Shown here: piece after piece, positions 1-64,000 of the stretch | How the letters are laid out: each line of letters opens with the position of its first letter | Position numbering within the stretch: position 1 is the stretch's first letter | Sequence record: NC_047776.2 | Strand: one strand, 5' to 3' | DNA length: 64,000 bases | Source of the DNA: Escherichia phage ESCO5 | Translations under genes and position numbers: made by a program | The notes under the pieces: generated by a model | What the model was told of the DNA's origin: nothing | What the model saw: the letters and a program-made list of their open reading frames with translations, nothing else | The model's database searches: none

Positions 1-24
1 CGTTAAAGTCAAGAAGGACTAATC

Positions 25-1140
25 GTGGCAAATACATATTTAACTAACGTAGACTTTTCAGGAAAAGCTACGGAAGAGTCACTAGGTGCTCATATTGCTT
101 ACACTTTTGATTTTCAAGGTGGAGCGGCATCTGGTTATAATACCCCCCTTTTATTTAAGTCAGACGGATCTCCAGACATAACTTTTGAAAAGTTAGAAGC
201 TCTCACTAAAATGGGAGAAGATGTTACAGAGTTACGTAAAAGCTATATTCAACAAGTGATGGATCGCATTTCTGAAAAAGTGCGTGAAAAATTTGAAGCT
301 GGTTGGGATTGGGTTTACGTTATTGATGCTGACTTCGATGCGAACGTTGCAATTTTCTGTTCAGATAACGGTATGTTCTCTGTTGGCTTTAAAGTTGACG
401 GACTGAATGTTGAAGTTGAAGAGGTTGCTAAACCTGTTGTTCGTGTTACTGATTATCAAGTTGTTGATGGTGATGTAATGATCTCCATTGATTTCTTTGA
501 GGACGTTTTAGACGATGCTTTGAGTAATCTCGTTAAGAGTTCCTTGAAACAAAGTCAAGTTAAAGATTATTTAGTGAAAGCTCACGCTAAAGCTAATACA
601 AACTCTGTGGATGCAGAGGCTAACCCCGCAGGTGATAAATCTGCAAACACAACTGGAATCAATAAAGGAGAAACCCCTTTGGAAAATATCAACAAAGAAG
701 AATTCCTGAAATCTGCTGAATTCCAAGAACTGATGAAAGCACAGATCGCTGAAGCTGTAGAAAAAGCAGCCGCAGATGCACGTGCAGCCGCAGAACTTGA
801 AGCACAGGAAAAAATCGCTAAGGCAGAACAGGAAGCAGAAGAACTTCGTAAAGCTGAACAAGCTCGTATCGAAGAAGAATATACAACTGTTGTTAAATCC
901 TATTCTTTCGTAGAAGAAGACAAAGTTGAAGCTCTCGTTAAATATCTGGTAGATAATAAAGATATCGCTGAAACTATCGTCAAAGCATTCGAAAAAGCAC
1001 GTGCAGAAGTGGACGCAGTTAAGAAAGAATTTGGAGCAGAACGTGGTGTTGATGTGATCAATACTCAACCTGTAGCTAAATCTTCTTCTGAACTGATTAG
1101 TCAGAAAGCTGCTGAACTTAAAAAAGCCCAGAAACAATAA
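25..1140 (+). CDS. putative head scaffolding protein
   Basis: GTG start with AAGGA RBS; 371 aa; C-terminal half is Ala/Glu/Lys-rich predicted coiled coil; directly upstream of decoration and major capsid genes. Confidence 0.5.
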   Translation: MANTYLTNVDFSGKATEESLGAHIAYTFDFQGGAASGYNTPLLFKSDGSPDITFEKLEALTKMGEDVTELRKSYIQQVMDRISEKVREKFEAGWDWVYVIDADFDANVAIFCSDNGMFSVGFKVDGLNVEVEEVAKPVVRVTDYQVVDGDVMISIDFFEDVLDDALSNLVKSSLKQSQVKDYLVKAHAKANTNSVDAEANPAGDKSANTTGINKGETPLENINKEEFLKSAEFQELMKAQIAEAVEKAAADARAAAELEAQEKIAKAEQEAEELRKAEQARIEEEYTTVVKSYSFVEEDKVEALVKYLVDNKDIAETIVKAFEKARAEVDAVKKEFGAERGVDVINTQPVAKSSSELISQKAAELKKAQKQ

Positions 1141-1159
1141 TCTTAGGAGATTAAATTAA

Positions 1160-1558
1160 ATGGCTAAAGGAATTACTTTATCTAACTCTCGCCAGGAATT
1201 CGGACACCTGGTTCTGGGTGGAGTGTTTAGCTCTGACCTTGGACACTGTGTACGTGAAGTTAACCTGGTTAAAACAGCAACCATGAAAATTGGTTCTATC
1301 CTGAAAGCTGACAACACTGAAGCTGCTAAAGCTGAAGCTGCCGATGCTGCTAAAGTTCTGATTTGGACTGATGCTCTGTTCGGTATTGATGATGTAGCAG
1401 TAGGTGACACTTTCACCGCAGTTGTTGGCGTACGTGATCTTACTCTGAACCGCTTTGCAGTATACTACAAAGATGGCTCCCTGGTAGATGACGCTGGCGT
1501 AGCAGCACTGGAAACACATGATCTGAAACTGACCGAAAAAGTCGTTTTCACTTCTTAA
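1160..1558 (+). CDS. head decoration protein (lambda gpD-like)
   Basis: 132 aa; strong RBS TAGGAGATTAA; motif LIWTDALFGIDDVAVG resembles lambda gpD LVAWDGTTDGAAVG; position between scaffold and capsid genes. Confidence 0.55.
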   Translation: MAKGITLSNSRQEFGHLVLGGVFSSDLGHCVREVNLVKTATMKIGSILKADNTEAAKAEAADAAKVLIWTDALFGIDDVAVGDTFTAVVGVRDLTLNRFAVYYKDGSLVDDAGVAALETHDLKLTEKVVFTS

Positions 1559-1579
1559 TTTTAATAGGAGATTAATATA

Positions 1580-2581
1580 ATGCCAGCAGTAATTTTAGAT
1601 CAGGTTGTAGATTTCAGCCCTATGATCGAACTTCAGGATTCCCCTGATACACTGATTGCCAGCCTGAATCTGTTCAGCGTTGACTATCATTCAACTACCG
1701 CTATTGAAATCGGTAAAGAAAAAGCTGAAGATGCGCTGATCTCCGCTCGTGAGCGTGGTGGTGAGCGTAACTTCCTGACCATGAAAAATCCAGAACTGAA
1801 AGCGTTCCGTATTCCGTTCTTCCCTCTGGATAAAAACATCAAAGCTCAAGATATTCAATCTTTCCGTAGCTTTGCGATGGCAGGAATCAATGACTCTCTG
1901 CGCACAGACGCTGAAGTTGTTAACCGCTATATGTCCCAGATTCTGCGTGACGTAGCAAAAACCAAAGAGAAAATCTTTGCAGAAGCAGTTATGGGTCGTG
2001 CCTATAACGGCGTAGGTGGTGCAGCTAACTCTGCATACAACTGGTATACCGAGTGGAATGCTACCCAGAAATCTGTTGCTGTAGACTTTGCTTCTACCAC
2101 TGTTTCTCCAGCAGCCACTATCGAGCAAGAAGCTCGTGCTTACATCATCGATACTAAACAAGATGGCTCTACCGCTACTCGTATCGTAGCTCTGTGTTCT
2201 CGTGAATTTTTCGCATCTCTGGTTAACTCTCCATTTGTTCGCCAGGCATATCAGTATTTCCAAGGAACTCCTAACCTTCTGCGTGACCGCCTTAGCGGTA
2301 ACATGGATGTTCAGGTGTTCGAATGGAACGGTGTAACTTACATTGAAGATATCCACGGTAACATCCCTGCTGGTGAAGCATATGTTCTGCCTATGGGTAT
2401 CGAAGGTATGTTCCAGGCGCACTACGCTCCTGCGGATACTCCAGAACTGGCTAACACCCAGGCTCGTGAACTGTATACCTTCATGATCAGCCAGCACCGC
2501 ACCATTCAGCTTCAGTCTGAATTCTCGCTGCTCGCAGTTAACACCCGTCCAGAACTGGTAGTTAAACTGACTACGGCTTAA
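1580..2581 (+). CDS. major capsid protein (lambda gpE-like family)
   Basis: 333 aa; RBS TAGGAGATTAA; C-terminal LANTQARELYTF parallels lambda gpE LGNTQARGLRTYG at same distance from C-terminus; followed by strong terminator. Confidence 0.8.
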   Translation: MPAVILDQVVDFSPMIELQDSPDTLIASLNLFSVDYHSTTAIEIGKEKAEDALISARERGGERNFLTMKNPELKAFRIPFFPLDKNIKAQDIQSFRSFAMAGINDSLRTDAEVVNRYMSQILRDVAKTKEKIFAEAVMGRAYNGVGGAANSAYNWYTEWNATQKSVAVDFASTTVSPAATIEQEARAYIIDTKQDGSTATRIVALCSREFFASLVNSPFVRQAYQYFQGTPNLLRDRLSGNMDVQVFEWNGVTYIEDIHGNIPAGEAYVLPMGIEGMFQAHYAPADTPELANTQARELYTFMISQHRTIQLQSEFSLLAVNTRPELVVKLTTA

Positions 2582-2602
2582 CAGAACTCTGTTAATATTA
2601 GA

Positions 2603-2635
2603 GGCTCGTCCGTGATGGGCGAGCCTTTTCTGTTT
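2603..2635 (+). terminator. rho-independent terminator after capsid gene
   Basis: GGCTCGTCC-gtgat-GGGCGAGCC 9-bp stem followed by TTTTCTGTTT. Confidence 0.7.
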
Positions 2636-2665
2636 ACAACAAGAGTTTACAATGAGGAGATTGAT

Positions 2666-3010
2666 ATGTCAAACCCAGAATTGAAACGTTACTTTAGTTA
2701 TCACGAAATGATTCGTGATTTCGAATCGCTTTCACCACTGATTGATGCTGATAAAACATTAGTATCTGCGCCACCAATGTCTTTCTATCTGAAAGATGGT
2801 CGTATTGCATTAGGTGGAAACTTCATTCACTTCCTCACACGTTTGAGAGAAGAAACAGGTATTCTTGTGCATCCTTTTGCAAGTGAAGAACACATGGGTT
2901 ACTATCTTGTAAGTTACGAAGATTATGCACCTGTAAAAATCAAAGAAGAAGTTTTAAAAGTAGAAGCGGTAGACACTCCAGCTAAAAAACGTTCCCTTCG
3001 TAAAAAATAA
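2666..3010 (+). CDS. hypothetical head/neck protein
   Basis: Track ORF starts at 2612 inside the terminator hairpin; internal ATG at 2666 has GAGGAG RBS 6 nt upstream, so start moved. Confidence 0.6.
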   Translation: MSNPELKRYFSYHEMIRDFESLSPLIDADKTLVSAPPMSFYLKDGRIALGGNFIHFLTRLREETGILVHPFASEEHMGYYLVSYEDYAPVKIKEEVLKVEAVDTPAKKRSLRKK

Positions 3011-3019
3011 GGTGGGCTT

Positions 3020-3568
3020 ATGCTGAATGCGGTAGAGTTGGCACCACTGATCCGAATTCTTGTTTATAACCCTTCTCAAGAAGTATTGCCAGATGCAATG
3101 CTGATTCAGATCATCCAGACTTGGATTGATATTATAGGGAATGAAGATAAGGATAAGTGTGCAGTATTGTGGAACAGCTTGATTTCTGTTTTAGAGTATT
3201 TATGGAACAACGATGTTCTTAATAACAATACTCAAACAGGAGGGGCTATGTCTCGCAGAGAAAAGATGGGTGAAGTCGAAGTTGAAGTTAAATTTAACAA
3301 CGGTCAAGTAACTTATAAGTCTCCGTGGGAAGATATTTATCATAACTATTTAAATGGTCTTATGGTTATTCCTGGGTGCACGGCAGGACGAGGAGCAACC
3401 AGTAAAGTTCTTATTGGTGGTGTTGATGCTCGTGAGATTGATCGAGTAAACAGCGATCCTAACTCTGTAAATGGTCTTGGTAATGTTGCAAGTGTTGATC
3501 GTAATACACGCAACGTTAATTATTTGCGAAATTATGGACCTGTTTCTTTTTATCGTAGGGACAAATAA
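3020..3568 (+). CDS. hypothetical structural (head-tail joining region) protein
   Basis: 182 aa ORF with AAGGTGGG RBS, in structural operon. Confidence 0.6.
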   Translation: MLNAVELAPLIRILVYNPSQEVLPDAMLIQIIQTWIDIIGNEDKDKCAVLWNSLISVLEYLWNNDVLNNNTQTGGAMSRREKMGEVEVEVKFNNGQVTYKSPWEDIYHNYLNGLMVIPGCTAGRGATSKVLIGGVDAREIDRVNSDPNSVNGLGNVASVDRNTRNVNYLRNYGPVSFYRRDK

Positions 3569-4056
3569 TGGAAAGTGAGATCTTACCAGGTGATGATACG
3601 GATTGGGAAACCATTATCAAAAAGATGATGGACCTTGAACAAGTTCAAATCGAAGCTGGTTTTTTAACAAACAAAAGGCATCCTGAATCAGATCTCACTA
3701 TTCCTGCAATAGCAGCTATTCAACAATATGGTAATGAAACAAATAACATACCTGCTCGCCCTTTTATAACAGATGGCGCTGTTATCTCACAGAACAATAT
3801 CGCTAAAAAGATGAAGCAGGTGTTTGCAAATTACTTAATGAATAATGTCGGGTTAGCTGTTTTTGAGCCTATAGCGAGAGCCTCTAGAGAAGGAATAGCT
3901 CAAGCGATTGCAATGCAACGTTATCGTCCTTTATCTCCTGTGACAATTAAGATACGACAAGATAAAGGCAACTATTCTAATCATATCTTAATAGATACGG
4001 CACACATGATAAATGCAATCGAAACAAAAATCACAAAAAGCAAGTCTAAAAAATAA
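3568..4056 (+). CDS. hypothetical structural protein
   Basis: 162 aa; start overlaps upstream stop (TAATG). Confidence 0.6.
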   Translation: MESEILPGDDTDWETIIKKMMDLEQVQIEAGFLTNKRHPESDLTIPAIAAIQQYGNETNNIPARPFITDGAVISQNNIAKKMKQVFANYLMNNVGLAVFEPIARASREGIAQAIAMQRYRPLSPVTIKIRQDKGNYSNHILIDTAHMINAIETKITKSKSKK

Positions 4057-4101
4057 CTTGCATAAACTTTGTTTTTGATGTATACTAAAAAGGAGATACA
4101 A

Positions 4102-4518
4102 GTGTTACTAGATCAATTTACTCTCCTTGATCTAACTGAATACCAAGGTCGTAGACGAGTCTACAAAGAGGCGGTTGGTTCAGTTATTGCTAACTTAGAA
4201 AGTAGTGTAGAATATGAACCATTTACTATTGAAGCGGCAAGCTTACAACCGATATCTGGTAAAACACTGAATGCACTACCTGAAGGTTACAGATCTAAGG
4301 CTCAATATAGTTTCTGGACTAAAACAGAAATGAAGGGGTTACAACAAGGAACAGAACAGTTATCAGATCAGATATTGATAGATGGTAAATGGTATTCTGT
4401 TTATTCCCTTAAAAATTGGACCAGAACATCTTTCTTAGTCCATCATCACTGTGTTGCAATATTAGACGATCAAAACAACTCCTGGTCTTATGGAACAGAA
4501 GGAGGAAACTTTGGCTAA
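4102..4518 (+). CDS. hypothetical structural protein
   Basis: GTG start preceded by AAGGAGA RBS; track start 4069 (TTG) lacks RBS. Confidence 0.55.
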   Translation: MLLDQFTLLDLTEYQGRRRVYKEAVGSVIANLESSVEYEPFTIEAASLQPISGKTLNALPEGYRSKAQYSFWTKTEMKGLQQGTEQLSDQILIDGKWYSVYSLKNWTRTSFLVHHHCVAILDDQNNSWSYGTEGGNFG

Positions 4519-5149
4519 TATTTACCAACAAATAGAAGCATACGAAAATGCCATCTACTTAAATATAGGTGGCTTCCTTCAAGAATTAGTGGGGTTGCCA
4601 GTCTATGTTATGGATAAGCCATTCATTAAACCGGATACTCCTTACCTAGCACTACGTATTATCACTTCCAGCGATTCTGGAGGTTGGTCTTACCGAAGCT
4701 CTATTCAAAATGATATGTATTCCTACGAGATGGATAATACCTACGAGATTGAACTTGTAGCCTATCGTGGAAGACCTACCACTTTGATGAGCTATGTTCT
4801 GGCTGCTCTCCGTGGTGCAGAGGAATTAAAATACAAACATCTCTATTCTAAAGGTCTTGGTTTTTTAGGAGCCTCTAATATAGCTCAAGCCAATACGATT
4901 GTAGACGGAGATAAGACTGAATTAAGAGCGCGTATGGTTATGACGTTCAACACTCGTATGAGTATTGAAGATATTGCTACTACACCAATAGAAGCAATCA
5001 ACATGCACATCCGTTCATTCAGAGATAGTTACAATGATCCTATCCCTTTAGATTTAATTCTAAACAGGGTTTATGCAATTACTTTGGTTCCAGGCGAATA
5101 CTCGTCAGTTAATCAAAATGGATCATTATTTAACAACCCTACCGAATAA
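4490..5149 (+). CDS. hypothetical neck/tail completion protein
   Basis: 219 aa; overlaps upstream gene end; alternative TTG start at 4511 behind AAGGAGG. Confidence 0.55.
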   Translation: MEQKEETLANIYQQIEAYENAIYLNIGGFLQELVGLPVYVMDKPFIKPDTPYLALRIITSSDSGGWSYRSSIQNDMYSYEMDNTYEIELVAYRGRPTTLMSYVLAALRGAEELKYKHLYSKGLGFLGASNIAQANTIVDGDKTELRARMVMTFNTRMSIEDIATTPIEAINMHIRSFRDSYNDPIPLDLILNRVYAITLVPGEYSSVNQNGSLFNNPTE

Positions 5150-5183
5150 ACTCATTGGAATTAAGTTTCTAACAGGAGCATAA

Positions 5184-6557
5184 ATGGCAACTTTTCGTGA
5201 AAAGGTAGCAACCGTAACTTTACTGTATGGTGCTACATCAATTCGTGAAACCCAGTTCGATATTCCTCTGATCCTTACAGGTCAGAACGTAACTGGCGAA
5301 GCGATTCAATATTACTCTTCTTCCGATGCACTTTTGGAAGCAGGTTATGGATTAAATGATCCAGCGTATATTATGGCAGTCAAACTGTTTAACGGTTTGT
5401 TCCCACCAGATCAAGTCATGGTTGGTAAGCGTGAAGTTACAAACTTTACTCTAACTCCAATCGTAGAAGATAGTGCAACTTACACAATTACCATCAAAAA
5501 TGGTACCAAGAAAAAAGAATTTAAATTCATTGCTGATGACACTGCAACTGCACAAGAGATTGTAGTTGGTCTGACTGAAATGATCAATGCAGATCTTGTT
5601 TATGGCCCACTGTTTACAGTAGCTAACAACGGCGCTGCAATGACTTTCACTCCAGTAGAAGGTAAGTTTGGTTCTATTGACAGCACAGGTTTCACTCAAG
5701 AAACTGTCTATGCTAATGCTATTACGGAAGATATTGCTGCTCTGCATGATATTGATAGTAGCTGGTTCTGGACCCTTTCAGATTCCCATGAAACAGAAGA
5801 TATTCTAGCTTTGGCTGCATGGGTAGAAGAGAATGATAAAGTTTACTTCTTCTCTAGTTCTGAACCTGGAATTAAAACGAAAGCAGAAGATAACGTTCTG
5901 GAACGACTGAATGACCTCGGTTATAATAACACTTGCTTTGCATTGTGGATGACCGATGCAGATTCTGTATTCCCAGAAGCAGCAGTTGTTGGTGCTATCT
6001 GTTCTCGTCAACCTGGTTTAACTACCCTTCACGGTAAAACACTGGTAGGCGTAGAGATCGAGAAACTGGATCAGACTTCGGAAAACAATATTGTTCAACA
6101 GAACGGTAACATCTATCGTAAAGAGCATGGAACTCTGTTCTATCGTGATGGATTGATGGTTAGCGGTTTCTTTGTTGACTATGTTGTTCATGCTTTGTGG
6201 TTTAAAGCTCGCACAGAAGAATCACTGTTTACACTGTTTAAACAACAGTCTATGCTGGGTGGTGGTGTTCGTGCTACTTCAAACGGTCTGGCTTTGATTC
6301 GACAAGCTGTTCTGGCTAACCCGATCCAAGTAGGTATCCTCAACGGTTCCATCGCTAATGAAGTTGTTACTTCTGAAGAGACTGGTTTGCGTGTCGATCT
6401 GAAACCTATTGTTTATATTCCTTCTCGTGCCGATATGACCGATGCGCAAATCAATGCTCGTCTGGTTGATGGGATGAAGATTGAATATGTTTACGCTGGC
6501 TTCTTCCATTACGTTAAAGTTCAGGTCAACGTCCTGACTAACCGTACTGCAAACTAA
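5184..6557 (+). CDS. tail sheath protein
   Basis: 457 aa; AGGAG RBS; size and position immediately upstream of tube, chaperone and tape measure genes. Confidence 0.65.
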   Translation: MATFREKVATVTLLYGATSIRETQFDIPLILTGQNVTGEAIQYYSSSDALLEAGYGLNDPAYIMAVKLFNGLFPPDQVMVGKREVTNFTLTPIVEDSATYTITIKNGTKKKEFKFIADDTATAQEIVVGLTEMINADLVYGPLFTVANNGAAMTFTPVEGKFGSIDSTGFTQETVYANAITEDIAALHDIDSSWFWTLSDSHETEDILALAAWVEENDKVYFFSSSEPGIKTKAEDNVLERLNDLGYNNTCFALWMTDADSVFPEAAVVGAICSRQPGLTTLHGKTLVGVEIEKLDQTSENNIVQQNGNIYRKEHGTLFYRDGLMVSGFFVDYVVHALWFKARTEESLFTLFKQQSMLGGGVRATSNGLALIRQAVLANPIQVGILNGSIANEVVTSEETGLRVDLKPIVYIPSRADMTDAQINARLVDGMKIEYVYAGFFHYVKVQVNVLTNRTAN

Positions 6558-6563
6558 TACGGC

Positions 6564-6585
6564 GGGGGTTAAGCCCCCGTTATCA
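6564..6585 (+). terminator. stem-loop after sheath gene (weak terminator)
   Basis: CGGCGGGGG-ttaa-GCCCCCGTT hairpin; downstream tract not U-rich. Confidence 0.4.
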
Positions 6586-6603
6586 AAATAAAGAGGATCT
6601 ATA

Positions 6604-7083
6604 ATGGATAAAATGCTTACTGGCGTAATGGCCTACGACCCATCTCAAGTTATCCTTTCATTAGGTGGTTGGGAACCGTGGGGTTTTGCGGCTGATACTA
6701 AAATCGTTATTGCTAAATCTAACGATATTATCAACCCTTATTCAGGGACTGATGGGGACGTTTCATTAGCTTTGAGTCGTAACCGTTTGGGAACACTCAC
6801 AATGTCTTTGCAACGCACATCTCCAGCTAACGAAGTACTTGCAACATATGCACAAACAATGTATTCTACTCGTCAAGTAGCATTCAGTGTTTACTTGGAA
6901 GACCCACGTGGCTATTACATTAGCACGATTGGATGGATTCAAAGTCAGCCTGAAGATACTATTGGCGAAATGATTACAGAGAACCAATGGGTTATTGGTC
7001 TTAAAGATGCAAGCCTTCTGCGTAATGAAGTTGGTGTAGGTTTGAGCACCCTTAACTCAATCTCTGCTCTGACAATTCAATAA
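6604..7083 (+). CDS. tail tube protein
   Basis: 159 aa; AGAGGA RBS; between sheath and chaperone genes; followed by terminator. Confidence 0.6.
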   Translation: MDKMLTGVMAYDPSQVILSLGGWEPWGFAADTKIVIAKSNDIINPYSGTDGDVSLALSRNRLGTLTMSLQRTSPANEVLATYAQTMYSTRQVAFSVYLEDPRGYYISTIGWIQSQPEDTIGEMITENQWVIGLKDASLLRNEVGVGLSTLNSISALTIQ

Positions 7084-7089
7084 TAAATA

Positions 7090-7113
7090 AAGGGCAGAAA
7101 TGCCCTTTTTATC
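7090..7113 (+). terminator. rho-independent terminator
   Basis: AAGGGCA-gaaa-TGCCCTT followed by TTTATC. Confidence 0.7.
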
Positions 7114-7128
7114 ATTAGAGAGGAAAAT

Positions 7129-7611
7129 ATGTCACAAGAACAAGATAACACAATTCAAAAATATGCTCGACCAGAAGAAGTAGTTGAGATTCCGTTAGAT
7201 GGAAACAGATCTGTTACTTTCCGTATTATGAAGTGGAGTCCATCTAAAGTGTTTGACAGGATTCCAGAATTGGGTAGTGTTCTGGTTGTTCCTATGACTA
7301 TGTATAGCACAGCAACAATGTCCGCAGACGAAGACCTTGAGTCACGTATTGCTATGGCACTGATCCAACTTTTTGCAGGTTTGGAAGAAAAGAATTTAAC
7401 TGTCTTTTTGCGTAAAATTTTAGATGAGGTTTATACTCAAGACGGTTATAACGTTGCAGAAAATTTTGATGAATTATTTATGGCTCACCCAGAACTAGTG
7501 TTAGATCTTACTGCTAAAGTTCTGGAGGTAAACTACGGCCCTTTTTTCAAACGAGGTTTCGGAAAACTGTTCACACAGCTTCAGGCGATGACGAGTTTAG
7601 CAGCAAATTAA
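7129..7611 (+). CDS. tail assembly chaperone (G-like)
   Basis: 160 aa; GAGAGGAAAA RBS; lies between tube and tape measure genes. Confidence 0.65.
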   Translation: MSQEQDNTIQKYARPEEVVEIPLDGNRSVTFRIMKWSPSKVFDRIPELGSVLVVPMTMYSTATMSADEDLESRIAMALIQLFAGLEEKNLTVFLRKILDEVYTQDGYNVAENFDELFMAHPELVLDLTAKVLEVNYGPFFKRGFGKLFTQLQAMTSLAAN

Positions 7612-7877
7612 CACCTGCGATTGAACATGCTATCGACACAGCAACGAAAACCCTTACTTTGAAGTGGTATGAGGTTATTCTTTGCAAAGTCGTTAAAGAT
7701 ACCTCGGAAACACTGAAAACATTGGATAACTACGGTGTAGATTATCTTTTAAAACTATATGAGTATTTAACATACGAAGAGTATGTTGAAGCCATGTATG
7801 TTAAAGACACTTCAATAAAGAGAAAACATCAAAACCAGACAAATAAAATGTCAGATTTGTTTAAGAAACTTGTTTAA
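7129..7877 (+). CDS. tail assembly chaperone, predicted -1 frameshift fusion product (GT-like)
   Basis: Slippery heptamer T_TTT_TTC at 7542-7548; -1 frame open from there to stop at 7877; downstream ORF (track 7659) has TTG start and no RBS. Confidence 0.5.
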
Positions 7878-7897
7878 TCCAACACGAGGAACATACT

Positions 7898-9886
7898 TTG
7901 TTAGAAATTAACGCCTCCAAAATTAGTAACGTGGTTACGTTTAAGGTGGACAAGAACAGTCTCAAGGAAGCAAAAGATGCCGTGTTGAGTGTTCAGAAGT
8001 TTGCAAATAAAATGCAACCCACTATGAACATGACCAAGTTTAGACAACAAATGAAAGAGATTGAGCGTGAACTTAAGAAAGCTCAAACTCAAAGTCAAAA
8101 ACCTATGCGAGCACCTACTCCCGCTGGAGCGGGTGCTCCTGTAGGCGGATCTGGCAGACCTAGAACTCCTAAAACCCCGCAAGGAAGAGAAGAAGAAAAA
8201 GCTCGTAAAGCTGCTGAACGCGAAGCTAAAGCAGCAGCACGTAGGGAAGACTTAGGTAATCTTCGTTTGCAGAACTTTAACTATCGAGCAAGAGCATTTA
8301 GTAAAGCCAGTCCTGGCGCTATGCAAGAAGCTAGAGACGTTATGGGTAAAGCTGTAGAGCAATACAAAAAGGGTGAAATAACTCTTCAACGTATGAACCA
8401 AGCTCTTGCTCACCAGTTAGATGCTTTACGCAGATCGCATCGTGAAAAGAATGCTGAAATAGAAGACGAGGTTCGTGGTCGCCGTCGTATTCGTAGAGAG
8501 CTAGAAGCAGAAGCTAAAACCCGTATACGTATGCGAAATCGTGAACTTAGAGATATAGAACGCAACCGTAAGCGTGAATTAGCTCAACAAAGACGTGATC
8601 GTGATCGTCGATATGGACAATTAAAAGAAGGTGCGGCAGGTCTTAATCCACGCATGATTGCATCCTCTTTGATCGGTGCTGGGTTATTTGCAGGGGGTTC
8701 TGTAGTTGGTAACACTTTGATGAATACTAACGAAAGGATTAAACTTGTAAGCCGTGGTGCTGAAAACGTTCAGACAAACGCCAACGCTATTTTGGCAATG
8801 ACAGCTTGGGGTGAACAGAACGGTGTAGACTCTGCAAATATTATTAAGTCAATAGATAATATTAAAGACGTTCGTGAACGTCTTGGTAATACAGTTTTAG
8901 CCTCAAAATGGAATGAGAAAGAAGGGAAGTGGAAAGGCGGTGATAATGGCATAAATGACATTATGAACTTGTTTGGATGGAATCCAGAACAGCTTAAACC
9001 TTTACAGAACGATCCTTTGGCTTTTATTCAGGCTACTGTTAATGAAGGTGAGCGTCGAGGTATGAACTCTGCTCAAATCGGGCGACTTCTTGAAAACCTT
9101 GGTGATGACCTTATGCACTACCAACGTATGTTTAGTAAAAACGGCGAAGGGTATAATGAAGTATTGAAAATGCTTCAAAGAACAGGTGCAACATTAACTC
9201 AAGAACAAATAGATGCTTCTAAAGAGTTTACTCGTTTTGCTGCAACAGTTCAGCTTGTAGGTCAAGGTATGCAGAACCATTTCTTAGAGGGTTTTGTGAA
9301 AGCCTTACCTAAAGATGATTCTTGGTTGGATAACGTTAAAGTGCTAGATCAGTTTGCCAAAGATTTAGGTGAAGAACTTGGTAAGACAACAGTTCAATTA
9401 GGAGGTTTTGCTAAAGAATTGGGAGATGGTTTCGGATCTTTTACCAATTGGCTTAAAGAGACATTCCCAGACACCTTCGGAGACAACACAGATCCTAATA
9501 AATCTATGGCACAAAAGGCATATGAGGCAACGCAAAGTGGAGACAGCAATCCTGTAGCAGATTGGTTGTACAATTTAACAGGTATTGATACACAAGATGT
9601 TGGTCGTATGTGGAGAGGAGAACAAACAAGGACACGTGCTTTTGGATTTGGTAATCCTCTTGAAGATTTACGTGAATCAGCCTATACACCTAACGTAAGT
9701 TTGGCTCGTAATCAACCTATTGTTGAGAATACGGTAGCAATACCAAGTGATCTTATCAAAGTTACGATCAGCCCTTCTTCAGAGTTTGGAAATATTCTTG
9801 ATGCAAGAATTCAAAATAGCGGAAATAGCATTTTCCAACGTTTATCTCTTTCAACTCTAAGTGGACAATCTAACACTGGTGGTTAA
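7898..9886 (+). CDS. tail tape measure protein
   Basis: 662 aa; TTG start with GAGGA RBS; Arg/Glu-rich coiled-coil region; hydrophobic segment MIASSLIGAGLFAGGSVVG; position after chaperones. Confidence 0.7.
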   Translation: MLEINASKISNVVTFKVDKNSLKEAKDAVLSVQKFANKMQPTMNMTKFRQQMKEIERELKKAQTQSQKPMRAPTPAGAGAPVGGSGRPRTPKTPQGREEEKARKAAEREAKAAARREDLGNLRLQNFNYRARAFSKASPGAMQEARDVMGKAVEQYKKGEITLQRMNQALAHQLDALRRSHREKNAEIEDEVRGRRRIRRELEAEAKTRIRMRNRELRDIERNRKRELAQQRRDRDRRYGQLKEGAAGLNPRMIASSLIGAGLFAGGSVVGNTLMNTNERIKLVSRGAENVQTNANAILAMTAWGEQNGVDSANIIKSIDNIKDVRERLGNTVLASKWNEKEGKWKGGDNGINDIMNLFGWNPEQLKPLQNDPLAFIQATVNEGERRGMNSAQIGRLLENLGDDLMHYQRMFSKNGEGYNEVLKMLQRTGATLTQEQIDASKEFTRFAATVQLVGQGMQNHFLEGFVKALPKDDSWLDNVKVLDQFAKDLGEELGKTTVQLGGFAKELGDGFGSFTNWLKETFPDTFGDNTDPNKSMAQKAYEATQSGDSNPVADWLYNLTGIDTQDVGRMWRGEQTRTRAFGFGNPLEDLRESAYTPNVSLARNQPIVENTVAIPSDLIKVTISPSSEFGNILDARIQNSGNSIFQRLSLSTLSGQSNTGG

Positions 9887-9893
9887 TAAAATA

Positions 9894-9916
9894 CCTCGCT
9901 TCGGCGGGGTTTTTTC
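9894..9916 (+). terminator. rho-independent terminator after tape measure gene
   Basis: CCTCGC-ttcg-GCGGGG stem with UUCG tetraloop followed by TTTTTT. Confidence 0.75.
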
Positions 9917-9923
9917 GTTTCCC

Positions 9924-9953
9924 TTGACACAAAGTTTCTATATGTGTTACAAT
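9924..9953 (+). promoter_or_regulatory. sigma70-type promoter for baseplate operon
   Basis: TTGACA (9924-9929), 18-nt spacer, TACAAT (9948-9953). Confidence 0.6.
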
Positions 9954-9963
9954 AATCAATATG

Positions 9964-9986
9964 GGAAGATCTTGCATCTTCCTTTT
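9964..9986 (+). promoter_or_regulatory. 5' leader hairpin
   Basis: GGAAGAT-cttgc-ATCTTCC perfect inverted repeat followed by TTTT, a few nt downstream of the predicted start site. Confidence 0.4.
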
Positions 9987-10012
9987 GGCATTATCATTAC
10001 TACGAGGTTATC

Positions 10013-10714
10013 ATGGCAGCAATGACTCCACAACAGTCGGTGAGAGCCGTCTATAAGGCAGAACAGGAAATCAACTCTACCGAGAATAAAAATACCTCGG
10101 CATCTACTGTAAAGGGTGATAATGGTTTCTGCATTTTAGCAAGTGTTTATAATAGTTCAAGTGATCAATACATTCAAAACTTTAAAGCAATTACTTTCGA
10201 TTCGGTCCCTGAAGTAGGTGTAACTCGTGAGGCAGATGTTACAAGTTTTCCAGTAGAATCAGGATCGGATGTAAGTGACCACGTTCAAATAAAAAACAAC
10301 AGATTTAAACTTTCAGGTATAATTACCGAAACACCAATTCGGCTTATGCGAGATCAATTATACAGTGCAGGTGTAAATGGAGCAAGGATTTCTCAAGCAA
10401 TAGAATATCTAGATCAAATATTTGAGTCAAGACAACCAATAGTTCTTTTGACAGAACACAGGACTTTTGAAAATGTTATTCTGAAAGGCTACTCTTATGA
10501 TTATAAATCTGAATTTGCTATGCAATTTGATTTAGAGTTCGAACAAATTCGTCTAGTCTCTAAGGCCACTACTAATGCTATTGCTGTAAAAACAGCACCA
10601 AATAAGTCAACTGGTGGTGATGTGAAAGGTCAAGTCGCTTCTAATGGTCCTAAGTCAGATATTACAGTAAGAACTGCTGAAGCTACTAATACCCCAACAA
10701 ACAACGGAGGTTAA
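10013..10714 (+). CDS. tail/baseplate assembly protein (post-tape-measure)
   Basis: 233 aa; GAGG RBS; position equivalent to P2 gpU / Mu gp43. Confidence 0.5.
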   Translation: MAAMTPQQSVRAVYKAEQEINSTENKNTSASTVKGDNGFCILASVYNSSSDQYIQNFKAITFDSVPEVGVTREADVTSFPVESGSDVSDHVQIKNNRFKLSGIITETPIRLMRDQLYSAGVNGARISQAIEYLDQIFESRQPIVLLTEHRTFENVILKGYSYDYKSEFAMQFDLEFEQIRLVSKATTNAIAVKTAPNKSTGGDVKGQVASNGPKSDITVRTAEATNTPTNNGG

Positions 10715-10716
10715 TA

Positions 10717-11130
10717 GTGACAACTTATTCTAAAACAACAAGGTCTACAAGTAATACTGGCTACAGTGCAGTTTATCTGGAGGACCATTCTACTTATTTT
10801 GCATGGTATCTGAAAACTGAAGAGTACCCTGATCAAACATATACAGTTACATTGGATGGAGTTGATTATGACATTCGTTTAAGGTGGAACACTAGGGACG
10901 AGTCTTGGCAATGTCAGATAGGATTATCTGGAGATGATCCAAGTATAAGTTTCAAAGTTACAAATGGTTTAGATCTTCTTAAACCTTATAAATATCTTGA
11001 AAGTGTGCCAGATGGTCAATTGTATATAGTAGATACAGTTAAGATTAATGGTCGTCCTGGGTATACAACTACAGGTCGAGATAAACGTTTTGTATTGGTT
11101 TATATTGATAACAAACCTAATCAGGCGTAA
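10717..11130 (+). CDS. hypothetical baseplate protein
   Basis: 137 aa; GTG start behind GGAGG. Confidence 0.5.
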   Translation: MTTYSKTTRSTSNTGYSAVYLEDHSTYFAWYLKTEEYPDQTYTVTLDGVDYDIRLRWNTRDESWQCQIGLSGDDPSISFKVTNGLDLLKPYKYLESVPDGQLYIVDTVKINGRPGYTTTGRDKRFVLVYIDNKPNQA

Positions 11131-11139
11131 GGAGATAAT

Positions 11140-12150
11140 ATGGCAGAAAGAGAGTATACAAAAGCTCCTGCCCCTAATTTAAACAGGGCATACAAATTAT
11201 TAATTGGTTCTGCCACAAACACAATACAGAAGAGAACTAAGAACTCGGCATTTAAATCTACAGTAGATTTGGATACTAAGTTAGGCACAACAGAAAAATC
11301 CTCTTCTAATTTGTATTTGTTGCAAGACCATCAAATAACCTTCAGCATTAAGAAAGATAATAATAAAGATCCTAACCAAGCAGAGATTGTAGTTTATAAT
11401 CTATCGGATGATACTGTTAACTATATAAACCGTGGTATCCGAAATAACTTGGCGGTTGCTCTAGCGGTAGGATACGAAGGTGAAGAGTTGGTTATGATTT
11501 TCAAAGGAACTATCCAATGGGTTAGTGATACTTTTGACTCGGTAGACAGGAAAACCACTTTACACTGTTTGGATGGCGGTATTAACATTGCAGAAGCAAG
11601 AACAAGCCGCAGTTATCCAAAAGGAACTAAAATCAAACGTGTTGTGACAGATTTGGTAAAAGATTTAGGAACTACAGAAGGTAATATACACGTAGACAAT
11701 GATCAAACCTTATCCTCAGCAACAGCTATGTGTGGAAACACTTCACATTACCTAGAACATATTTGTAAAAGTATTGATCACAATGTGTCAATACAAGATG
11801 GATCTGTTTATGTCACTCCTCGTTCACAAATGTCTAGTGCACGTAGCGCCTACATTAGCCCTGAAACTGGTCTGATAGGAAGTCCAGAACCATTCCACAA
11901 CGATATAAAACCTACTAAAAAAGTTACCAAGTCCTCTAAGAAGGCAAAGAAACCTACAGATGGTGTTAAATTCAAATGCCAAATGAATGGTGCAATACTA
12001 CCAGAAAAAACAATCTGGTTAAAAAGCCGAGATTATGATGGTCCATTTAAAGTTGTTTCTGTTTCTCACAATGGTGATAAAGAGGGTAAAGAGTGGGTTA
12101 CTGAAGTGGAGTGTGTATCCGTGTCTGAAATAATGACTAAGGAGAAATAA
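11140..12150 (+). CDS. candidate baseplate hub protein
   Basis: 336 aa; AAGGAGA RBS; immediately upstream of spike gene as in P2 (gpD) and Mu (gp44). Confidence 0.45.
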   Translation: MAEREYTKAPAPNLNRAYKLLIGSATNTIQKRTKNSAFKSTVDLDTKLGTTEKSSSNLYLLQDHQITFSIKKDNNKDPNQAEIVVYNLSDDTVNYINRGIRNNLAVALAVGYEGEELVMIFKGTIQWVSDTFDSVDRKTTLHCLDGGINIAEARTSRSYPKGTKIKRVVTDLVKDLGTTEGNIHVDNDQTLSSATAMCGNTSHYLEHICKSIDHNVSIQDGSVYVTPRSQMSSARSAYISPETGLIGSPEPFHNDIKPTKKVTKSSKKAKKPTDGVKFKCQMNGAILPEKTIWLKSRDYDGPFKVVSVSHNGDKEGKEWVTEVECVSVSEIMTKEK

Positions 12151-12884
12151 TGGATGCATTGAATTTTGTCACAGCAATGCGTGGCTTAATGACAGAACAA
12201 TTAGCAGAAGTCCATACAGCCCTGCCAGTCCGTGTGACTGGCGTTAATTATGGTGCTAAAACTGTCACTTTAGAATCTATTGTTAAAAACACACGATCTA
12301 GTGAAGATGAAATAGATTATCCTACTTTTGAAGATGTTCCTTTTATGGTTAATGGGGGTGGGACAGGAAGAATCTCATTCCCTATTAAAGCTGGCGATTT
12401 AGGAACTGTTATATTTTCTGAAAGAGATCCTTCTAATGCACTGCAAACTAGTGGAGAAACCTCTTCATCATCCACTTTTATGCAGCCTTGTGGATTATAC
12501 CCTATTTGTTTTATTCCCAAAATAGCTACAGGAACAGATTCAACAGAAGCCGTAGATTCTGAAAAGGTAGTTATTTCTAATAACAAAAACACGTACGCTT
12601 CTTTCGACCCTACAGGTAATATTTCAATATGGAATAGTCAAGGGATGAAAATAGATATTACTACCTCCGGTATTACTATTACAGATGGCACAGGGACTTT
12701 GGATCTAAAAGGTGGTAATTTAACTTTCAAAGGCGGCGTGGCAGATATCAATGGTCTTAAAATAGATCAGAACGGTTTGATGACAGATGGTAATGGCATC
12801 GGATTCCATACTCACACGCACACGGTTCGTAACATTCAGAGCGGTAACTCAAGTGCCGAGTCCTTAAAACCAACAGGAGCCTAA
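12150..12884 (+). CDS. baseplate central spike (gpV-like)
   Basis: 244 aa; Gly-rich beta-helix-like C-terminus with HTHTH (HxH) motif typical of spike apex. Confidence 0.6.
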   Translation: MDALNFVTAMRGLMTEQLAEVHTALPVRVTGVNYGAKTVTLESIVKNTRSSEDEIDYPTFEDVPFMVNGGGTGRISFPIKAGDLGTVIFSERDPSNALQTSGETSSSSTFMQPCGLYPICFIPKIATGTDSTEAVDSEKVVISNNKNTYASFDPTGNISIWNSQGMKIDITTSGITITDGTGTLDLKGGNLTFKGGVADINGLKIDQNGLMTDGNGIGFHTHTHTVRNIQSGNSSAESLKPTGA

Positions 12885-12885
12885 C

Positions 12886-13512
12886 ATGGGAATCCCTTTT
12901 GACTTAAAACTTGGGCCAAACAACGACCTCATCATGGATGATGGGGATTTGGTCCTCACTACAACCAGAACAGAAATTGCAGCACAAACTCTTGGGATAA
13001 CTCTGAACACGTATCGTGGAGAGTGGTTTTTAAATACTAACTTCGGTGTTCCTTACTTACAAGAGATTATTGGTGTTGCTAGAAAGAAAGATATTGTAGA
13101 CAGAATATTTTTAGCAGAGATTGCCAAAAACGTTTACATAGATACAATAAACAGTTATAAATCTGCTTATGACATGGATCAACGTTATTACTCAATGACA
13201 GTTATGGTGACAGTTGGAGCAGATACAGTAACATCCATATTCAATACTCAACCTTCTGAAGAGTTTATTTACCCTGAAGCTGGTGAAGACAATGCAGCGA
13301 TCATTTGTGAAGCTTACAGTATTGTTGAGAATTCGAATAGACTTTATCGCTTTATCAACTTTGTTGGTTTGCCACGTGATACCTACTCTACTTGGTGGAA
13401 TGAATGGTCTACAGAGTCAGCAGGGGAAAGAATCATGGTTAACGAAAAAGGTGATGCATTAGCTACAAACAATAATTTCGGTATAACAGCTATGACAGGA
13501 GTAGAAGAATAA
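12886..13512 (+). CDS. baseplate wedge protein (gp25/gpW-like)
   Basis: 208 aa; N-terminal DLIMDDGDLVLTTTRTEIAAQ...YRGEWFLNTNFGVPY resembles GPW/gp25 family; follows spike gene. Confidence 0.5.
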   Translation: MGIPFDLKLGPNNDLIMDDGDLVLTTTRTEIAAQTLGITLNTYRGEWFLNTNFGVPYLQEIIGVARKKDIVDRIFLAEIAKNVYIDTINSYKSAYDMDQRYYSMTVMVTVGADTVTSIFNTQPSEEFIYPEAGEDNAAIICEAYSIVENSNRLYRFINFVGLPRDTYSTWWNEWSTESAGERIMVNEKGDALATNNNFGITAMTGVEE

Positions 13513-13985
13513 TGGCAGATTTAACTACGATCAAAGTTTCTGATCTTACACAAACAACCTCTGTGTCTGATACAGATTTCTTTGTAACAGATCAGGCTGG
13601 AATAACAAAGAAGACTTCTTTGAAAGTGCTGTTGAGTGGTGCAGGGGTAACTAGAAACCGTTTAAATGCACGGGGAACAGTAACTAGCACCTTGGCATTA
13701 GATATTAGTTCAGCAGAATATTTTTCGGCAACCTTATCTTCTGCAACGTGCACAATTAGTTTTACTAATATTCCAGTAGCAACGAATGCAGTTTTAAACT
13801 TTACTTTAGCTTTGCGTCAAGGAAGTGGCGCAAATAAAGTCGTATGGCCTTCTTCTGTAAAATGGAGTTTTGGTCGTTCCCCAGTTTTGAGTTATCGTCA
13901 AGGTGCAACAGACACTTTTGAGTTTATCAGTTATGATAATGGAGCAACTTGGACAGGTAGCTTAGTTTTAGCAGGAGTTATTTAA
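13512..13985 (+). CDS. hypothetical baseplate/tail protein
   Basis: 157 aa; start overlaps upstream stop. Confidence 0.5.
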   Translation: MADLTTIKVSDLTQTTSVSDTDFFVTDQAGITKKTSLKVLLSGAGVTRNRLNARGTVTSTLALDISSAEYFSATLSSATCTISFTNIPVATNAVLNFTLALRQGSGANKVVWPSSVKWSFGRSPVLSYRQGATDTFEFISYDNGATWTGSLVLAGVI

Positions 13986-16861
13986 TGTCAAGAGTTAAGC
14001 ACAATATTGACAACACGTTTCAGTTGATTGAAGGGTTGGTTCAGTTTTTGGAAAGAAATACTGGGCTTACCATAGATCCTACGGTTCAGCATTACATTAT
14101 CAACCCACAAAACGTATTGGCGAACAACAGACACTTTATTAACTGGACAGCGCAGGAAGGGCAACCAAACGGTGACGCTACTACCGAAGGTCAATCTGTG
14201 CTTATCACTGGTTTTGCTTATGCATATTTGGCTACAGGGGATAAAAAATATCTTGAATCTGCCGAGAAGTATTGGCAAGCCTATATAGATCACTTCTTCG
14301 GGGGCCAACCTATTCCTGATCCTCCAGCTAAATATCGTCCCAACTGGATCATCAATGGTAAAGAACCACGTTTAGCACATTACCCTCTCACAGATGATGG
14401 GTATCCTACGCACGGCGGGTTCAAAGGTAGCATGATGACTTGGATTAACGGAAGGACTGTTATTCCTAAAGGTGCACCGCATTGGGGGGAATACTTAGAT
14501 AAAGCTTGGTTTGCTTTCAATGGCAATCTTGGTTGGAACTCCGTTAACGCAACAGTTTATGCAACTAACCCAGATGGTTCAACTAACTGGAAAGAATATG
14601 GAGATCAGTGGGATGTTGAATGGATTATAGATCGTCTAGGACGTAAAGTTGATTGGGATGGTAACATCTTATCTACAGGTCACAGCTTTGCAGAATATGG
14701 AACAGTGCAACTTAAAAATGCTTCTGTGAACGGTGACTATAAATTCAACTACGCTACATGCAACCCTGTAGAACACGGTGGATATCTGCTTAAGCGTAAT
14801 GAGATGTGGCATAACCGTCCTGTAAACGTTCCGGTAGAATTAGGTTATCAAGATAATGCTTCCGATGCGGAAACGTGGTGGTGTGATGCAAACTACTTGA
14901 TGTATCAGATCACAGGAGAGAGAAAATACTGGCTTTGCTGGCAATCTTCTTTATTGCTGTGTCAAGACTACTCAAACATTGATATGTTTGATAAATTCTT
15001 CCGTAGATCTACGACAGCAATAATTCCTTTTACAGATGGTATCTCTTATGATTACTCATACCCATCTACAGCAATACCTAAATACTCTCGTGACGAATTA
15101 GGATACACAGTAATTCGACAAGATGTTGCAGCCCAAACAACTCTAGAACAACAGGCAGTTTGGTTCAGAGTGGATCAGAATTCAAAACTGCGTATTGAGT
15201 TTCAAGGTGTAGATGATGCAGGGGAAGGTATTCTTTTCCGTCCAGAGTTAGAATTAAGCAAGACTAAGAGTGAAACAGACACAGTGACATATCGTTGTGG
15301 CTTACCTCTTGGTGCAGCTAATATGACTAAGATGGATATACCTTTATCTAGTTTTATGCGCACCGAACCTCCTGGAGGTGGTGTATATATTATTGCTGAA
15401 CCTAGAATCATTGTTGACTGGGGAAGCAATACTGTGATACAATATAAATATGCAACTGGTATTGCTGGGACAAATAGTGATCAGATAGTTTCTGCTAATA
15501 TGGATTCAGATGGTGGTTTTACTGTTGGGTTTTGGTTAACACCAACTAAAACAGCCAATTTAAAATCTATTACGTATCGTTCATACGCAGATGATTTTAA
15601 CATCACTATTACGGATTCCGCAGGTTGGAGATGGTGGGCCATGTTAGAAAAAACAAATTCTACATGGGTTACTAAAGCTTTAAGTCCTGCTGATTTCAAA
15701 TTAAGTACTTGGCAACCTAATCACGATGACACAGAGACAAAACCTTCGTCAATAAACCTGACTGCTATTGATCAGATCAATATTGCATTGGATTCTGAAC
15801 CTGCAAATGGCTTGACAGGGGCAATCGATTTTTATTGCGTTAACGATATCCCATCTTTGTATTCTTCAGCCACTGGTGATGACTACACAATGTATTTCAG
15901 GGTTACAGTTTCATCTGAAAATCCTTATACAGCAAAACTTGGAGATTGTACAATACTGGACTACAAACTTGACAGTTTGAATTATACTCCAGGAATCATT
16001 CCATTTTCTAATATTAGCGATCCTAACACAGCATTATATGACGGTTGGCGCGGTATTCCTTACCCAGGTTATCAATACCCATCCTTATATTGTTTTAAAG
16101 GGAGAGATATTGATTGGGTTCGTATGAACAACAGTATAGACTTTTTATATGATTCACAAATGTGGTTTTATAATAAGTTTGCCCCTGTGATGCCTGGGCC
16201 AATGGCACAAGCTTATGTTTGGGATCGTTGGGATGCTCATAAATACGGAAACAAGAATGAGTTCACAATGTATCATTGGAACGATAAAGCTTGGGATGGG
16301 TATGAAGCACGAGCATTCTTCTGTGCGTGTCATACAGTATACGAACTTAAACAACGAGGAGCAGAAGTTCCTGAAAAACTTTTAACAGTTTGTAAAAACT
16401 GGATCAACTATCTGAAGTGGTTCCAAGACAACAACGAAGGAAGAACACCAACAATATTTTATCCCAATGGAGAAGTGGCAGCGCCTGTAGATGACTTTAC
16501 AAGTCACATGTCTGCGCTCTTTATGGCAGGATGTGCTATAATGGGGATGGCTGGATATGATTCAGAAATTCCTAACATTAAAATAGTAGCAGACCGCTGT
16601 TTTGAACTTATTCAGGAAAATTATATTGTTCTTGGTCCTAATCATGTTATGAATGGCTGTTGGAGTTCCGCTCCTAGACCAGATAGTGATAACGGAGTCT
16701 TCTTTGGCTTCCACGCTGGAGAGTTGTTACGTGGTTTTGGGTTGTATGCTTTATACAAAAAACTTAATCCCCAAAATGCATTACCTGTTTTGGATTCGAG
16801 CAATATTCCTGCACTTACTGTTTTGACAATGGCAAACATTAGTGTGGACGTTACCGAGTAA
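13985..16861 (+). CDS. tail fibre / candidate polysaccharide depolymerase
   Basis: 958 aa; large Trp/Tyr-rich protein in fibre cluster; AGGAG RBS. Confidence 0.5.
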   Translation: MSRVKHNIDNTFQLIEGLVQFLERNTGLTIDPTVQHYIINPQNVLANNRHFINWTAQEGQPNGDATTEGQSVLITGFAYAYLATGDKKYLESAEKYWQAYIDHFFGGQPIPDPPAKYRPNWIINGKEPRLAHYPLTDDGYPTHGGFKGSMMTWINGRTVIPKGAPHWGEYLDKAWFAFNGNLGWNSVNATVYATNPDGSTNWKEYGDQWDVEWIIDRLGRKVDWDGNILSTGHSFAEYGTVQLKNASVNGDYKFNYATCNPVEHGGYLLKRNEMWHNRPVNVPVELGYQDNASDAETWWCDANYLMYQITGERKYWLCWQSSLLLCQDYSNIDMFDKFFRRSTTAIIPFTDGISYDYSYPSTAIPKYSRDELGYTVIRQDVAAQTTLEQQAVWFRVDQNSKLRIEFQGVDDAGEGILFRPELELSKTKSETDTVTYRCGLPLGAANMTKMDIPLSSFMRTEPPGGGVYIIAEPRIIVDWGSNTVIQYKYATGIAGTNSDQIVSANMDSDGGFTVGFWLTPTKTANLKSITYRSYADDFNITITDSAGWRWWAMLEKTNSTWVTKALSPADFKLSTWQPNHDDTETKPSSINLTAIDQINIALDSEPANGLTGAIDFYCVNDIPSLYSSATGDDYTMYFRVTVSSENPYTAKLGDCTILDYKLDSLNYTPGIIPFSNISDPNTALYDGWRGIPYPGYQYPSLYCFKGRDIDWVRMNNSIDFLYDSQMWFYNKFAPVMPGPMAQAYVWDRWDAHKYGNKNEFTMYHWNDKAWDGYEARAFFCACHTVYELKQRGAEVPEKLLTVCKNWINYLKWFQDNNEGRTPTIFYPNGEVAAPVDDFTSHMSALFMAGCAIMGMAGYDSEIPNIKIVADRCFELIQENYIVLGPNHVMNGCWSSAPRPDSDNGVFFGFHAGELLRGFGLYALYKKLNPQNALPVLDSSNIPALTVLTMANISVDVTE

Positions 16862-16869
16862 GGGGTAAA

Positions 16870-19023
16870 ATGAAACAAGCTATATTTACTGTCACGCGAG
16901 ACAAGAGAGTAAATGCGAGTTCATTTAACTACACGACTGTTGATGGAACAGCAGTCGCTGGTAGAGATTATATTGCAAAATCGGGAACACTTGTGTTCCC
17001 TGATGATGCTGATTCTGCTACCATTGTGGTTGAAGTATTTGAACGACCAAAGAACTCAATAGATCTTAACTTCTCCCTCCAAGTTTCAGGGATTAGTCAA
17101 AATAACATGATGGTTGAAACGACCATCAACTGTATTATAACTACGATTCAAGAAAATACTACTCCAATAACTTGGACTACAAAAGACGTTAAAATGTTCT
17201 CTCCTATGTATTGGACAATAGATTCTCAAGCAACGGAAAGTTGTTCTATTGTATCTCATGGAGACTCTTTTACTGCAAGATTTGTAAACAGAACAACAGC
17301 AGGTTTGGCAGGGGTTATCTGGAGCACAGTTGACAAATATGACCATAAAGGTGTTGGGTATTTACCCCACACAGATTTAAGTTCAGAGAAACTTTGGTTT
17401 AAAATGGAAGTTAGTCAAAACATGCCAGGTTTTAAAGAAGAACCTTTGGTGCCAACTTTGACTGTAACTCTCTTGGATAAAAGTGTCCACTATGTTAGTT
17501 TAGGATTTTATGCTTCAGATATTTCAGAAGATGGTAAAACAGCTACAATCAAACTAGATTTTGGTAATATCTTCTCTGGTCCTAATAATGATATTCCTTT
17601 GGACATGAGTGCTGTAGATAATATTTTCTTCTCTTTGATTACAGCAAGGTATGAAGAAATAGAAGAGATTGTACCTATTGATAGTCAAGAGGCTTGGTTT
17701 ACTTTCACTCTTCTTGAACCTACTTCTGGTTATAGTATGATGAAAGTCAGTAACCTTGTCCAGCCTGAACATGATATTCGCATGTGCACATCTTATGACG
17801 ATATGTATAACCTGACTCCAGAGAGAGTTATTTATAATACATATGCGCTAGGTTATCGTGGAATGATTAACCATTACAACGGAATGTCTCACTATTATGA
17901 GTTCTCATGGAACGGAACATCTTGGGCTTTAAATAGATCTGTCTTCCTGAATCCAGCTACAGAAGCTTGGCTAAATAGTTTCCATTCTATAGCGAACGAG
18001 AAGGGTTACACAATAATGAACTCTTTAAGTTTTGAGTTGATGAGCACAGTTTGTCCTGTAGAATGGGTCCAGCATGATTGGAACGATGCTCTTGCAGCAA
18101 CAGGGTATGAGCCTCCTAGTTACGTGTTGTCTCCAACTATTGACGAAGGTATGAAATATTTGCAAAATGTTATTAATAAAATAGCATCTATTTCGCAAGC
18201 TAATAATATTCCAGTTGTCATTCAAATTGGTGAGCCTTGGTGGTGGTATAATACAGCGAGTAAAATGCCTTGTATATACGATTACACTACTAAACTAGCA
18301 TTCAACACAGAAACAGGTTTATTTGCACAAGATGTAGGAACAATAGATAATTATAAAACAGGAACACCGTTTGACGAATACTATGCATTTTTGTCTCGTA
18401 AACTAGGATTAAGAGTTGCAAAGTTTGCAACAGATACTAGATTAGCCTATCCTGGAGCTAAAGTTACATTATTACCATTTGTGCCATCCATTTTAGGTAA
18501 CGGTATGATGGAGTTTGTTAACTTCCCTAAAGATTATTATATCCCAGAAAACTTCGACTTTTATTGTTCAGAGTGTTATGACTGGTTGTTGGAAGGTAAG
18601 ATGGAAAAATCTTTTGACGCTATCACAATACCTAATGAACAATTAGGTTTTAGTTATGATAAGATACATTATCTTGCAGGTTTTGTTCCAGATGCTACTC
18701 TTGCACCTTTGTATAGCTTTGATCCTGAATCAAACTACCGCACGTATCTTTGGAAAATGATTATAGGTAACATAGTGTTGAACGCCAATAAGTTCAATGG
18801 ACTTACACAATATATATGGGCCTATCCTCAAATAATGCACGATTCTATCACGGTAGTTAATTCTCAATCCCAAGTTTTCTATATGGGTAACGTGCCTTTG
18901 AACGTTTATTTACAGGATATCACTCTTAAACAGGTAAATGTTGAGATTGCCACCATAAGTGGAATTACATTAGCCACTAAATCTGGAGAAGATTTAGTAA
19001 CAACACAAAAATTTTATATATAG
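16870..19023 (+). CDS. tail fibre protein
   Basis: 717 aa ORF in fibre cluster. Confidence 0.5.
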   Translation: MKQAIFTVTRDKRVNASSFNYTTVDGTAVAGRDYIAKSGTLVFPDDADSATIVVEVFERPKNSIDLNFSLQVSGISQNNMMVETTINCIITTIQENTTPITWTTKDVKMFSPMYWTIDSQATESCSIVSHGDSFTARFVNRTTAGLAGVIWSTVDKYDHKGVGYLPHTDLSSEKLWFKMEVSQNMPGFKEEPLVPTLTVTLLDKSVHYVSLGFYASDISEDGKTATIKLDFGNIFSGPNNDIPLDMSAVDNIFFSLITARYEEIEEIVPIDSQEAWFTFTLLEPTSGYSMMKVSNLVQPEHDIRMCTSYDDMYNLTPERVIYNTYALGYRGMINHYNGMSHYYEFSWNGTSWALNRSVFLNPATEAWLNSFHSIANEKGYTIMNSLSFELMSTVCPVEWVQHDWNDALAATGYEPPSYVLSPTIDEGMKYLQNVINKIASISQANNIPVVIQIGEPWWWYNTASKMPCIYDYTTKLAFNTETGLFAQDVGTIDNYKTGTPFDEYYAFLSRKLGLRVAKFATDTRLAYPGAKVTLLPFVPSILGNGMMEFVNFPKDYYIPENFDFYCSECYDWLLEGKMEKSFDAITIPNEQLGFSYDKIHYLAGFVPDATLAPLYSFDPESNYRTYLWKMIIGNIVLNANKFNGLTQYIWAYPQIMHDSITVVNSQSQVFYMGNVPLNVYLQDITLKQVNVEIATISGITLATKSGEDLVTTQKFYI

Positions 19024-19031
19024 GAGTAAAA

Positions 19032-21797
19032 ATGTCAACTACAATTACTAATTTACCCGAAACATCAAAAGTTAATGGTTCTGATTACCTGGTTTTAGAC
19101 CAACCTGATAAGACTGTTAAAAGCACAGTTTCCAACTTTCTTACTGACACTGGGGTGGTTTTAGCCACCCAGTTAAAAGATATTTCTGGAGCTACCAAGT
19201 ACCCAGAACTTCAAATGTCACGCTGGAGAGATGAAGGTGATCCTAGAGGATGGGGAGCAGTAGGTGACGGAGCAACAGACGATACCAATGCCATAACACA
19301 GCTTCTTGCTGCTATGCCTGATGGATGGATTATTGATGGGCGTAATCTCACTTTCAAGGTTACAACACTACCAGATATAAGCAAGTTTAAAAACGCTGCT
19401 TTTGTTTACGAGCGTATTGTTGGACAACCCCTTACTTATGTATCTGAAGGTTTCTTCGATGGAAATCTGACAAAGATTACGGATACACCATTTTACAATG
19501 CTTGGACGCAAGATAAGACGTTTGTTTATGACAATGTTATATATGCACCATTTATGGCTGGCGAACGTCATGGTGTACAAAACCTCCATGTAGCGTGGGT
19601 TAAATCAGGAGATGATGGACAAACTTGGTCTATGCCAGAATGGTTAACTCCAATTCATCCTGATTATAATGCCTCTTCAGCAAACAAAGTTAACTATCAT
19701 TGTATGAGTATGGGCGTATGTGGTAATCGCCTATATGCAGTCATCGAAACCCGTTATTTATCTAACATGCGATTGAAGAAAGCAGAACTTTGGTCACGTC
19801 CAATGCCTTATTATAGAAGGCCAACTGGAGGTATAACAATTAGTTCTGGGTCTACTACGGCGACGATTGTTTTAGAAAAGCATGGTCTTAAAGTTGGAGA
19901 TGCTGTTAACTTTTCCAATTCAGGTGCAACTGGTGTATCTGGAAATATGACTGTTGCATCTGTAATTAACAAGGATACATTTACTGTTACATTAGCGAGT
20001 GCTGCCACATCTAATATAGATAATACAGGAACTACTTGGCATTTTGGAACACGTTTCTGGGATAGCCCTTGGGAAATTACAGAATTACCAGATGTTGCCT
20101 ATTCTACTAATGCAGACTTATGTGTTACAGAAACCCATAGTTTTACAGTTATAGATGATGATAATTACACTTTTGCTGTGGGTTATCACAATGGTGATGT
20201 TTCCCCAAGAAGATTAGGTATTTTGTATTTCAATAATGCTTACTCTGACCCAAGTTCTTTTACTCGTAGAACAATTAGTCAAGAATATGCTGACAATGCA
20301 GCAGAACCCTGCATTAAATATTATGATGGAATTTTATATTTAACTACTAGGGGTACTTCAACTTCTGCTGCTGGTTCTACATTAGCAATGAGTGCTGACC
20401 TTGGAGAAAACTGGAATTACTTAAGATTTCCTAACAACGTTCATCATACAAACCTACCATTTGCAAAAGTTGGTAACTACCTTTATATCTTTGGTACAGA
20501 ACGTTCATTTGGAGAATGGGAAGGAGAAGAACTAGATAATAGATATAAAGGTACGTATCCTCGAACGTTTATGTGCAAGATTAATGTATCTGCATGGCCT
20601 GCATCTTTATCCGATGTTCAATGGTTTAATATCACCGATCAGATGTATCAAGGGCATATTGTTAATTCTGCATGTGGTGTTGGTTCGGTATGTGTTAAAG
20701 ATGGTTGGTTATATTATATCTTTGGAGGCGAAGATTTCTTATCTCCTTGGTCTATTGGGGATAATAGTAAAAAATTATGGTACAAGCACGATGGTCATCC
20801 AGCCGATTTATATAGCTATAGACTAAAGATTACCGAACATGATTTTGTATCACGTGATTTCAAATATGGAGCTACGCCAAACCGTACATTGCCTGTATCT
20901 ATGGGTACAGATGGGGTAAGGCATGTCTCAGCCCCTGTAACTTTTGATAATGATGTGCAAGTACACTCTTTAACAGTTACTGGTCTTGAGCATGATGGGA
21001 CACAACAATCTGCCGTTAGAATAAAATTAGATGGTGATTATGGGGTTGTTGCAAAAAATGTCCCAATAAAAAATCCTTCTGAACAGCGACTAATCTTATG
21101 TGGAGGAGAAACTCCTTACGTTACTGATGGATCGCTATTACAACTATATGGTTCAAACCATACGTATCCAAACAGAGCAGTTTTATATGCCCCAGGAGGA
21201 GCATATACCCAAAATAATTTCATGCCATATTTAGATGGACAAGTTGCATTAGGTGGTGCATCTAACAGATGGTCAGAAGTGTACGCATCTACAGGAACCA
21301 TTAATACTTCAGATGGAACATTAAAAACTAAACCTACAGAGATTGAAGATATTTTACTGAAAGCGTGGGAAGATATTCATGTAATCTCTTATCAATGGCT
21401 GAGTGCTATCGCGGAGAAAGGAGATTCTGCGCGTATTCATTTTGGTGTTATAGCTCAAGATGTAAGAGATATTCTGATTAATTATGGTTTAATGGATGAA
21501 AATAGCACTGATTGTAAGTATGCTTTTCTGTGTTATGATGAATACCCTGCTATGTACGATAGTGTTGTTACGGGACAAAAAGAAATCCCTTTATTTGATG
21601 ATGAAGGGAATGTTGTAATTGATGAAGAAGGTAATCCAGTAACAATCGTAGAAGATGTTGTAGAAACTATCGAAATAATTCCAGCAGGATCGCGATGGGG
21701 TATCCGCGCTGACCAAATGTTTTTTATTGAGATGGCTTATCAACGTAAAAAGTTAAAAGCTCTTGAAGAAAGACTTGCAACCCTGGAAAGTAAATAA
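19032..21797 (+). CDS. tailspike with C-terminal intramolecular chaperone (peptidase S74-like) domain
   Basis: 921 aa; GAVGDGATDDTNAI pectate-lyase-type motif; C-terminal TSDGTLKTK...IHFGVIAQDV...LEERLATLESK resembles self-cleaving chaperone of endosialidases and L-shaped fibres. Confidence 0.6.
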   Translation: MSTTITNLPETSKVNGSDYLVLDQPDKTVKSTVSNFLTDTGVVLATQLKDISGATKYPELQMSRWRDEGDPRGWGAVGDGATDDTNAITQLLAAMPDGWIIDGRNLTFKVTTLPDISKFKNAAFVYERIVGQPLTYVSEGFFDGNLTKITDTPFYNAWTQDKTFVYDNVIYAPFMAGERHGVQNLHVAWVKSGDDGQTWSMPEWLTPIHPDYNASSANKVNYHCMSMGVCGNRLYAVIETRYLSNMRLKKAELWSRPMPYYRRPTGGITISSGSTTATIVLEKHGLKVGDAVNFSNSGATGVSGNMTVASVINKDTFTVTLASAATSNIDNTGTTWHFGTRFWDSPWEITELPDVAYSTNADLCVTETHSFTVIDDDNYTFAVGYHNGDVSPRRLGILYFNNAYSDPSSFTRRTISQEYADNAAEPCIKYYDGILYLTTRGTSTSAAGSTLAMSADLGENWNYLRFPNNVHHTNLPFAKVGNYLYIFGTERSFGEWEGEELDNRYKGTYPRTFMCKINVSAWPASLSDVQWFNITDQMYQGHIVNSACGVGSVCVKDGWLYYIFGGEDFLSPWSIGDNSKKLWYKHDGHPADLYSYRLKITEHDFVSRDFKYGATPNRTLPVSMGTDGVRHVSAPVTFDNDVQVHSLTVTGLEHDGTQQSAVRIKLDGDYGVVAKNVPIKNPSEQRLILCGGETPYVTDGSLLQLYGSNHTYPNRAVLYAPGGAYTQNNFMPYLDGQVALGGASNRWSEVYASTGTINTSDGTLKTKPTEIEDILLKAWEDIHVISYQWLSAIAEKGDSARIHFGVIAQDVRDILINYGLMDENSTDCKYAFLCYDEYPAMYDSVVTGQKEIPLFDDEGNVVIDEEGNPVTIVEDVVETIEIIPAGSRWGIRADQMFFIEMAYQRKKLKALEERLATLESK

Positions 21798-21825
21798 TAC
21801 CGCTTAGGCGGTATTTCAATCTTTA
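21797..21825 (+). terminator. rho-independent terminator
   Basis: ATACCGC-ttag-GCGGTAT followed by TTCAATCTTT. Confidence 0.6.
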
Positions 21826-21845
21826 TATCTCACTTAGAGGTACTC

Positions 21846-22109
21846 ATGGTTAAAGAGAAAAACGGTTTTAAAAAATTTATTCGCGGAATGTTCTGCACTT
21901 ACCCCGGCAACGGGGTAAGCTCTACGAAAGTCTGGAACGCTGTAGGCATGTCGGTTATGACAGGCATGTTTATCTTTTTAGGAATAGAAAAAGAAATTCC
22001 TGAATGGATGGGTTGGGCTTTTGTTTTCATGATAACCCCTTCTCGCCTCATGAAAAATCTTATTGATTTACGTTGGGGCAGATCACAATCTACCAAAGAG
22101 GATGACTAA
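21846..22109 (+). CDS. small membrane protein (two predicted TM segments)
   Basis: 87 aa; hydrophobic stretches AVGMSVMTGMFIFLGI and WMGWAFVFMITP; holin-like topology but located within the tail module. Confidence 0.45.
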   Translation: MVKEKNGFKKFIRGMFCTYPGNGVSSTKVWNAVGMSVMTGMFIFLGIEKEIPEWMGWAFVFMITPSRLMKNLIDLRWGRSQSTKEDD

Positions 22110-23596
22110 TGGACGAATATGGTTTGACAGATGCGGGATTTGTAATCCCGACTTTTGACGATGTTTTAAACAACTACATGACAGCAGTAAAAAACACATT
22201 TGGTGCAGATGCAGCCACTTCGGAAGATACTGTGATCGGACAACTGTTTAGAATAATTGCATACACAGATTACACATTGTGGGAAGGTATGCAAGGGGTT
22301 TATAATACTCAAACACTGGATGGTGCAGAAGGTATTTATCTTGACGAAATCTTTTCTAAACGTGGTTTCTATCGAGCAGGGGCAGCAGCAAGTACAGGTT
22401 ATGCATATGTTAAAAGTAATAACAAAGCAGCTTGGACTTACGAGTTAGGCACAGATATTTACTTCAACTCTGATAGCGATATGAACTACTATGTTAGCAC
22501 ACCAACTATGTTGAATGCTAAGATTGCAGCTTATCAAATTTCTCGTGCTAATGCCACTGCTACAGGTGTTCCAAATATTACTTTTTATGCACAAAGTGCG
22601 ATAGATGGAGGACTAAACAGTAAAACACTTGCACCTGGTTCTTCTACATTTATAGCCGATCTTGAAACTTTTATCAAGGCAAACTTAACAGAGGCTGATC
22701 GTAGTCTTGTATTTTCTGATTCTGGTAACTTGTCAATTGGTTTTACTTCTTTAACCAGTGATACTCCAGTGGGACTAGTAACTCCTATCAAATTTTATGC
22801 TAGTGTTCCAGTTGGAACCAAATGGAGTGAAATTCCGGTAGTTGCAGCAGAGAAAGGATACAATCCGGTGGGTGTGGAGTCTATTACAGGGATATCTTCT
22901 ACCTTTACAGGTTATCTTGATAGTGGTAACTTCTATTCGTTTTCTCCTGGTCGAGATGTTGAGACAGATGCAGAATTCCGCTCTCGTTTCAATGACAACG
23001 TTGACGAAGCTAACGCAGGGACACGAGCAGCTATTGTGAAAGCTCTGTTACTTACAGATGGTGTTACTAAGGTGAAGATTTATGATAACCCTACGTTACA
23101 TGATCAAGAACATGCTCCAGCTATGACTTTCCAGACTATAGTCTATGGAGGGAGTGCTGAAGAAGTTGCTGAAGTTATTTACAAAACTAAACCAATCAAC
23201 AGTTTGACACATGGAACAACTAACATAACTGTTACAACGGAAGACGGAGGACAAGAAATTATTCGTTTTTCTCCTGGTGCTTCTGCTACGTATTCCGTAA
23301 AACTTGTTTATCAAACTGTCAACGGAACAACTTTAAGTGGAACAGAAAAACAAAACATTGTAGAAGCTTTACAAAACCTGCAAGCTTACTTTGAATTAGG
23401 TTCTTCAGTAACGAACGATCAAATCAAAGGTGTTATTTATGCAGCACTTGCTTTTGGACGCTTGACTTCTCTTCGTGTTTATGTTAAACTTAATACTGAG
23501 GATGACAGTAAATATACAGAGAATAATATAGTTCCTGCTTATAATGTTGTCCCTTCTTTTGACCTTGATAACATTTCTTACGAGTATGGAGTGTAA
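22109..23596 (+). CDS. baseplate wedge protein (gpJ/gp6-like)
   Basis: 495 aa; N-terminal region typical of Baseplate_J family; followed by gpI-like gene. Confidence 0.6.
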   Translation: MDEYGLTDAGFVIPTFDDVLNNYMTAVKNTFGADAATSEDTVIGQLFRIIAYTDYTLWEGMQGVYNTQTLDGAEGIYLDEIFSKRGFYRAGAAASTGYAYVKSNNKAAWTYELGTDIYFNSDSDMNYYVSTPTMLNAKIAAYQISRANATATGVPNITFYAQSAIDGGLNSKTLAPGSSTFIADLETFIKANLTEADRSLVFSDSGNLSIGFTSLTSDTPVGLVTPIKFYASVPVGTKWSEIPVVAAEKGYNPVGVESITGISSTFTGYLDSGNFYSFSPGRDVETDAEFRSRFNDNVDEANAGTRAAIVKALLLTDGVTKVKIYDNPTLHDQEHAPAMTFQTIVYGGSAEEVAEVIYKTKPINSLTHGTTNITVTTEDGGQEIIRFSPGASATYSVKLVYQTVNGTTLSGTEKQNIVEALQNLQAYFELGSSVTNDQIKGVIYAALAFGRLTSLRVYVKLNTEDDSKYTENNIVPAYNVVPSFDLDNISYEYGV

Positions 23597-23598
23597 AA

Positions 23599-24228
23599 AT
23601 GGCAGTGAGTGTTGACCATGTAACAACTTGGGCCAGTATCAATGAAGATGTTAAAAACCTTCTGATTGAAGATTTTAAATCTTCTCCTAACATTGTCAAG
23701 CTCCTCTACATCGTATCCAGTGAAAAGCAAAAGATAGATCAGGCAATGATCTATCTTGCTAAACACCGCTTGATCTCCACAGCCACAGGCAAATACCTAG
23801 ATATCTTAGGAGAAGAAATGGGGATCGAACGTAATGGCTCTGATGATGAAGAGTATAGAACAATATTAAAAATCAGGGCTTACCGCGTAGCCTCATCGGG
23901 GACTCGTGGTGACATAATTGATATCTTCGCCCGTTTCACAGGAACAGAGCGTGAAACGCTTAATACTTACGTAGGTTTGAATAAAACCTTTGATGTGTTT
24001 TTCTACAACCTGTGTCTTCAATCTGATCAAGCTTTAGAGCAGTTGCTAAGTGTTTTCCCTATTATTAGTAGCTACCGTCTTGGAGCAAAAGCAGGATCAG
24101 CTTTTGGTTTTAGTTCTTATTATGCTGCCAAACCGCCTCATGGTATTGGTGGTTTAGGTTCCCTGTACATGGAATCTACTGGGGATGAAACAGGACGCAT
24201 GTGTACGCTTCTCAAGCAAATAGATTAA
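23599..24228 (+). CDS. baseplate wedge protein (gpI-like)
   Basis: 209 aa; position after J-like gene, before fibre gene (P2 order J-I-H-G). Confidence 0.5.
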   Translation: MAVSVDHVTTWASINEDVKNLLIEDFKSSPNIVKLLYIVSSEKQKIDQAMIYLAKHRLISTATGKYLDILGEEMGIERNGSDDEEYRTILKIRAYRVASSGTRGDIIDIFARFTGTERETLNTYVGLNKTFDVFFYNLCLQSDQALEQLLSVFPIISSYRLGAKAGSAFGFSSYYAAKPPHGIGGLGSLYMESTGDETGRMCTLLKQID

Positions 24229-24237
24229 GGAGTTTAA

Positions 24238-25299
24238 ATGGCGAAGCCAATATATTATCCTGACTGGGCTACACAAACTGTAACGCTCCCAGGAACTTTA
24301 AACACAAACAAAATTAGACCTAAAGAAACCATCCGCACAATTGGTATGGATTATGGTCAAATCATGACTTGCGAAGAAATGAACTGGATTCTTAATAATA
24401 TCGGTTTATGGATTCGCTATTTGGTGGATGACTTTCTTCCAACTTTACCTGATACTTACTTGCCTTTAATTGGAACTAAGATTACAATGGCAGGTGATGC
24501 TACTGGTGAGGCTACTTGGAATGGTAATAAAGAAGTTACTTTATCTATCCAAGTTCAAGATAATAGTCATAATCACTTGTCGGCAAACATTACAGATGCC
24601 ACTAGTTCAACAGTAACACCAAACGTGTTGGTAAAACGTGATGCAGGTGGTGCTATTTACGGTGGTGATATTTATGTTAATGGCACTTCCACAACAGATC
24701 CTGCAACACTGTTCTTCAAAAACTTTGCAGGACAAACGAATGGTGAGATTTCTGCCGAGTATCAAAGCGGAGGTCAGCTTTACATCTATCGTAGAAATCC
24801 TAGCACAGGTAGTGTATCGGCAGGTGTTCGTTTATATGATGCAGGTTATGTTCTAATAGATAATCCAAGATCAAACAGTGGACAAGACACTTCTAACGGA
24901 AATGCTTTAGTTCGTTTAGATTATCTGAACTCTCGTTTGACTTCCCTTCAGAATACATTGCAGACGAATATTAACACTGTTCAAAACAACTTGAATAATG
25001 TTAACAACAACCTCTCTTCTCGTATAAACAATGTAGAAAGTAATCATCAAAGTCAGATTACAAATAACTACAACTATGCTAACGGAACCTTTGTAAGAGA
25101 TATTCGTTATACTAGCCAAGGTGTGTATTATCCACCAGGGAACGAGGTTTCTTGGACTTATATCTGTTCTTCTGGTTATGTTCTTTCTGGTATTATCGTA
25201 CAGGAAACAGGACGTAGCTCTGCGGATAACATCGGTGGGGTTTACTTCAAACGCCTCCAGCGCAACGTTAACGGAAACTGGTACGATATTGGAGGCTAA
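24238..25299 (+). CDS. tail fibre protein
   Basis: 353 aa; Asn/Gln-rich heptad region NTLQTNINTVQNNLNNVNNNLSSRINNVESN; AAGGAG RBS. Confidence 0.6.
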   Translation: MAKPIYYPDWATQTVTLPGTLNTNKIRPKETIRTIGMDYGQIMTCEEMNWILNNIGLWIRYLVDDFLPTLPDTYLPLIGTKITMAGDATGEATWNGNKEVTLSIQVQDNSHNHLSANITDATSSTVTPNVLVKRDAGGAIYGGDIYVNGTSTTDPATLFFKNFAGQTNGEISAEYQSGGQLYIYRRNPSTGSVSAGVRLYDAGYVLIDNPRSNSGQDTSNGNALVRLDYLNSRLTSLQNTLQTNINTVQNNLNNVNNNLSSRINNVESNHQSQITNNYNYANGTFVRDIRYTSQGVYYPPGNEVSWTYICSSGYVLSGIIVQETGRSSADNIGGVYFKRLQRNVNGNWYDIGG

Positions 25300-25845
25300 A
25301 TGATATTTACAAACTTTAAAAAATATATTCCTGAAGACCCTGAACTAAAAGAATTGGTAGAAGCAGAGAACATTCTTTTTCTTCGTTGCGATCAAGGTTA
25401 CGATTGGTATGATTTACGTAGCACAGAATTCAATAACGATAAAATGAAAGTCGTTTTTGATGATCAAAATCGTATTGTGTTTTGGAATACTGATCCTACA
25501 CTACTTTGCCCTGAAGATCTTTCTATAGCACAAGTAGACTTTAACATAGATACTTTTGAGGATATTAGGAACAAGGTTCTGGATTTAGAAACCTTAACTC
25601 TTAAGAATAAAGAGTATTCCCGTGAAGAGTTGATGACACAAGCTAGTGCAAAAATTCGCTCTTTACAAGAAACAGCGGTAGCACTTATAACACCTTTACA
25701 GTATGCTAAAGATTTAGAAATGGCTACTGAAGACGAATTAGCTTATCTTAAAAATCTTCAAGTTTATGTAGTTAAACTAAATCGTGTTCCGCTTCAAAAA
25801 GACTATCCTTACGCTATAGATTGGCCTACATTACCGACAGAATAA
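25300..25845 (+). CDS. putative tail fibre assembly protein
   Basis: 181 aa; start overlaps fibre stop; position analogous to P2 gpG. Confidence 0.4.
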   Translation: MIFTNFKKYIPEDPELKELVEAENILFLRCDQGYDWYDLRSTEFNNDKMKVVFDDQNRIVFWNTDPTLLCPEDLSIAQVDFNIDTFEDIRNKVLDLETLTLKNKEYSREELMTQASAKIRSLQETAVALITPLQYAKDLEMATEDELAYLKNLQVYVVKLNRVPLQKDYPYAIDWPTLPTE

Positions 25846-25854
25846 GGGATCACT

Positions 25855-26190
25855 ATGGAATTTCAAGAAGCATGGGGACTTGCAAAGGATGCAATAATCC
25901 CTTTAATCGGAGTCATCTGGTTCTTTTTCAAACAAAAAATGGATAAATTCGGCTCTGATCTTGAGGAAATGGAGGAGAAAAGTCGAGAGCTAGAGAAGAA
26001 GTTGGTCTTTGTTGAATCAACTTATGCAACTAAAGCCGAACTTACCCAGATGCTAAATCAAATTAACTCTACATTAATGGCAAATAATAACACTCTTGAG
26101 CAAAAAATTGAAAAGATTATGGACCTCAAGAATGCGACTATCCAAATGATGCTAGATGACATAGTTAAACGTACACAGAATAAGGGGTAA
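25855..26190 (+). CDS. membrane-anchored coiled-coil protein
   Basis: 111 aa; N-terminal hydrophobic segment AIIPLIGVIWFFF followed by charged helical region. Confidence 0.45.
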   Translation: MEFQEAWGLAKDAIIPLIGVIWFFFKQKMDKFGSDLEEMEEKSRELEKKLVFVESTYATKAELTQMLNQINSTLMANNNTLEQKIEKIMDLKNATIQMMLDDIVKRTQNKG

Positions 26191-26193
26191 TTA

Positions 26194-29100
26194 ATGGCAA
26201 CATTCCCAACATATCCAGCAACGTCTCTCGAACAGGGCGTAGACCTGGTTATTTTCTCATCTAACCAACTCCATGATGTTATTAATGGAAGTGCTACAGA
26301 GAGTATTGAAACAGAATCAGGGTTGATACCAACCCTGAGAAAATCCCTTGTTGACAACTTTTTCTTTAAAAGCCCATTGGATTGGGCGCAAGGCACAAAC
26401 GAAACAGTTTTTAACCAACTACGTTATTTTCAGAATGGGGTATTGAGCGGTTATTATTATGCTCCTAATGCTACATTGGTAAACCCAATTCCTATGCAAG
26501 GGACTCCAGTAGGAGATAACAACTGGGTATTGTGGGGACTGAAGACAGAACAACTAGCAACAGAAGTCACCCCTTGGGTATATTCTGGTGCAACTGGTTA
26601 TGAAACAGTAATCAGTCCTCCCTACATCTTTGATAGTGCTATTGTTACAATCAATGGTGTTATTCAGGTTCTGGGAGAAGCTTTCCGCATAGAAGATAGT
26701 AAAATCATTTTATCTGAACCTTTGGGACATGATCCTGCAACAGGACTGCCAAACAAGCTTTTTGCCTATATTGGTAAAATCGTAGCTTCCGCAGATACAG
26801 ATCCTAACTTAGAAAACCGTCTTGTCAGTTTAGAAACAAAAACTGAAGAACTGACAGAAAACATGGATAAAGTACCTTTACAAACTATTGCTCGTAAATA
26901 CGGTTTGTTGGATGACGAAGTAGCTTACGCAACAGCGGGTCAATCATTAACAGGGATTAAAGCTCTGTATGATCCGGTAGCACAATCTTCCTACACATTG
27001 CCTCCTAACATCACAGGGACTTTAACATCTTTGTCTGTTTCTGGAGTAATGACTTATTCTGGCGGATCTGTAGATCTTTCTGCATTAGCTGTTGAACGTG
27101 GACAGTTTGTTCATTTGCCTACAAGCTTTGGTAATAATGTAACTCTGACAGCTAAAAATCAGACGATTGGGCGTGGCGCTGGTCGCTATCGTTGGGCGGG
27201 AAGTTTACCAAAAAGTATTTTAGCTTCTGATACATTGGAAACAAGTGGTGGATTAGGTCCAAATGCATGGGTTCTAACTAATACAGAAGGACTGTTAACC
27301 CCTCGTGGTGGAACATACAACGATTTATTCGATGTTGTCCGCTTATCAGAATTTGCTAACAATACAACTACCTATACCACACCAGAAGCAGCTTTCCAGG
27401 CGGCACTGTTAGCAGCAAAAGCTTCGAAAAGTAAGATTCTCGACGCTTACGGTTGTGATATGACTTTCACGACAAGCTCTTTTGATATTCAAGATATCAC
27501 TTTGCGTGGGGGTGTGTTCCGTGGTCAACGCGATTATCGTGTGCAAAATGCTACAGTAGAAGGCACAACTTTCCGTAACTCTCGTGTTATGTATTGGGGT
27601 GGTGCTGTGCGCATGTTCGATTGTTTGTGGGACGGTGCTCCTCGCGCAGGTCAAGTTGGTAGCTTGGTATTCCAAGGAAACCCAATATCAGGTACTTTTG
27701 AAATTGATAATTGTACTTTTAAAAACGGGTTATATGGCATCCTTCAACAAGGAACAGGGGAACCAGTAACACGCGGTGTCTTCCGTAACCTTACCTTCAT
27801 GGACATGCAAGGTGATGCAATAGAACTGAACGTCATCAATAAACATTATGATGATGGTTGTGTGATTGAGAATATTTACCTGTCTAATATTGATGGGACT
27901 AACGCTCCTATTCCTCTGTCCAACTGGGGTATCGGTATTGGTGTGGCTGGTAAAGGACCATATGGTTACGGAATTCCTGATGATCAATATTGCAAGAATA
28001 TTACAATTCGTAACGTTTTTGCAAAACGTTGTCGTCAGATTGTCCACGTAGAAGTTGGTCGTAATATTTCTATCGAAAACATTCATGGCGATCCAGATCA
28101 AACTGTATCTGTTGGGACAGGTTTGGCAACTGGCGCAGTTGTAATGTATGGAAGTAAAGATTTTACGATTGATGGTGTTTACGGAGAGCCTAAAACAGAC
28201 GGTAGCACACTTGCAAGTAATATCCGTATGATTTATTTGGAGTGGGGAACTAACGCAGTTCTGGATGAAGAGGGCAATCCGGTAGTTCCGGCACAGGGCA
28301 GACCTTCAAACCCATGCTTTAACTATTCTGTTCGTAACATTCACACCAAAACTGGGCGTGTTTTTGCAGGAGTTTCCGCTGGGCCAGGTTATGAAAACAG
28401 AGTCAGCTTTGAGAATATCCATTGTGCTGCGTTGCAGTTGTTCGGTGTAGCTTCTTGGCTTTCAATGTCTAACATCACCTGTAATATCTTTGATTGTGTT
28501 GGTCAACCTGAATCTGGTCCAGGGACATTTTATGATGGATTCTTCCGTAGAGAAAAATCTGTTCTTGAGATGGTTAACGTAAACTGTTACCCAGATGGCA
28601 AGACTATGGTTACTGGTCGCCCACAGTGGAGCCGTTGCCGTTACTCTGATATTCATCGTGTCAACTGTAATGTTGAAGCTAATATGTATACCAATATCGC
28701 AGGTGGTATTGGAGCTATTGTAGGGACAACTGGCAAAGTTTATTACTTAGAGCCTAACCCTAGCCGAAACATTGATGGGATGCATTTCCCAACAGGGAAG
28801 GAGTTTGACAAAGGGGATATGATAGTCAAAGCGGATAATACGTTCTTCCTTGTAACAACAAGTGGGGCATACATTCCAGATATCCCAGCTTTCGGTATTC
28901 GAGCTACACAAGCAGGAGATACCTTCCTGACACAGAACTTGACTCCTAATGGGACAGCAACAAACGCTTCTTGGTTGTATCACTATCCTCTGTCAGCAGG
29001 AACACGTATCCGTATTCCTGGTGCTGGTGTAGGTGGAGCAGATTTGGACACAGTTATTACTCGTGCACCTTATCAAGATAATGATACGTGGACTAACCCA

Positions 29101-29247
29101 GTTAAAATAGACATTGCAGATCCAATTGTAACGCCTACGAGTGCTGGAGTTAGAATCAAAACCATACCTAACGATTCTAGTAATGTTTCTGTAGGTAATA
29201 CTGCGGTTATTCGCCCAACACCAGTGGTAGATGTGCCAACAACCTAA
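26194..29247 (+). CDS. tailspike, right-handed parallel beta-helix (pectin-lyase fold)
   Basis: 1017 aa; repeated NxxVxNxxF / GxxI beta-helix rungs (e.g. VFRNLTFMDMQGDAIELNVINKHYDDGCVIENIYLSNIDGTN). Confidence 0.6.
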   Translation: MATFPTYPATSLEQGVDLVIFSSNQLHDVINGSATESIETESGLIPTLRKSLVDNFFFKSPLDWAQGTNETVFNQLRYFQNGVLSGYYYAPNATLVNPIPMQGTPVGDNNWVLWGLKTEQLATEVTPWVYSGATGYETVISPPYIFDSAIVTINGVIQVLGEAFRIEDSKIILSEPLGHDPATGLPNKLFAYIGKIVASADTDPNLENRLVSLETKTEELTENMDKVPLQTIARKYGLLDDEVAYATAGQSLTGIKALYDPVAQSSYTLPPNITGTLTSLSVSGVMTYSGGSVDLSALAVERGQFVHLPTSFGNNVTLTAKNQTIGRGAGRYRWAGSLPKSILASDTLETSGGLGPNAWVLTNTEGLLTPRGGTYNDLFDVVRLSEFANNTTTYTTPEAAFQAALLAAKASKSKILDAYGCDMTFTTSSFDIQDITLRGGVFRGQRDYRVQNATVEGTTFRNSRVMYWGGAVRMFDCLWDGAPRAGQVGSLVFQGNPISGTFEIDNCTFKNGLYGILQQGTGEPVTRGVFRNLTFMDMQGDAIELNVINKHYDDGCVIENIYLSNIDGTNAPIPLSNWGIGIGVAGKGPYGYGIPDDQYCKNITIRNVFAKRCRQIVHVEVGRNISIENIHGDPDQTVSVGTGLATGAVVMYGSKDFTIDGVYGEPKTDGSTLASNIRMIYLEWGTNAVLDEEGNPVVPAQGRPSNPCFNYSVRNIHTKTGRVFAGVSAGPGYENRVSFENIHCAALQLFGVASWLSMSNITCNIFDCVGQPESGPGTFYDGFFRREKSVLEMVNVNCYPDGKTMVTGRPQWSRCRYSDIHRVNCNVEANMYTNIAGGIGAIVGTTGKVYYLEPNPSRNIDGMHFPTGKEFDKGDMIVKADNTFFLVTTSGAYIPDIPAFGIRATQAGDTFLTQNLTPNGTATNASWLYHYPLSAGTRIRIPGAGVGGADLDTVITRAPYQDNDTWTNPVKIDIADPIVTPTSAGVRIKTIPNDSSNVSVGNTAVIRPTPVVDVPTT

Positions 29248-29255
29248 TGGAAATA

Positions 29256-29282
29256 GAGAGGGGGATTCCCCCTCTTCTTCCA
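29256..29282 (+). terminator. stem-loop / terminator
   Basis: GAGAGGGGG-att-CCCCCTCTC followed by TTCTTCC. Confidence 0.5.
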
Positions 29283-29311
29283 ATAGAATGGTCTAATAAT
29301 AGGAGAGATAA

Positions 29312-31336
29312 ATGAATTTAACAAGACCTAATAGTGCGATAGCCGATCTAGTAGAAGCTACTTATCGAAAACGTCGCAGTTTTGAGGCAGGTTTTACATT
29401 ACGTAATTCCCGTGAAGTTTTGCTGTTAGCGGCAGAAGGGAATTATTACCAATGGAAAGGAACTTTTCCTAAAGTAGTTCCAGCAAACTCTACGCCAGCC
29501 ACCACAGGTGGTATTTCTTCCCTTGCATGGCAAAGTGTTGGGACCGCTGATGATATAGCAATTATCAATGCCAAGTTTACGGCAATGCAGCAACAGATTG
29601 ATGATCTGTCGGAAACAATACCTGAAGCTGGTAAATCGGCTTATCAGATCGCACTTGATAATGGTTTTGTTGGAACAGAAGCACAATGGCTTGCTTCTTT
29701 GAAAGGGGATACTGGTGCTCAACTTAATATTAAAGGATCATTAGCAAGCACTAGTGAACTACCATCTACAGGTAACGTAGCAGGTGATGGTTATATTGTA
29801 GGAGATGTAATCTACGCTTGGGATGGGGCTGTTTGGAAACTTATCTCTTCTCTTGGGCCAGAAGGGAAATCAGCTTACGAGGTATGGTTAGCAGATGGTA
29901 ATACAGGATCTGTTTATGACTTTCTTGCCTCTATAAAAGGTGATAAAGGAGACGTTGGTCCTACAGGTCCACAGGGTGCACCTGGTGTCAACGCTAATGG
30001 TTTTGATTACCGTGGAGATTTGCCTTCTACAAGTAACTTACCACAACCTAACTCTGAAAACGTAAGCCAAGCTTATTCTATTAATGGTAATCTTTATGTC
30101 TCTAATGGGACAGCTTGGGTCAACATGGGTAATATTGTTGGTCCTCAAGGTCCACAAGGTGAGGCAGGTAAAGACGGTCTAGATGGAACAGATGGAGACG
30201 AAGGGAAATCTGCATATCAAAGTTGGCTGGATGCTGGTAATGAAGGGACAGAAGTAGATTTTATTGCCTCACTTAAAGGTCCAAAAGGAGACAAGGGTGA
30301 TCAAGGAGAGCGAGGTCCACAAGGTGAACTAGGTCCACAAGGACCAGTGGGTGCAACAGGATCAGGTTTAGAGATTATCGGGGTTCTGAACAGCGAAGCT
30401 GAACTTCCTCCTACTGGAGAAGTAGGTGATGCATATAAAATTAATAATGATTTGTATGTTTGGGTTCAAGATGCTACAGAATGGATGAATGTAGGCAGTC
30501 TTGGAGGAACATCAATTACAGCTAAAGGTCATGTTCCGAACAGTGAAGCTCTCCCTGTTTATAATAACTACGGTGATGCCTATTTAACTGAAGACACTAG
30601 TAATCTTTACATCTATACCTACGATCAAGACACCAATTCCGCATCTTTTGTTGACATGGGAAGTATTAAAGGCGACAAAGGTGAAAAAGGGGATAAAGGA
30701 GATAAGGGTGATCCTGGAACAAACGGAACCAACGGTACTGATGGGACCAACGGTAAGGACGGCGCACAGTGGTTTGTAGCAACAACTAATCCAGTCACAG
30801 GAGACGGTGTTATCAATGATTACGCCTTCAATACTACCACTGGAGCAGTATTTAAGAAAACAGATTCTTCTACGTGGACACTTATAGGAACTCTTCCTAG
30901 TATACCAGAAGCCCCTCAAGACGGCTTGACGTATGGTCGTTCTGATGGAAACTGGATCGAAATATCAGGATCAGATCCTACGGAAGCTATAACACCAACT
31001 AGAGTTACAGCAGGTTTCATGGAACTTGAAACAACTACTGCCAACTCTGGAGCATCTTGGACTCCTTCTGGAACTTCCAATATGTATGTTGTTACAGTAA
31101 CTGACGCTCTGACAGTTGGAGCATGGCCTGGTGTCACTGGCTCTACAAAACCTAAAGCGTTTTCAGCAATGATTTATTTGATTCAAGATACAACGGGACA
31201 CACGGTTACACTAGATGCGTCTTATGGAGCACTAAATGATACAGAAATAGCAACTACTGCTAACGCAGTAACAATTTTGCAATTAACGTATCCTGGTGTG
31301 GGTGATATCGTGGACATGGTTGTTGTAACACGATAA
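29312..31336 (+). CDS. tail fibre with collagen-like Gly-X-Y repeats
   Basis: 674 aa; runs such as GPQGPQGEAGKDGLDGTDGDEG and KGDKGEKGDKGDKGDPGTNGTNGTDGTNGKDG; three copies of GKSAY...(W)L(A)S(L)KG(D)KGD repeat. Confidence 0.7.
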   Translation: MNLTRPNSAIADLVEATYRKRRSFEAGFTLRNSREVLLLAAEGNYYQWKGTFPKVVPANSTPATTGGISSLAWQSVGTADDIAIINAKFTAMQQQIDDLSETIPEAGKSAYQIALDNGFVGTEAQWLASLKGDTGAQLNIKGSLASTSELPSTGNVAGDGYIVGDVIYAWDGAVWKLISSLGPEGKSAYEVWLADGNTGSVYDFLASIKGDKGDVGPTGPQGAPGVNANGFDYRGDLPSTSNLPQPNSENVSQAYSINGNLYVSNGTAWVNMGNIVGPQGPQGEAGKDGLDGTDGDEGKSAYQSWLDAGNEGTEVDFIASLKGPKGDKGDQGERGPQGELGPQGPVGATGSGLEIIGVLNSEAELPPTGEVGDAYKINNDLYVWVQDATEWMNVGSLGGTSITAKGHVPNSEALPVYNNYGDAYLTEDTSNLYIYTYDQDTNSASFVDMGSIKGDKGEKGDKGDKGDPGTNGTNGTDGTNGKDGAQWFVATTNPVTGDGVINDYAFNTTTGAVFKKTDSSTWTLIGTLPSIPEAPQDGLTYGRSDGNWIEISGSDPTEAITPTRVTAGFMELETTTANSGASWTPSGTSNMYVVTVTDALTVGAWPGVTGSTKPKAFSAMIYLIQDTTGHTVTLDASYGALNDTEIATTANAVTILQLTYPGVGDIVDMVVVTR

Positions 31337-31339
31337 CAG

Positions 31340-31366
31340 AAGCCCCGAAAGGGGCTTTCTTTTTAT
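31340..31366 (+). terminator. rho-independent terminator
   Basis: AAGCCCC-gaaa-GGGGCTT followed by TCTTTTTAT. Confidence 0.65.
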
Positions 31367-31377
31367 GGAGGGTTTAA

Positions 31378-34050
31378 ATGTTTCCAATTCCAATATTTAC
31401 TATTATGACCAGCACTGGTGTCGTTCCTCTGCCAGCAGGTATTGTTAAAAAAGTAATCACTCTAGATTACCCAGATAATGCTGGCAATTCTAATAGCAGT
31501 TTAGCAATTTTGCTTAATGATGGTAGATTGTTTACTCAAGGCGCAAACCTTTTTGGTGAGATTGCAGATGGAACTCGTAGTGCACGATTCAATAATTTCC
31601 ACTTAGCTTCTACTGTAGTAGCGGATGTGTTTACCGCAGATCGTTGTTTTGTTATTAAAACTAACAGTGGGGGATGGCAATATTCAGGATTGACAGCAGG
31701 GTTGGTAGGATCTATAGCAGCAGGTGGTACGGATGCATGTGTAACTACTTGGACCAGCTTTCCATCTGTAATAACAGGGACTATCTCTTTAGCCAATCTT
31801 AAAGAGGTTAAGGGAGGATATAACAACACTCTCTGGTTGATGAATAGTGGTGTTCTTTATGGATCAGGTCAAAACACAGTAGGCAGTTTAGGTGCAAGTA
31901 CTACTAACGAAGTTTCTACTCCTCGTCAGATAACAAGTGCAGCAGTTGCTTTTGATGCAGGTTACAACCAATGCTCTTATGTCAACAATGTGGGAACCTT
32001 GCGTGTTTGTGGGGCTAGTAAAGGTTTAGCAGGTAATAATAACACAACAACAGCTTTTGTCAATGCCAAGATATCCGCTACTGAAACAGTGTATGTCAAA
32101 GATTACATCAATACAGTTTCCCAGACAATAGTTGTAGGAGATACCTCCGGTGGCACGGGTACAGTAAACTACTTATATGTTAGATCTAATACAGAAACAA
32201 CCTACACTAAACTGGACACCTTTGCAGCAGGTTTCTCAACATGGAAATTTCCACCAAGCCGCCACTCTTTTTTCGTTGGGATCAATAATTCCTTGTGGGC
32301 TATTGGTAAGAACTACACTGCAAACTTAGGTTTGGGGTATGATTCTGCGAGCGGAGATCCACTCCAAGTGGGAAAACCAGTTAAACCTGAAGGAGTGGGT
32401 TCCTGGGATATAAACAAGCTCACAAGCGTTCATACACTGAATATGGATGTTACTAACCAATTAGGTTATCAAGGAACCTTTTTCGTTTATAATGGAGATA
32501 TGTATTATTCAGGTATTTGGAAAGATGGGAAAGCCTCGTATCTGTTCAATAGTGGTCTAAACTATAATAAATTCACACCAATAGCAAGCTCCGTGATTAC
32601 AGGGGATGTTCTGGCAACTGGCTTAACTACAGATTCTTTAGGAATTTGTATTGTAGGTGGAACTAAACAGTTGACACATTCTGTTAGCCCAGAAGGAGGT
32701 AAACTTTTCAATATTAAATACACTTCTTCTGCCCCTGCAAACATGACAATATCATCTACTGGTTTAATGACTTTCCATGCAGAAGGTGGTTTTGATGCAG
32801 GTATGACAGCCTTAAACGCTGAAGGAACAATTTTATCAGATACCTCTGGAGGATATGCTTCAACATTGAGTGTTTACACCCCTAGCTTATCTGCGATGGA
32901 TGTAGGAACAACACAAACAATGGTAGCAGAAATAACACCAACAGGAGCAGCAAGCTTACCTGATATGGTTGTTGAGTATACAACTACAGATCCTAATGTT
33001 GCTACAGTAGATCCTACAACTGGTGTAATAACTGGTGTTGGTGATGGTGGTTGTAGGATTGGTTGCACAGCTACGTATCAAGGTGTTGTTACCGCTTCTG
33101 ATAGTTCTTATTTAACGGTGAATGCTGTTGCGGGAAAGGAGTTAGCTCCATCTCCGAGTAGTAGTTTAACGGTTCTAAACGGATATTTCAACCACTCGGC
33201 AGATGGGGCAATTACGTTCCCAACTTTATCGGGTACTGTTACACCAGCTAACTTTGTAGTTAAGGTGGATGACGTTGTAGTTCCTTCAAGTAAAGTAATA
33301 TTTAGAAACAAAGCTTTCTCTACAGTGGATAGTTATCCAGCAGGAGAATATAGACTGGCTATTGAATTTGCAAGTGCTTCAGTAGTTAATAGTGTGGAAG
33401 TGTCTATGGAAGCAAACCCAAGTCTTTTAGAACTTTGGGGCGGTAATAGAATCAGTTATTCTACAAGCCCAGCCTCACAATTCTTAAAAGGTTGTGCTAA
33501 CTTAAGACGAATAACTTCTGATTGTTTTAGTAACACATCTTACACCGGAACATCTATAAGCGGTATCTTCTCTGGCTGCACAAGTTTGACAGCTATCCCT
33601 GAAGGATTATTCAGTGATGCTTTATTTCCTTCAATGACAACAATGTCAAGCACGTTTGAAGGTTGTACATCTTTAACATCTATTCCTTCAGATTTATTTA
33701 AGAATCTGTCAAAAGTTACAAGATATTCTTACACCTTTAAAGATTGCACCTCTCTTGCAGAAGTTCCAGCAGGAATGTTTGATAATATTCCAACGAAAGT
33801 GACCTCTTTAACAGCTACATTCCAAGGTTGTTTAGGACTTACAGATTTTAATAAGATCTTTAATGACAACCCAGGGTTAACTGTTTGTGGTAAACGTGGA
33901 GCATTATCTTCTTTCTTTAGTGGATGCACAAATCTTACAGGAACAGGAACAACATTAACAAATACATTAGGCGGAGTAGCTAATAGTTACCTATTCAGGT
34001 ATTGCACAAAACTTTCTGATTATAACAACATTCCTTCCGGTTATAAATAA
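31378..34050 (+). CDS. tail fibre with Ig-like (Big_2-type) and BspA-type leucine-rich repeat C-terminal domain
   Basis: 890 aa; repeated FxGCTSLTxIPxxLF units (CANLRRITSDCF, GCTSLTAIPEGLF, GCTSLTSIPSDLF, DCTSLAEVPAGMF, GCLGLTDF); TTDPNVATVDPTTGVITGVGDGG Ig-like segment. Confidence 0.6.
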   Translation: MFPIPIFTIMTSTGVVPLPAGIVKKVITLDYPDNAGNSNSSLAILLNDGRLFTQGANLFGEIADGTRSARFNNFHLASTVVADVFTADRCFVIKTNSGGWQYSGLTAGLVGSIAAGGTDACVTTWTSFPSVITGTISLANLKEVKGGYNNTLWLMNSGVLYGSGQNTVGSLGASTTNEVSTPRQITSAAVAFDAGYNQCSYVNNVGTLRVCGASKGLAGNNNTTTAFVNAKISATETVYVKDYINTVSQTIVVGDTSGGTGTVNYLYVRSNTETTYTKLDTFAAGFSTWKFPPSRHSFFVGINNSLWAIGKNYTANLGLGYDSASGDPLQVGKPVKPEGVGSWDINKLTSVHTLNMDVTNQLGYQGTFFVYNGDMYYSGIWKDGKASYLFNSGLNYNKFTPIASSVITGDVLATGLTTDSLGICIVGGTKQLTHSVSPEGGKLFNIKYTSSAPANMTISSTGLMTFHAEGGFDAGMTALNAEGTILSDTSGGYASTLSVYTPSLSAMDVGTTQTMVAEITPTGAASLPDMVVEYTTTDPNVATVDPTTGVITGVGDGGCRIGCTATYQGVVTASDSSYLTVNAVAGKELAPSPSSSLTVLNGYFNHSADGAITFPTLSGTVTPANFVVKVDDVVVPSSKVIFRNKAFSTVDSYPAGEYRLAIEFASASVVNSVEVSMEANPSLLELWGGNRISYSTSPASQFLKGCANLRRITSDCFSNTSYTGTSISGIFSGCTSLTAIPEGLFSDALFPSMTTMSSTFEGCTSLTSIPSDLFKNLSKVTRYSYTFKDCTSLAEVPAGMFDNIPTKVTSLTATFQGCLGLTDFNKIFNDNPGLTVCGKRGALSSFFSGCTNLTGTGTTLTNTLGGVANSYLFRYCTKLSDYNNIPSGYK

Positions 34051-34052
34051 GA

Positions 34053-34080
34053 AAAGGAGCCATTTGGCTCCTTTCTTTTA
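34053..34080. terminator. bidirectional terminator between convergent arms
   Basis: AAAGGAGCC-attt-GGCTCCTTT with T-rich tracts on both sides; plus-strand gene ends 34050, minus-strand gene ends 34107. Confidence 0.75.
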
Positions 34081-34106
34081 TAAAAACTCTTTATAAATCA
34101 ATAAGA

Positions 34107-34994
34107 TCAGAACGGAATATCATCATCGAAGTCCATCGGAGGTTCTTCTTGATTACTTGGAGTTGGTTCTGGTTGTGGTTCAGGCTTTTTAACTTCTTTC
34201 TTCTCTTCTTTCTTAGGTTGTTCTGCGGAACCACGAATGGCAGCAGCAACTTTATCAGACAGAGCCAGAACTTTACGAGCAGAATCAATCAGATCTTCTA
34301 CAGATACAGTCTTAATGGTATGGTCTTTACAAGCATTAAGGATAGCGTGACCAACAGATGCCCCAAGATCATAATCATTAATATCAACGCCACGAGATTC
34401 AGCAATTTCAGATTTCAGCGTGACAGTTGCAGATTGAACAACCCCAGCGATATCGAAAGCATCGCCTTTAACACCATTACGAATCAGTTCCAGTGCACCA
34501 TTTACTGCGTGACCAGTTTCCAGACCTACAGTATCACGTTTTTTATAGGACTGTTTAGGAGCAGCATCGTTGGAACCTTTATTGCCAGAAGATTTGTTAG
34601 ACTTCTGAACACCATCGGTAGACAATACTGTAATACGAGATTTTTTAGTATTGTAGTAAGTTTTACCGCCTTTATTATCAACGCGATCAATATCAATACT
34701 TACTTCTACACCTTTTTCAATAGTGATCCAGTTATCACCTTCTTTGACTTGCAGGTTTTCATAACCTTCTTTCAGTTCAATGTCACCAAGAGAAATCCAA
34801 ACACCTTTCTCCTCTGGTTTAGCACCTTTCTCTTTCAGAACAAGAGAAGCTCGGTGAGTTGAAACAATCGTTTTTCCTTCCCAATGAAAAGTTTTAGGTT
34901 CAGCGAATTTATCCAGTTTAACGTAGTCTACGATACCAGTTGCATAAGTTACGGTTTTGCCTTTACGATCAGTTTCAGTATTAATTACGGACAT
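34107..34994 (-). CDS. ssb: single-stranded DNA-binding protein
   Basis: 295 aa; C-terminus EEPPMDFDDDIPF identical to the E. coli SSB tail motif; Gly/Ser/Lys-rich linker; N-terminal domain divergent. Confidence 0.75.
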   Translation of the reverse strand: MSVINTETDRKGKTVTYATGIVDYVKLDKFAEPKTFHWEGKTIVSTHRASLVLKEKGAKPEEKGVWISLGDIELKEGYENLQVKEGDNWITIEKGVEVSIDIDRVDNKGGKTYYNTKKSRITVLSTDGVQKSNKSSGNKGSNDAAPKQSYKKRDTVGLETGHAVNGALELIRNGVKGDAFDIAGVVQSATVTLKSEIAESRGVDINDYDLGASVGHAILNACKDHTIKTVSVEDLIDSARKVLALSDKVAAAIRGSAEQPKKEEKKEVKKPEPQPEPTPSNQEEPPMDFDDDIPF

Positions 34995-35010
34995 TATTAT
35001 CTCCTCTATA

Positions 35011-35403
35011 TTACATTAATTTTGCACAGAAAGAGCGGAGTCTTTCCATATCATCTTGCTCTAACAGGTATTTACCTTTACCTATTCCAACTCCAATTTC
35101 ACCGTTAGGGAAATGAACTATTTGCACTGGAAAACCTCCGAGTTTAATTGTGGCAGCTTTGCCTTCTTCGTCTATAACGTTTCGGATTGTATCTTGCAGT
35201 GAAATGAATTCTTTGTTTGTAACAGTGGCTTCAATTATTTCAGAGGTTTCAACACGAGCCGTTAGCTTCTTGTCTCCACCTTGAATAATCAAAATTTGAA
35301 AATAAAAAGAGTTGTCAAGACCTACAACATTTTTCTCAACTAGTGTCAAACTGGTATAATTTCCATAAACAGTTTCAACAGCTATTTTAGAACGTTCAGT
35401 CAT
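35011..35403 (-). CDS. hypothetical protein
   Basis: 130 aa ORF in replication arm. Confidence 0.5.
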   Translation of the reverse strand: MTERSKIAVETVYGNYTSLTLVEKNVVGLDNSFYFQILIIQGGDKKLTARVETSEIIEATVTNKEFISLQDTIRNVIDEEGKAATIKLGGFPVQIVHFPNGEIGVGIGKGKYLLEQDDMERLRSFCAKLM

Positions 35404-35448
35404 TGAATGCTATCCTATCATAAAATGTTTAATATTGTCAAGCTTTAA

Positions 35449-36042
35449 TTACCAAGGAATATCTTCTTCTTCCAATTTGGTATCTACTTGAGGTGGACGT
35501 GGAACCTTAACCTCTTTAACAAAACGAAGATATGGAAAACGTGTAGCGATTTTAATAACATGTTTGGCATCTTCTCTAACATCTTTGTGCAAGAAGCAGA
35601 TCCCTGTTTCCAAAGTTGTTTCAAAATCTTTAGAGTAATAACAATCCTTTCCATCAAATGCAGCCTGGCAGATGGACAGATCAAACTCATTCAGAAAGGT
35701 TGTCATTACATTTGGGTCCATAATCATAAGGTTGCAAAGCTGACCGTCACGTTCAAATTCAAAAACGTGTTTAAGACCAGTAACACCCTCGTAGTTATCA
35801 GAAGCCTCTTTGTTTCCTAGCTTACGAACATTAGTTCCCATTAAAGCAGATGCAATTAGTTCTTGTATTTGCTCTTCTGATCGATGTGCAGGAAGTGACG
35901 TATAGAAATCCAGATCACGTCCAGCAATATCAAGAATACGCCAATCACGAACAGCACCGCCAGCCAAGACAGAATTAGGATCAGCGATCTTTAAGACAGT
36001 AAGAATTTCTTTGGCAATGTTGATTTGTTTTGATTTAGTCAT
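35449..36042 (-). CDS. minimal nucleotidyltransferase (CCA-adding / poly(A) polymerase head-domain type)
   Basis: 197 aa; motif VLAGGAVRDWRILDIAGRDLDFYT matches the GGAVRD...RDxD signature of class II tRNA nucleotidyltransferases. Confidence 0.6.
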   Translation of the reverse strand: MTKSKQINIAKEILTVLKIADPNSVLAGGAVRDWRILDIAGRDLDFYTSLPAHRSEEQIQELIASALMGTNVRKLGNKEASDNYEGVTGLKHVFEFERDGQLCNLMIMDPNVMTTFLNEFDLSICQAAFDGKDCYYSKDFETTLETGICFLHKDVREDAKHVIKIATRFPYLRFVKEVKVPRPPQVDTKLEEEDIPW

Positions 36043-36253
36043 TGATACGCTCCACAGTTACTTTAACAATATCGTCCATATTAATCTCATCTCCCAAGAC
36101 TTCAATAACACCTTCCTCATAAAGTCGAGCACATTCTTCCCATACTTCTGCTTCCGTCATTCCACCTTCAATCTTATTTGCAAGACCTTTAATAACATCT
36201 TCATTTTGTTCATCAATAAGAATTGAAACATTAAAGCTCACTAGTTTACGCAT
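36035..36253 (-). CDS. hypothetical small acidic protein
   Basis: 72 aa; GGAG RBS. Confidence 0.5.
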   Translation of the reverse strand: MRKLVSFNVSILIDEQNEDVIKGLANKIEGGMTEAEVWEECARLYEEGVIEVLGDEINMDDIVKVTVERIND

Positions 36254-36263
36254 TGTTTTCTCC

Positions 36264-36431
36264 TTATACCTCTAAACGGAAAGTTTCTTTAGATACAAAA
36301 TCGTATCCACCTTTTTCAAGCCAGTCATTGTAAACCTCATCAGCTTGAGACTCTATCATAAAATACCGAGTGGTAATTTCGTCTCCGACAATACGCACAA
36401 TTTTATAGCAAATCATGATACCATTTCCCAT
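36264..36431 (-). CDS. hypothetical small protein (not in ORF track)
   Basis: About 55 aa; ATG overlaps upstream stop as TAATG; fills otherwise empty 177-nt gap; next gene RBS follows its stop. Confidence 0.35.
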   Translation of the reverse strand: MGNGIMICYKIVRIVGDEITTRYFMIESQADEVYNDWLEKGGYDFVSKETFRLEV

Positions 36432-36622
36432 TAATCTTCCTCCAGATCAATTTCATTATAGCAATGTATGCAGTAGCCATCGTTGTGCATATGTTGTTCA
36501 TAAGACATATCTTTACCACAAGACCAACAACGAATATCGCCATCGTCCCATTCACGTTCTTCTTCGCCTTCAAATGCATCTGGTAGGTAAGGCATACCAA
36601 GACAATCTAAATCGTAATGCAT
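36431..36622 (-). CDS. small zinc-ribbon protein
   Basis: Start moved to internal ATG (AGGAGG RBS); CxxC...CxxC (CWSCG...CIHC); track start 36706 would overlap polymerase 3' end. Confidence 0.55.
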   Translation of the reverse strand: MHYDLDCLGMPYLPDAFEGEEEREWDDGDIRCWSCGKDMSYEQHMHNDGYCIHCYNEIDLEED

Positions 36623-36635
36623 ATCTCCTCCTATA

Positions 36636-36653
36636 AAGGGGCAGAAGCCCCTT
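36636..36653 (-). other. RNA stem-loop downstream of polymerase gene
   Basis: AAGGGGC-ttct-GCCCCTT hairpin between polymerase stop and next RBS; no strong U tract. Confidence 0.4.
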
Positions 36654-36671
36654 ATAAAACAATATGTTAGA

Positions 36672-39600
36672 TCAATGACAGGATGCCCAGGAATTACCCA
36701 CGTCATATCCGGCAGTAAGCTGAACGTTAAGATTGTAAAATTCTCCAGCCTTAGTAACAGCTAAAGCAGCAAGTTCACCTGCCCGACTATAAGCTGTAAA
36801 CCATCCACCTTTGGGAGATTCATGAATGTTAGCCCAAATTTGCCCTGTCTCTTTTTCCTTATTATGCTTCCATTCTTCAACTTTAGCAAGGCATTCTTTA
36901 TCAATTTTCTTTTGTTCTTCAGGATCGTCTACTTTCTTCCAACCTAATGATTCAGGTGAAAACCATTTGAATTCTACAAGGTTACGAGAAACTTCAAGCT
37001 GGGCTTCATCGTGGTATGCAATCATTTGTTGCACGAAGTCTTTATTCTTCCAGTCATCTTTAAAGAAGTCAACACTTAGTCCTTCTTCTTCGATCATATC
37101 GTCATAAATAACCATTGCACGTTTAGCACAGATAACCCCACCACTTTGGAACAGAGAGTTAAGAATCGCGTGAGCAGAACGAGTAGGAACCTTACGACCG
37201 TCAATACCCAAAACATACTGTTTACCAGTCTTAACCCAGAAATCGTTTAAACGTTCTTTAAGACGCGCCAGTGGGAATGCAGCTTCCCAGAAAGCATCGA
37301 ACACCAGTTGCCCTGTAAACTTATCGCTACCAATTGTTTTAGCAACCTTGTCGGCTTGTGCACCATAGGTAATACCATACTTAACAGATTTAGCAGGACT
37401 ACGTTCAAATTTACGTCCAATAGTTTCAGTGATACGTTTTGCCATCATGGTATGAACATCGTTAGGCTTCTCTAACAAGAGAGCGTTACAGTATTCATGA
37501 GGCTCCGGTTCGTAGCGCCAACAGTTTCCTGTGATGGTAATGCAGTCTTTCTGACGCATGACCCACGTACCAAGTTCTGTTTGTGGACACCAAACATCCT
37601 CTACACCCCACTCTTCAATAGTCAAACTTTGAACAGGAATGTGAGAGCGGTTAGCCAATGTTACCACTTTTACTTTCTGCTCTTTTGTATTGAAAGCTAC
37701 AGAGATATTGCCTCCATGCACCAGGTACGAGGCAGTTAAAGCTGCTTCAAAAAGTTCACCTGGGTTCTGCGCCCAACGCCAAACAGGTTTTTGTTTATGT
37801 TCATGCCAGTAACCATCTGCAATCAAGAAACCTTCCAAGAAAGCTACACGCTCGGCATGAGACATATTAACTACACGCTCTACCCACGGAACATCCCATT
37901 TACCTTGTTGAACAGAAGTTAAACTATTTACCTGATCTTGTTCCATGTTAAATGGAGCATTACAAATAATATTATCTCCTGTGCAAAGCTCGGCAGTTGT
38001 TCTGACTTTAGGCACATAAGTATTCCCTTTACTACGGGTATTAACATACCAACGGTGATCTGCTGTTGCACGGTAAGTGTGTGATTTCCCTTTAATCTCA
38101 AACGTCTTACTATTTTTATAGAAGACCTTACCTTTTACTTTAGTCCATTCTTTCAGACCTGTTTCAGCATTGTACCCTAAAATCTCATCCCCTTCCTTCA
38201 GGTCGTGATATCCTACCCAACCTTTACGAGTCAAAGCTTGAGCATCCATCGGCACACAGTAATGCGACTCAATCTTTGCTTCCAAAGAGTCGAAGTCATA
38301 ACCGATCTGGAAATATTTAGGAACTTCTACACCAAACAAGTTACGCATCTCCCATCCAAACAAAGATGTGACACGAGGGATATTGGCTACAGACCTATGC
38401 TTCATACGAGAGGTTGCAGCATCACATGTAGCGGCTGGGGTAGGAATACGCCCATCTGCCCTTACTGCGGCTAAGAAACCTTTATCGTATTCTTGATCTT
38501 CTTCATCTTCTTCCCAATCAGCACCGCCACCTAAAATAGAGTTCCTACGATGCTTATACGTTAAGTATTCTACAATCTGAGTAGCATAAGGAAATTTCTC
38601 ACCCAAAGCTTGCAGGTTAGGACAGATTTCTTTTTCCTGACCTTTGGTAAAACATGGGTTAGTCAATACTTTAAGACCGCGACCTTTACCTTTTGCTATA
38701 CGCTCTTGAATCTTCCTTTCCAAGGTTTCCGGTGCGCACTCCAGATGATCACAACGGTCCTGACAAAAATTAGAAGATAAAGTTTGCTCAACGTAAGCTC
38801 GAATACCTTTCTGAAGTTCTTCCTCACTCTTTTTAATCTTGGTGCCAGATTTAAGAGTCAAATCTTTATCTTTATATTCCGATGGTACCCAACCTAATCC
38901 TACAAGCCAGTTTTTAATATGGGTTGTATCGTTCAATGTCGCAGGGATGTTAGGATCACACAGAGGCTCATCTGCTGCAACTGGCAGTTTCCACTCTTTC
39001 CCCAACATAACTAACCACCAATCGCCATCCCTCTCTTCCAAATGACCATCATGTTTTTTAGCAAAATTGATCATATGGTTAGTTGGTTCGAGGTTCTTTT
39101 TAATTTGCAATTTAGGCGGAATAAAAGCTTTAAGATAACCTTTTGTTGCTGGTTTAGGTGGCAAAATAGGCTCAACGAGTAAACGAAGACGCTCCATTTC
39201 TGCATCCAAAAAAGCAAGGTTCTCTTCTGCTTGCTTCATATTAAAAGCAAACCCACGGTGTTCCTGGCGCGTGATAATGTCTGCTACACGTTGTTCAAGT
39301 TCAAATGGACCTTCCCATTTATCATAATCACCCCATTCTTCCATAAGGTAGTTATATACGCTCGTATTGGCTTTGTTGTCATAGATACAGTAATAAAGCA
39401 TATCCGCAGCAAAAGTCTTAAATCGATCTTCTTCTGGAATCTCTTTACGGAAATCTATTTTTACATCACCACCTGCTTTTCGAGAAAGTGCTGCCAAGCT
39501 ATGTCCTGATTTGCCCTCAATCTTTCGATCTGGGTTTAACACTTTACTCAAAATCAAGGAGTCAATAAGTTTTACCTTATTTTTGCCCCACGTATTATAT

Positions 39601-40004
39601 TTAACACTGTAATCTAATCCATAAAACAGTTTTGTAGCCAACCAGTCGTAGTTGATACCGTTGTGAGCCACAGCCATTTCAACCAGATATTCAGGCTTGT
39701 CTTTAAAATAACCTTCATGATTAATAAAGTCTGGGAAATCTTTTAGTTGAAAATGCGTGTAATCTTGCGCCACATACTCTTTAAGAACATATGTATATTT
39801 ACCATCTGACTCTTCATAAGGACGCCCATCAAAGATGTATTTAGGGCCATCGTGGAAAGCTACTATTTCTCCTGTTTCATGGTTCTCTAAGACAATACAG
39901 TGCATTTGAAATGTGTCTTTGAGACGATAAGGACTAGCTAAATAATCAATAGTGTCATTATTCAACAATCCGTTTGCTTCAATATCCCATGTAAACTTAC
40001 TCAC
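36672..40004 (-). CDS. DNA polymerase, family A (T7 gp5-like), intein-containing
   Basis: 1110 aa; N-terminal exo motif WDIEANGL; motif A YDFDSLEAKI; motif B SPAKSVKYGITYGAQ; C-terminus ends ...SWASCH (T7: ...NWAICH). Confidence 0.9.
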   Translation of the reverse strand: MSKFTWDIEANGLLNNDTIDYLASPYRLKDTFQMHCIVLENHETGEIVAFHDGPKYIFDGRPYEESDGKYTYVLKEYVAQDYTHFQLKDFPDFINHEGYFKDKPEYLVEMAVAHNGINYDWLATKLFYGLDYSVKYNTWGKNKVKLIDSLILSKVLNPDRKIEGKSGHSLAALSRKAGGDVKIDFRKEIPEEDRFKTFAADMLYYCIYDNKANTSVYNYLMEEWGDYDKWEGPFELEQRVADIITRQEHRGFAFNMKQAEENLAFLDAEMERLRLLVEPILPPKPATKGYLKAFIPPKLQIKKNLEPTNHMINFAKKHDGHLEERDGDWWLVMLGKEWKLPVAADEPLCDPNIPATLNDTTHIKNWLVGLGWVPSEYKDKDLTLKSGTKIKKSEEELQKGIRAYVEQTLSSNFCQDRCDHLECAPETLERKIQERIAKGKGRGLKVLTNPCFTKGQEKEICPNLQALGEKFPYATQIVEYLTYKHRRNSILGGGADWEEDEEDQEYDKGFLAAVRADGRIPTPAATCDAATSRMKHRSVANIPRVTSLFGWEMRNLFGVEVPKYFQIGYDFDSLEAKIESHYCVPMDAQALTRKGWVGYHDLKEGDEILGYNAETGLKEWTKVKGKVFYKNSKTFEIKGKSHTYRATADHRWYVNTRSKGNTYVPKVRTTAELCTGDNIICNAPFNMEQDQVNSLTSVQQGKWDVPWVERVVNMSHAERVAFLEGFLIADGYWHEHKQKPVWRWAQNPGELFEAALTASYLVHGGNISVAFNTKEQKVKVVTLANRSHIPVQSLTIEEWGVEDVWCPQTELGTWVMRQKDCITITGNCWRYEPEPHEYCNALLLEKPNDVHTMMAKRITETIGRKFERSPAKSVKYGITYGAQADKVAKTIGSDKFTGQLVFDAFWEAAFPLARLKERLNDFWVKTGKQYVLGIDGRKVPTRSAHAILNSLFQSGGVICAKRAMVIYDDMIEEEGLSVDFFKDDWKNKDFVQQMIAYHDEAQLEVSRNLVEFKWFSPESLGWKKVDDPEEQKKIDKECLAKVEEWKHNKEKETGQIWANIHESPKGGWFTAYSRAGELAALAVTKAGEFYNLNVQLTAGYDVGNSWASCH
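37524..38258 (-). mobile_element. candidate intein with LAGLIDADG-type motif inserted in polymerase motif A
   Basis: Residues 583-827: starts with Cys (CVPMDAQAL), block B-like ATADHRWYV, LAGLIDADG-like AFLEGFLIADGY, ends ...ITGN followed by Cys; flanking extein aligns to T7 DASGLELRCLAHF / RFDNGEYAHEIL. Confidence 0.55.
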
Positions 40005-40798
40005 TATTCCTCCTTTCTAATGTTCTCCAGAACCCACTGAAGTTCTTTTAAACTTAAACTTCTTACTCCCGCAGTTTTACTAGCTTCAGCTTTAAGTAAC
40101 GGGTAAGCCTCAATGATACGCGTTTTAAGATCAGAAGTCAAGGCTTTTAAAAAATAGGTAGATGCTTCAGATAAAGAATCTTCTTCTGATAACACTTTAC
40201 CTGCACTTGCTCCCGCTCTCCTAACGGCTATATCGTAGTCTTTACTGTTACCTAATACGAATAGTCGATTCTCTCCTAAAACAACGGGAGAACGCTTCTC
40301 GTTGCGTTTAATCCATATCTGGAATACACAAGGAACATCCCAAGGTTCTCCATGAAGAATAAAAGATCCTTTTGGACATTCTTCTTCGTAAAGAAGATGC
40401 ATGTGGGGATTTAGTTTGTGTGCAAAAAAGATTTTTTGAAATGTGCGAGGCAAGATAAAACAAATACCACCTTCGTTATCCAACATTTCAGCACAATGGT
40501 TAAAGAACTTAATGGCAAGACTAGCATTTTTTCCAAACGGAGGATTACCGACAAAAGCAGTTACACTACCAACAGACTCAACAGATTGAGCTAAAAAATC
40601 TGCCTCAATACAATCTTCAAACTTAGGGTCAATATCAAAAGAAGTTATGTTTTTAAAACAAGAAGAGAAAGCTCCTTCTCCCGCAGATGGTTCTACGTAG
40701 TTAGCTTCCTCTCCAAAAATTTCTTTGATCTTATCACATAAGAACCCCGCATAAGCGGGGTTAGTGTAATATTGATCAAGTGTGTTCAACTTGCTCAA
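40004..40798 (-). CDS. N6-adenine-type (amino) methyltransferase, probable DNA MTase
   Basis: 264 aa; SAM-binding motif I VEPSAGEGAF and catalytic motif IV VGNPPFG in gamma-class order; stop overlaps polymerase start. Confidence 0.6.
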   Translation of the reverse strand: MSKLNTLDQYYTNPAYAGFLCDKIKEIFGEEANYVEPSAGEGAFSSCFKNITSFDIDPKFEDCIEADFLAQSVESVGSVTAFVGNPPFGKNASLAIKFFNHCAEMLDNEGGICFILPRTFQKIFFAHKLNPHMHLLYEEECPKGSFILHGEPWDVPCVFQIWIKRNEKRSPVVLGENRLFVLGNSKDYDIAVRRAGASAGKVLSEEDSLSEASTYFLKALTSDLKTRIIEAYPLLKAEASKTAGVRSLSLKELQWVLENIRKEE

Positions 40799-40807
40799 TA
40801 GTCCTCC

Positions 40808-41239
40808 TTAGTTGTTAGCGAACTCAATAGTGAGGTCAACTTTACCATCGTCAGAAATAACCATGTTTTTGGTATTTTTAAAGATGATATCTACTTTACC
40901 TTCACTTACACGACAGAATGCAACACCATCTGCAACTTTATCGATATAATATTTGTAAGAAAGAATACCCACTTTACTACGACCAGCACCTTTTGTGAAA
41001 GAAGGGCTTACATCGAAACGGAAACCTTTAGAAGAAACAACACGGTAAGAACGTCCAGTTGGAAGATGTTCAATAACAGAGACATTGTTCTCAACAACTT
41101 TTACAGCAAACTCTTCAGGATGATCCTCAACAATCATATGTGGGATGGCAAATGCCAACGCTTGTTTGTGTTTAATAACACCAGCACCCAGAGCACCAGC
41201 AGCTTTAACTTTTGCATTCAGATCGATTGTCATACGCAT
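40808..41239 (-). CDS. hypothetical protein
   Basis: 143 aa ORF. Confidence 0.5.
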   Translation of the reverse strand: MRMTIDLNAKVKAAGALGAGVIKHKQALAFAIPHMIVEDHPEEFAVKVVENNVSVIEHLPTGRSYRVVSSKGFRFDVSPSFTKGAGRSKVGILSYKYYIDKVADGVAFCRVSEGKVDIIFKNTKNMVISDDGKVDLTIEFANN

Positions 41240-41304
41240 TTTTACTTCTCCTCTTGTTTGGTTGATGAGACAAGTATAAGTCCCTTCCGTAAAGTTGTCA
41301 ACAG

Positions 41305-41333
41305 GTATTTTTAATAAAAGGGCCGAAGCCCTT
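41305..41333 (-). terminator. rho-independent terminator after primase-helicase gene
   Basis: On minus strand AAGGGC-uucg-GCCCUU followed by UUUAUUAAAAAU. Confidence 0.55.
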
Positions 41334-43110
41334 AATAATTGCTATCCGTAGGCAAATTAGCAGGATTGTTGAAATACTGCTCTTTGTCATGCAGAGTTGC
41401 AGTTCTAATGTCATAGTAAAACTGCCCTGCCGGACCAGTTTCCGAGAACTCACGGTTTTTTAGGATAAAGCAATGAGTCGTATTGCGTTCTACAGGGTCT
41501 TCAGCGGCTTTATCTCGTTCCAAAGCCAAGGTAATACCAGCACCTTTAGCCAAGAAACTACTACCCATTGCATCGTCCTCTGTTAAGTGTTCATTGCCAC
41601 CATTAGCCGATTTCTTAACGTGTGAGATGACGATAATAGTTATAGCATACTCTTTCATGATGCGCTTCAACCATGTTGCTAACTCTTCCTGGGCTTGAAC
41701 ATCCATACCAGAAAGCAAATCAGAATAAGGGTCGATAACAAGAATTGTTACTCCAAAATAGATGATCATCTCCAAAACTTTTTCTTTGATAGACTCCACA
41801 TCTGCTCCACGATCATCACACACATAAAAACGTGGTGATCCATCTTCTCTTTCGTAAAAATCCAGGATTTTTTCTTTATTCTCTTCCAAGATTTGAAATT
41901 TCTCTTCCGGTGTTTTCCTGTGTAGAGGAATATGCAGGAACGAGGACAACAGGTTACGAGAATATTTCTTATAAGTTGCTTCCAAGGACAGAATACCTAG
42001 GGTATGTTCTGGGTGCGCAACAATAATATGTTTGGTGATCTCGTTCACCATCAAAGTTTTACCGATACTGGTCTTTGCCAGGATGACTGTAATCTCTTCC
42101 TCTACTAAACCACCACCCAGCATATTTGCAGCAACACGCATAAAAGGAGGCAAGGTAATCATCTTGGATTCCAAGCATTCTAATGCAGCTTCATACAAGA
42201 CATTAGAAGCATAAACACCTGCTGGGGTGTATAGACGAGCACTCCAAAAAGCTTTTACGAAATCTTTTGCACGACCTTCTTCCAGATACTGATTGGCATC
42301 CTTAAGATCCATCTGCATACGATAGACTTTGTTACGAGGCAGCACCTTAACAATATTTTCAAATGCCTCATTACCTGCTTTGTCGTTATCCATGCAAACA
42401 ATAATCTTCTTAAATTTTTCAAAGAAAGGATATTGTGCCTGAACTTGTTTATACATACTGGTTTCACCAGTTGTGCCACTTACTACGGCTGGAAGCTCAT
42501 ATTTACTGTCCAAGTTTTCAGATAGCATTTGATAAGCTGCCAGAGCATCGTGTTCACCACCTGTAATTACAACAGTATGAGAACGGTCTGCAAAACGAAT
42601 TTGTCCAAAAAGATCTACATCTTTACCTACTTGACCAATAGGTTTACTGAAATCTTTAGGATGAATACGACGCTTAAAACCAACCAATTCTTTACCGATG
42701 GTAGTCGGATATAAACAACTTTCTACTACCATCTGATCTCCTTCCTGACGGTATTCATAACGAACACCATAGAAAGATGAAACTTTTTCTTTAATGCCTC
42801 GATAACCACGTGGGTTGGTTGATGTTTCTTGAACAATTTTACGATGAATCTGTTTATTAAATTCCGAACCCACAATCTCCTCCTCTTCTTCTAAAACTTC
42901 ACCATTTTCTCGTAACCATTCTACGCTAGGAATAGTGTATTCACACGCAAAGCACTTAGCACCTTTATGCTCTCCATTAGAATCTAATCCGTAAACCATC
43001 AGGTTATTACGAGAGCGATCCTTGCCATTTTTCATGCAGCGCGGACAACCTGTATGTCCTTCCTTGCTAAGATCAACATCAAATCCATATTTAGTTATAA
43101 TGTGCGACAC
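41332..43110 (-). CDS. bifunctional DNA primase-helicase (T7 gp4-like)
   Basis: 592 aa; N-terminal zinc ribbon CPRC...CFAC; TOPRIM-like IIVCMDNDKAGNEA; Walker A ILAKTSIGKT and Walker B LVIDPYSDL in C-terminal helicase half. Confidence 0.85.
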   Translation of the reverse strand: MSHIITKYGFDVDLSKEGHTGCPRCMKNGKDRSRNNLMVYGLDSNGEHKGAKCFACEYTIPSVEWLRENGEVLEEEEEIVGSEFNKQIHRKIVQETSTNPRGYRGIKEKVSSFYGVRYEYRQEGDQMVVESCLYPTTIGKELVGFKRRIHPKDFSKPIGQVGKDVDLFGQIRFADRSHTVVITGGEHDALAAYQMLSENLDSKYELPAVVSGTTGETSMYKQVQAQYPFFEKFKKIIVCMDNDKAGNEAFENIVKVLPRNKVYRMQMDLKDANQYLEEGRAKDFVKAFWSARLYTPAGVYASNVLYEAALECLESKMITLPPFMRVAANMLGGGLVEEEITVILAKTSIGKTLMVNEITKHIIVAHPEHTLGILSLEATYKKYSRNLLSSFLHIPLHRKTPEEKFQILEENKEKILDFYEREDGSPRFYVCDDRGADVESIKEKVLEMIIYFGVTILVIDPYSDLLSGMDVQAQEELATWLKRIMKEYAITIIVISHVKKSANGGNEHLTEDDAMGSSFLAKGAGITLALERDKAAEDPVERNTTHCFILKNREFSETGPAGQFYYDIRTATLHDKEQYFNNPANLPTDSNY

Positions 43111-43122
43111 TTTGTTCTCCTG

Positions 43123-43401
43123 TTAAAATGGTTCGTTAGTCTCCATCATATATTCTGCTTCTAGTTCTTCCATGTGCTTTCTAAATTGGAAAGCAATTTC
43201 TGCTACAGTTACATTTAAATCTTTTTCAAAAACTTCTGTAGATCCTTCATAAAAACGAATACCGTCAATTAAAAGCCCTCCGTGGTAATCCCAATCGCTT
43301 TCACGAGAAAGTGGATTAGGTTCTTCATAATAGTAATCCACCTCCACAACCAAGGCTTTCCCGTTACGAGTGGTGTATTCAAAATCAAAAGTGTTAATCA
43401 T
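43123..43401 (-). CDS. hypothetical protein
   Basis: 92 aa ORF. Confidence 0.5.
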   Translation of the reverse strand: MINTFDFEYTTRNGKALVVEVDYYYEEPNPLSRESDWDYHGGLLIDGIRFYEGSTEVFEKDLNVTVAEIAFQFRKHMEELEAEYMMETNEPF

Positions 43402-44345
43402 TATAGCTCCTCAAATAAAAGTCTACGACGCTCATTCAACACATCAATGTGATAATGAGTCCTGACATACTTAGCTAATGCTAATCCTTTCTCCATGCAA
43501 ACATCGGGAGCACTTAATAAGTATTCCGTAATATCTTTCCACTCGGAAGGTGTTTCAGCAAAGAATAACAAATCTTTAAACTCTTGTGTATGATAATTCT
43601 CACGAGGAGAGCAGATTAAAGGTAAACCCTTAGCACCTGCCTCAAGAATTTTAAGATTGCTTTTTGCATTATTAAACACGTTATCGATCAATGGTGCAAG
43701 ACTGATTTGATGACCATCGTAAGATTCCATGTAGTAGGCATATGGTCTTACACCTTCATAAACACAAGTTGGTGCTACATTTTCCCTGATTAAAGACCAT
43801 TCACGACTACTTAAAACTTCAGAATCCCTACGAAAACCACATATTGTAAGATCTTTACCAAAATCGGGCAAGATAGCCAAATCTTGTTTATGTGTTTCAC
43901 TTCCAGCCCAGACTAATGGAGTTTTGGAGTAGCGATCACGGGTCAACACAAATTGACCTTCATCGTAAGGAAGTCCATTAGGGATTATGTGCACATTATC
44001 ATTGTATTGTGAAAGTTCAACTTGCAAGGCAGGTGTCGTAGTTGTAACAAGATCACTGTGCTCTAAAAACCATTTTAAATGTTCACGAATACCTGATTCA
44101 AAAATACCTTCTAACATGTGTCCTTTTGGAATAACTAAAGAGTCATCCAAATCCATAACCATTTTAAAGCCCAGGTTTTTAAGGGCTAAAAAGCCCTCTT
44201 TACCTTTTGTTGGCACTCCGTTAAAAACGAAAACGTTGTGTTTAGGTTGTGAAGAGAACTGCCTTGAGTAAGGCAGCACTACCCTATGGAAATCGCAGAC
44301 ACTATAATTGATTCCGTTACGATTGTCAAGAATTATTTGTCCCAT
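43401..44345 (-). CDS. putative GT-B fold glycosyltransferase (paralog 1)
   Basis: 314 aa; C-terminal NAKSNLKILEAGAKGLPLICS resembles GT-B donor-binding motif; paralogous to adjacent gene. Confidence 0.5.
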   Translation of the reverse strand: MGQIILDNRNGINYSVCDFHRVVLPYSRQFSSQPKHNVFVFNGVPTKGKEGFLALKNLGFKMVMDLDDSLVIPKGHMLEGIFESGIREHLKWFLEHSDLVTTTTPALQVELSQYNDNVHIIPNGLPYDEGQFVLTRDRYSKTPLVWAGSETHKQDLAILPDFGKDLTICGFRRDSEVLSSREWSLIRENVAPTCVYEGVRPYAYYMESYDGHQISLAPLIDNVFNNAKSNLKILEAGAKGLPLICSPRENYHTQEFKDLLFFAETPSEWKDITEYLLSAPDVCMEKGLALAKYVRTHYHIDVLNERRRLLFEEL

Positions 44346-44352
44346 ACTTCAC

Positions 44353-45300
44353 CTACAAACTTTCAATAACCTGGCGTCGCAATTCGTTTGCATCTGCCAG
44401 ATTATAATGTGTTCGAACATGTTCCGCTAAGAACAAGCCGCGATCTTCCCGATAGTTCGGATTGCGAAGAAGCTTAACAATTTCGTAATGCCATTCAGCT
44501 TTATTCTCTGCGTAAGCAACAGCGCGAGCATCTACAGGGTTAAAATAAGGTAATACCTTAGAACAAACAATCGGAATACCTTTTGCCCCAGCTTCAAGGA
44601 TTTTGAGATTACTTTTACAATTATTAAAATCATTGTCTACCAAAGGAGCTATAGCAATAGCATGACTTTCGTAAACACTCATGTAATTATCTAAATCTTT
44701 TACAGCAGCTTTATATTTGGCGTTTGGTAAATTTCTACGGATCTTAATCCACTCTTGCCCTGTGATACTCTGCGATGCTTCATATCCTGCAATAGTAAGA
44801 AGTTCATCATCGAAAGTATTAGAGACTAGTCGTAAATCGGGTTCGTGACTAGCACCGCCAGCCCATACAACAGGGGTACCGGATGAACGATCATTTGACA
44901 AAGTGAATTGTCCGCTATCAAAAGGAAGTGCATTTCGGATCACAACAACATTCCTATTTAAGTGACGGATCTTATATGCCAAATATTCCGTAGTCACAAT
45001 GACCACATCGGCAAGCTTAACCATAGCTACAATAGCATGAGTGTTTGACTCATATAAACTTGCTAAATAATGTTCTGGATTAAGTTGGTAGAAATCATCT
45101 AAATCTACAACAATCTTAACACCTTGACGTTTCAGTGACAGAACATATTCTGCCCCTTTAGAATGAATACGGTTAAACACGACAACATCTTTCTTAGGCT
45201 GAAAATTATTGTTGTTAAATGGTATAACAATACGATGATAATCACAACCACTGTGAGGTTTTGCATCAATTTTCAGTTTAGTCCATTTTTTATTTGACAT
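44353..45300 (-). CDS. putative GT-B fold glycosyltransferase (paralog 2)
   Basis: Start moved to ATG with GAGGAGG RBS, giving 315 aa, matching paralog length; shares CDYHRIVIPF / CDFHRVVLPY and KSNLKILEAGAKGIPIVCS motifs. Confidence 0.5.
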   Translation of the reverse strand: MSNKKWTKLKIDAKPHSGCDYHRIVIPFNNNNFQPKKDVVVFNRIHSKGAEYVLSLKRQGVKIVVDLDDFYQLNPEHYLASLYESNTHAIVAMVKLADVVIVTTEYLAYKIRHLNRNVVVIRNALPFDSGQFTLSNDRSSGTPVVWAGGASHEPDLRLVSNTFDDELLTIAGYEASQSITGQEWIKIRRNLPNAKYKAAVKDLDNYMSVYESHAIAIAPLVDNDFNNCKSNLKILEAGAKGIPIVCSKVLPYFNPVDARAVAYAENKAEWHYEIVKLLRNPNYREDRGLFLAEHVRTHYNLADANELRRQVIESL

Positions 45301-45973
45301 GTGCCAGTGCCTCCTCATAAGAAATTCGGATTTTCCCATTTTTAATATCTTCTAAAGACGCTTTATATTCTTCCCAGTTAATGCCAATAGCAACTTCTTT
45401 CTCTTCTTTTGTCAGATTAGCAAAAGGCATAGGATTGTTTCCAAAAACATCGTCTGGGTGGATATAAGCCATGATACGAAGTGGACAAGGTATTGCCTGA
45501 ATGCCCTGATTCAAACCAGCAGCTTTCAAACGGTGTACCCATTCAGCATCTTCAAAACCATAGCCGTGAGTGTAAGGGCGGAAATAACCCATCTTCTCAA
45601 CAACGGCACGAGAATACATTGCAAATTGACACATTGCAAGTTCCCAGAGAATAACTTCTCCTTTACTCCCAACAACTTTATCTTTGAAATACTCCGGCAT
45701 ACCAAAGAAATCCCATCCTCCAGAGACAGCTTGATCTACAAAATATGTTTCCCATCCCTCCATGATTGGGTAGCAATCGTCGTCAAAAATAAACCAATAA
45801 TCATAACCTTCTTCATAAAACTGGTGCATAAGTTCATTCCTGGCGTAAGCTACACCTTTACGATCTGGATCGTTGAATACTCGAAAATCTGCATGTGGAT
45901 CTGTTACAAGGTAGTCTTTAAGTGGACGGACACCTACAGTGATAACACCCACTCCGATTTTAATATTTTCCAT
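45290..45973 (-). CDS. putative GT-A fold glycosyltransferase
   Basis: 227 aa; DxD-type motif in WFIFDDDCYP and GYGFEDAEWVHRL motif typical of family-2-like transferases. Confidence 0.5.
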   Translation of the reverse strand: MENIKIGVGVITVGVRPLKDYLVTDPHADFRVFNDPDRKGVAYARNELMHQFYEEGYDYWFIFDDDCYPIMEGWETYFVDQAVSGGWDFFGMPEYFKDKVVGSKGEVILWELAMCQFAMYSRAVVEKMGYFRPYTHGYGFEDAEWVHRLKAAGLNQGIQAIPCPLRIMAYIHPDDVFGNNPMPFANLTKEEKEVAIGINWEEYKASLEDIKNGKIRISYEEALAHVK

Positions 45974-45981
45974 TTTCTCTC

Positions 45982-46545
45982 CTAAATAGTTTTACTGTGA
46001 TCGTGACAGTGTAATAAATGATGTATAGACCGTTGAGGATTTGTTTGACCTAATCTGTAAATGTGAAACAGATACATTCCCCGCATCAATCCTAACCTCT
46101 TTCCTTTTTCATGTAAAGTGCGAGAGAAAATTAAGTCGAATTGGATAGATTTTTCTTCGAAAGGAATTTCATTCCACAATGATTTTCTAAAAAGCAAAAA
46201 GAAACCTGCCAGAGGTGTTCCGAAAGGAACTTCTTCAACACTCACTTTATGATATTCTCTTGCAATCTTAGCATATTCTATATGGTTTAGAATATCTGGA
46301 TCATCGTTAATTTGGTTAGAGAAAAGCTGATAACCACTACCTAACCTGTTACAAGTTGCACCTATTACATCAAAAGGCGGGTTTGACATAACAAGCTCTT
46401 CAAGCATAGATGGTTGATCAGGCAGGAGGAACATTGTATCGGTATCTCTTAAGCACACCCAACTATCATCTGGAAGAACGGCAATAGCTTCATTGATAGC
46501 CTTGCCGATATTTCCTGTCAGATAGGGAGTAATATAATAAATCAT
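45982..46545 (-). CDS. putative nucleotide-sugar transferase-like protein
   Basis: 187 aa; N-terminal Rossmann-like MIYYITPY...IGKAINEAI and CLRDTDTMF (DxD-like). Confidence 0.35.
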   Translation of the reverse strand: MIYYITPYLTGNIGKAINEAIAVLPDDSWVCLRDTDTMFLLPDQPSMLEELVMSNPPFDVIGATCNRLGSGYQLFSNQINDDPDILNHIEYAKIAREYHKVSVEEVPFGTPLAGFFLLFRKSLWNEIPFEEKSIQFDLIFSRTLHEKGKRLGLMRGMYLFHIYRLGQTNPQRSIHHLLHCHDHSKTI

Positions 46546-46561
46546 TCTCCCCTCCGTTATA

Positions 46562-46753
46562 TTAACTGTCAGCTACAATCCCACGTTTAATCATTTCTTG
46601 TTGGATTTGGATGACACGATCTCGTGCTTCCATATATTCTTTAAAAGATTCTTGGAGATGGTCACGAGCTACATCCCGTAGTTTAATCAGCTTGTCGTTT
46701 GTCACTTCTTGAAGAGAGATCTCGCCAGTTTCATTGGTCCCAAGCGTTTTCAT
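46562..46753 (-). CDS. hypothetical small protein
   Basis: 63 aa ORF. Confidence 0.45.
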   Translation of the reverse strand: MKTLGTNETGEISLQEVTNDKLIKLRDVARDHLQESFKEYMEARDRVIQIQQEMIKRGIVADS

Positions 46754-47009
46754 TTACAACCTCCTTAATAGCTACTGCACAGTTCTTACAAATACATTGA
46801 CCTTTGTTCTTAGAAATTTCAATGTAAGGTTCATTTTCGTTTTCTCCGCGTCGTGAATCGTATATTACAGTATTGAAGCAGACAACGCAAATGTTTTTAA
46901 TAACAACATATTTTTGCACTTTTTGTTTAGTGCGAAAATTTACTTCAATGACTTCTCCCATCAGTGAATCTCCCCTAAAATGTTGTTTTGAGACATTACT
47001 GCGGAGCAT
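46731..47009 (-). CDS. small zinc-ribbon protein
   Basis: 92 aa; CVVC...CICKNC cysteine pairs. Confidence 0.45.
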   Translation of the reverse strand: MLRSNVSKQHFRGDSLMGEVIEVNFRTKQKVQKYVVIKNICVVCFNTVIYDSRRGENENEPYIEISKNKGQCICKNCAVAIKEVVNENAWDQ

Positions 47010-47245
47010 TCTACAGCATCATGAGTCCTTGCAAAACGCTCCCACAGCACAGCATCTACTTTAAGAACCACACAAGGATAAATACTGTCGTTGATCATAT
47101 CAATGCTATATTTATCTACATCCTTTTCATCTTCCATAAACAAAGTAGCGTATGCTTCCAAATGTTTACGGGTGTAGTATACGTCCTCTTCGGTAAGACC
47201 GACAACCAGGTAACTTGCTACAACAACAGTATTATCTTCTTGCAT
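46961..47245 (-). CDS. hypothetical protein
   Basis: Start moved to internal ATG behind GGGGAG RBS just downstream of hydrolase stop (track start 47308 overlaps hydrolase gene). Confidence 0.45.
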   Translation of the reverse strand: MQEDNTVVVASYLVVGLTEEDVYYTRKHLEAYATLFMEDEKDVDKYSIDMINDSIYPCVVLKVDAVLWERFARTHDAVECSAVMSQNNILGEIH

Positions 47246-47246
47246 T

Positions 47247-47768
47247 TTAACTCCCCTTTGGTAGATAGAAACCATGCACTTTATCTCGATAAACAAGACG
47301 CATATCACGCTCCCAGTGTGTCCTTATATTCCGTTTCTTGAAGTATAGAGCACCTTTAGTAACATCTAAAACAGACCGCAATTCAGGAAAATGTTTCTCT
47401 AAATAAAGTAAACGCTCCGCTATTGCTTTTGCTTCCTGCCATTTATCTTTCTCTGTCACGTTAAAAGTTTTCGCATATGAGAATTGCCCTTTCTGGAACA
47501 AGACTCCCTTGACTGTGTTAGGGAAGTAGGCATCATTTCTTCTGTTGATTACCACATTCCCAACGGCATTCATTCCTTTTTTACCCAGACCGCGACCTTC
47601 TGCGTAAATTGCACAAGCTAATAGAATTTTATCATTATATTGCTTTGTACATTTGTGAACTACTTTAGCGGTTTTTACGTTTGCAGCTTCGGCTTTCGCC
47701 ACAACAGGTGTAAATGTAAAAGCAGTTAAGGATAGTAACGCAACTGTTACAAAGTTTTTTATCAGCAA
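47247..47768 (-). CDS. secreted cell-wall hydrolase (SleB/CwlJ-like)
   Basis: 173 aa; TTG start with AGGAGG RBS; N-terminal signal peptide ending VVAKAEA; core ILLACAIYAEGRG...AVGNVVINRR...FPNTVKGVLFQKGQFS matches SleB-type hydrolase family. Confidence 0.75.
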   Translation of the reverse strand: MLIKNFVTVALLSLTAFTFTPVVAKAEAANVKTAKVVHKCTKQYNDKILLACAIYAEGRGLGKKGMNAVGNVVINRRNDAYFPNTVKGVLFQKGQFSYAKTFNVTEKDKWQEAKAIAERLLYLEKHFPELRSVLDVTKGALYFKKRNIRTHWERDMRLVYRDKVHGFYLPKGS

Positions 47769-47800
47769 ATTTTGCCTCCTTTTTAAGTTAACGAATTTCT

Positions 47801-47829
47801 AGTATAACACGATAGAGGCTTTATTGCAA
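47801..47829 (-). promoter_or_regulatory. sigma70-type promoter for hydrolase gene
   Basis: On minus strand TTGCAA, 17-nt spacer, TATACT, about 30 nt upstream of the hydrolase start. Confidence 0.5.
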
Positions 47830-47849
47830 GAGGGGGATTTCTCCCCCTC
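47830..47849 (-). terminator. stem-loop / terminator after TerD gene
   Basis: GAGGGGGA-gaaa-UCCCCCUC on minus strand followed by UUGCAAU. Confidence 0.5.
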
Positions 47850-47864
47850 AAAATCATTTGTTAA

Positions 47865-48467
47865 TTATGGACATTCATACCATTCTTTTTTACCACCGAA
47901 GGCCATTACCACATCGCAAATATCCAGACCAGCTTTACCTACACCATATGCTTTCAGCTTCCATTCTCCATCTTCACGAACCAGGGAAGCCACGTGGCAG
48001 ATTGTGTTGCCAGCTACTTCAGGAGCCAGGAAGTCAAAATCCAGAATTTCCACATTACGCTCGGAGTCGAAGATTTTAAGCATACCTTCAGAAGCATGAC
48101 CAAAACGTTTCAGACCTGTATCATCATCAATAGTCAGAACAAAGGCAATCTCTTGTGCATCAGGAGAGATTTTAGCCAGAGTAATATCAATCTGCTCCAT
48201 GCTGCCAGTTCCATCACGAACATCGTCACCAGCAAAGGTAGAACGTTCAGGATCAAACTTATTAGCATAGCAAACCAGATGACGTGCAGACAGCATTTCA
48301 GGATTGCCAGCGGCATTGTGACGACAAACCAGTGCACTTACATCCAGATCCAGTTTAGAATCAGATTTCCAAGAGAACTCCAGGCGTAGTTCTTTCAGAG
48401 CCGGAGCAACTTTCTTCAGGGAAATTTTTTCGCTAGAGCCTTTTTTCAGGGAAATTTTATCAGTCAT
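47865..48467 (-). CDS. terD: TerD-domain protein
   Basis: 200 aa; aligns along its length to E. coli TerD: ISLKKG..ISLKK start, LDLDVSALV, GDDVRDGTG, IAFVLTIDD, GEWKLKAYGVGKAGL. Confidence 0.9.
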   Translation of the reverse strand: MTDKISLKKGSSEKISLKKVAPALKELRLEFSWKSDSKLDLDVSALVCRHNAAGNPEMLSARHLVCYANKFDPERSTFAGDDVRDGTGSMEQIDITLAKISPDAQEIAFVLTIDDDTGLKRFGHASEGMLKIFDSERNVEILDFDFLAPEVAGNTICHVASLVREDGEWKLKAYGVGKAGLDICDVVMAFGGKKEWYECP

Positions 48468-48482
48468 CTTTTGTCTCCTCTA

Positions 48483-48752
48483 TTATTTAAGTGTAATACC
48501 AGTTACAGTCAATTCTACTTCCAAAAGCTTAGATGTGTTTTGGATTGATACTAATTGTGCATGATGGTTTAGTTCTACAGCAGAATAATCATTTTCCCCA
48601 TCATCTACTTTTAAATAAACAATGATTTCACTAAGGTCTAAACCATTTTCGTCAAATGCATTTTCATAGACGAAAGTATCTCCTACATCCAAATCTTTAA
48701 TGGTAAGGCATCGTTTATTTACTTTTTGCTCATCAATTTCGAAGTTTAACAC
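48483..48752 (-). CDS. hypothetical small protein (DLDVGDTF family, paralog B)
   Basis: 89 aa; shares IKDLDVGDTFVYENAFDENGLD...VTGITLK with paralog A. Confidence 0.55.
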   Translation of the reverse strand: MLNFEIDEQKVNKRCLTIKDLDVGDTFVYENAFDENGLDLSEIIVYLKVDDGENDYSAVELNHHAQLVSIQNTSKLLEVELTVTGITLK

Positions 48753-48981
48753 TTCTTCCTCCTAATATTATCTCCGGTTTATATATACGAAGAATTATAG
48801 CATTTTCATTTTCTTTGTCAACCCATTCTTCATAATCAGGCCATACATGAATCTCTACTCTACTTACAATATCTTCCATTCGCACAGTCCCAATGAAATA
48901 CTCTTTGAGACTGCACATAATGAAAGCTTCTCTCTCGCGCCAATAATTTTCTATGACTTGAGAGGCAAGCTCGTCGATCAT
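48733..48981 (-). CDS. hypothetical protein
   Basis: 82 aa ORF between vWA gene and paralog B. Confidence 0.45.
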   Translation of the reverse strand: MIDELASQVIENYWREREAFIMCSLKEYFIGTVRMEDIVSRVEIHVWPDYEEWVDKENENAIILRIYKPEIILGGRSVKLRN

Positions 48982-49772
48982 TTTTTAGCACCTACTTTAA
49001 CAACCCACTCTCCGAACTCTTCAGATAAGAGTTTGTCATAAAGCTCTGAATCTGTCAAGTCTAAATCTTTAATGCCAATAAAACCAACATTATCATAAGC
49101 ATTTGCCAGTTCTTTCAGGAAGCCAAACTTCTCATTACCAACGCCAACCATGAACCAATAAATAGGTTTATTCTTATTCTCTTCAATAAGACGACGAACA
49201 GCACTAGGATCACCATTCTCACCATCCGTCTGGAAGAATACAACACCAGGGGTAACGTCAGCACCTGGTTCAGACACAGCTACAACCTTTTCACGCTCTA
49301 CAGATACTGTTTCAGTTTTACCAAGCAGACGATTAAAGAAGCCTTTCTTTGGAGCCTCTTCTTGTACCACTTGTTTAGTGGTAATATATTTGGTAACAGT
49401 GCCAAAATACTCATCGTAGATATCTGCCATTACAGGGGCGTAATTTGTTCCACCTCCGATACGAACATTACGCATACATTTACCAACATAGTCATCGTAA
49501 ACGTCTGCTGTTGCTGGAGTAAGCTCTTGGGAACTCGTATTGAAGGCCCACATATCAATTTGTTGATTATCGTCGAACAGCATACCAAAAGGAAGCAGTT
49601 TACCTACAAAATCACTCACTACCCCACTAGAATATAGACCATGCATACTACCAGAAATATCTAGAGCACATGCTACACGAAGAACAATCTTACCTTCATT
49701 CAGGTTCTTATTCTTTTTCAGAGAGAAAGCAAGGTTTTCTTGACGTTTTTTCAGGCTGATTTTATCGGACAT
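48978..49772 (-). CDS. vWA-domain protein (TerY-like)
   Basis: 264 aa; MIDAS motif in VLRVACALDISGSMHG; GGGTNYAPVM; N-terminus MSDKISLKK resembles TerD start. Confidence 0.7.
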   Translation of the reverse strand: MSDKISLKKRQENLAFSLKKNKNLNEGKIVLRVACALDISGSMHGLYSSGVVSDFVGKLLPFGMLFDDNQQIDMWAFNTSSQELTPATADVYDDYVGKCMRNVRIGGGTNYAPVMADIYDEYFGTVTKYITTKQVVQEEAPKKGFFNRLLGKTETVSVEREKVVAVSEPGADVTPGVVFFQTDGENGDPSAVRRLIEENKNKPIYWFMVGVGNEKFGFLKELANAYDNVGFIGIKDLDLTDSELYDKLLSEEFGEWVVKVGAKK

Positions 49773-49773
49773 A

Positions 49774-50052
49774 TTATTTCTCCTTCTTAAGTGTAATGTT
49801 GGTAACTTCTAAATCTACTTCCACCATATTTGTATCTGGCGGGATGCAATGAGTATAGCCTCGTTGTGCTAGTGATCCATTAATACAAATCGCACTGTTT
49901 GTGGAATTTTTAATGAACACCAAGTTACGGTAGGTATCCAACCCTGCGTCTTCATAGGCATCATAATACATGAATGTGTCCCCTACGTCAAGATCTTCGA
50001 AAGCAATAGGTAAATCCTGACCTTTTTCTTCTTGAATATTGAATCTAAACAC
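49774..50052 (-). CDS. hypothetical small protein (DLDVGDTF family, paralog A)
   Basis: Start moved to GTG behind GAGGAGG RBS, giving 92 aa; FEDLDVGDTFMYYDAYEDAGLD...VTNITLKKEK. Confidence 0.5.
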   Translation of the reverse strand: MFRFNIQEEKGQDLPIAFEDLDVGDTFMYYDAYEDAGLDTYRNLVFIKNSTNSAICINGSLAQRGYTHCIPPDTNMVEVDLEVTNITLKKEK

Positions 50053-50608
50053 GCATACCTCCTCTACCAATTTTGAAGCCCAAATCGTAAGCTTCCTTAG
50101 TAATCTTTTGTAACTCACTTATAGGAAGTGTTACAAGAGGATCATCTTCTTCAATTTCCATCTTGTCATCTTCTGTTTCAATGAGAGTATTATGCACTTT
50201 GTGATAAGGGTTGTCAACACGTTTAAACTTATTCTTTTCTGTGCTGAAAAAACAATCTGGATCTTCTTCACCATCACCCCAACCTTGATTAGGATCTCCG
50301 TCAGATTGTTCTGTAGGGATTTCACCTGTAAAGTACTCTTCCAGCACCATAGCAATACCGTCCCTTGGATTTGAGGAATGCATTAAATCACAAACCTTAC
50401 CCCAATCCATAGCCCATTCGAACCGTTCACGAACGCCATTTTCATCCTCTTTTCCAGAGAAAACACAACCATAACTATCATAGTTGCCATACATCTCTTC
50501 AATAACAACACCGTCTTTCAAAAGAAAGAGGTAGCAAGGTGATCCGTCGAAAGAAGTAGAAAGGGCAGCTTTGCCCGATTCTTTGCACAAAAAACTAAAA
50601 CAACCCAT
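50045..50608 (-). CDS. hypothetical protein
   Basis: 187 aa acidic protein. Confidence 0.5.
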   Translation of the reverse strand: MGCFSFLCKESGKAALSTSFDGSPCYLFLLKDGVVIEEMYGNYDSYGCVFSGKEDENGVRERFEWAMDWGKVCDLMHSSNPRDGIAMVLEEYFTGEIPTEQSDGDPNQGWGDGEEDPDCFFSTEKNKFKRVDNPYHKVHNTLIETEDDKMEIEEDDPLVTLPISELQKITKEAYDLGFKIGRGGMRV

Positions 50609-50811
50609 TACAAACCCTCCTTCAGATTATCAAGAGCTACAGTGGTTTCACAAAATTCTCCATAAGCTTTATGATGTTCCAGAAAAGCTTCGGGTCCACC
50701 CCAGTCATTATCTTGTGTATTCCAACCATCAATAAAAGCATCTTCAATGATTGTGATCAGTTCTTGTCGGGTTAACTGGATAATATTAGGATCGTTATCG
50801 TAGTTAAACAT
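50608..50811 (-). CDS. hypothetical small protein
   Basis: 67 aa ORF; start overlaps upstream small ORF stop. Confidence 0.45.
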   Translation of the reverse strand: MFNYDNDPNIIQLTRQELITIIEDAFIDGWNTQDNDWGGPEAFLEHHKAYGEFCETTVALDNLKEGL

Positions 50812-50977
50812 CTTCTTCCTCCTCTAAAATATGAAACCCGTAATTACAATAGTCCTGAAAGGTTTCGTGCGCAAGATCTTCTATATCCTCTTGAGACATA
50901 TCATCTTCAATTTCGATATCCACAACCTCATTGCATCCACACCAAGCAGTTTCAATATTCACTCGTAATATTTTCAT
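50804..50977 (-). CDS. hypothetical small acidic protein (not in ORF track)
   Basis: About 57 aa; ATG overlaps upstream stop (TAATG) behind GAGGAGGAGGAG; fills 165-nt gap. Confidence 0.35.
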   Translation of the reverse strand: MKILRVNIETAWCGCNEVVDIEIEDDMSQEDIEDLAHETFQDYCNYGFHILEEEEDV

Positions 50978-51174
50978 TACTCCTCCTCCTCATTGAAGTC
51001 AATATCTGCAAGGAGTTCGAATTTACGGAAGTTACGACAACCTTCATAAATATAACAATCACGACAAACTGCTAGAACACTTGGGGGATATATGCCTCCC
51101 ATCGGTGCGAATCGTTTTTCGTCATCATAACGGACACCAATGTCTTCATCAATTATATAGATACGGATTCTCAT
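50977..51174 (-). CDS. hypothetical small protein
   Basis: 65 aa with Cys pairs. Confidence 0.45.
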   Translation of the reverse strand: MRIRIYIIDEDIGVRYDDEKRFAPMGGIYPPSVLAVCRDCYIYEGCRNFRKFELLADIDFNEEEE

Positions 51175-52283
51175 TTACCAAGCCCTCGTTTCACAGCAGC
51201 TACCATCCCGTCTTCCAGAGATTGAACTTCATTAATATAATCAACACGAGCAGCACGGGCTTCCGTATTGATGCGGTTAGTTTCTTCCAACATCTTAACC
51301 AAGTTTTCCTGATCGTGACGCAGAGTTTCAATATCCAACACTTGACGGTTAGCCAGTGCTGCTGCTTCGATCTGATTCTGTGTGGCAAGATCGCTACCTA
51401 GTTTAATTGCCAGGTTAAATTCATCAAGAACGTTATTCTGCGTCTCTGCTGCTTTCATTTGACGTAAGCTCTCGATATACATTGAGAAGTTAGCAGAGTA
51501 AGCAGGAATAACATTATTTACTATGTTACGCGCAGATCGCATTAAGCTTGCAGAAACTTTTTGCATACCTTGTACACGCGGTCCCATTTGGACACACAGT
51601 AGGCGCAACGCCTTTAAATCTGCAATACGAATCTCCAGGAGATCCAAAGTATCTCGGATCACTTGTCGCTGTTCTACGGCATCTTCTGGAAGAGCAGCCA
51701 AAGCTTGTTCTTCTTTTTCATAGGTTGCTGTTAGAAGCTGCATATCTCGGTTCAAACTTGCAGCATATTGTCCAATAGCTTGGTGTAGCTTTTCAAGATA
51801 TACCAAGGAATCTTCTTCTTTGCGAATATCCATTTGAAGGTTCTTTACCAACTCTTCAATACGGTTATTAACATTATCAAACTCCCCAAACAGGTCTTCT
51901 TTCATACCCATAACTTTTTTAATGAGTTTAGTAATACCCTTGCTTTGTTTAATAGAGTTTGGATCAAGTTGTTTTGCCTGTTTAATCAAGGCTGTGAGTC
52001 GTTCACTCATCTGATCGCCTTGATTACTACGTTGATGTTTTAACACCTCGGCATTCAAGGAACGCAAGGTTGTTCCTGCCTCTGCCCCAATCTCTTCGAT
52101 CTCTTGTCGGGTCATAGAAGGTAAAACTGGAACTTCTTGCGGTGCTGCTGGTGCATAAACAGGACTGGCATCTAACACACTTGGAGCAAATACAGATTTA
52201 CTTGCATCTGTTGTTGCAGCGAATACACTCATTTCAGACTTCTTCTGACCACCAGTAGCTGCTTTTAAAAATGGACTTGTCAT
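51171..52283 (-). CDS. TelA-like (toxic anion resistance family) protein, candidate
   Basis: 370 aa helical/coiled-coil protein; assignment rests on size, composition and linkage to TerD/TerC; not motif-verified. Confidence 0.4.
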   Translation of the reverse strand: MTSPFLKAATGGQKKSEMSVFAATTDASKSVFAPSVLDASPVYAPAAPQEVPVLPSMTRQEIEEIGAEAGTTLRSLNAEVLKHQRSNQGDQMSERLTALIKQAKQLDPNSIKQSKGITKLIKKVMGMKEDLFGEFDNVNNRIEELVKNLQMDIRKEEDSLVYLEKLHQAIGQYAASLNRDMQLLTATYEKEEQALAALPEDAVEQRQVIRDTLDLLEIRIADLKALRLLCVQMGPRVQGMQKVSASLMRSARNIVNNVIPAYSANFSMYIESLRQMKAAETQNNVLDEFNLAIKLGSDLATQNQIEAAALANRQVLDIETLRHDQENLVKMLEETNRINTEARAARVDYINEVQSLEDGMVAAVKRGLGK

Positions 52284-52870
52284 TCTTCATTCTCCTCTTC
52301 TGCATCTCTTATATATGGTGAAACACCGTACTCTTTAGCTACTTTAACCCAATCATCCCATTTATACAACCATAATTTTCCTTCAGTTCCTTCTTTATCT
52401 GATTTCAACCACATGTTAGGTTGCTTGCCTGGGTACATGCGATTAGGTTTACGATTATAACCTCTAACACATCTTGTCGCAAACCTATCTACCAGAACAA
52501 GAACATATTTATATTCGTGGTTCAACGGCTCTTTGGAAGTGGCTTTAGGATTAGCTCCTAATTCTGCTGCCAGTTTTTGCCAATGAGCACCGTGTCTACT
52601 AAACTTACCCATACAACCATCAATAGCATGAGCAATTTCGTGCTTCATTGTATCCACGATCATATCTCTTGTAGAGTTCTTATGCAAGTGCCAATTTACA
52701 ACAACAATTTTATCTCGGTAGTTGCACCAACCGAAAGAGTTATTAACTTTGTTTCTAACACAAGCTTTATATCCTGCTTCACGTAACATGTTGTAGTAAA
52801 CAGGAAAATCTTCTTTTATTTCCTGCATCACTTCCCACCACAAGAGTTGCAAGTCTCTCTCGGTATGCAT
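52280..52870 (-). CDS. SprT-like zinc metallopeptidase
   Basis: 196 aa; HEIAHAIDG (HExxH) followed by RHGAHWQKLAAELG, as in SprT/WLM family. Confidence 0.55.
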   Translation of the reverse strand: MHTERDLQLLWWEVMQEIKEDFPVYYNMLREAGYKACVRNKVNNSFGWCNYRDKIVVVNWHLHKNSTRDMIVDTMKHEIAHAIDGCMGKFSRHGAHWQKLAAELGANPKATSKEPLNHEYKYVLVLVDRFATRCVRGYNRKPNRMYPGKQPNMWLKSDKEGTEGKLWLYKWDDWVKVAKEYGVSPYIRDAEEENEE

Positions 52871-52873
52871 AAC

Positions 52874-53467
52874 TTACACCTTAAAAGCGAAATGCGTGGT
52901 CGTGGCTTCAAAATCAGGGCCAGATAAACTTGCACTGAAATCTGAAATATTTGTAATTAAAAAGCTTTTATGCATACCTAACACAGCCACGCTTTCAATA
53001 TCTTCTACTAACATTTCAATCATGTTAGAAACATGGCTGAACGTAGAGTTTTGTTTTTTGATGGTGTAGAAAGAAAGATTCCCACCTGCTATATAAGACA
53101 CCTCTTCAAAATCTTTAATCGTATATTGTGTGCCATCAGTAAAGAAAATGGTAGCTTTATTAGTAGCACGTTTCTTGTTTTTTGGTCCTTTTTTACGTTT
53201 ACTGCGAGTAGGCAAACCGTTTGGAAATACCGTAGCTACAAATTCTTCAGGAGAAACCTCCTTACCGAAATCATAACCGTAAGAAACAGCGTCTATAAAC
53301 TCGTCGTCTTCATTTTTAAAATAATGAAAATAGGGCCAATTTGAGAGATTATCGAGCATCTTATGCTCATCCACAGCAGAGAACGTATCCCTCAAAGCAC
53401 GTGTGATTTGCAAAGCATTAGGCAAACTTTTAACACCTGTAATGGAAGTACGAATAGAAATTGTCAT
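52874..53467 (-). CDS. hypothetical protein
   Basis: 197 aa ORF. Confidence 0.5.
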   Translation of the reverse strand: MTISIRTSITGVKSLPNALQITRALRDTFSAVDEHKMLDNLSNWPYFHYFKNEDDEFIDAVSYGYDFGKEVSPEEFVATVFPNGLPTRSKRKKGPKNKKRATNKATIFFTDGTQYTIKDFEEVSYIAGGNLSFYTIKKQNSTFSHVSNMIEMLVEDIESVAVLGMHKSFLITNISDFSASLSGPDFEATTTHFAFKV

Positions 53468-53481
53468 TGTTTTTCTCCTTA

Positions 53482-53919
53482 TTAACGTCGCTTGCTACGA
53501 GATGAACTCTTTTTACTTAAAGGACTATTGTAAGATTTACGAGTTGTATAGCTACTATTTGTTTTAAAAGTTTGTCTCGGCTTTTCATAAGTTTTTATCT
53601 CTTGTTTAGGCTTACTATAAAAATTAGTTTTCGGTTTAGGTGTATTATAATGCTTATTAATAATCGTTCTGTTATCGTTATAATCCCCACTGCTACGATT
53701 ACTACCGCCACTCATCATATGCCCTAACAACATACCTGTAGCAAACTCACCAACACCGCTACTACTAGAACCGCCACCATTGTTGATAATAGTTGTATCT
53801 CCGTCAGATCCTTGTTGAGCGTATTGTTGAGGAGGTTGTTGGTATTGTGCAGGATTTGTTTCATCCTCGCAAGCTGTTAAAAAGATACAACCAATTAAAA
53901 TCAGGGCTAGTTTTTTCAT
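53482..53919 (-). CDS. predicted lipoprotein
   Basis: Start moved to ATG behind GAGGA RBS; MKKLALILIGCIFLTAC signal peptide with lipobox LTAC; Gln/Pro/Gly/Ser-rich mature part; basic C-terminus. Confidence 0.55.
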   Translation of the reverse strand: MKKLALILIGCIFLTACEDETNPAQYQQPPQQYAQQGSDGDTTIINNGGGSSSSGVGEFATGMLLGHMMSGGSNRSSGDYNDNRTIINKHYNTPKPKTNFYSKPKQEIKTYEKPRQTFKTNSSYTTRKSYNSPLSKKSSSRSKRR

Positions 53920-54106
53920 ATTTGCTTTCCTCGTTTTGGCTATTAATACATCTGTGTTTGAAATCTCCAGAGAAGCAATAAAGTTGCTCTCCATCTCGGT
54001 ATAAACTCACTTTACTGCCGTTGATTACGCTTGTCAATACAAAAATTACAACAAACAACCCTATTGCAAAACAAATATTTTCAAACACAACCAACAAGTA
54101 TTTCAT
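53861..54106 (-). CDS. small membrane protein overlapping lipoprotein gene start
   Basis: 81 aa; N-terminal TM FAIGLFVVIFVLTSVI; ATG overlaps upstream TGA (ATGA); 3' end overlaps lipoprotein start in another frame. Confidence 0.4.
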   Translation of the reverse strand: MKYLLVVFENICFAIGLFVVIFVLTSVINGSKVSLYRDGEQLYCFSGDFKHRCINSQNEESKYEKTSPDFNWLYLFNSLRG

Positions 54107-54453
54107 TTTAAAAATACCTCATCATCAGTTTCATTATCCCAGAAGAACAAGTCCCAACCATTCGGATCATTCCATTTAGCTGCTGGAGAAGTCCATATTT
54201 GCTCGATATCAATATTCAAAACTTCACCGTTTCGTTTTGAAACAGCTTTAGTTAATTCCCAACGGGATACAGGCTCCACTTCCCCTGAACCACTCCCACA
54301 ACAAGCTACCACATTAGGAGGCAAATTAATTGGATCTTTGGTCACAATCATAACGCTTACCCCAGGGTAAACTTTTGAAAGATAATCTAAAACGTAATCC
54401 ACATCACCAGATAAATCCCAAACAAGTTCTTGAATTTCATCAAAATTATTCAT
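54103..54453 (-). CDS. hypothetical acidic protein
   Basis: 116 aa ORF. Confidence 0.5.
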   Translation of the reverse strand: MNNFDEIQELVWDLSGDVDYVLDYLSKVYPGVSVMIVTKDPINLPPNVVACCGSGSGEVEPVSRWELTKAVSKRNGEVLNIDIEQIWTSPAAKWNDPNGWDLFFWDNETDDEVFLK

Positions 54454-54495
54454 AAGTCTCTCCTATAAAATAGCCTCCCGAAGGAGGCTCATCTA

Positions 54496-55470
54496 TTAAA
54501 CAGCAGCTTCTTCTTTTTCAGGGAAGATAAAGCTTGCAATAACACCAAGAGATAATGTGCCTAGAACAATCATCAGACTTACGTTAGGGGAAATATCATG
54601 CGGGAGGAATGACCACTTGGCATGAAGTGTTTCACCGAACGGGTGATACATAAGTTTAGCACCAACAAACACCAGAACCACAGCAACAGCTTTCTCTAAG
54701 TGAACCAGATATTTCACAGCTACACTTAACACAAAGAAAAGTGCACGTAAACCAAGAACAGCCATCAGCATTGCAGAATAAACTAGCAGAGGTTCTTGTG
54801 TCACACCGATTACAGCCGGAACTGAATCAAAAGAGAAGACAATATCTGTAAGCTCAATAACAAACACACAAAGAAGAGCAGGAGTTGCATATTTAATACC
54901 ATTCTTAATGGTAATGAACTTTTCACCATCTAGTGCATTGTGCACAGGCAGAACTTTACCTACTAAACGAACAGCCCAATGCTTAGAGTAATCAATATCC
55001 TCTTCTTCGTCACCACCTTTGATGATAGCCACGGCAGACCAAGCTACAATCAAACCGAACAACACTTGGACCGACCAATGAAGGTTAAACAAAGCGGTCC
55101 CTGCTGCAACAAAAATACCTCGGAAGACAATGGCTCCTGCAATCCCCCAAAGTAAAATCTTATGTTGAAGATGTGTGCTCTTAATTCCAAAGCTTGCAAA
55201 AATTGCCATGAATACCATCAGGTTATCTACAGAAAGACTCTTTTCCAACACATAGCCACTTAGGAAAAGCGCGGCAAACTCTTTACCATGTTCTACCCAA
55301 ATGAATGCGTAATATCCTAAAGCTAAAGCAATCCAAAAAACAGACCAAAGCAAAGCAGATTTAATTCCAATTTCTTTATTCTCTTTATGACCAAAGAAAT
55401 CGATACCAATAGACAATGCCAAAATACCAACTAAAACAACTACATCAATAATTGGGAAACCGAGTTGCAT
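54496..55470 (-). CDS. terC: TerC-family integral membrane protein
   Basis: 324 aa polytopic membrane protein; LEKSLSVDNLMVF and ELTDIVFSFDSVPAVIGVT duplicated TerC signature. Confidence 0.8.
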   Translation of the reverse strand: MQLGFPIIDVVVLVGILALSIGIDFFGHKENKEIGIKSALLWSVFWIALALGYYAFIWVEHGKEFAALFLSGYVLEKSLSVDNLMVFMAIFASFGIKSTHLQHKILLWGIAGAIVFRGIFVAAGTALFNLHWSVQVLFGLIVAWSAVAIIKGGDEEEDIDYSKHWAVRLVGKVLPVHNALDGEKFITIKNGIKYATPALLCVFVIELTDIVFSFDSVPAVIGVTQEPLLVYSAMLMAVLGLRALFFVLSVAVKYLVHLEKAVAVVLVFVGAKLMYHPFGETLHAKWSFLPHDISPNVSLMIVLGTLSLGVIASFIFPEKEEAAV

Positions 55471-55551
55471 TCTTTTCTCCTCTCTTTGCGGGGAACTATT
55501 CCCCGCTTCATTTGATATATATCTTACTCTTTTTAAGAACTATGTCAACAC

Positions 55552-55773
55552 TTATTTTGTTGAATGAGAGGAAAAGATTCCTCGTAATACCGCCAGAATA
55601 AACGAAACACAAACCACGGTCCAGAAGGTTACTGGGACAGTGATATCTGCATGACCCATAACTTCAGCAACATAGTTGTAAGCCAGCAACAGTAACCAAG
55701 CTGGAATCAAACTAAGCATAAAAGCAATAACAAAAAAGCTTACCACCGCAATAATACCTGCAAAAACACCCAT
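55552..55773 (-). CDS. small membrane protein
   Basis: 73 aa; 2-3 hydrophobic segments. Confidence 0.45.
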   Translation of the reverse strand: MGVFAGIIAVVSFFVIAFMLSLIPAWLLLLAYNYVAEVMGHADITVPVTFWTVVCVSFILAVLRGIFSSHSTK

Positions 55774-55785
55774 ACTAATCTCCTC

Positions 55786-56259
55786 TTAAAGTTTATAAAT
55801 AGTCACATCGTGACCTGTTTTTACTAAAGTTTCTTCAATCATCACTTGGATGATAGCCCAATTACCTCCAGCATATCCAGCGCCAATCATAGGTAAGCCG
55901 ATCTTACATTTTTGGTCACGGAGAAGCACATCATTAGCCATAGCTATTAGTGCATCGTAAAGTGCATCATAGTCCAACTGACGACCTTTAGCATTGTATC
56001 CGTAACGGTATTGCCCGTATAGATTATATACCAAAGGGTCTGATTGTTCGTCTGGCACCCCTAAACTAAAAGAACCTAACTTACTTTGATCACCAGCCAT
56101 TGTGTCTAAATCTGCCGCATATGCATAAGGGAATGCTCGTTTAATTTGCGGAGCAATTCCTGCCCCCATATTACACATACAATTGCAACAATGAGCAATA
56201 ACAGTTACTTCACCTGCTTTAGCGGCATCAATAAGATTACCTGTTTTCATTTTAAGCAT
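55786..56259 (-). CDS. macro-domain protein (TARG1/DarG-type)
   Basis: Start moved to ATG behind AAGGAG RBS (158 aa); VIAHCCNCMCNMGAGIAPQI matches the AHCxxxxCxMGAGIA motif of TARG1-like macrodomains; IGLPMIGAGYAGG second motif. Confidence 0.65.
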   Translation of the reverse strand: MLKMKTGNLIDAAKAGEVTVIAHCCNCMCNMGAGIAPQIKRAFPYAYAADLDTMAGDQSKLGSFSLGVPDEQSDPLVYNLYGQYRYGYNAKGRQLDYDALYDALIAMANDVLLRDQKCKIGLPMIGAGYAGGNWAIIQVMIEETLVKTGHDVTIYKL

Positions 56260-56272
56260 TTTTAGCTCCTTA

Positions 56273-57100
56273 TTACAGAATGTGTTGTTTTGTGTAACGA
56301 TCCAAGAATTCAAAGTTTTCAGCATACTTTGAAATTCGGTTGTAACCTTCTCCCAAACATCCGAAGAAAAGTTGCTCTACATAGTAGTGTGGCAATTGGC
56401 TAAGAATGATTTTGAAGTCTTCGTGATTTTGGCCCATAAGATACTTAATAGGACGAACAAGACACTGTGCATCACGTTCTTCATTAATCATTTTAACAAA
56501 CGCTTCTGGTGTATTGATATAGTTAAAATTCAGTTTAGCTTCAGTATCTGCTTGATTACCTTCATATTTTGCAAAATACAAGAAGTAAACATCATTTTTA
56601 ACTTGATTTTCATCAAGAATCTCAATCAGTTTGTCTTCATGAGTTCCGGTGATATTTACATCATCAATGAACACAAGCTTCTTATCACCCCAGAATTCTT
56701 TGTTGCAGTAGAATGTATCCCCATCAATAAGTTTCTTACGACTAGCTTTATCCAAGAAACCATAATCGTTGATATAGCTAACTTTACGATGAATAATATC
56801 CAGTTCTGCTGAACGACCTTGATCATATTGTGCTTGCAACATATTAAAGTAATTAATAAAATGATCTGTCATCATTGTTGCAGCATTGTGCACATGGTTA
56901 TAAGGAGAAGGGATGATAACAAATTGTTCCCCAATATGTTTCATTGCCACTTGAGCAAAAAACTGAAGTACCAATTCTTTACCCATACGACGCGCAGCTT
57001 GGTTACTACCAAATTTCAATTTTGAATAGTCTTTGATATCAAAAGTAGCAGTTTCCAGGTCATCAAATTTATTTGCAAAAATTTGAGTTTGATTACGCAT
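56273..57100 (-). CDS. phosphoribosyltransferase (type I PRTase fold)
   Basis: 275 aa; PRPP-binding motif KKLVFIDDVNITGTHE. Confidence 0.65.
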   Translation of the reverse strand: MRNQTQIFANKFDDLETATFDIKDYSKLKFGSNQAARRMGKELVLQFFAQVAMKHIGEQFVIIPSPYNHVHNAATMMTDHFINYFNMLQAQYDQGRSAELDIIHRKVSYINDYGFLDKASRKKLIDGDTFYCNKEFWGDKKLVFIDDVNITGTHEDKLIEILDENQVKNDVYFLYFAKYEGNQADTEAKLNFNYINTPEAFVKMINEERDAQCLVRPIKYLMGQNHEDFKIILSQLPHYYVEQLFFGCLGEGYNRISKYAENFEFLDRYTKQHIL

Positions 57101-57749
57101 TTACAATTTCTCCTCTTTTAAGTTTCTCTAGTAAGTCGTTAGGGTTCTTAATATGACAGAAGTTAATCCCTATGTCAACACATTTACCATCAAATTCTTC
57201 GCTGTCCCCAACATGTAAAATCTCTTCAGCCTTCAAAGGAATGCTTGAATATGTGGCGGTCCTAACAAAGAATCTAGGATCTGGTTTACATAACAGATGT
57301 TCGTCTGAAAAATGCATAAATTCAAAACAATTCCAACTGTCGAACATACAAGCACGACGCAAAATATCCCCAGATATAAAATTAGTATTGCTTTTAATAC
57401 TAAGATCATATTTACCAGACAAGTATAGCAAACAAACTGGCAAATCTAAAGCGATATGTGGAGGAAATTTAAGAAACCATTGCTCACAATCAAAACGCAT
57501 TTGTGCAGATTCTACAGGGGTTAAACCTATCTTTCTTCCCAACATATTCCATGCATATGCTACACCTTCTGCACACCCATTTAGTGCAGCATTATCCATA
57601 ATTTCTTTGGCATCTTTATATGCTTCTTTTGCCGCACGTTCAGACATTCTACCATATGTAGCAATAGTGTGCGTACGTGCATCTGCATAGTTTTGATTGG
57701 CAGAAATAAGAGTATTCCATACATCAAAAGAAATATGTTTTATTGTCAT
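57093..57749 (-). CDS. HAD-superfamily hydrolase
   Basis: Start moved to ATG just after upstream stop (218 aa); motif I ISFDVWNTL and motif IV VGDSEEFDGK. Confidence 0.5.
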   Translation of the reverse strand: MTIKHISFDVWNTLISANQNYADARTHTIATYGRMSERAAKEAYKDAKEIMDNAALNGCAEGVAYAWNMLGRKIGLTPVESAQMRFDCEQWFLKFPPHIALDLPVCLLYLSGKYDLSIKSNTNFISGDILRRACMFDSWNCFEFMHFSDEHLLCKPDPRFFVRTATYSSIPLKAEEILHVGDSEEFDGKCVDIGINFCHIKNPNDLLEKLKRGEIVNA

Positions 57750-57750
57750 A

Positions 57751-58356
57751 CTAGGCCCACCACGCATCAAGATTTAAGTTACTGTCTACCACAACTTGTT
57801 CTATGTGGTAGCCTTTTATCTGTATCCCACTGTTCAAGAGCATATCATATGCTTCATTGAAACGCAACTTATCTTCTGCGGAATATAAGCGAGCATTGTA
57901 AAATCGGTAATCAAGTTCTTCAGCATTAGAAGAAATACGGAAGAAGTTTGTTTCTACTTCAGGATCACTTGCTGAAGTTTTAATGTGAACTTCTCCGTAA
58001 TTTTCTTTGCTTAGATCCATGAAAAGAACACAGGCAACATGTTTAAACATTCGTTCCAGTTTGTAACGAACAACATTGAAACCTGCGTTCTCAAGTTTTT
58101 CTACACATTGCAACATTAACGTAGTGTCGAGATCGCTTTGATACTTTGTTAACATACGATCACGTTGAGACTTTGTATCCCGATGTAAATCAATTGTTGT
58201 GCATTTGGCACCAATGATCTTAGCTGCTTTCATCAACTCTTCAGAACTAACGTTAGATAAAGTAAGATGAAAATGGGCTTTCCACACTTTTTTAGCAGGG
58301 ACACCAAAAGATTTATCCCCACTATTCGGCATGTTGACTACTACACTATGTTGCAT
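57751..58356 (-). CDS. hypothetical protein (possible 2H-phosphoesterase-like)
   Basis: 201 aa; one HxTx motif (HFHLTL); second motif not clear. Confidence 0.4.
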   Translation of the reverse strand: MQHSVVVNMPNSGDKSFGVPAKKVWKAHFHLTLSNVSSEELMKAAKIIGAKCTTIDLHRDTKSQRDRMLTKYQSDLDTTLMLQCVEKLENAGFNVVRYKLERMFKHVACVLFMDLSKENYGEVHIKTSASDPEVETNFFRISSNAEELDYRFYNARLYSAEDKLRFNEAYDMLLNSGIQIKGYHIEQVVVDSNLNLDAWWA

Positions 58357-58371
58357 TACTTATCTCCTCAC

Positions 58372-58596
58372 TTAAAATGGAAGTCTTTGAAGTTCATCTC
58401 CTCCGATATCAAGTAATTTAGCAACATCTCGATCAGAAAGCAACTCTTTTCTTTGTAAAATATCCACAAGGGTTGCAAGAATGTCCTTAACGTCCCGATC
58501 ACTGTTCTTCAAAAGTTCTCCTGCCGTCCCTACCCTATCTCCTACAGCAAAATATGTAACCATAAAACCTCCTACGCTAATCTGATTGCCAACCAC
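58372..58596 (-). CDS. hypothetical small protein
   Basis: 74 aa; likely starts at internal Met because 5' end overlaps nrdG. Confidence 0.4.
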   Translation of the reverse strand: MVGNQISVGGFMVTYFAVGDRVGTAGELLKNSDRDVKDILATLVDILQRKELLSDRDVAKLLDIGGDELQRLPF

Positions 58597-59047
58597 TCGC
58601 CGTTTTGGTCCATAATCTTTGATTATCTGACCCTCTGAAAGGTTTTGTGGTTGGATTGTTTATTTCATACTTTCCGTCTACAATAATGTCAACAAGATTT
58701 TTAATATACAAAGGCACTTCCTCAAAAGTATATCCTGTATACACCATTATATCTTTGCTTGACCCATAAACGTCTCTAACCTTTTCTATAAGGTTTTTAA
58801 CATTGTAAATATTCTGCGGATCTAATGGTTCTCCTCCTAAAATTGTTAAACCTTTTACAAACGGTCTTGACAAATCTTTTAAAACTTGCTCTACATTTTC
58901 GTTAGTGAACGGTTTCCCATAAGAATAAGACCAGGCTTTCTGGTTAAAACAGCCACGACAACCGTGGCTACAACCACTAACCCAGAGGGAGCACCTAACT
59001 CCCTCACCATTAATAAGATCTACAGGTTCATATCCTGCAAAATTCAA
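58577..59047 (-). CDS. nrdG: anaerobic ribonucleotide reductase activating protein
   Basis: 156 aa; radical-SAM CxxxCxxC motif in CSHGCRGC; immediately downstream of nrdD with overlapping stop/start. Confidence 0.85.
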   Translation of the reverse strand: MNFAGYEPVDLINGEGVRCSLWVSGCSHGCRGCFNQKAWSYSYGKPFTNENVEQVLKDLSRPFVKGLTILGGEPLDPQNIYNVKNLIEKVRDVYGSSKDIMVYTGYTFEEVPLYIKNLVDIIVDGKYEINNPTTKPFRGSDNQRLWTKTASGWQSD

Positions 59048-60858
59048 AGATGTTTCTCCCTTTGCAAAACTTCCTGCATTTTACCTTTGTTATAAGGCCG
59101 TGAATTAGGGGCAGAAAGATACCCTGATACACGTCTAACTACAGAAATAGTTTCTTCTTCATGGTTGCCACAATTAGGACACTCAAACCCTTTAGCCGTT
59201 GCCTTAAATTCTCCATGAAAACCACACTTAAAGCATTGATCCACGGGCTGATTAATACCAAAATAGTGAATATGTTCATAAGCGTAGTCTACTAAAGTCT
59301 CCAAAGCTTCTAAGTTATTCTTTAAGTTTGGTGTTTCGACATAACTTATGTTACCACCATTGCTAATCTGTGCAAAACCTGCTTCATAATCCCATTTTTC
59401 AAAAGGATTTGTTACCAACCATACAGGTTGATGAAAAGAATTAGTAAGATAGTCTCTTTCTACCAGACCTGGATATTTTTCATTTAAAGCTGTTGCAAAT
59501 TTATAGCACAAGGATTCTGCTGGAGTTCCATAAAGACTAAATGCCAACTTAGATCGTTCTTTAAACACAGCACACACATCTTTCATATGTTGCAGAATGT
59601 TTTTACCTAGTTCCTTTTTATCTTTTTCCTCTGGATAAAGGATTTCCAAAGCTTCGGCAAGACCTACATAACCAATACTAATAGAAGCATAACCACCTTC
59701 AAACAAAGCACCAATTTCATCGTTGGCATTTAAACGCGCTAAAGCCCCTTCCATGAAAAGAATAGGGTTTTCAGATGCTTTGGTATGTCTGATACGGTTT
59801 ACACGTAGCATGTGAGCATCGTAGGCTATCTCCATATGTTTATTAAGAAGATCGGTGAAAGATTCTCCTTTACTTCTCGCTTCCGCAGCAATCAGAGGCA
59901 AGTTGATAGAAACTACTCCAAGGTTGAATCGTCCATCATATTTTTCTCCTTGTTCGGTGGCATAGTACGACAAAAAGGAACGACAACCCATACTCGTAAC
60001 GGTACCATCTGCTGATCCCGTAACTTCTTTGTTCAAAGGAACAGAAATAAAATCTGGATAAATACGATCAGCACAACATGCCAAAGCTTGTTGCTTAAGG
60101 TCGTAGTTAGGATCACTAGGTTTCATGTTAACACCTTCTTGTAAAAAGAAAATAACTTTAGGGAATACAGGCGTTACATGATCTTTACCTAGACCGTTAC
60201 TATGCACTTTAAGATAGTTAGCTGTGATCATTCTGCCAAAAACAGAGGTATCCAGACCCATACTGATTGTAATAAAAGGAGATTGTCCATTAACACTCAT
60301 TAAAGTGTTAACCTGATACAAAAGAGTTTGCATAGCGTCATATACATCTTGTTCGGTCATTTCTAGGGCTTCTTTCCTTGCATAACAACCGTAGCGACGT
60401 TTGGTTATCTCCATGTTTTTAAGGAAACTGGCTTCAACATAAGGACTAAGACCTTTATCAATGTGCGCACACGTCTGACCTCCATACTGACTGGAGGCAA
60501 CAGCTTGGATGATTTGAGTTAGCACTGTAGTAGCTACTCCAATAGATTTTGGTTTTTCTATCTGTGCAGCACCGATCTTAAAACCATTCTCTAACATATC
60601 TTGATAATTAACAAGACAACAGTTTGTAAGAGGAGAGAGCAGATAATCCAAGTCGTGAATATGTCCAAAACCTTCTGTATGCCATTCTGACAAGTTTTTT
60701 GGCAGTATCTGTGTCATTGCCATATGTTTGCTTAAAATCCCCGCCAAGAGATCCCTGTGCGTGTTAACAAGGTGGGAAGGTTTGTTTGCATTCTCTCTAG
60801 TGTATGTTTCTGAAGTGCGATCTAAAAAAGAAAAAACATCTTGGTACAAATCTTTCAT
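59044..60858 (-). CDS. nrdD: anaerobic ribonucleoside-triphosphate reductase (class III)
   Basis: 604 aa; C-terminal zinc ribbon CFKCG...CPNCG and glycyl-radical motif RVSGYL. Confidence 0.9.
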   Translation of the reverse strand: MKDLYQDVFSFLDRTSETYTRENANKPSHLVNTHRDLLAGILSKHMAMTQILPKNLSEWHTEGFGHIHDLDYLLSPLTNCCLVNYQDMLENGFKIGAAQIEKPKSIGVATTVLTQIIQAVASSQYGGQTCAHIDKGLSPYVEASFLKNMEITKRRYGCYARKEALEMTEQDVYDAMQTLLYQVNTLMSVNGQSPFITISMGLDTSVFGRMITANYLKVHSNGLGKDHVTPVFPKVIFFLQEGVNMKPSDPNYDLKQQALACCADRIYPDFISVPLNKEVTGSADGTVTSMGCRSFLSYYATEQGEKYDGRFNLGVVSINLPLIAAEARSKGESFTDLLNKHMEIAYDAHMLRVNRIRHTKASENPILFMEGALARLNANDEIGALFEGGYASISIGYVGLAEALEILYPEEKDKKELGKNILQHMKDVCAVFKERSKLAFSLYGTPAESLCYKFATALNEKYPGLVERDYLTNSFHQPVWLVTNPFEKWDYEAGFAQISNGGNISYVETPNLKNNLEALETLVDYAYEHIHYFGINQPVDQCFKCGFHGEFKATAKGFECPNCGNHEEETISVVRRVSGYLSAPNSRPYNKGKMQEVLQREKHL

Positions 60859-60932
60859 TATTAATCCTTATTTTGTGAGTAGAACTATTATTCTACCTCT
60901 TTCAACCGAAAAAAGCTTTGAGGGAAATCAAA

Positions 60933-60953
60933 AAAGGCGCAAAGTGCGCCTTT
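60933..60953 (-). terminator. rho-independent terminator upstream of nrdD
   Basis: On minus strand AAAGGCGC-acuuu-GCGCCUUU followed by UUUUGAUUU. Confidence 0.65.
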
Positions 60954-60961
60954 AAGTTTTA

Positions 60962-62347
60962 TCATTTGGAGAGGAATTGTCTTCCCATGATCTTACCGTT
61001 CTTCACAGCGGTCCCATCGTGTCCATTGTAATCCCAGGTTCCATCGATATTACGCAAGAAGCTATCACGAACAGTATAGGCTTTACCGTTCTCTACTTTA
61101 CTTTCTTCCACAATGATTGCCATAACAAGCTTATTTTCAATTTCGGTAGTAACCGATTCTTTGATACCCTCTGTAACTTCACGATCATATTGGATATAAA
61201 CTCGCTCCTCGGTTACTTGCACGTCTACCACATTTTTAAATGTGTAGGTCTGTTGCGTAGTGTAGAGGACACGAACGACACTCTTCTTACCTACCGGAGG
61301 CTTCTTACGAGGCTTACGGTAACGTGGTTTAGGGTTGTTAGTTGGAAGCCAACCAACAATATCCCGATCATATCCAACATGACCCCAAGTGAAATGCGTA
61401 GCCGATCCACTATCCGTAGTTCCGTCACGAAAGAGAACTTCTACGTGACCACCACAAGGGCGGTGTCCACCATTATTATAGTTGTATTTTGCCGTGCGCG
61501 GGAGAATGAAGTATTCTTTAATCGCCCACTCTTCCAGATTGTCGATATTCCAAGTGAATACTGTTCCCTTAGCAACATCTGTTTGACCATTGTTGAAGCG
61601 AACCTGCACGAAATCTTCCGAAGGCATAACACCTGTGTTCGGCAGATATTCAAATGCAGTATCTTCCGCTACAAACTGTTCTTCCTCTTGCTCCTCAATA
61701 CTTGGCACAGGCGCAGCTTCATCGTATTTCGCAGCAAACATATTTTTAAATTCTTGAGCCGTGACTTCTACAAGGCCGCGATCACCAGTAGCAGCAGAGT
61801 GTGGGCGTGGTAAATCCCCAACTTCAATATGCATTGCATCTAAGCCTGCTTGACGATCAAAGAAGATAACCTTGCGGAATTGTTTATCTTTATATTGTGG
61901 CAGTTCATACATACTTGGATCGATTGTCTTCAAACGTTCAGCATCTTCTGGCTTCCAGAAGCTTTTACCTGTTGCAAATCTAAAGTCTACCAGTAGTTTA
62001 ACAACATCTCCTAATGATAAACTATCTGCATCTACGAAAACGTCTTCGATTCCCAATAACCCTGATTTCTTAAGAATCAAATCTAACATGTAACCTCCTG
62101 TGGTTTGTTCTGCGTCTGGATAACGATCAACACTGGTGCTGGTTACACCGTTTATTTCACCAGTGGAGGCATTGTAGGAAATATATGGGAAGGTCATATC
62201 GTTCATTGCAAAATCACCTGAACAGGTTGGATCATCTTCTCCCTCCCAGCCATACACCTTCACAATACCTTCACACAATTTGTCATACACACCAGCGCGA
62301 CGTGCTGCTTCAGCAACTTCCTGTTTACGGGCAAATTTATTAATCAT
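60962..62347 (-). CDS. hypothetical protein
   Basis: Start moved to ATG behind AGGAGGA (461 aa); no recognisable motifs. Confidence 0.5.
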   Translation of the reverse strand: MINKFARKQEVAEAARRAGVYDKLCEGIVKVYGWEGEDDPTCSGDFAMNDMTFPYISYNASTGEINGVTSTSVDRYPDAEQTTGGYMLDLILKKSGLLGIEDVFVDADSLSLGDVVKLLVDFRFATGKSFWKPEDAERLKTIDPSMYELPQYKDKQFRKVIFFDRQAGLDAMHIEVGDLPRPHSAATGDRGLVEVTAQEFKNMFAAKYDEAAPVPSIEEQEEEQFVAEDTAFEYLPNTGVMPSEDFVQVRFNNGQTDVAKGTVFTWNIDNLEEWAIKEYFILPRTAKYNYNNGGHRPCGGHVEVLFRDGTTDSGSATHFTWGHVGYDRDIVGWLPTNNPKPRYRKPRKKPPVGKKSVVRVLYTTQQTYTFKNVVDVQVTEERVYIQYDREVTEGIKESVTTEIENKLVMAIIVEESKVENGKAYTVRDSFLRNIDGTWDYNGHDGTAVKNGKIMGRQFLSK

Positions 62348-62897
62348 GATTCCTCCTGTTAATTGCCATAGATGCACGAGGTTCGGCTATGGCTGTTGCA
62401 TAAATATATGGATGACCTTGTGGGGACAATCTTGTTCCGAATGACCCTAATTCTAAACCATTCATGTCTTCCACGTCAAGCCCTATTTCTGTTTCTACAA
62501 TTCTTGTTTGGACTTTGTAGTAGGTCCAGAAGAAGTATCGCATTTCTTCGGCATACTCTTTCACTTCACCAAAGCTGGGATAGAACTCAATCAACTCCAG
62601 CTTCAAGAAGATGTTGAAGTGAGAATCATCCAACACTTCCTCTGTGCGGTAACATGGTGTCAGGGCCATGTAGGGATGACCAGCGATAAACTCGTAGCCA
62701 TCCTTTTCCATTTGCAAGAATGATTGCTCGGCACTGGCAACATAAAACTTCCCATTAGGATGCCCCAAAGGAGCATCTTCTTTGCCAGGTGGCAGTGTGA
62801 ATGCCAAAATATCTGCATCCACTAAATAAGGAACATCTAACATTTCAGCAAAGCGTCCATAACTCTGGATGGCTTCGGCAATCACACCTGTGTTCAT
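62340..62897 (-). CDS. hypothetical protein with class II aminoacyl-tRNA-synthetase-like motif 2
   Basis: 185 aa; CYRTEEVLDDSHFNIFLKLELIEFY resembles class II aaRS motif 2 (fRxE...H..eFt.lE.Y); only partial core present. Confidence 0.3.
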   Translation of the reverse strand: MNTGVIAEAIQSYGRFAEMLDVPYLVDADILAFTLPPGKEDAPLGHPNGKFYVASAEQSFLQMEKDGYEFIAGHPYMALTPCYRTEEVLDDSHFNIFLKLELIEFYPSFGEVKEYAEEMRYFFWTYYKVQTRIVETEIGLDVEDMNGLELGSFGTRLSPQGHPYIYATAIAEPRASMAINRRNHD

Positions 62898-63145
62898 GAC
62901 CTTCCTCCTGTGCGGAAAGCGCGTTTAGTAATGTTGGACATAATGATTAAATCTTGTAAAGTCATATCTGGGAACTGTTGTTCTAAAACTCCCTCGACAG
63001 CCCCTATAATATCTGACAATTCAACAAGTTGCATTATTTTGCAATCCTGCTCAACAGCATCAAAAAGTTCTTCTACTTCCTCTTTAATCTTTTCTATGCT
63101 GCCATAAGGTTGTTTCTTAATGTCTGTTATGTGATACCCTGCCAT
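62894..63145 (-). CDS. MazG-like nucleotide pyrophosphohydrolase, candidate
   Basis: 83 aa all-helical; EExxE-type motif IKEEVEELFDAVEQD. Confidence 0.4.
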   Translation of the reverse strand: MAGYHITDIKKQPYGSIEKIKEEVEELFDAVEQDCKIMQLVELSDIIGAVEGVLEQQFPDMTLQDLIIMSNITKRAFRTGGRS

Positions 63146-64000
63146 TTAACGATCCTCTCTGATTTGATTAATCTTACGAGCAAGGGCAGCTATAAGCTTA
63201 TCTTCTTCAGATACAGGAGCCGTGCTCTTACCTAAACGATGCATGTCTAAAATCTCTTGAACAGTTCGGTTCCATTGCAGACATTTAATACAACGTGTAT
63301 GTGCAACATACAGAAGATTTCGTTCTGATTCTTCAAGACCTACCCACTCACCCTTCTTATCGTAATTAGAAGGGAAGTCATTTGCAACAATAACCTGATC
63401 CCATTCCAAACCTTTTGATTTGTGGGCTGTAGTTAAAGTAACTTTAGCCGTTGGAGAGTTACGGTGCATACGTAAAGTGTATGCAATATTATTAGCTTTA
63501 CCAGAAACAACAATGTTTAAAAGTCGTTTTGCATCAGGATCTGATTCTGCACACTCTACAAATTCTTCCCAAGAAGTGTAAGGTAGAACTGTCTCATGCT
63601 TAACTTTGTCCAAATCACCTCTACGTAAAGCATTAACACTATCAACCATAGAAATGAAATCTTTGGTATCTACGTTAATAATAATCTCTTCTCCGTTAGC
63701 GATTCGGTCCATAGCTTCGAGCAACAGGGTCAAATTCTTACGGAAAATAATGGTGTAAGGTTTACTATAATCTACCACATCAGAATGAAAACTTCCAGTG
63801 ACAGTATCATAACCTTTCCCTACCAGCGGATGCTTCAGAGGTGAGCGATCAGAAAGGATCGCATTAGCAATGTCCGCAACTTTAGGACCAAAGCGAAAAC
63901 AAGCTGTCAGAGGCAACTCAACCCCATATGTAGCCGTTTGCTTCATCATGTTCTGGCTTCCACGGAACTGATAAATACTCTGAAACTCATCACCCACAAC
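63146..64000 (-). CDS. UvrD/PcrA-type SF1 helicase, C-terminal part (gene continues beyond window)
   Basis: GDEFQSIYQFRG (motif III), TAHKSKGLEWDQVIV and LLYVAHTRC (motifs V/VI); N-terminal ATPase motifs lie outside window. Confidence 0.75.
   Translation of the reverse strand, partial: VVGDEFQSIYQFRGSQNMMKQTATYGVELPLTACFRFGPKVADIANAILSDRSPLKHPLVGKGYDTVTGSFHSDVVDYSKPYTIIFRKNLTLLLEAMDRIANGEEIIINVDTKDFISMVDSVNALRRGDLDKVKHETVLPYTSWEEFVECAESDPDAKRLLNIVVSGKANNIAYTLRMHRNSPTAKVTLTTAHKSKGLEWDQVIVANDFPSNYDKKGEWVGLEESERNLLYVAHTRCIKCLQWNRTVQEILDMHRLGKSTAPVSEEDKLIAALARKINQIREDR

Follow-up and report, generated by a model that had tools for sequence, protein, structure and literature searches.

The closest described copies of the element treated here, which is located in a 64,000-nt stretch of Escherichia phage ESCO5 (NC_047776.2; the window), are those of PaulScherrer (Bas60, MZ501100; BASEL collection, PMC8594841) and SD2 (PQ821640), two phages of the genus Justusliebigvirus in whose public records the element is already labelled as an intein, in the case of PaulScherrer independently in GenBank. 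These 245-aa copies occupy the same site and share 91.8% nucleotide and 97.6% amino acid identity with the window intein; the polymerase genes that carry them are 20–40% diverged from that of the window at the nucleotide level. The Bas60 mat_peptide is shifted by one codon (VPMD...TGNC), and the intein is known there from annotation alone. Another intein is located in motif B of the same polymerase gene in nepoznato, ukendt, nieznany, phiWec187, and AV126 (MN850571 and others); as a member of the same family, 33% identical to the window intein, it has Cys1, TxxHxW, the Cys at block F position 4, and a Thr-Gly-Asn/Cys end (a slash marks a splice junction), and differs in having 324 aa and two LAGLIDADG motifs instead of one. 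Its site follows KSVKYG (T7 G527 equivalent), approximately 50 codons downstream of the motif A intein, and its +1 Cys stands in place of an Ile. The two inteins were not seen together in any record among those listed.

Outside this gene, a distant relative is the Bethlehem RDF intein ('gp51' in Kelley et al. 2016, PMC5050341; gp52 in AY500153), which the family profile detects with 32.5 bits and which shares with the window intein Cys1, the Cys at block F position 4, and Thr-Gly-Asn followed by the nucleophile (C1...VWC...LTGN/S). It splices completely in E. coli, a Gly-to-His mutant being slower, and is treated as class 1 by its authors (PMC5050341); it differs in its length (317 aa), in the toxicity of its endonuclease in E. 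coli, in the Val that replaces Trp at block B position 12, and in the host protein. Class 3 inteins (Bethlehem 'DnaB'/TerL, Msm/Mch DnaB1, AceL NrdHF; PMC2807308, PMC7664689, PMC7891396) have the same Trp (B:12), Cys (F:4), and Thr (G:5) with the same spacing, and a phage origin has been proposed for them; they are among the closest structural matches to the predicted HINT part of the window intein, but most of them have a penultimate His where this intein has Gly.

As regards the endonuclease, PI-SceI, PI-PfuI, PI-PkoII, and TliVMA are monomers with two LAGLIDADG half-domains per chain; in contrast, the window intein has one half-domain, the count found in the homodimeric I-CreI, I-MsoI, and I-CeuI. 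To our knowledge, all characterised intein endonucleases have two LAGLIDADG motifs, and a literature search for single-motif intein endonucleases returned nothing relevant.

The insert in the polymerase gene and its boundaries

The minus strand of the window contains an ORF (36672..40004) of 1110 aa and 127.6 kDa, with a GTG start and no stop inside, which matches Pfam DNA_pol_A (E 2.1e-11) and encodes a family A DNA polymerase; the phage is a phAPEC8-like coliphage (Phapecoctavirus). Precursor residues 583-827, corresponding to 37524-38258 on the minus strand, constitute an in-frame insert of 245 aa (735 nt) that starts with CVPMDAQ, carries TADH(RW) at intein residues 65-70 and AFLEGFLIADGY at residues 139-150, and finishes with ...ITITGN, directly followed by the Cys of CWRYEPEPHEY. 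The features are listed below.

36672..40004, minus strand: intein-containing family A DNA polymerase precursor (Pfam DNA_pol_A, T7 gp5 alignment)
38259..40004, minus strand: N-extein, precursor residues 1-582, ending ...GYD570FDSLEAKIESHY (motif A)
37524..38258, minus strand: intein, 245 aa, 27.9 kDa, CVPMD...ITITGN (absent exactly from phAPEC8 and other relatives; predicted fold intein-like)
37944..38258, minus strand: N-terminal lobe of the predicted HINT splicing domain, intein residues 1-105 (pLDDT 92-98)
38256-38258, minus strand: Cys1, in the HINT N-terminal lobe
38049-38066, minus strand: block B TADHRW (Thr65, His68, Trp70), in the HINT N-terminal lobe
37887..37943, minus strand: linker between the HINT lobe and the endonuclease domain, intein residues 106-124 (lowest-confidence block of the model, pLDDT ~73)
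37653..37886, minus strand: single LAGLIDADG domain, intein residues 125-202
37809-37844, minus strand: LAGLIDADG motif AFLEGFLIADGY
37815-37817, minus strand: Asp148 of the LAGLIDADG domain
37767-37769, minus strand: Gln164 of the LAGLIDADG domain
37524..37652, minus strand: C-terminal lobe of the HINT domain, intein residues 203-245
37524-37598, minus strand: blocks F/G DVWCPQTELGTWVMRQKDCITITGN, ending Thr243-Gly244-Asn245
37587-37589, minus strand: Cys224, block F position 4
36672..37523, minus strand: C-extein, precursor residues 828-1110 plus stop, with motifs B and C
[quoted passage not shown]

When the protein is aligned to T7 gp5 (E 3.5e-17), GYDFDSLEAKIESHY/CWRYEPEPHEY pairs with GID475ASGLELRCLAHF487/M488ARFDN--GEYAHE, so that the insertion point lies 12 residues past the catalytic Asp of motif A (D570 in the window, D475 in T7), at the C-terminal edge of motif A and not in the catalytic core. 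The junction has an ambiguity of 3 nt due to the presence of TGT on both sides, and only the C...N reading makes chemical sense. In base composition the insert is indistinguishable from the rest of the polymerase gene, and no further intein copies were found within the window.

The polymerase of phAPEC8 is without exactly these 735 nt and reads ...ESHY/CWRYEP...; among phages with an approximately 97–98% identical polymerase gene, at least four besides phAPEC8 show the same in-frame absence, a pattern beyond chance, and intein-free relatives with this junction include ESCO13, Ro121lw, and SKA64. One internal residue would set the spliced product of the window apart from the phAPEC8 polymerase. 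An insert of equal length in vB_EcoM_01 was rejected as an assembly artefact consisting of 514 Ns and a duplicated empty site.

The initial annotation, which had placed an insert at these positions of a 1110-aa polymerase, with Cys at its start, TADH, a LAGLIDADG-like motif, and Asn followed by Cys at its end, is borne out exactly by the ORF and its translation; the alignment with T7 gp5 and the comparison with intein-free homologues that it proposed give, respectively, continuous flanks and a clean excision. Its statement that motif A is split holds for the motif A region but not for the core.

Intein identity and the probable splicing route

The search of intein profiles, also proposed initially, was successful only in part. 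Among curated models, Pfam Intein_splicing requires 35.8 bits and gives the insert 16.3 (E 0.009), and LAGLIDADG_3 matches it with E 0.13; the scan of family members with Pfam gave at most sub-threshold intein and LAGLIDADG matches, the NCBIfam scan of the insert and of family members found nothing, and a single-sequence search against solved structures gave only weak matches. In contrast, a profile built on the family matches solved inteins (E 2e-5 to 5e-5), and tblastn matches coincide with the places where phage terminase, portal, tape-measure, and DNA polymerase genes carry inteins. Members of the family are found at conserved motifs of unrelated host proteins. The family comprises 478 representatives at E<1e-30 and is a large one overlooked by Pfam and NCBIfam.

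An AlphaFold model based on a 47-sequence alignment (pLDDT 94.7, pTM 0.91) predicts with high confidence a HINT fold that matches inteins, and resolved the endonuclease domain, for which an earlier 8-sequence model had given low confidence. The insert has the N-terminal Cys, the block B Thr-x-x-His, and the terminal Asn245 with Cys828 at +1 that are expected of an intein; the penultimate residue is Gly244 instead of the common, although not obligatory, His. Cys1, Thr65, His68, Cys224, Thr243, and Asn245 are invariant in 124 of 124 family representatives, Trp70 and Gly244 are each kept in 123 of 124, and the +1 residue is always Ser (68), Thr (31), or Cys (26). The penultimate Gly and the single LAGLIDADG motif, both noted correctly at the outset, are conserved across the family, the one-domain layout being common to it, and are therefore family traits and not signs of decay; what did not hold was the description of the endonuclease as a remnant, since one complete LAGLIDADG domain is present, which purifying selection strongly maintains and which is retained throughout a large family.

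It might be supposed that the insert is not an intein, being instead a lineage-specific domain kept in the mature polymerase or an element acting at the DNA or RNA level such as an intron, and indeed curated profiles stay below threshold and the 1110-aa protein is a plain "DNA polymerase" in most GenBank records. Such a reading is hardly credible considering the unbroken reading frame, the exact Cys...Asn/Cys boundaries, the confidently predicted HINT fold, the insertion 12 residues from a catalytic Asp, and the occurrence of the family at conserved motifs of unrelated proteins with Ser, Thr, or Cys always next. Several lines of evidence that do not depend on one another favour an intein, including the in-frame indel, the family profile match, the tblastn sites, and the annotation of PaulScherrer. 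Overall, the locus is very probably best explained by a mobile intein, capable of both splicing and homing, that is inserted in the family A polymerase of this phAPEC8-like coliphage.

Protein splicing is inferred from the presence of the intein, inside an essential polymerase, in at least 24 viable, independently isolated phapecoctavirus genomes. The gene would be translated as a 127.6-kDa precursor in which the two HINT lobes (intein residues 1-105 and 203-245) fold together; the 27.9-kDa intein would then be excised and Tyr582 joined to Cys828, with the production of a 99.6-kDa polymerase, one internal residue off the intein-free phAPEC8 enzyme. The standard class 1 route is the likeliest chemistry. 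In this route an N-S acyl shift at Cys1, aided by Thr65 and His68, would be followed by trans-thioesterification to Cys+1, by the cyclisation of Asn245 without a penultimate His, and by an S-N shift generating the peptide bond. Cys224 (block F position 4), which does not vary within the family, occupies the usual place of the class 1 Asp and could be a catalytic helper or a relay nucleophile.

The presence of a Trp-Cys-Thr triplet alongside Cys1 means that a route other than class 1 may be used. In a class 3-like or hybrid route, which is judged unlikely, Cys224 would attack the N-terminal junction or relay the N-extein from Cys1 to Cys+1, and the intermediate would be the block F branched thioester of class 3 inteins such as Bethlehem 'DnaB' (TerL) and mycobacterial DnaB. 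The full triplet (Trp70, Cys224, Thr243) is essentially invariant family-wide, and its spacing (Trp70 at His68 +2, Cys224 at Asn245 -21, Thr243 at Asn245 -2) is the same as in MchDnaB1 (H65, W67, C124, T143, N145; PMC7664689), the distance of 21 residues between Cys224 and Asn245 being equal to that of the Mch, Msm, and Mle DnaB class 3 inteins (PMC7664689, PMC5222942). Tori et al. listed 3 of 37 triplet-bearing inteins with Ser1 or Cys1, whose mechanism was unsettled then (PMC2807308), and inteins of this kind were tested by Tori and Perler 2011 (PMC3133030), according to the accounts in PMC3196547 and PMC5222942. On the other hand, class 3 is defined by a missing N-terminal nucleophile (PMC2807308) and Cys1 is present here, kept in all 124 representatives, which is hard to reconcile with a dispensable Cys1; some recognised class 1 inteins, a polyphyletic set, carry Cys at block F position 4 (PMC3196547), and the family profile gives the class 3 prototype 11 bits versus 32.5 for the Bethlehem RDF intein.

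The LAGLIDADG domain and the spread of the element

The endonuclease part consists of one LAGLIDADG half-domain, preceded by approximately 34 residues without confident structure and directly followed by the HINT C-terminal lobe, in which the LAGLIDADG helix with its terminal catalytic acidic residue lies inside a predicted alpha-beta-beta-alpha-beta-beta core. Asp/Glu148, Gly149, and Gln164 are conserved in 97–98% of the family, and the one-domain layout of approximately 245 aa recurs in 125 representatives sharing at most 50% identity in unrelated host proteins. Mini members of the family also exist (P0005, P0008, P0009), so the domain is dispensable for splicing.

The element is under purifying selection and, from the comparison of its alleles, mobile between related phages. 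Between Phapecoctavirus and Justusliebigvirus the dS of the intein is 0.48 and that of the exteins higher than 1.7; the intein dN/dS is 0.02-0.04, the endonuclease domain included. Within Phapecoctavirus the copies are mostly 98.4–100% identical, with three records at 96.5–96.9%. The divergence between the window and phAPEC8 is 11–13% beside the junction versus 0–4% elsewhere; an explanation by simple intein-linked co-conversion was dropped, since the ten alleles compared show two flank haplotypes, 12–13% apart, each of which occurs with and without the intein. This distribution implies repeated gain and loss, or recombination, and the allele mosaic could also be explained by ordinary phage recombination.

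Endonuclease activity is inferred for the window intein, with purifying selection and horizontal spread as indirect support. During co-infection the released intein, most likely as a homodimer or else as a nickase, would cut an intein-free phage at its empty site (...ATTGAATCACACTAC/TGTTGGCGGTACGAG...), and recombinational repair would then copy the intein into the empty allele; as only a single LAGLIDADG motif is present, double-strand cutting would need dimerisation. Alternatively, the intein may splice while the lone domain, as the fixed half of a former two-domain endonuclease, no longer cuts and is kept for folding or DNA binding, the spread and loss of the element being due to general recombination in co-infection or to an endonuclease acting in trans. 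This alternative, possible although somewhat doubtful, is favoured by the presence of one motif, with the window intein aligning to the second motif of the 33%-identical nepoznato intein, by the mini relatives in which splicing does without the domain, by mosaic flanks that recombination alone can generate, and by the target site, where a search for palindromic symmetry gave 6 of 11 pairs, the modal value of shuffled sequence. It accounts less well for the layout conserved in the 125 representatives, for the conservation of Asp/Glu148, Gly149, and Gln164, for a dN/dS of 0.04 in the domain, and for an intein far younger than its host gene across genera, for which directed invasion is simpler.

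Meaning for phage inteins

At least 24 phapecoctavirus records carry the intein, and none of the Phapecoctavirus records among the matches listed has it annotated; according to a 2024 paper, inteins have not been reported in coliphages (PMC11162368). The intein-carrying phage anhysbys, intein-free relatives, and nepoznato with the motif B intein can be obtained, and E. coli K-12 supports the growth of both anhysbys and nepoznato; homing, co-conversion, and the competition of two inteins in one essential gene can thus be studied in an easy host. Current understanding is overturned by none of these findings.

A bolder proposal, which is quite unlikely, sees in this large unnamed phage lineage a three-cysteine relay (Cys1 to Cys224 to Cys+1) combined with homing by a homodimeric single-domain LAGLIDADG endonuclease. 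We know of no report of such homodimeric single-domain homing for inteins. The relay, if true, would place the lineage midway between class 1 and class 3 as a living intermediate, of the type that Tori and Perler (as cited in PMC3196547 and PMC5222942) postulated for the phage-borne ancestor of class 3 inteins. The one-domain LAGLIDADG endonuclease bears on the evolution of intein endonucleases, and the co-occurrence of an invariant Cys1 with a Gly-Asn end and the Trp-Cys-Thr triplet of class 3 bears on the evolution of the splicing classes.

Insert boundaries and position in the polymerase

The source phage is a phAPEC8-like E. coli myovirus (genus Phapecoctavirus, subfamily Stephanstirmvirinae), whose polymerase gene shares 98.7% identity with the vB_EcoM_REC gene and about 97–98% with many others. 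The sequence features listed in the initial annotation were all found in the ORF translation at the coordinates assigned to them:

36672..40004, minus strand, polymerase ORF (1110 aa)
37524-38258, minus strand, intein (precursor residues 583-827): CVPMDAQ...TADHRW...AFLEGFLIADGY...DVWCPQTELGTWVMRQKDCITITGN, then CWRYEPEPHEY

Comparison with intein-free homologues identifies the insert as a discrete in-frame element precisely missing in phAPEC8: the gene is 3333 nt long in the window versus 2598 nt in phAPEC8, a difference of exactly the 735-nt insert; the phAPEC8 junction reads ...AKIESHY/CWRYEPEPHEY, and the window protein without the insert is an 865-aa polymerase with one internal residue different from the phAPEC8 enzyme. 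The insert is also absent from ESCO13, Ro121lw, and SKA64. The boundary can be shifted by one codon due to the TGT present on both sides, and Cys1...Asn245/Cys+1 is the only reading compatible with splicing chemistry.

The spliced window sequence aligns with T7 gp5 (E 3.5e-17), GYD570FDSLEAKIESHY582/C828WRY corresponding to GID475ASGLELRCLAHF487/M488ARF; therefore, the intein is located 12 residues past the catalytic Asp of motif A. This refines the proposed split of motif A: the insertion is at the edge of the motif and not in its core. A polymerase carrying a 245-aa domain at this site would be expected to be disabled unless the domain is removed.

The BASEL authors annotated the PaulScherrer (Bas60) orthologue as 'intein-containing DNA polymerase precursor' with an 'intein' mat_peptide (method in PMC8594841), and phage SD2 has the identical product name. 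The Bas60 mat_peptide (MZ501100, polymerase locus L004, 2504-3238) is VPMD...TGNC, one codon off Cys1...Asn245 because of the TGT repeat at both junctions. A literature search found no paper describing the window intein, a 2024 paper states that inteins have not been reported in coliphages (PMC11162368), and the annotation is absent from the Phapecoctavirus records among those listed. In vB_EcoM_01 (PP129558, polymerase locus L002, 1001-4331), a stretch of 514 Ns and a duplicate of the empty-site segment occur exactly at the intein place; this record looks like an intein-free phage scaffolded on an intein-plus reference.

Intein fold, family, and splicing class

Curated Pfam profiles matched the insert below cut-off (Intein_splicing, E 0.009, 16.3 bits against 35.8; LAGLIDADG_3, E 0.13) and the NCBIfam scan of the insert gave no match, while a profile of the insert plus its metagenomic relatives reached the solved inteins AceL NrdHF (2.3e-5), NrdJ-1 (2.9e-5), and DnaX (4.8e-5). 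The curated Pfam and NCBIfam thresholds miss this abundant family, which is probably why most phage records have no intein annotation. In the predicted structure, the HINT domain comprises residues 1-105 and 203-245; between them, residues 125-202 form a single alpha-alpha-beta-beta-alpha-beta-beta unit whose long helix terminates in LIAD148G, and a second LAGLIDADG half-domain would not fit. Foldseek with a first, less confident model agrees with the intein picture.

Among 1.84 billion representatives, an HMM search gave 6927 matches at E<1e-3, of which 478 had E<1e-30; the best 157 proteins contain 125 end-to-end copies of 220-281 aa (median 250).

Conservation among 124 non-identical family representatives
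Cys1, Thr65, His68, Cys224, Thr243, Asn245: 124/124 each
Trp70, Gly244: 123/124 each
Gly149, Gln164: 121/124 each
Asp/Glu148: 120/124
Lys/Arg204: 100/124

The +1 residue is Ser, Thr, or Cys without exception. The penultimate Gly and the lone LAGLIDADG motif, both noted in the initial annotation and both present, are constants of a large, evidently successful family. Family A polymerases have at least three family sites, before the SPNxxN motif, after motif A (junctions IEAHY/TYKYDN and VQGHY/TWRYDN), and inside motif B. Other hosts include a group of small FDVYP/SAYANG proteins, the commonest host (about 40 of the 125 representatives), with the conserved phage/virus protein motif ...KFDVYP/SAYANGWA... 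(metagenomic proteins P0003, P0004, P0006, P0010-P0017, and others); P0018 and P0021 contain a pair of family inteins each. Relatives sharing the splicing-block signature, of which some have two LAGLIDADG motifs, occupy the terminase and tape-measure genes of Gordonia phages and Pseudomonas phage KIL polymerases.

As in the window intein, the C-terminus is Gly-Asn in the mycobacteriophage Bethlehem RDF intein (CSWTNARAVT...TANHRV...VWCLRV...HLTGN/S; 32.5 bits against the family profile), which splices completely in E. coli, where its endonuclease is toxic; with His in place of the penultimate Gly, splicing is slower and needs more than 5 h to reach 50% completion, and mycobacteriophage class 1 inteins often have no penultimate His (Kelley et al., PMC5050341). 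The family also has the full class 3 signature: a Trp two residues past the block B His, a block F position 4 Cys, and a Thr two before the terminal Asn. Its Cys and Asn are 21 residues apart, which is also the spacing in the class 3 inteins Mch, Msm, and Mle DnaB (PMC7664689, PMC5222942), and the class 3 AceL NrdHF intein is, by a slight margin, top among mini-inteins in structure searches. However, class 3 was defined by the triplet plus the lack of an N-terminal nucleophile (PMC2807308), whereas Cys1 is invariant here; Ser1 or Cys1 occurred in 3/37 triplet-bearing inteins of Tori et al. (PMC2807308). Since Cys1 is invariant and the class 3 prototype Bethlehem TerL scores only 11 bits against the profile, versus 32.5 for the RDF intein, the window intein is not assigned to class 3, and the joint invariance of Cys1 and Cys224 speaks for a class 1 start in which Cys224 may have an assisting, redox, or relay role.

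Mobility and the candidate endonuclease

Window intein DNA is present in 33 of the 121 phage records holding the polymerase.

Identity of intein copies to the window intein
Phapecoctavirus: nt mostly 98.4-100%, three records 96.5-96.9%; aa 98.4-100% in the records listed
phi92-like Justusliebigvirus: nt 91.8% (VEcB 95.9%); aa 97.6%
Klebsiella phage KP13-16: nt 77.5%; aa 90.6%

The exteins (flanking polymerase parts) of the window and PaulScherrer diverge by 20-40% in nucleotides and the intein by only 1-14%; dS (Nei-Gojobori) is 0.48 for the intein and from 1.7 to saturated for the exteins, therefore the intein reached one genus long after the polymerases split. The value of VEcB (OZ035773), 95.9% versus the genus-typical 91.8%, hints at a second, later transfer between genera. 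The intein dN/dS is 0.022 (Nei-Gojobori) and that of the LAGLIDADG domain alone 0.04; the element is under purifying selection over its full length.

In Phapecoctavirus, the 220-250 nt on either side of the site form two haplotypes up to 13% apart, versus about 2% divergence in distal parts of the gene, and each haplotype is seen both with and without the intein; flanks differ by 0.5-1.6% between ESCO13 (intein absent) and Ro121c4 (present), and by 0.5-3.7% between anhysbys (present) and phAPEC8 (absent). This distribution implies repeated gain or loss with crossovers near the element, a pattern that homing in mixed infections would yield and that could also come from general recombination.

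A single LAGLIDADG domain provides one active site, and a double-strand cut needs a homodimer, as in I-CreI. The endonuclease would accordingly cut both strands as a homodimer, an idea without sequence support as the empty site has no palindromic symmetry above chance, or alternatively might act as a nickase. The family-wide retention of the acidic, Gly, Gln, and Lys/Arg positions, purifying selection, and evidence of spread tip the balance slightly towards an active enzyme rather than a fossil.

A second intein in the same polymerase

Another intein, of 324 aa with two LAGLIDADG motifs and 33% identity to the window intein, interrupts this polymerase in the sister phages nepoznato, ukendt, nieznany, phiWec187, and AV126:

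nepoznato MN850571, polymerase locus L006, 2801-3772 (window equivalent about 37371/37372, after KSVKYG), motif B intein

Its junctions are KSVKYG/C...LTGN/CTYGAQ, with Cys in place of the Ile of intein-free alleles, and the 31-36% divergence of the surrounding extein suggests that a long tract was co-converted. No record listed contains both inteins. The empty motif A site of nepoznato has Thr instead of Cys at +1 in a diverged flank, ESHY-TWRYDNPDHAY (L006 codons corresponding to window 37491-37523). Family inteins with Thr+1 occupy the motif A site in the metagenomic polymerases P0048 and P0063 (GHY/TWRYDN, GHY/TYKYDN). The nepoznato sequence may represent another target-site variant or an allele that confers resistance. 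Four 'Campylobacter phage' records (MG065639, MG065645, MG065656, MG065689; about 146 kb) hold a polymerase of the phapecoctavirus type that contains the motif B intein and score equal to E. coli phages, and their host names look doubtful.

The window insert is a real intein, correctly called and uncharacterised; its one-domain endonuclease, the class 3 triplet combined with Cys1, and the occurrence of two alternative inteins in one polymerase are side issues of moderate interest.

Follow-up and report, generated by a model that had tools for sequence, protein, structure and literature searches.

The gene at positions 40004..40798 on the minus strand of the 64-kb stretch of phage DNA analysed here (the window) probably encodes an active, SAM-dependent and sequence-specific DNA N6-adenine methyltransferase of the gamma (M.TaqI-like) class, an orphan enzyme that would be co-expressed with replication genes and would methylate the phage's own DNA. 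We infer its catalytic activity, its DNA substrate in this phage, its sequence specificity and its anti-restriction role, along with the role of a neighbouring 143-aa ORF (orf143); the literature searched contained no experiments on this protein or on any other member of its family. The gene is an ordinary one: the label of DNA adenine methyltransferase is already present in public records, GenBank included, and the protein is an uncurated, uncharacterised family member of a known enzyme type. What is new here is the case for DNA, and not RNA, as the target, together with a candidate cognate nuclease family and a conserved partner in orf143.

The CDS, taken from the ORF list, has 264 codons (264 aa) from a TTG start to a TAG stop, and identical boundaries are given in GenBank PQ433349 (Escherichia phage vB_Ec-G1), where EcG1_123 is called 'DNA methyltransferase'. 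Together, the ORF list and that annotation bear out the ORF reported in the first-pass annotation and supply the point left unstated there, namely that it lies on the minus strand. On inspection of the sequence, the TTG start is preceded by a strong Shine-Dalgarno sequence, AGGAGG at 40808..40803 (minus strand), four bases 5' of the start; it overlaps the TAA stop (40810..40808) of orf143 upstream, the two together spanning 40803..40810. Judged from its sequence, this is not a chance ORF: the match to PHROG 5172, the numbers of homologs and the invariant residues described below are far beyond chance. Across its whole length, the segment 36000-44000 shares 97.3-98.8% identity with the listed genomes of Phapecoctavirus (Stephanstirmvirinae), and 63 records match it at 95-99%, which by sequence places the window in a phAPEC8-like coliphage of the genus Phapecoctavirus. 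The same CDS is annotated 'putative DNA N6-adenine methyltransferase' in published phages 98-99% identical to the window, REC, ZCKP1 and anhysbys among those so labelled, and 'hypothetical protein' in many more.

Two motifs define the enzyme type, each located by sequence and by conservation among homologs: the SAM-binding loop EPSAGEGAF (motif I, residues 36-44, 40667..40693, minus strand) and NPPF of the catalytic adenine-N6 pocket (motif IV, residues 85-88, 40535..40546, minus strand). The measured spacing of 41-49 residues agrees with the earlier estimate of about 45. In an alignment of 76 homologs, E36, P37, A39, G40, G42, D55, N85, P86 and P87 are invariant and F88 is conserved in at least 90%, and the window protein retains every catalytic and cofactor residue. 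Conservation spans the whole length of this alignment. Its blocks run, in order, from the motif-X-like DQYYT (8-12) through EPSAGxGxF (I), D55 (II), D67-F68 (III) and GNPPFG (IV) to FILPxTFxK and VPCVFQIW, and then to RRVGxxAGK and TAGVRSLS in a C-terminal module where R193, R194, G196, G200, G244 and S247 are highly conserved. This is the gamma-class order that had been proposed from motifs I and IV, here extended by an N-terminal motif X-like block and by motifs II and III; under the Malone-Blumenthal-Cheng classification, the linear motif order, the (D/N)PP(Y/F) tetrapeptide and the glycine-rich SAM loop are all those of the gamma class.

Profile searches place the protein in a large family that has remained outside the curated collections. 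It matches PHROG 5172 ('unknown function') over residues 1-263 with E 1.7e-110, and PHROG 799 'DNA methyltransferase' with E 1e-10. The NCBIfam search gave no match, and Pfam Eco57I (PF07669) reached 15.6 bits (E 0.017), below its gathering threshold of 25.3 bits. When the 76 homologs were scanned singly, no Pfam or NCBIfam family reached its threshold; they gave only weaker matches to Eco57I, RrnaAD, D12 and N6_Mtase, with 0.0031 as the best Eco57I E-value. A precomputed label on some homologs, PF26055.1, which may denote an EDM2-type methylase domain, was not reproduced, finds no mention in the literature searched and was given no weight. A database clustered at 90% contains 2,465 homologs, and at E<=1e-30 the family comprises 1,591 clusters of 50% identity. 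Phages, giant-virus MAGs, bacteria and archaea all have members, most of which stand alone and are 250-290 aa long.

An AlphaFold2 model built with the 76-sequence alignment (pLDDT 94.5, pTM 0.89) has a Rossmann-type core, which extends to about residue 165 and is followed by beta-hairpins at 180-219 and two helices at 224-263. The top Foldseek matches in the PDB are M.TaqI (E 7e-8, TMq 0.56), M.BseCI, CamA and a type I M subunit, so that the catalytic domain of the model resembles those of M.TaqI-type enzymes. The structural match values are 15.3 over 232 residues for M.BseCI, 14.6 over 248 for MmeI, 14.5 over 223 for M.TaqI and 13.9 over 235 for CamA. With gamma-class DNA adenine methyltransferases as its best full-length structural neighbours, in addition to its motifs, the protein can be kept as the adenine-type, SAM-dependent methyltransferase it was first taken for. 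It is also, as had been remarked, small for a DNA methyltransferase: its 264 aa are unusually compact, and the region that may serve target recognition in the model is a C-terminal module of ~100 aa, the beta-hairpins and two helices with conserved basic residues, rather than a domain of the size found in M.TaqI. M.TaqI itself, a gamma-class type II N6-adenine DNA methyltransferase of TCGA whose fold the phage model matches, has 421 aa with a separate C-terminal recognition domain of ~180 aa and a cognate restriction endonuclease (REase), whereas the phage protein has no REase; the sequence similarity between the two is not significant (E 0.4). M.BseCI, CamA (an orphan) and MmeI, also gamma-type DNA adenine methyltransferases, are at least twice the length of the phage protein, have large recognition domains and share 12-16% identity with it.

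The nature of the target is best indicated by the company that the family keeps in bacteria and viruses. When each prokaryotic species was represented by a single genome, homologs were found in 280 bacterial or archaeal genome stretches, with 33-43% full-length identity; the groups concerned include Sphingomonadales, Rhodobacterales, Dehalococcoidia, Burkholderia, Leclercia and Nitrosopumilus. ORFs were called in 78 of these 280 loci and all neighbours were clustered. The sole strongly recurrent neighbour is a protein of about 215 aa (~199-228 aa), which in 15 loci starts between -20 and +10 nt from the methylase stop; an HMM of this partner places it next to the methylase at 18 or more bacterial loci and at ~12 viral ones, the latter mostly giant-virus MAGs, either in tandem or convergent. 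The fold predicted for the partner matches those of type II restriction endonucleases of the PD-(D/E)xK group. The partner was recognised in a minority of the bacterial loci; others have different tightly linked downstream genes, or mobile-element genes of the serine-recombinase type. At a locus of Poseidonibacter ostreae, the methylase-partner pair adjoins type I M and S genes and lies between transposases. That one methylase family should recur beside one nuclease-fold family, in either of two orientations and in different domains of life, is the signature of type II restriction-modification, and therefore the family would be expected to methylate DNA at a defined site. The first-pass annotation had left a protein or an RNA target open; as regards RNA, that reservation can largely be set aside through these homolog cassettes with their PD-(D/E)xK-fold partner.

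No relative of the REase-like partner was found in the 64-kb window by tblastn or HMM, and the methyltransferase is flanked instead by orf143 and the DNA polymerase gene. Thus, an adjacent cognate REase, as expected of a type II restriction-modification system, is absent from the window and present at some homolog loci. As the partner stands beside homologs elsewhere and is missing here, the phage copy can be called an orphan, as had been supposed.

By tblastn, the methyltransferase occurs in 226 phage records, with identities of 97.7-99.6% in 63 Phapecoctavirus-type records, ~54% in rV5-like Vequintavirus, 58% in a Klebsiella phage and 42% in a Vibrio phage; Felix O1-like phages, Pseudomonas KIL-like phages and cyanomyoviruses give partial matches. 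Its neighbours differ among these phages. It is preceded by a polymerase/exonuclease ORF in rV5-like phages, by RNR alpha in KIL3 and by rIIB in Felix O1-like phages, and is followed by RNR in the Vibrio phage; thymidylate synthase is a neighbour in some. The setting common to them is a region of early/middle replication and nucleotide metabolism. Adjacency to the DNA polymerase, considered as a feature of the whole family, was rejected, being seen in Phapecoctavirus-type loci only.

In the window, the gene directly 3' of the methyltransferase is that of a family-A DNA polymerase (1110 aa, 36672..40004, minus strand; Pfam DNA_pol_A E 2.1e-11, 'DNA polymerase I' in GenBank). At the junction, AGGAGGAATAGTG (40002..40014, minus strand), base 40004 is both the last letter of the TAG stop (40006..40004) and the first of the GTG at which the polymerase starts (40004..40002), which makes the stop-start overlap described in the first-pass annotation one of 1 nt; the minus-strand letters of the junction read AAAGGAGGAATAGTGAGTAAG and AAAGGAGGAATAGTGAGT. 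Translational coupling of the two genes is plausible from this arrangement but would not be required, because the polymerase has a strong Shine-Dalgarno sequence of its own, AGGAGG at 40014..40009, within the last methyltransferase codons. orf143 is separated from the methyltransferase by 9 nt, and the methyltransferase from the polymerase by -1 nt; a search for terminator-like sites between these three genes found none, and a sigma-70-like match (TTGACA-17-TATACT, 11/12) lies at 41273..41301 on the minus strand, in a 92-nt gap upstream of orf143. On these grounds the three genes are likely to be co-transcribed. The sigma-70-like site is a consensus match only, in a region where promoter-like matches are no commoner than in shuffled sequence, and it is possible that it serves as the promoter of the unit.

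orf143 (40808..41239, minus strand), directly upstream of the methyltransferase, belongs to PHROG 9938 'function unknown' (E 9.8e-63) and gave no match in Pfam or the PDB. It is directly upstream of the methyltransferase in all 64 of the phage records that have it. Relatives lie upstream of the methylase in a Vibrio phage (L088), in L091, L093 and L101, and in Klebsiella phage 05F01, and downstream of it in rV5-like phages (L085 and L090); among the phage lineages examined, all those with an identity of ~39% or more have an orf143-like gene flanking the methyltransferase, in varying order. A relative also forms the N-terminal ~140 residues of a fusion, P0020, of 395 aa with 21 member sequences. 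Because adjacency is kept in either order and a fusion exists, a functional or physical partnership of orf143 and the methyltransferase is suggested by these sequence data. The partnership is a feature that the first-pass annotation did not contain. A motif, D-x-SPS(F/Y)TKGxGRxK, is conserved in orf143. The possibility that orf143 is a degenerate relative of the REase-like partner was considered and rejected (hhalign probability 0.5%). That it is a separately encoded recognition or targeting subunit that has replaced the REase of an ancestral cassette, serving for example in replisome tethering or sequence specificity, is a speculative and on the whole doubtful idea. If true, it would be an arrangement of orf143 and methylase not described for type II-like orphan methylases, and orf143 is the only element here that could be mechanistically new.

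Our preferred interpretation is that the methyltransferase is a compact, single-polypeptide relative of the modification halves of type II restriction-modification cassettes: the enzyme would have descended from restriction-modification methylases, with the phage retaining the methylase only. It would be expressed in the order orf143, methyltransferase, DNA polymerase, probably from one transcript, with back-to-back Shine-Dalgarno sites and the 1-nt stop/start overlap. SAM would be bound by motif I, D55 and D67-F68, and the target adenine would be flipped into the NPPF pocket. The basic, conserved C-terminal ~100 residues, with RRxGxxAGK and TAGVRSLS, may act as a minimal DNA-recognition module, so that newly replicated phage DNA would be methylated at a short motif. 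Such DNA could then resist restriction enzymes of matching specificity, for instance those of the REase-like family beside the bacterial homologs.

Protection of the phage DNA in this way is a role that we infer, and nothing direct on the methylomes of rV5, phAPEC8 or Vequintavirinae phages was present in the literature searched. The restriction systems used in the BASEL study reportedly include the m6A-sensitive enzymes EcoRI and EcoRV. Vequintavirinae and relatives, which carry the 54%-identical ortholog, are described in that study as 'exceptionally susceptible' to restriction systems, and two 2026 Druantia preprints group these phages with restriction-sensitive ones. Any protection must therefore be narrow, since phages that bear an ortholog are exceptionally restriction-sensitive; this fits one narrow specificity and argues against broad or non-specific adenine methylation. 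A report of ClaI resistance in Certrevirus CB7 was considered as evidence and rejected, as the methylase CB7_63 is unrelated, with no hhalign similarity.

Among other interpretations, that of an RNA N6-adenosine methyltransferase in the style of METTL5/Ta1320 (COG2263), acting on host rRNA or tRNA or on phage transcripts during infection, is raised by the PDB sequence-profile search, which favours the RNA-type enzymes Ta1320 (1.3e-4) and METTL5 (9e-4) over M.TaqI, with an alignment covering the N-terminal L(D/E)QY.T and NPPFG. Several homologs are named 'predicted RNA methylase' by JGI, and 13 of the 76 homologs have weak RrnaAD matches. However, every sequence match to an RNA family falls below curated thresholds, and at the level of structure the order is reversed: RNA enzymes such as METTL5 match the model over the ~150-residue (154) Rossmann core only, while gamma-class DNA enzymes cover 223-248 residues and stand at the top of the Foldseek ranking. 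METTL5, Ta1320 and PH1948, the RNA m6A enzymes of COG2263, are single-domain proteins of ~200 aa without a counterpart of the conserved C-terminal 100 residues, and full-length homology to them was not found. METTL5 also needs TRMT112. We know of no restriction-modification context for METTL5, Ta1320 or PH1948, and homologs of the phage protein are repeatedly found beside a restriction-endonuclease-fold protein. DNA is the likely target because of this last association, and we regard an RNA target as very unlikely.

If DNA is the substrate, two further interpretations differ from ours in specificity or purpose. The compactness of the protein, in whose model the catalytic domain is followed by no more than a small C-terminal module, would suit a non-specific or very low-specificity enzyme like M.EcoGII, by which most adenines of nascent DNA would be methylated. 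Global adenine methylation should prevent restriction by m6A-sensitive enzymes such as EcoRI and EcoRV, but ortholog-bearing Vequintavirus phages are strongly restricted by the systems used in the BASEL study; the type II REase-like protein with which homologs are paired points to a defined site, and the conservation of the C-terminal module is as expected for specific recognition, so that we give this interpretation hardly any credence. Less improbable, yet still unlikely, is a two-component module of DNA adenine methyltransferase and orf143 that marks replicating phage DNA for purposes other than anti-restriction. Control of replication or packaging, self/non-self discrimination for a phage nuclease, and the timing of gene expression are possible roles, and orf143 would supply the targeting to DNA or to the replisome. 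The constant association with orf143-like genes, extending to fusion in P0020, is consistent with such a module, as are the lack of a large target-recognition domain, the position of the gene inside the replication module, and the susceptibility of related phages, which by the BASEL study are not broadly shielded from restriction. Against it, orphan phage methyltransferases are classically anti-restriction; bacterial homologs occur in restriction-modification-like cassettes without orf143, so that the methyltransferase is probably self-sufficient; and the role of orf143 is pure conjecture, as neither a fold nor a family assignment is detectable for it.

The orphan, sequence-specific DNA methyltransferase that we favour has parallels in other viruses. 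T4/T2 Dam and P1 Dmt are phage methylases without a nuclease that methylate progeny DNA at GATC. The biology proposed for the phage protein is the same, but these enzymes are of the alpha class (D12/Dam), whereas weak MethyltransfD12 matches appear in only 4 of the 76 homologs of the phage family. Chlorella-virus-type restriction-modification of giant viruses offers a likeness by context only, in that giant-virus MAG contigs contain many of the homologs, often with the REase-like partner alongside.

The annotation of this gene is best read as that of a DNA, not an RNA, adenine methylase, despite the lack of a match above threshold in Pfam or NCBIfam. Some 1,600 protein clusters of phages, giant viruses and bacteria are now linked to an uncharacterised REase-like family, and the methylase and this family form a candidate type II restriction-modification pair with a specificity that could be determined. 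Phage therapy makes use of Phapecoctavirus and Vequintavirus, and knowing which restriction systems are defeated by the methylase would help in predicting their host range. One point of annotation in the latter phages can be corrected: nomine_183, which is labelled in rV5-like phages as a second 'putative DNA N6-adenine methyltransferase', shows no similarity to methylases and is a homolog of orf143.

Directly upstream of the methyltransferase gene lies orf143 (window 40808..41239, minus strand; 143 aa, PHROG 9938), for which searches of Pfam and the PDB returned no match. Its relatives in divergent phages keep adjoining genes of the methylase family, on either the upstream or the downstream side, and in one 395-aa homolog, P0020, an orf143-like part is fused to the N-terminus of the methylase. 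The orf143 protein carries the conserved motif D-x-SPS(F/Y)TKGxGRxK. Another homolog of orf143 (PHROG 9938), nomine_183 of Escherichia phage nomine (locus L085 5282-5740; 152 aa), is labelled in GenBank as a "putative DNA N6-adenine methyltransferase"; it was rejected as a methylase, having no methylase similarity, and the label appears to be wrong.

A different partner, of about 215 aa, adjoins methylase homologs in bacteria and in giant-virus MAGs, as at loci L029 (6782-7432), L043 (6791-7444), L008 (5690-6286) and L115 (3661-4326, minus strand), with about 25 further loci besides these. All 591 members of this family in the database are named "hypothetical". The predicted fold resembles that of PD-(D/E)xK type II restriction endonucleases, making these proteins a candidate new restriction endonuclease family.

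Giant-virus (Nucleocytoviricota) MAGs supply a large share of the methylase homologs found on viral contigs (L097-L169, IMGVR GVMAG contigs), and the methylase family thus spans phages and the viruses of eukaryotes known as giant viruses. The 18.6-kb contig JAEZZU010000159.1 (L006), from a bacterial MAG bin titled "MAG: Proteobacteria bacterium OH_PFB_59", is 99–100% identical to this phage across the methyltransferase, orf143, primase and glycosyltransferases; it is phage sequence that was wrongly binned with a bacterium. Five records titled "Campylobacter phage" with C. jejuni as host (MG065650, MG065652, MG065661, MG065635 and MG065647) contain genes for the methyltransferase or for orf143 that match their counterparts in E. 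coli Phapecoctavirus and rV5-like phages exactly or almost exactly; these records are likely mislabelled or derived from mixed lysates.

In the surrounding replication module, a near-consensus sigma-70 promoter match (TTGACA-17-TATACT; window 41273..41301, minus strand) sits within the 92 nt that separate orf143 from the primase/helicase gene. Immediately upstream of primase/helicase is a run of four glycosyltransferase genes (window 43401..45339, minus strand, and further upstream, locus L001 13401-16545); two of the four were checked, and both gave weak matches to Glyco_trans_1. The BASEL authors speculate that glycosyltransferases of related phi92-like phages modify DNA; the four enzymes here may likewise act on DNA, or on a surface glycan.

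The DNA polymerase carries a 245-aa insertion (residues 583-827; window 37524..38258, minus strand) whose first residue is Cys and whose last residues are TGN, with another Cys coming next. Weak Pfam matches, Intein_splicing at E 0.009 and LAGLIDADG_3 at E 0.13, make an intein probable. In some related phages, the same region holds an HNH-endonuclease insertion of about 570 bp instead.

Follow-up and report, generated by a model that had tools for sequence, protein, structure and literature searches.

Glycosylation loci are known in mycobacteriophages, in which capsid and tail-tube proteins are glycosylated (PMC12363180). The Che8 locus consists of three glycosyltransferases (GTs; gp108-110), a small gene, and an HNH gene at the cos-proximal end. 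In Corndog, the gp35 methyltransferase and the gp36-38 GTs are preceded upstream by gp32-gp34, unannotated genes of the head region, and followed by the major head protein. A different type of phage-borne sugar transferase is found in the GtrABC serotype-conversion modules, which alter host surface glycans and are carried by temperate Enterobacterales phages. The Gtr proteins are integral membrane proteins that act on a bactoprenol-linked sugar, and their genes adjoin int/att.

The locus analyzed here lies in a window of 64,000 nucleotides of Escherichia phage ESCO5 (NC_047776.2), which is part of a Phapecoctavirus genome (E. coli phage). The original prediction placed four consecutive GT-like genes at positions 43401-46545, and four tightly packed ORFs, all GT-like, occupy exactly this region on the minus strand. 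All four are already annotated as "glycosyltransferase" in RefSeq. We call them GT1 to GT4 below.

45982..46545, minus strand: GT4, 187 aa, predicted minimal GT-A enzyme at the start of the cassette
45290..45973, minus strand: GT3, 227 aa, predicted GT2/GT7-like GT-A glycosyltransferase, one partner in the conserved core pair
44353..45300 (RefSeq start; the ORF extends to 45339), minus strand: GT2, 315 aa, predicted GT4-like GT-B, conserved core GT-B
43401..44345, minus strand: GT1, 314 aa, predicted GT-B paralogue of GT2, Phapecoctavirus/Justusliebigvirus-specific duplication
43123..43401, minus strand: 92-aa ORF, translationally coupled to GT1 via an ATGA overlap, a candidate neighbor given as context only

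GT1 and GT2 are separated by 7 nt and GT3 and GT4 by 8 nt, GT2 and GT3 overlap by 11 nt, and the stop codon of GT1 overlaps the start of the 92-aa ORF (ATGA). A weak homologue of this ORF follows the GT-B gene of Klebsiella phage 05F01 (32% identity, 6e-9); the temperate-phage cassettes contain no counterpart, and family searches with the ORF gave no matches. The flanking regions are those predicted, with a primase-helicase at 41332-43110 and an accessory island (TerD/vWA-TerF) from 47865. The cassette belongs to a leftward block with endolysin, primase-helicase, and DNA polymerase, where it is positioned between endolysin and primase-helicase. The motifs quoted in the prediction (CDFHRVV / CDYHRIV, KSNLKILEAGAKGLP / ..GIP, FDDDCY, and GYGFED) are all readable in the translations. 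Each of the four GTs gives a full-length match to a PHROGs family labeled glycosyltransferase (E 1e-78 to 1e-149), and none reaches a Pfam gathering cut-off. Since the maximum 19-residue Kyte-Doolittle mean is only 0.8-1.65, hydrophobic segments, and thus transmembrane segments, are absent from GT1-GT4.

GT1 and GT2 are paralogues with 41% identity over 303 aa (E 7e-76), and GT2 matches PHROG 7162 at 6.8e-149. GT1 scores 24.7 bits on Pfam Glyco_trans_1_2 (cut-off 25), and GT2 scores 22.6 and 20.6 bits on Glyco_trans_1_4 and Glyco_trans_1_2 (cut-offs 27 and 25). Precomputed assignments give PF13524 for most GT-B homologues and PF00534 for distant ones; one homologue carries the automatic label "diacylglycerol glucosyltransferase". 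The family profile of GT1/GT2 matches structures of the GT4 family (TreT, 6e-4; PglA, 0.017; BshA, 0.06) across the last 80 residues. At 314-315 aa, and with separate blocks of conservation toward the N and C termini, both proteins fit a predicted two-Rossmann-domain architecture. The C-terminal block contains a variant E-x7-E-type motif (K228-S-N-L-K232-I-L-E235-A-G-A-K-G), in which the second Glu is nearly invariant and the first position is Lys. The N-terminal (acceptor) domain has an invariant signature of its own (H20-R21, P25, D65-x-D67-D68, and H76), for which no match was found among solved proteins. GT1 and GT2 are predicted to be GT4-like GT-B enzymes. GT2 is mildly basic (pI 8.5), and GT1 is acidic (pI 5.7).

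GT1 retains every invariant residue of the family (R21, P25, D67, D68, K228, and K232), and comparison with its Justusliebigvirus orthologue indicates purifying selection. The gene is missing in Klebsiella phage 05F01, in locus L028, and in all the temperate-phage cassettes, and the lone GT-B of every other lineage is nearer to GT2 (34-54%) than to GT1 (31-40%). By this distribution, GT1 is a lineage-specific duplicate of the GT-B gene in Phapecoctavirus and Justusliebigvirus.

GT3 has an invariant D64-D65-D66 (in FIFDDDCY) and a YGFED motif, and GT4 has an N-terminal ITPY..G.IGK.IN strand-loop and an invariant D34-x-D36 (in LRDTDT). Structure prediction for GT3 and GT4 gave a GT-A fold in each case, with a DxD motif that in GT3 is of the metal/nucleotide-sugar type. 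GT3 remains below the Pfam gathering thresholds for Glycos_transf_2 and Glyco_transf_7C (13.2 and 14.4 bits vs 23.3 and 23); its remote relatives carry Glyco_transf_7C in 59 and Glycos_transf_2 in 43 of 136 cases. The family and profile searches, together with the identity between GT1 and GT2, bear out the predicted pair of GT-B-like paralogues and the DxD-containing GT-A-like protein, and the fourth, Rossmann/DxD-like protein can now be described as a minimal GT-A enzyme. The nearest sequence or structure matches of the cassette GTs include PglA, AvpGT, TarP/TarS, RmlT, and WrtF, and the structural neighbors of GT3 and GT4 include PBCV-1 and mimivirus enzymes that glycosylate capsids or fibrils. 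AvpGT is annotated as an Und-PP-glycan beta-1,3-glucosyltransferase (PglI-like).

Every one of the 69 Phapecoctavirus records contains the GT cluster, at 98-99.8% nucleotide identity. The Justusliebigvirus orthologues share 66-77% amino-acid identity, with saturated synonymous sites and pN of 0.15-0.24. Judged by this conservation, the four GT genes are real, conserved genes. Among 27 viral loci, 19 have the homologues of GT2 and GT3 side by side, and the unit that is conserved is a mobile pair, GT3+GT2, which GT4 sometimes joins. A Serratia prophage carries a syntenic GT4-GT3-GT2 (41/36/51% identity) in the order lysis genes, GT4-GT3-GT2, HNH, TerS, TerL, and capsid. The order in lambdoid contigs is Q...GT3-GT2, holin, lysozyme...terminase, and that in Pseudomonas prophages is an Ig-like Big_2 protein, GT3-GT2, metallopeptidase, TerS, TerL, and portal. 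TerL and portal flank the cassette in locus L008. In locus L035, the structural genes of which are homologous to those of ESCO5, a tail-repeat protein is followed by GT2-GT3, HNH, TerL, portal, and MCP. Further cassettes are found in a Flavihumibacter prophage (a TylF-type sugar O-methyltransferase and a GT-B upstream of an SPP1-type portal, preceded by a 528-aa ORF without a family match, for which TerL is a guess), in a Chitinophaga prophage (a GT-B, a hexapeptide acetyltransferase, and a GT3-like gene directly upstream of TerL), and in Cellulophaga phage phi12:1 (a methyltransferase and a two-domain GT, with portal/minor capsid on one side and protease/MCP on the other). Locus L028 has a dTDP-glucose-4,6-dehydratase-like gene inside the cassette. 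Sugar O-methyltransferase, acetyltransferase, or dehydratase genes thus sometimes adjoin the cassette, and the presence of the O-methyl- and acetyltransferases in temperate phages suggests complex glycans. A search of 100,044 species genomes gave no homologue in bacterial polysaccharide loci; the recognizable bacterial matches were all prophage-like, and the cassette was seen only in phages and prophages.

A dTDP-L-rhamnose pathway, the putative source of the donor sugar, is encoded elsewhere in the genome, outside the window and about 70 kb from the cassette. RmlA-D of phage ukendt score above the NCBIfam equivalog cut-offs (465/361, 432/365, 226/156, and 237/224 bits for RmlA, RmlB, RmlC, and RmlD, respectively), and the nearest record, B15, has all four intact and at full length. 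The rmlA/B genes have been lost in about 25 of the 69 Phapecoctavirus genomes, whereas rmlC/D are retained in all. RmlC/D alone suffice, because the host enterobacterial pathway for ECA supplies dTDP-4-keto-6-deoxyglucose. Only co-occurrence links the rml genes to the cassette, and rhamnose is a putative donor.

Our best guess, held tentatively, is that the cassette may build a short rhamnose-containing glycan on virion proteins. Four soluble cytoplasmic nucleotide-sugar-dependent GTs would act in turn, and their product would be a short chain of about three or four sugars. The ancient, mobile core would be the pair of GT3 (an inverting-type GT-A) and GT2 (a GT4-like GT-B), with GT4 as an accessory minimal GT-A, and GT1, as a recent GT-B duplicate, would probably add one further sugar. 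At least one of these steps would most likely use dTDP-L-rhamnose, which the phage rmlBACD genes would secure. The likeliest acceptor would be one or more phage structural proteins modified post-translationally in the infected cytoplasm, in functional analogy to the Che8 and Corndog systems. The positions of the related cassettes suggest, without proof, such a protein acceptor. Of 22 loci in unrelated phages and prophages, at least 15 have the cassette within 5 kb of a packaging or head gene (terminase, portal, or capsid), a late or virion gene context, though detection was seed-based and many of the loci are related to each other. Lysogenic-conversion genes would fit this context equally well, because lysis- and cos-adjacent sites are classical "moron" sites too. 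No common acceptor protein is evident, since the head-module types differ among the cassette-bearing phages. In ESCO5 itself the cassette is outside the structural module, and we found no published report of glycosylated virions in phages of Gram-negative hosts.

The original prediction favored glycosylation of DNA bases for anti-restriction but left the acceptor open, noting that the window encodes no hydroxymethylase. The caution was right, and the absence extends to the whole genome: the suggested search for base-hydroxymethylation genes (phmmer, E<=10, all ORFs of a full genome of the genus) found neither a ThyA/gp42-like hydroxymethylase nor a T4 b-gt-like ORF, and the proteins around the annotated "Dcm" gene contain no TET/JBP (TET_JBP) domain. 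Assignment of GT1/GT2 as T4-type b-gt was rejected, as there was no PHROG match to the a-gt/b-gt families and the GT-B family profile gave an hhalign probability of 1.2% against b-gt. GT3 and its orthologues weakly match TAGT and the T-even beta-glucosyl-HMC-alpha-GT. However, the Pfam TAGT match (PF20691) of GT3 scores 19.2 bits, below the cut-off of 27.5, and is limited to residues 33-68 (36 residues around the DxD), TAGT proteins rank only 26 and 33 among its viral structural neighbors, and the wider family is mostly GT2/GT7C-like; GT3 as a TET-associated GT was thus also rejected. A DNA acceptor would mean that rhamnose or other sugars are attached to a modified base, possibly so sparsely or sequence-specifically that the tested restriction sites are spared. 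Rhamnosylated bases have been speculated on (PMC7552041 and PMC10844046), the cassette adjoins the primase-helicase, an N6-MTase-like gene, and the DNA polymerase, and the rml genes sit among nucleotide-metabolism genes (Nrd, glutaredoxin, and ThyX, which is atypical in the genus and is the only thymidylate-synthase-type gene annotated in the genome). On the other hand, HincII cut the DNA of Phapecoctavirus ESCO25, which is 99.6% identical to the window across the cassette region, and of its relatives, as well as that of Justusliebigvirus, and only the three Tevenvirinae of that study resisted (PMC10269720). For the phi92-like phages of the BASEL collection, which carry the orthologous four-GT cluster and rmlA, exceptional susceptibility to RM is reported (PMC8594841), "despite a putative dTDP glycosylation machinery"; these phages are also targeted by a defense system whose sensitive phages are the restriction-sensitive ones. 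The cassette also occurs in lambdoid/HK97-like temperate phages, which presumably use the host dNTP pool. The published restriction data and the lack of a base-hydroxymethylating enzyme argue against bulk virion DNA as the acceptor, leaving the anti-restriction claim poorly supported and DNA glycosylation in any form very improbable.

The main rival to virion-protein glycosylation is remodeling of host envelope glycans, which we regard as unlikely. Here, the soluble GTs would act on an Und-PP-linked intermediate at the inner membrane face, e.g., Und-PP-GlcNAc, with which both ECA and O-antigen synthesis are primed, to build or alter a rhamnose-containing unit. If so, altered or depleted LPS, ECA, or capsule receptors would lead to superinfection exclusion, fewer progeny lost on debris, or, for temperate carriers, serotype conversion. 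The combination of GT4-like GT-B, GT2-like GT-A, and Rml is the canonical toolkit for O-antigen, ECA, and CPS repeat units, the nearest matches named above are of this kind, and the core GT-B is mildly basic, as is often the case with peripheral-membrane GT-Bs. ECA and LPS core are receptors of phages of this group (PMC8594841), and the retention of rmlC/D suggests that the phage enzymes would tap the ECA precursor pool. PHROGs places all four families in the category "moron, auxiliary metabolic gene and host takeover", and the temperate-phage cassettes lie at classical moron sites, either after the lysis genes or in the interval from Q to these genes. Contrarily, Bacteroidota prophages have the cassette between terminase and portal/capsid, L035 has it next to TerL, and neither site is typical for morons; the absence from the bacterial polysaccharide loci searched also speaks against an envelope role. 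The cassette is not accompanied by a priming phosphoglycosyltransferase, a flippase, a polymerase, or a membrane protein of any kind, and for a strictly lytic phage the time available for remodeling of the outer surface is short. Quite doubtful, too, is another acceptor, either a host or phage non-structural protein (as in EarP-/NleB-type arginine glycosylation) or a lipid or small molecule, the latter giving a glycolipid or neutralizing a host signaling or defense metabolite. None of the data defines an acceptor, the unmatched N-terminal signature and the diacylglycerol label of one GT-B homologue would fit such a target, and in Stephanstirmvirinae the cluster adjoins the Ter stress-response island. 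However, this island does not accompany the cassette outside Stephanstirmvirinae. Three or four different GTs with enzymes for sugar tailoring fit an oligosaccharide better than one regulatory sugar residue, and the dedicated rhamnose supply suggests a bulk product.

Among the known systems, the T-even a-gt, b-gt, and beta-glucosyl-HMC-alpha-GT and TAGT resemble the cassette as phage Leloir GTs near replication genes, with GT-A and GT-B folds in both sets and weak local similarity of GT3 around the DxD motif. They differ from it in the hydroxymethylase or TET partner, which was not found here, in the lack of significant homology, and in the restriction sensitivity of the genus DNA. GTs for O-antigen, ECA, and capsule are the closest sequence or structure neighbors (PglA and BshA-like for GT1/2; RmlT, TarP, and WrtF for GT3/4) and likewise combine GT-A and GT-B with dTDP-rhamnose synthesis. 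Unlike these, the cassette is, in the searches made, confined to phages and prophages, never accompanied by Wzx, Wzy, or initiating transferases, and below Pfam gathering. PBCV-1 and mimivirus use rhamnose, and the likeness of their GTs (PBCV-1 A64R; mimivirus R655/R699), which belong to eukaryotic viruses, is at the fold level only and common to many GT-A enzymes. The GtrABC modules share the phage-borne sugar transferases, but they consist of an integral membrane GT and a flippase, whereas GT1-GT4 have no hydrophobic segment and the cassettes are near lysis or packaging genes.

The mycobacteriophage GTs show no sequence or profile homology to those of the cassette (hmmsearch about 0-9 bits; hhalign probability 0.2-0.5%, all <1%). 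They differ further in that the present hosts are Gram-negative, the rhamnose pathway is phage-encoded in the present phages, and the ESCO5 cassette is in a replication-side block. Nevertheless, both kinds of locus have a run of three phage GTs, each about 200-390 aa long, to which a sugar methyltransferase may or may not be added, and the enzymes of both are cytoplasmic and soluble. The Serratia prophage cassette is at the cos-proximal end before HNH and terminase as in Che8, the GTs of Cellulophaga phi12:1 and of the Flavihumibacter prophage are inside the head module as in Corndog.

Four minus-strand ORFs fill positions 43401-46545 of the window exactly, and the motifs quoted for them in the original prediction are all readable in their translations.

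GT4: 45982-46545, minus strand, minimal GT-A protein of 187 aa
GT3: 45290-45973, minus strand, GT2/GT7-like GT-A protein of 227 aa
GT2: 44353-45300, minus strand, GT-B protein of 315 aa counted from the RefSeq start
GT1: 43401-44345, minus strand, GT-B protein of 314 aa

GT4 and GT3 are 8 nt apart, GT3 and GT2 overlap by 11 nt, GT2 and GT1 are 7 nt apart, and the GT1 stop overlaps the following start. A promoter and terminator scan found no minus-strand terminator-like site inside the cluster, and the consensus promoter matches in the region carry no information on expression timing. GT1 and GT2 are paralogous, with 41% identity (E 7e-76). Compared with the Justusliebigvirus orthologues, each of the four genes shows strong purifying selection (pN 0.15-0.24, with synonymous sites saturated).

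Of the 69 phage records that match the 4-kb region around the genes, 63 are 98-99.8% identical to it, and the remaining six are more distant relatives at 60-80% identity. Phapecoctavirus, whose records among the matches include ukendt, ESCO25, ESCO13 and phAPEC8-type phages, belongs to Stephanstirmvirinae and consists of lytic E. coli myoviruses of about 150 kb. At 99.8% identity, "UNVERIFIED: Campylobacter phage B15" is the closest record; its host label is doubtful because it is one of five "Campylobacter" records within two E. coli phage genera. RefSeq already labels all four genes "glycosyltransferase" in ukendt, ESCO13 and others, so the generic annotation is not new; the literature on their role is speculation only, and the literature searched contained no functional work on GT1-GT4 or on virion glycosylation in coliphages.

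A SleB/Hydrolase_2-type cell-wall hydrolase (47247-47768, minus strand) is encoded three small genes upstream of GT4, and the second lysozyme of the genus, which is T4-type, lies beside the rml genes (ukendt 68648-69148). GT cassettes also adjoin lysis cassettes in two temperate phages; this shared vicinity may be a coincidence. A tellurite-resistance-type island begins at 47865 on the minus strand, directly upstream of the block that holds the endolysin and the GTs.

TerD: 47865-48467, minus strand
vWA-TerF: 48978-49772, minus strand

In related genomes, TelA and TerC are found further along the island. A functional link between the island and the cassette was rejected, since the island is conserved in Stephanstirmvirinae and absent beside the cassette elsewhere. 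A perfect sigma-70 consensus promoter (48794-48821, minus strand; TTGACA-16 nt-TATAAT with an extended -10 TG) is located upstream of the small ORFs that precede TerD. The family-A DNA polymerase (36672-40004, minus strand) contains an intein-like insertion at about residues 582-826, which begins with CVPMDAQ, ends with ...ITGN|C and holds the LAGLIDADG-like FLEGFLIADGY. Pfam detects the polymerase domain only, the insertion having no match. The polymerase is 1110 aa long in the window, 1189 aa in ukendt and 865 aa in ESCO13, which is without the insert; the insert differs in ukendt, as judged from the overall identity of only 72.7%. A 264-aa ORF with a GNPPFG motif (40004-40798, minus strand), which the ukendt annotation calls a putative N6-adenine DNA methyltransferase, gave no Pfam match at E<=0.001.

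GT1 and GT2 match PHROG 7162 end to end, and their scores against Pfam Glyco_trans_1_2 and 1_4 are slightly under the curated cut-offs. A profile of their 29-member family matches the GT4-family PDB enzymes TreT, PglA and BshA through the C-terminal donor domain, these matches of profile to PDB sequences being weak and C-terminal. Both paralogues keep an invariant N-terminal signature (H20-R21, P25, D65-x-D67-D68 and H76) and an invariant C-terminal block (K228-SNL-K232-ILE235). An NCBIfam search with all four proteins gave no match. Because GT3 and GT4 had neither a significant Pfam match nor a PDB relative in sequence and profile searches, their structures were modelled; the predicted folds, which could have overturned the glycosyltransferase assignment, confirmed it instead. 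An exhaustive profile search with GT3 yielded 968 representative relatives, and a scan of 136 of them detected Glyco_transf_7C in 59, Glycos_transf_2 in 43 and weak TAGT in 18. In a viral structure library, TAGT proteins ranked only 26th and 33rd against GT3, after generic GT2-like proteins. GT3 was thus rejected as a TAGT member. None of the four proteins has a hydrophobic segment, and their pI values are 5.7 (GT1), 8.5 (GT2), 4.9 (GT3) and 6.0 (GT4).

Conservation of the cluster extends through Phapecoctavirus and Justusliebigvirus, at 66-77% amino-acid identity; the Justusliebigvirus carriers include phi92 (genes 163-166) and the BASEL phages JohannJBalmer and PaulScherrer. No Vequintavirus record carrying it is found among the matches listed (40 of 140) or in the summary tallies. 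The more distant Stephanstirmvirinae Klebsiella phage 05F01 and contig L028 have GT4-GT3 and a single GT-B only, and a Serratia sp. M24T3 prophage has the same order, GT4-GT3-GT2, at 41, 36 and 51% identity, respectively. Lambdoid, P22-like and Pseudomonas prophage contigs have only GT3 and GT2. The adjacency of these two genes in 19 of 27 viral loci, the pair-only carriers, and the greater similarity of the single GT-B to GT2 than to GT1 in every lineage indicate that the GT3+GT2 pair (GT-A and GT-B) is an ancient, horizontally mobile unit. GT1 is a duplication specific to the Phapecoctavirus/Justusliebigvirus lineage, and GT4 is a frequent accessory of the pair. The position of GT4 varies in contig L032, and in Cellulophaga phages a TOD1-like GT domain is fused to it. 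The lambdoid GT3-GT2 cassette had no DNA match in 5,426 complete E. coli genomes or in the phage collection, and none of the small genes adjoining the cassette is conserved across phage types.

The genus also encodes RmlB-A-C-D, outside the window and beside glutaredoxin, NrdAB and ThyX.

rmlBACD cluster: ukendt NC_052661.1 69571-72849 (comparison locus L004, 19571-22849)

RmlA, RmlB, RmlC and RmlD all score above the NCBIfam equivalog cut-offs, and all four genes are intact in B15, the nearest record. The cluster is complete in 44 of 69 Phapecoctavirus records. In about 25 (anhysbys, ZCKP1, Mt1B1_P17 and nepoznato among them), a deletion of roughly 1.9 kb has removed rmlA and rmlB and left rmlC and rmlD, and the four GTs are kept in 69/69 records, including those without rmlA and rmlB. 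In E. coli, RffH and RffG of ECA biosynthesis produce dTDP-4-keto-6-deoxyglucose, so that RmlC and RmlD are the minimal addition for dTDP-L-rhamnose in any E. coli. The retention of rmlC and rmlD would fit selection for rhamnose supply. Furthermore, a dTDP-glucose-4,6-dehydratase-like gene lies inside the L028 cassette, between GT4 and GT3, which ties the cassette physically to 6-deoxyhexose chemistry. ThyX (ukendt 77837-78835; L004 27837-28835), unusually long at 332 aa, is the only thymidylate-synthase-like gene of the genus and matches Pfam Thy1 weakly and partially (5e-8).

Carriers other than Stephanstirmvirinae nearly always have the cassette in their late region, beside packaging or head genes, in the following orders.

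Serratia prophage: holins, endolysin, spanin, three small genes, GT4-GT3-GT2, small gene, HNH, TerS, TerL, capsid
Lambdoid contigs: Q ... HicAB, GT3-GT2, holin, lysozyme ... terminase
Contig L008: TerS, TerL ... GT2, GT3 ... portal
Pseudomonas prophages: Big_2 Ig-like protein, GT3-GT2, phage metallopeptidase, TerS, TerL, portal
Contig L035: tail-repeat protein, GT2-GT3, HNH, TerL, portal, MCP
Flavihumibacter prophage: TylF-type sugar O-methyltransferase and GT-B, upstream of an SPP1-type portal
Chitinophaga prophage: GT-B, hexapeptide acetyltransferase and GT3-like gene, upstream of TerL
Contig L015: distant GT-B, with a GT2, a PLOD-type GT and a DegT aminotransferase, after TerS
Cellulophaga phi12:1: methyltransferase and two-domain GT, between portal/minor-capsid and protease/MCP genes

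TerS, TerL, portal or MCP is within 5 kb of the cassette in at least 15 of 22 loci, a lower bound owing to seed-based detection. The structural proteins of L035 are homologous to those of the ESCO5-type phage. A 528-aa ORF preceding the Flavihumibacter portal has no family match and is only guessed to be TerL. In a Pseudomonas sp. T1-3-2 prophage (L046, 8628-9269), the Big_2 Ig-like protein, of 213 aa, is encoded directly upstream of GT3-GT2 and terminase; it is a possible decoration protein and might act as acceptor. Among 100,044 species genomes, every recognisable match to the cassette was prophage-like, and none lay in a bacterial polysaccharide locus. Portal_Mu, Phage_portal_3, HK97-type and SPP1-type portals all occur among the carriers, and a tie to one head-module type was rejected.

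The original prediction favoured glycosylation of hypermodified DNA bases against restriction but left the acceptor open, as no hydroxymethylase was visible in the window. That absence extends to the rest of the genome: phmmer searches of whole-genome ORFs of at least 60 aa gave no homologue of T4 gp42 (dCMP hydroxymethylase, ThyA family) or of T4 beta-glucosyltransferase at E<=10, and the annotation of all 150 kb has ThyX without any other thymidylate-synthase-type or hydroxymethylase entry. Homology of the GTs to T4 b-gt was not detected either, and the search for a TET/JBP or other oxidase near the gene annotated "Dcm" gave only Sir2 and DUFs in Pfam. HincII left only the DNA of ESCO10, ESCO47 and ESCO58 uncut and gave RFLP patterns from the five Phapecoctavirus phages, including ESCO25, and the three Justusliebigvirus phages (PMC10269720). 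The paper assigns ESCO47 and ESCO58 to Dhakavirus and Tequatrovirus; together with ESCO10, whose genus we infer, they are taken to be the three Tevenvirinae of that study. ESCO25 is 99.6% identical to the window in the GT region. Despite "a putative dTDP glycosylation machinery", Vequintavirinae and phi92-like relatives are described as "exceptionally susceptible" to RM systems (PMC8594841), and the susceptible BASEL phi92-like phages hold both the GT cluster and rmlA. Published accounts that note the rhamnose and GT genes guess at DNA modification and also see restriction sensitivity (PMC8594841, PMC7552041, PMC10844046). The cassette moreover occurs in lambdoid and HK97-like temperate phages, which presumably depend on host dNTP pools. 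Taken together, the missing hydroxymethylase, HincII cutting, RM susceptibility and temperate carriers argue against DNA as the acceptor; DNA glycosylation, which could be sparse or sequence-specific, is very improbable.

The soluble GTs would instead build a short glycan, probably containing rhamnose, on a non-DNA acceptor. Among the candidate acceptors, phage structural proteins come first, a preference that we hold tentatively. More guardedly still, the cassette may be the first virion-protein glycosylation system of Gram-negative-host phages, independent of the actinobacteriophage one, in which the mobile GT-A/GT-B pair, accompanied by accessory GTs and by enzymes that tailor sugars, spread across phages of Enterobacterales, Pseudomonas and Bacteroidota and capsid, tail or fibre proteins of Stephanstirmvirinae receive a rhamnose-containing oligosaccharide via the phage-encoded donor pathway. 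This reading is weakened by the position of the ESCO5-type cassette, which lies with endolysin, primase-helicase and DNA polymerase and not with structural genes, by the variety of head modules among carriers, and by the fact that, in temperate phages, morons too are classically found near lysis genes or cos. Its chief rival, action of the GTs on Und-PP-linked envelope glycan intermediates, fits the enzyme families and Rml equally well and could mask the ECA/LPS receptors that these phages use (PMC8594841), but a membrane, flippase or priming partner never accompanies the cassette, and we consider it unlikely. Other protein, lipid or small-molecule acceptors are less probable again.

The gene set is a distinct, uncharacterised phage Leloir-GT cassette. 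New here are the confirmation of GT3 and GT4 at the level of the fold, the delimitation of the mobile GT3+GT2 core, the pattern of rmlAB loss with rmlCD retention, the assembled evidence against a DNA acceptor, and the head-proximal context pointing to virion glycosylation. Phapecoctavirus and Justusliebigvirus count among the coliphages with the broadest host range, and cocktails for therapy and biocontrol make use of them (PMC10844046, PMC10269720). If virions are glycosylated, antibody recognition, stability or host-glycan interactions of such therapeutic phages could change, and deletion of the four genes would be a simple genetic handle; since glycosylation alters antibody recognition in mycobacteriophages, the relevance to phage pharmacology would be direct. 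If ECA/LPS is remodelled, a lytic phage would have a new receptor-masking strategy. Either reading corrects the usual presumption that glycosyltransferases encoded among replication genes serve DNA hypermodification.

Virion glycosylation would extend to Gram-negative-host phages a phenomenon of mycobacteriophages, whose own GTs glycosylate capsid and tail-tube proteins (Che8 gp110, Corndog gp38 and Myrna; PMC12363180). A "DNA methyltransferase" encoded directly after the portal (ukendt 101011-101490; locus L012, 2012-2491) was considered as a counterpart of the Corndog gp35 sugar O-methyltransferase and rejected: Pfam matches it to the XkdF-type prohead serine protease (1.4e-11), and the RefSeq label is probably a mis-annotation. 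The GTs of Che8 and Corndog have no detectable homology to those of the cassette, so the resemblance is one of function and architecture and not of family. At its cos-proximal end, Che8 carries three GTs together with a small gene and HNH. In Corndog, a methyltransferase and three GTs lie between gp32-gp34, which are unannotated genes upstream in the head region, and the gene of the major head protein; these are the two architectures seen for the cassette homologues in other phages and prophages.

Follow-up and report, generated by a model that had tools for sequence, protein, structure and literature searches.

Sec-dependent, holin-independent delivery of a muralytic enzyme is known from other phage systems. 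The Oenococcus phage fOg44 produces Lys44, a Sec-exported endolysin, and P1 Lyz and R21 are SAR endolysins whose Gly/Ala-rich N-terminal domains are not cleaved. Each of these proteins is the only endolysin of its phage, and they belong to enzyme families other than the one considered here. Hydrolase_2, the SleB/CwlJ family, has been listed as one of the catalytic domains often found in lysins of phages that infect Gram-negative hosts (PMC8223927), and papers on BME3, T5-like Salmonella phages, Septuagintavirus and CB7 describe a SleB-type hydrolase encoded far from the holin and carried besides another lysin, with its role left open. Statements of “two endolysins” have also been published (PMC12210895; PMC11180984), and the homologue in Certrevirus, CB7_83, has been described as toxic in E. 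coli and as carrying a signal peptide (PMC7344957). One preprint from 2026 that deals with a coliphage endolysin was considered as a further relevant source and set aside, as it describes an unrelated SAR lysozyme.

A gene of this type was examined in Escherichia phage ESCO5 (NC_047776.2), within a 64,000-nt stretch of DNA that is referred to here as the window. The gene is already known and annotated, and the question of its role has already been raised in the literature, so that overall this study is a confirmation of an annotated gene and not a discovery. What is new is a conserved cassette of hairpin, promoter and TTG start codon, comparative evidence in favour of signal-peptide cleavage, and a set of synonymous sites that are nearly frozen. 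With moderate confidence, we interpret the product as an auxiliary, holin-independent murein glycosidase that is exported by Sec, acts in the periplasm at low level and aids lysis. It would then be the second murein-degrading enzyme of the phage, and it is probably not the main endolysin. The principle of delivery would be shared with Lys44 and the SAR endolysins; unlike those phages, relatives of ESCO5 encode a second, cytoplasmic lysozyme.

The open reading frame (47247..47768, minus strand; 173 aa) begins at a TTG codon (47766-47768, minus strand), with the Shine-Dalgarno sequence AGGAGG located 6 nt 5' of it (47775..47780, minus strand), both read directly from the sequence. A GenBank search found the 3-kb piece around the gene to be 98–99% identical to dozens of genomes of Phapecoctavirus, a genus of phAPEC8-like E. 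coli myoviruses of ∼150 kb within the Stephanstirmvirinae. The protein is 98–99% identical to many GenBank records (Phapecoctavirus and Justusliebigvirus; phAPEC8 and phi92-like phages), in which the gene is named “putative cell wall hydrolase SleB” or “endolysin”. The annotated SleB hydrolase of the phAPEC8/phi92-like phages is the same gene, with a shared order of TerD, gap, hydrolase, small ORFs and glycosyltransferases, and no substantive difference from ESCO5. Some public gene calls start at an internal ATG: RefSeq record NC_052654.1 (21248-21574) gives a product of 108 aa from which the signal peptide and the catalytic Glu57 have been dropped, and PP856721.1 (4136-4519) gives a SleB-like product of 127 aa that lacks the non-ATG start and the signal peptide. 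Entries that begin in this way without signal peptide and catalytic Glu, as in the 108-aa RefSeq case, are unfit for use. Two records carry other host names, MG065650.1 (“Campylobacter phage B15”) and OP562383.1 (“Acinetobacter phage vB_AbaM_ABPW7”); these are 98–99% identical to E. coli phapecoctaviruses over the genes compared here, and their host labels look doubtful.

The initial annotation had recognized a SleB/CwlJ-type catalytic core, and profile, structural and alignment evidence all agree with it. The Pfam profile Hydrolase_2 (PF07486; SleB/CwlJ) matched aa 62–168 at E = 2e-17 and 64.1 bits (gathering cut-off 27 bits), covering profile positions 3–100 of 100, and the protein also matched PHROG 938, “endolysin”. 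In a phmmer search against PDB sequences the only matches were the SleB catalytic domains 4F55 and 4FET, in which E57 aligned to the Glu of GESRG. An AF2 run with 15 close homologues was poor (pLDDT 57) and was superseded by a run with 71 diverse sequences, which gave a pLDDT of 86 overall and >93 in the domain. Foldseek comparison of this model with the PDB again returned 4F55 and 4FET as the only significant matches (probability 1.0; TM 0.73–0.75, target-normalised), while comparison with viral models returned many phage “cell wall hydrolase SleB” proteins. E57, N75 and R76 were invariant in all 71 homologues aligned. The Glu57 codon lies at 47598-47600 (minus strand), and, by analogy with SleB, the enzyme is most likely a lytic transglycosylase that uses this residue. 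The predicted mature protein (47250..47684, minus strand) is a single-domain Hydrolase_2 enzyme of ∼145 aa, 16.8 kDa and pI ∼10. Two cysteines, Cys40 (codon 47649-47651, minus strand) and Cys52 (codon 47613-47615, minus strand), are invariant in the clade and probably form a disulfide in the periplasm.

The likeness to the Bacillus spore-cortex lytic enzymes SleB and CwlJ is limited to the catalytic-domain fold and the Glu motif. The SleB equivalog TIGR02869 scored 52.5 bits against a cut-off of 236.5, with only profile positions 79–159 matched, and a Pfam search of the phage protein found no PG_binding domain, whereas Bacillus SleB carries an N-terminal PG_binding_1 domain. On these two grounds, a bona fide SleB was ruled out. 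To our knowledge, muramic delta-lactam, the determinant of SleB substrate recognition, is absent from E. coli murein. The wider Hydrolase_2-like family is large (17,212 clusters at E <1e-3), and in Agrobacterium and Rhizobium phages such domains are found inside proteins of >1000 aa, which raises the idea of a virion-associated lysin that pierces the wall at DNA injection. The ESCO5 product is instead small, stands on its own and carries an export signal, and its gene lies apart from the structural module, on the other strand; we regard a virion role as very improbable.

The N-terminus, encoded at 47685..47768 (minus strand; aa 1–26 or 1–28), has the predicted architecture of a signal peptide and consists of MLIKN (n-region), FVTVALLSLTAFTF (h-region) and TPVVAKAEA (c-region). 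The n-region is basic (K4), the hydrophobic core of 14 residues is followed by P21, and the c-region contains two overlapping AXA sites, AKA and AEA, each of which fits the −3/−1 rule and predicts a signal peptidase I cut after A26 or A28. A charged n-region, an h-region within the usual ∼7–15 residues and small residues at −3/−1 are thus all present in the sequence, as judged by a crude heuristic only. By the same heuristic, 81% of 268 family members appeared signal-peptide-like as compared to 8% of 60 control ORFs from the window. Neither a lipobox Cys nor a twin-Arg (RR) motif was seen on reading the N-terminal sequence, so that lipoprotein and Tat signals were dismissed. In the AF2 model aa 1–32 are unstructured, with a pLDDT of ∼50.

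The Sec-type signal claimed in the initial annotation is supported. Its description as cleavable has to be weighed against an N-terminus that stays uncleaved and, as a signal anchor or a tether of the SAR type, would keep the enzyme bound to the inner membrane until depolarisation released it. An uncharged run of 20 residues is present near the N-terminus (aa 5–24), 40% of them Ala, Ser or Thr; conservation is higher over the n- and h-regions together (76%) than over the catalytic domain (67.5%); and in the Pakpunavirus homologue the N-terminus is an anchor with no AXA site. T4 RI (PMC8385771) is a precedent for ambiguous assignments of this kind. On the other hand, the strongly hydrophobic core extends for only ∼14 residues before the Pro, the h-region, unlike the Gly/Ala-rich SAR domains of P1 Lyz and R21, has no glycine, the catalytic domain is preceded by a conserved AXA site and ∼10 linker residues, and the N-terminal segment lacks a Cys for control of the P1 Lyz type. 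The conservation of the h-region is also, at least in part, a nucleotide-level effect (see below). In the c-region, mean identity among 15 close homologues was only 42%, yet all of them kept small residues at −3/−1 ahead of (A)NVKTAKVVHKC. Small residues were likewise found at these positions in the proteins of Vequintavirus (…PVVA|AP), Seunavirus (…PVLA|KE), T5-like phages (…SQA|SH) and Cr30 (…TEA|SK). This comparative evidence favours cleavage, probably after A26 or A28, and the ESCO5-type signal looks cleavable where SAR domains are not; an anchored enzyme is a live rival that we nevertheless consider unlikely.

The 5' portion of the gene shows an unusual pattern at the nucleotide level. 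Across codons 2–40 (47649..47765, minus strand), synonymous sites are almost frozen as compared to the rest of the gene. Counting only columns with an invariant, degenerate amino acid across seven lineages, the identical codon was used by all seven in 10 of 20 columns within codons 2–40 and in 2 of 48 elsewhere (Fisher p = 3e-5), and a 24-nt string, TTAACTGCTTTTACATTTACACCT, which reads TTA ACT GCT TTT ACA TTT ACA CCT, was identical in six of the seven. Conservation of an mRNA structure was rejected as the cause (z = 0.22; unfavourable covariation; one predicted helix broken in P0013 and P0017), and no overlapping ORF was seen by eye on either strand of the conserved region. Recent recombination would fit three close lineages, but seven lineages share identical codons, and constraint is therefore the more likely reason for the persistence of the tract. 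Selection for particular non-optimal codons is known in signal-sequence coding regions, and it is a possibility that the frozen codons reflect selection of this type.

Upstream of the start codon lies a sigma-70-type promoter (47801..47829, minus strand) with −35 TTGCAA (47829-47824), a 17-nt spacer and −10 TATACT (47806-47801). The spacer ends in TGT, giving an extended −10. Our promoter scan scored this site 9/12, which by itself is not above chance, as 35 such sites were found in 8 kb where 23 were expected. The claim in the initial annotation that the gene has its own promoter is nonetheless well supported, because the site falls within a 96-bp intergenic gap and is conserved in nine lineages. 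The full motif occurs once in the window, and the idea that it is a repeated phage-specific element was dropped. Immediately adjoining the −35, and 3' of the TerD gene, is a GC-rich hairpin (GAGGGGGA-GAAA-TCCCCCTC; 47830..47849, minus strand) with a folding energy of −17.2 kcal/mol (z = −3.1). Several lineages have a T-rich tail after the hairpin, which is weak in ESCO5, where the window shows no good U-tract, and a terminator scan of the window did not call it. It appears to be an insulator of terminator-like type that separates the hydrolase gene from TerD. We also observed a full 12/12 match to the sigma-70 consensus (TTGACA-16-TATAAT with TG) at 48794..48821 (minus strand), inside an 82-aa ORF (48733..48981) and upstream of the ORF at 48483..48752.

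For the upstream alignment, the nine lineages comprised the window plus two phages from GenBank and six contigs of metagenomic origin, with protein identity to the window ranging from 76% to 45%. The cassette order was the same in all nine: GC hairpin, TTGC(A/C)A, 17 nt, TGnTAnAAT, ∼20 nt, GGAGG, 5–6 nt and TTG. The stem sequence of the hairpin varied while its position did not, and both GGAGG and the TTG start were invariant across these Stephanstirmvirinae-type lineages. The upstream hairpin and the conserved weak start codon thus add to the promoter that had been noted initially. Early, low-level synthesis by the host RNA polymerase is suggested by the combination of hairpin, extended −10 sigma-70 promoter and weak TTG. 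A literature search for Phapecoctavirus transcriptomes returned nothing usable. The Vequintavirinae homologues start at GTG or TTG directly after a classical terminator and have no promoter, and low expression looks like a design common to these and the Stephanstirmvirinae, which fits the reported toxicity of CB7_83.

The hydrolase gene is part of a leftward block of DNA-metabolism and Ter genes, and the order TelA, vWA (TerF-like), TerD, gap, Hydrolase_2, small ORFs, glycosyltransferases and primase/helicase was kept down to 45% identity. One nucleotide after the hydrolase stop is the ATG of an acidic 94-aa ORF (46961..47245, minus strand; PHROG 16257, unknown function), which is probably co-transcribed with the hydrolase. 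In relatives, a small ORF of similar size is found at the same downstream position, the comparison being one of size and position only. The 94-aa product has no transmembrane segment and was dismissed as a holin. Indeed, none of the ORFs flanking the hydrolase encodes a transmembrane segment, in agreement with the initial annotation that no holin is adjacent, and the small ORFs on either side matched only families of unknown function in Pfam and PHROG.

A Ter-type stress-response set occupies 47865..55470 on the minus strand, and its synteny with the hydrolase persists at identities as low as 45%. It includes TerD (47865..48467), a vWA-TerF-like gene (48978..49772), a TelA-type “tellurite resistance” gene (51171..52283) and a TerC-like membrane protein with nine TMDs (54496..55470), all on the minus strand. 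Three small envelope proteins are encoded upstream of the hydrolase on the same strand, and all fall into PHROGs with no assigned function: one of 73 aa with two TMDs and a class II holin-like topology (55552..55773, minus strand), an 81-aa protein with one N-terminal TMD (53861..54106, minus strand) and a lipoprotein with an LTAC lipobox (53482..53919, minus strand). These are possible holin/antiholin candidates.

Homologues with ∼33–36% identity were found in Vequintavirinae (rV5, PVP-SE1, CB7_83, CR3_087), T5 (T5.083) and Pakpunavirus (JG004 gp029). Like the ESCO5 protein, they are small, have an N-terminal export signal and are encoded in an early or replication module, with a different endolysin alongside. 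In Vequintavirus and Seunavirus a rho-independent terminator comes directly before the gene and rIIA/rIIB follow immediately downstream of it, and the exported SleB-like gene of Vequintavirus overlaps the start of rIIA; these copies have a terminator but no promoter, in contrast to ESCO5, which has its own. T5.083 is situated amid tRNA and early genes, and the Pakpunavirus homologue adjoins the DNA ligase gene. The T5-like and JG004 copies differ from ESCO5 in starting at ATG rather than TTG, and JG004 gp029 in having an anchor in place of an AXA-containing signal. Because homologues elsewhere are also found in early or replication modules, the location is typical for the gene family. The initial annotation had considered the position atypical for a lysis gene, a view that is not supported: the position is shared by the copies in Vequintavirinae, T5-like phages and Pakpunavirus, and phages of the ESCO5 group in any case have their lysis genes scattered, with the T4-E-like lysozyme amid nucleotide metabolism and the spanins before the terminase.

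Such placement might also point to an early periplasmic role apart from lysis, such as superinfection exclusion, changed cell growth or vesiculation. In its favour are the early-type promoter, the presence of the gene in early or replication modules of four unrelated phage groups, its position directly upstream of rIIA/rIIB in Vequintavirinae and the constant co-occurrence of another lysin. However, PADLOC gave no meaningful match and no defence or anti-defence model for the hydrolase gene and its neighbours, and no partner protein was conserved across the phage groups. Overall, we consider a role of this kind improbable.

The other lysis genes of close relatives bear directly on whether the hydrolase is the endolysin of the phage. 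One close relative with a full annotation encodes a T4-E-type lysozyme of 166 aa (Pfam Phage_lysozyme) without an N-terminal hydrophobic segment, located among nucleotide-metabolism genes, and has Rz-like spanins encoded just before the terminase gene. The T4-E-like lysozyme was found at ≥95% identity in 63 phage records and at 60–90% in 68, and the SleB-like protein in 63 and 67 records of the same identity classes, or ∼130 Stephanstirmvirinae records each. Stephanstirmvirinae therefore appear to carry both enzymes. For ESCO5, where the lysozyme gene would lie outside the window, we infer its presence from relatives to which the 3-kb query is 99% identical. In PQ433349.1, the second ORF named “Rz-like spanin” (40480-40662) begins MDKVSTPV… and has no lipobox; the start or reading frame of this o-spanin is probably mis-annotated.

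Since the relatives encode a separate, signal-less T4-E-type lysozyme, the suggestion in the initial annotation of a holin-independent secreted endolysin is unlikely in the sense of a sole endolysin, and a Lys44-type arrangement does not describe phages whose close relatives have a T4-E-like Phage_lysozyme. Nor does the gene resemble that of a canonical holin-dependent endolysin, given an export signal, no adjacent transmembrane ORF and a sigma-70-type promoter. It could still be the principal endolysin, of the same kind as Lys44 of fOg44, if it were exported by Sec and stayed inactive until a holin or pinholin collapsed the membrane potential, with the T4-E-like lysozyme as the accessory enzyme. 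Many GenBank records and PHROG 938 use the name “endolysin”, the homologue CR3_087 has been said to be implicated in host lysis, CB7_83 was toxic on expression, and in Certrevirus a holin candidate with two TMDs overlaps the homologue (PMC7344957). These points are countered by the co-occurrence of the conserved signal-less lysozyme across the subfamily, by the lack of a holin-like ORF beside the ESCO5 gene, and by a sigma-70 promoter and weak TTG that favour early, low-level over late, bulk synthesis. Furthermore, T5-like phages have the homologue, yet their holin-adjacent endolysin is an M15 peptidase. A principal endolysin is, in our view, unlikely.

Our preferred reading, an auxiliary exported glycosidase, can be put as a sequence of steps. 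The hairpin after the TerD gene would insulate the hydrolase from upstream transcription units, and its extended −10 promoter, strong Shine-Dalgarno sequence and weak TTG would have the host RNA polymerase transcribe it early and at low level. The Sec signal peptide would carry the hydrolase across the inner membrane with no need for a holin, signal peptidase I would remove the N-terminus after A26 or A28, and the C40–C52 disulfide would form in the periplasm. The mature enzyme would then cut murein as a lytic transglycosylase via Glu57, so that the sacculus may be loosened or remodelled ahead of or alongside lysis, and in this auxiliary role it would support the T4-E-type lysozyme and spanins.

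More tentatively, and with less confidence than we place in the reading for ESCO5 itself, the homologues in Stephanstirmvirinae, Vequintavirinae, T5-like phages and Pakpunavirus could represent a distinct class of weakly translated, early, Sec-exported lytic transglycosylases that are periplasmic before lysis and are not endolysins. In Stephanstirmvirinae, output might be tuned by a nucleotide-level element in the signal-peptide coding region. Possible jobs of such a class include pre-conditioning of the sacculus for spanins or holins, a change in envelope growth and exclusion of competitors.

Large virulent coliphages used in therapy carry at least two murein hydrolases. In its mature form (145 aa, pI 10), the domain described here is an enzybiotic candidate. 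If it is true that an exported enzyme acts before the holin fires, this would add an extra step to the order of holin, endolysin and spanin, and such pre-holin action would account for the retention of the gene in several phage families.
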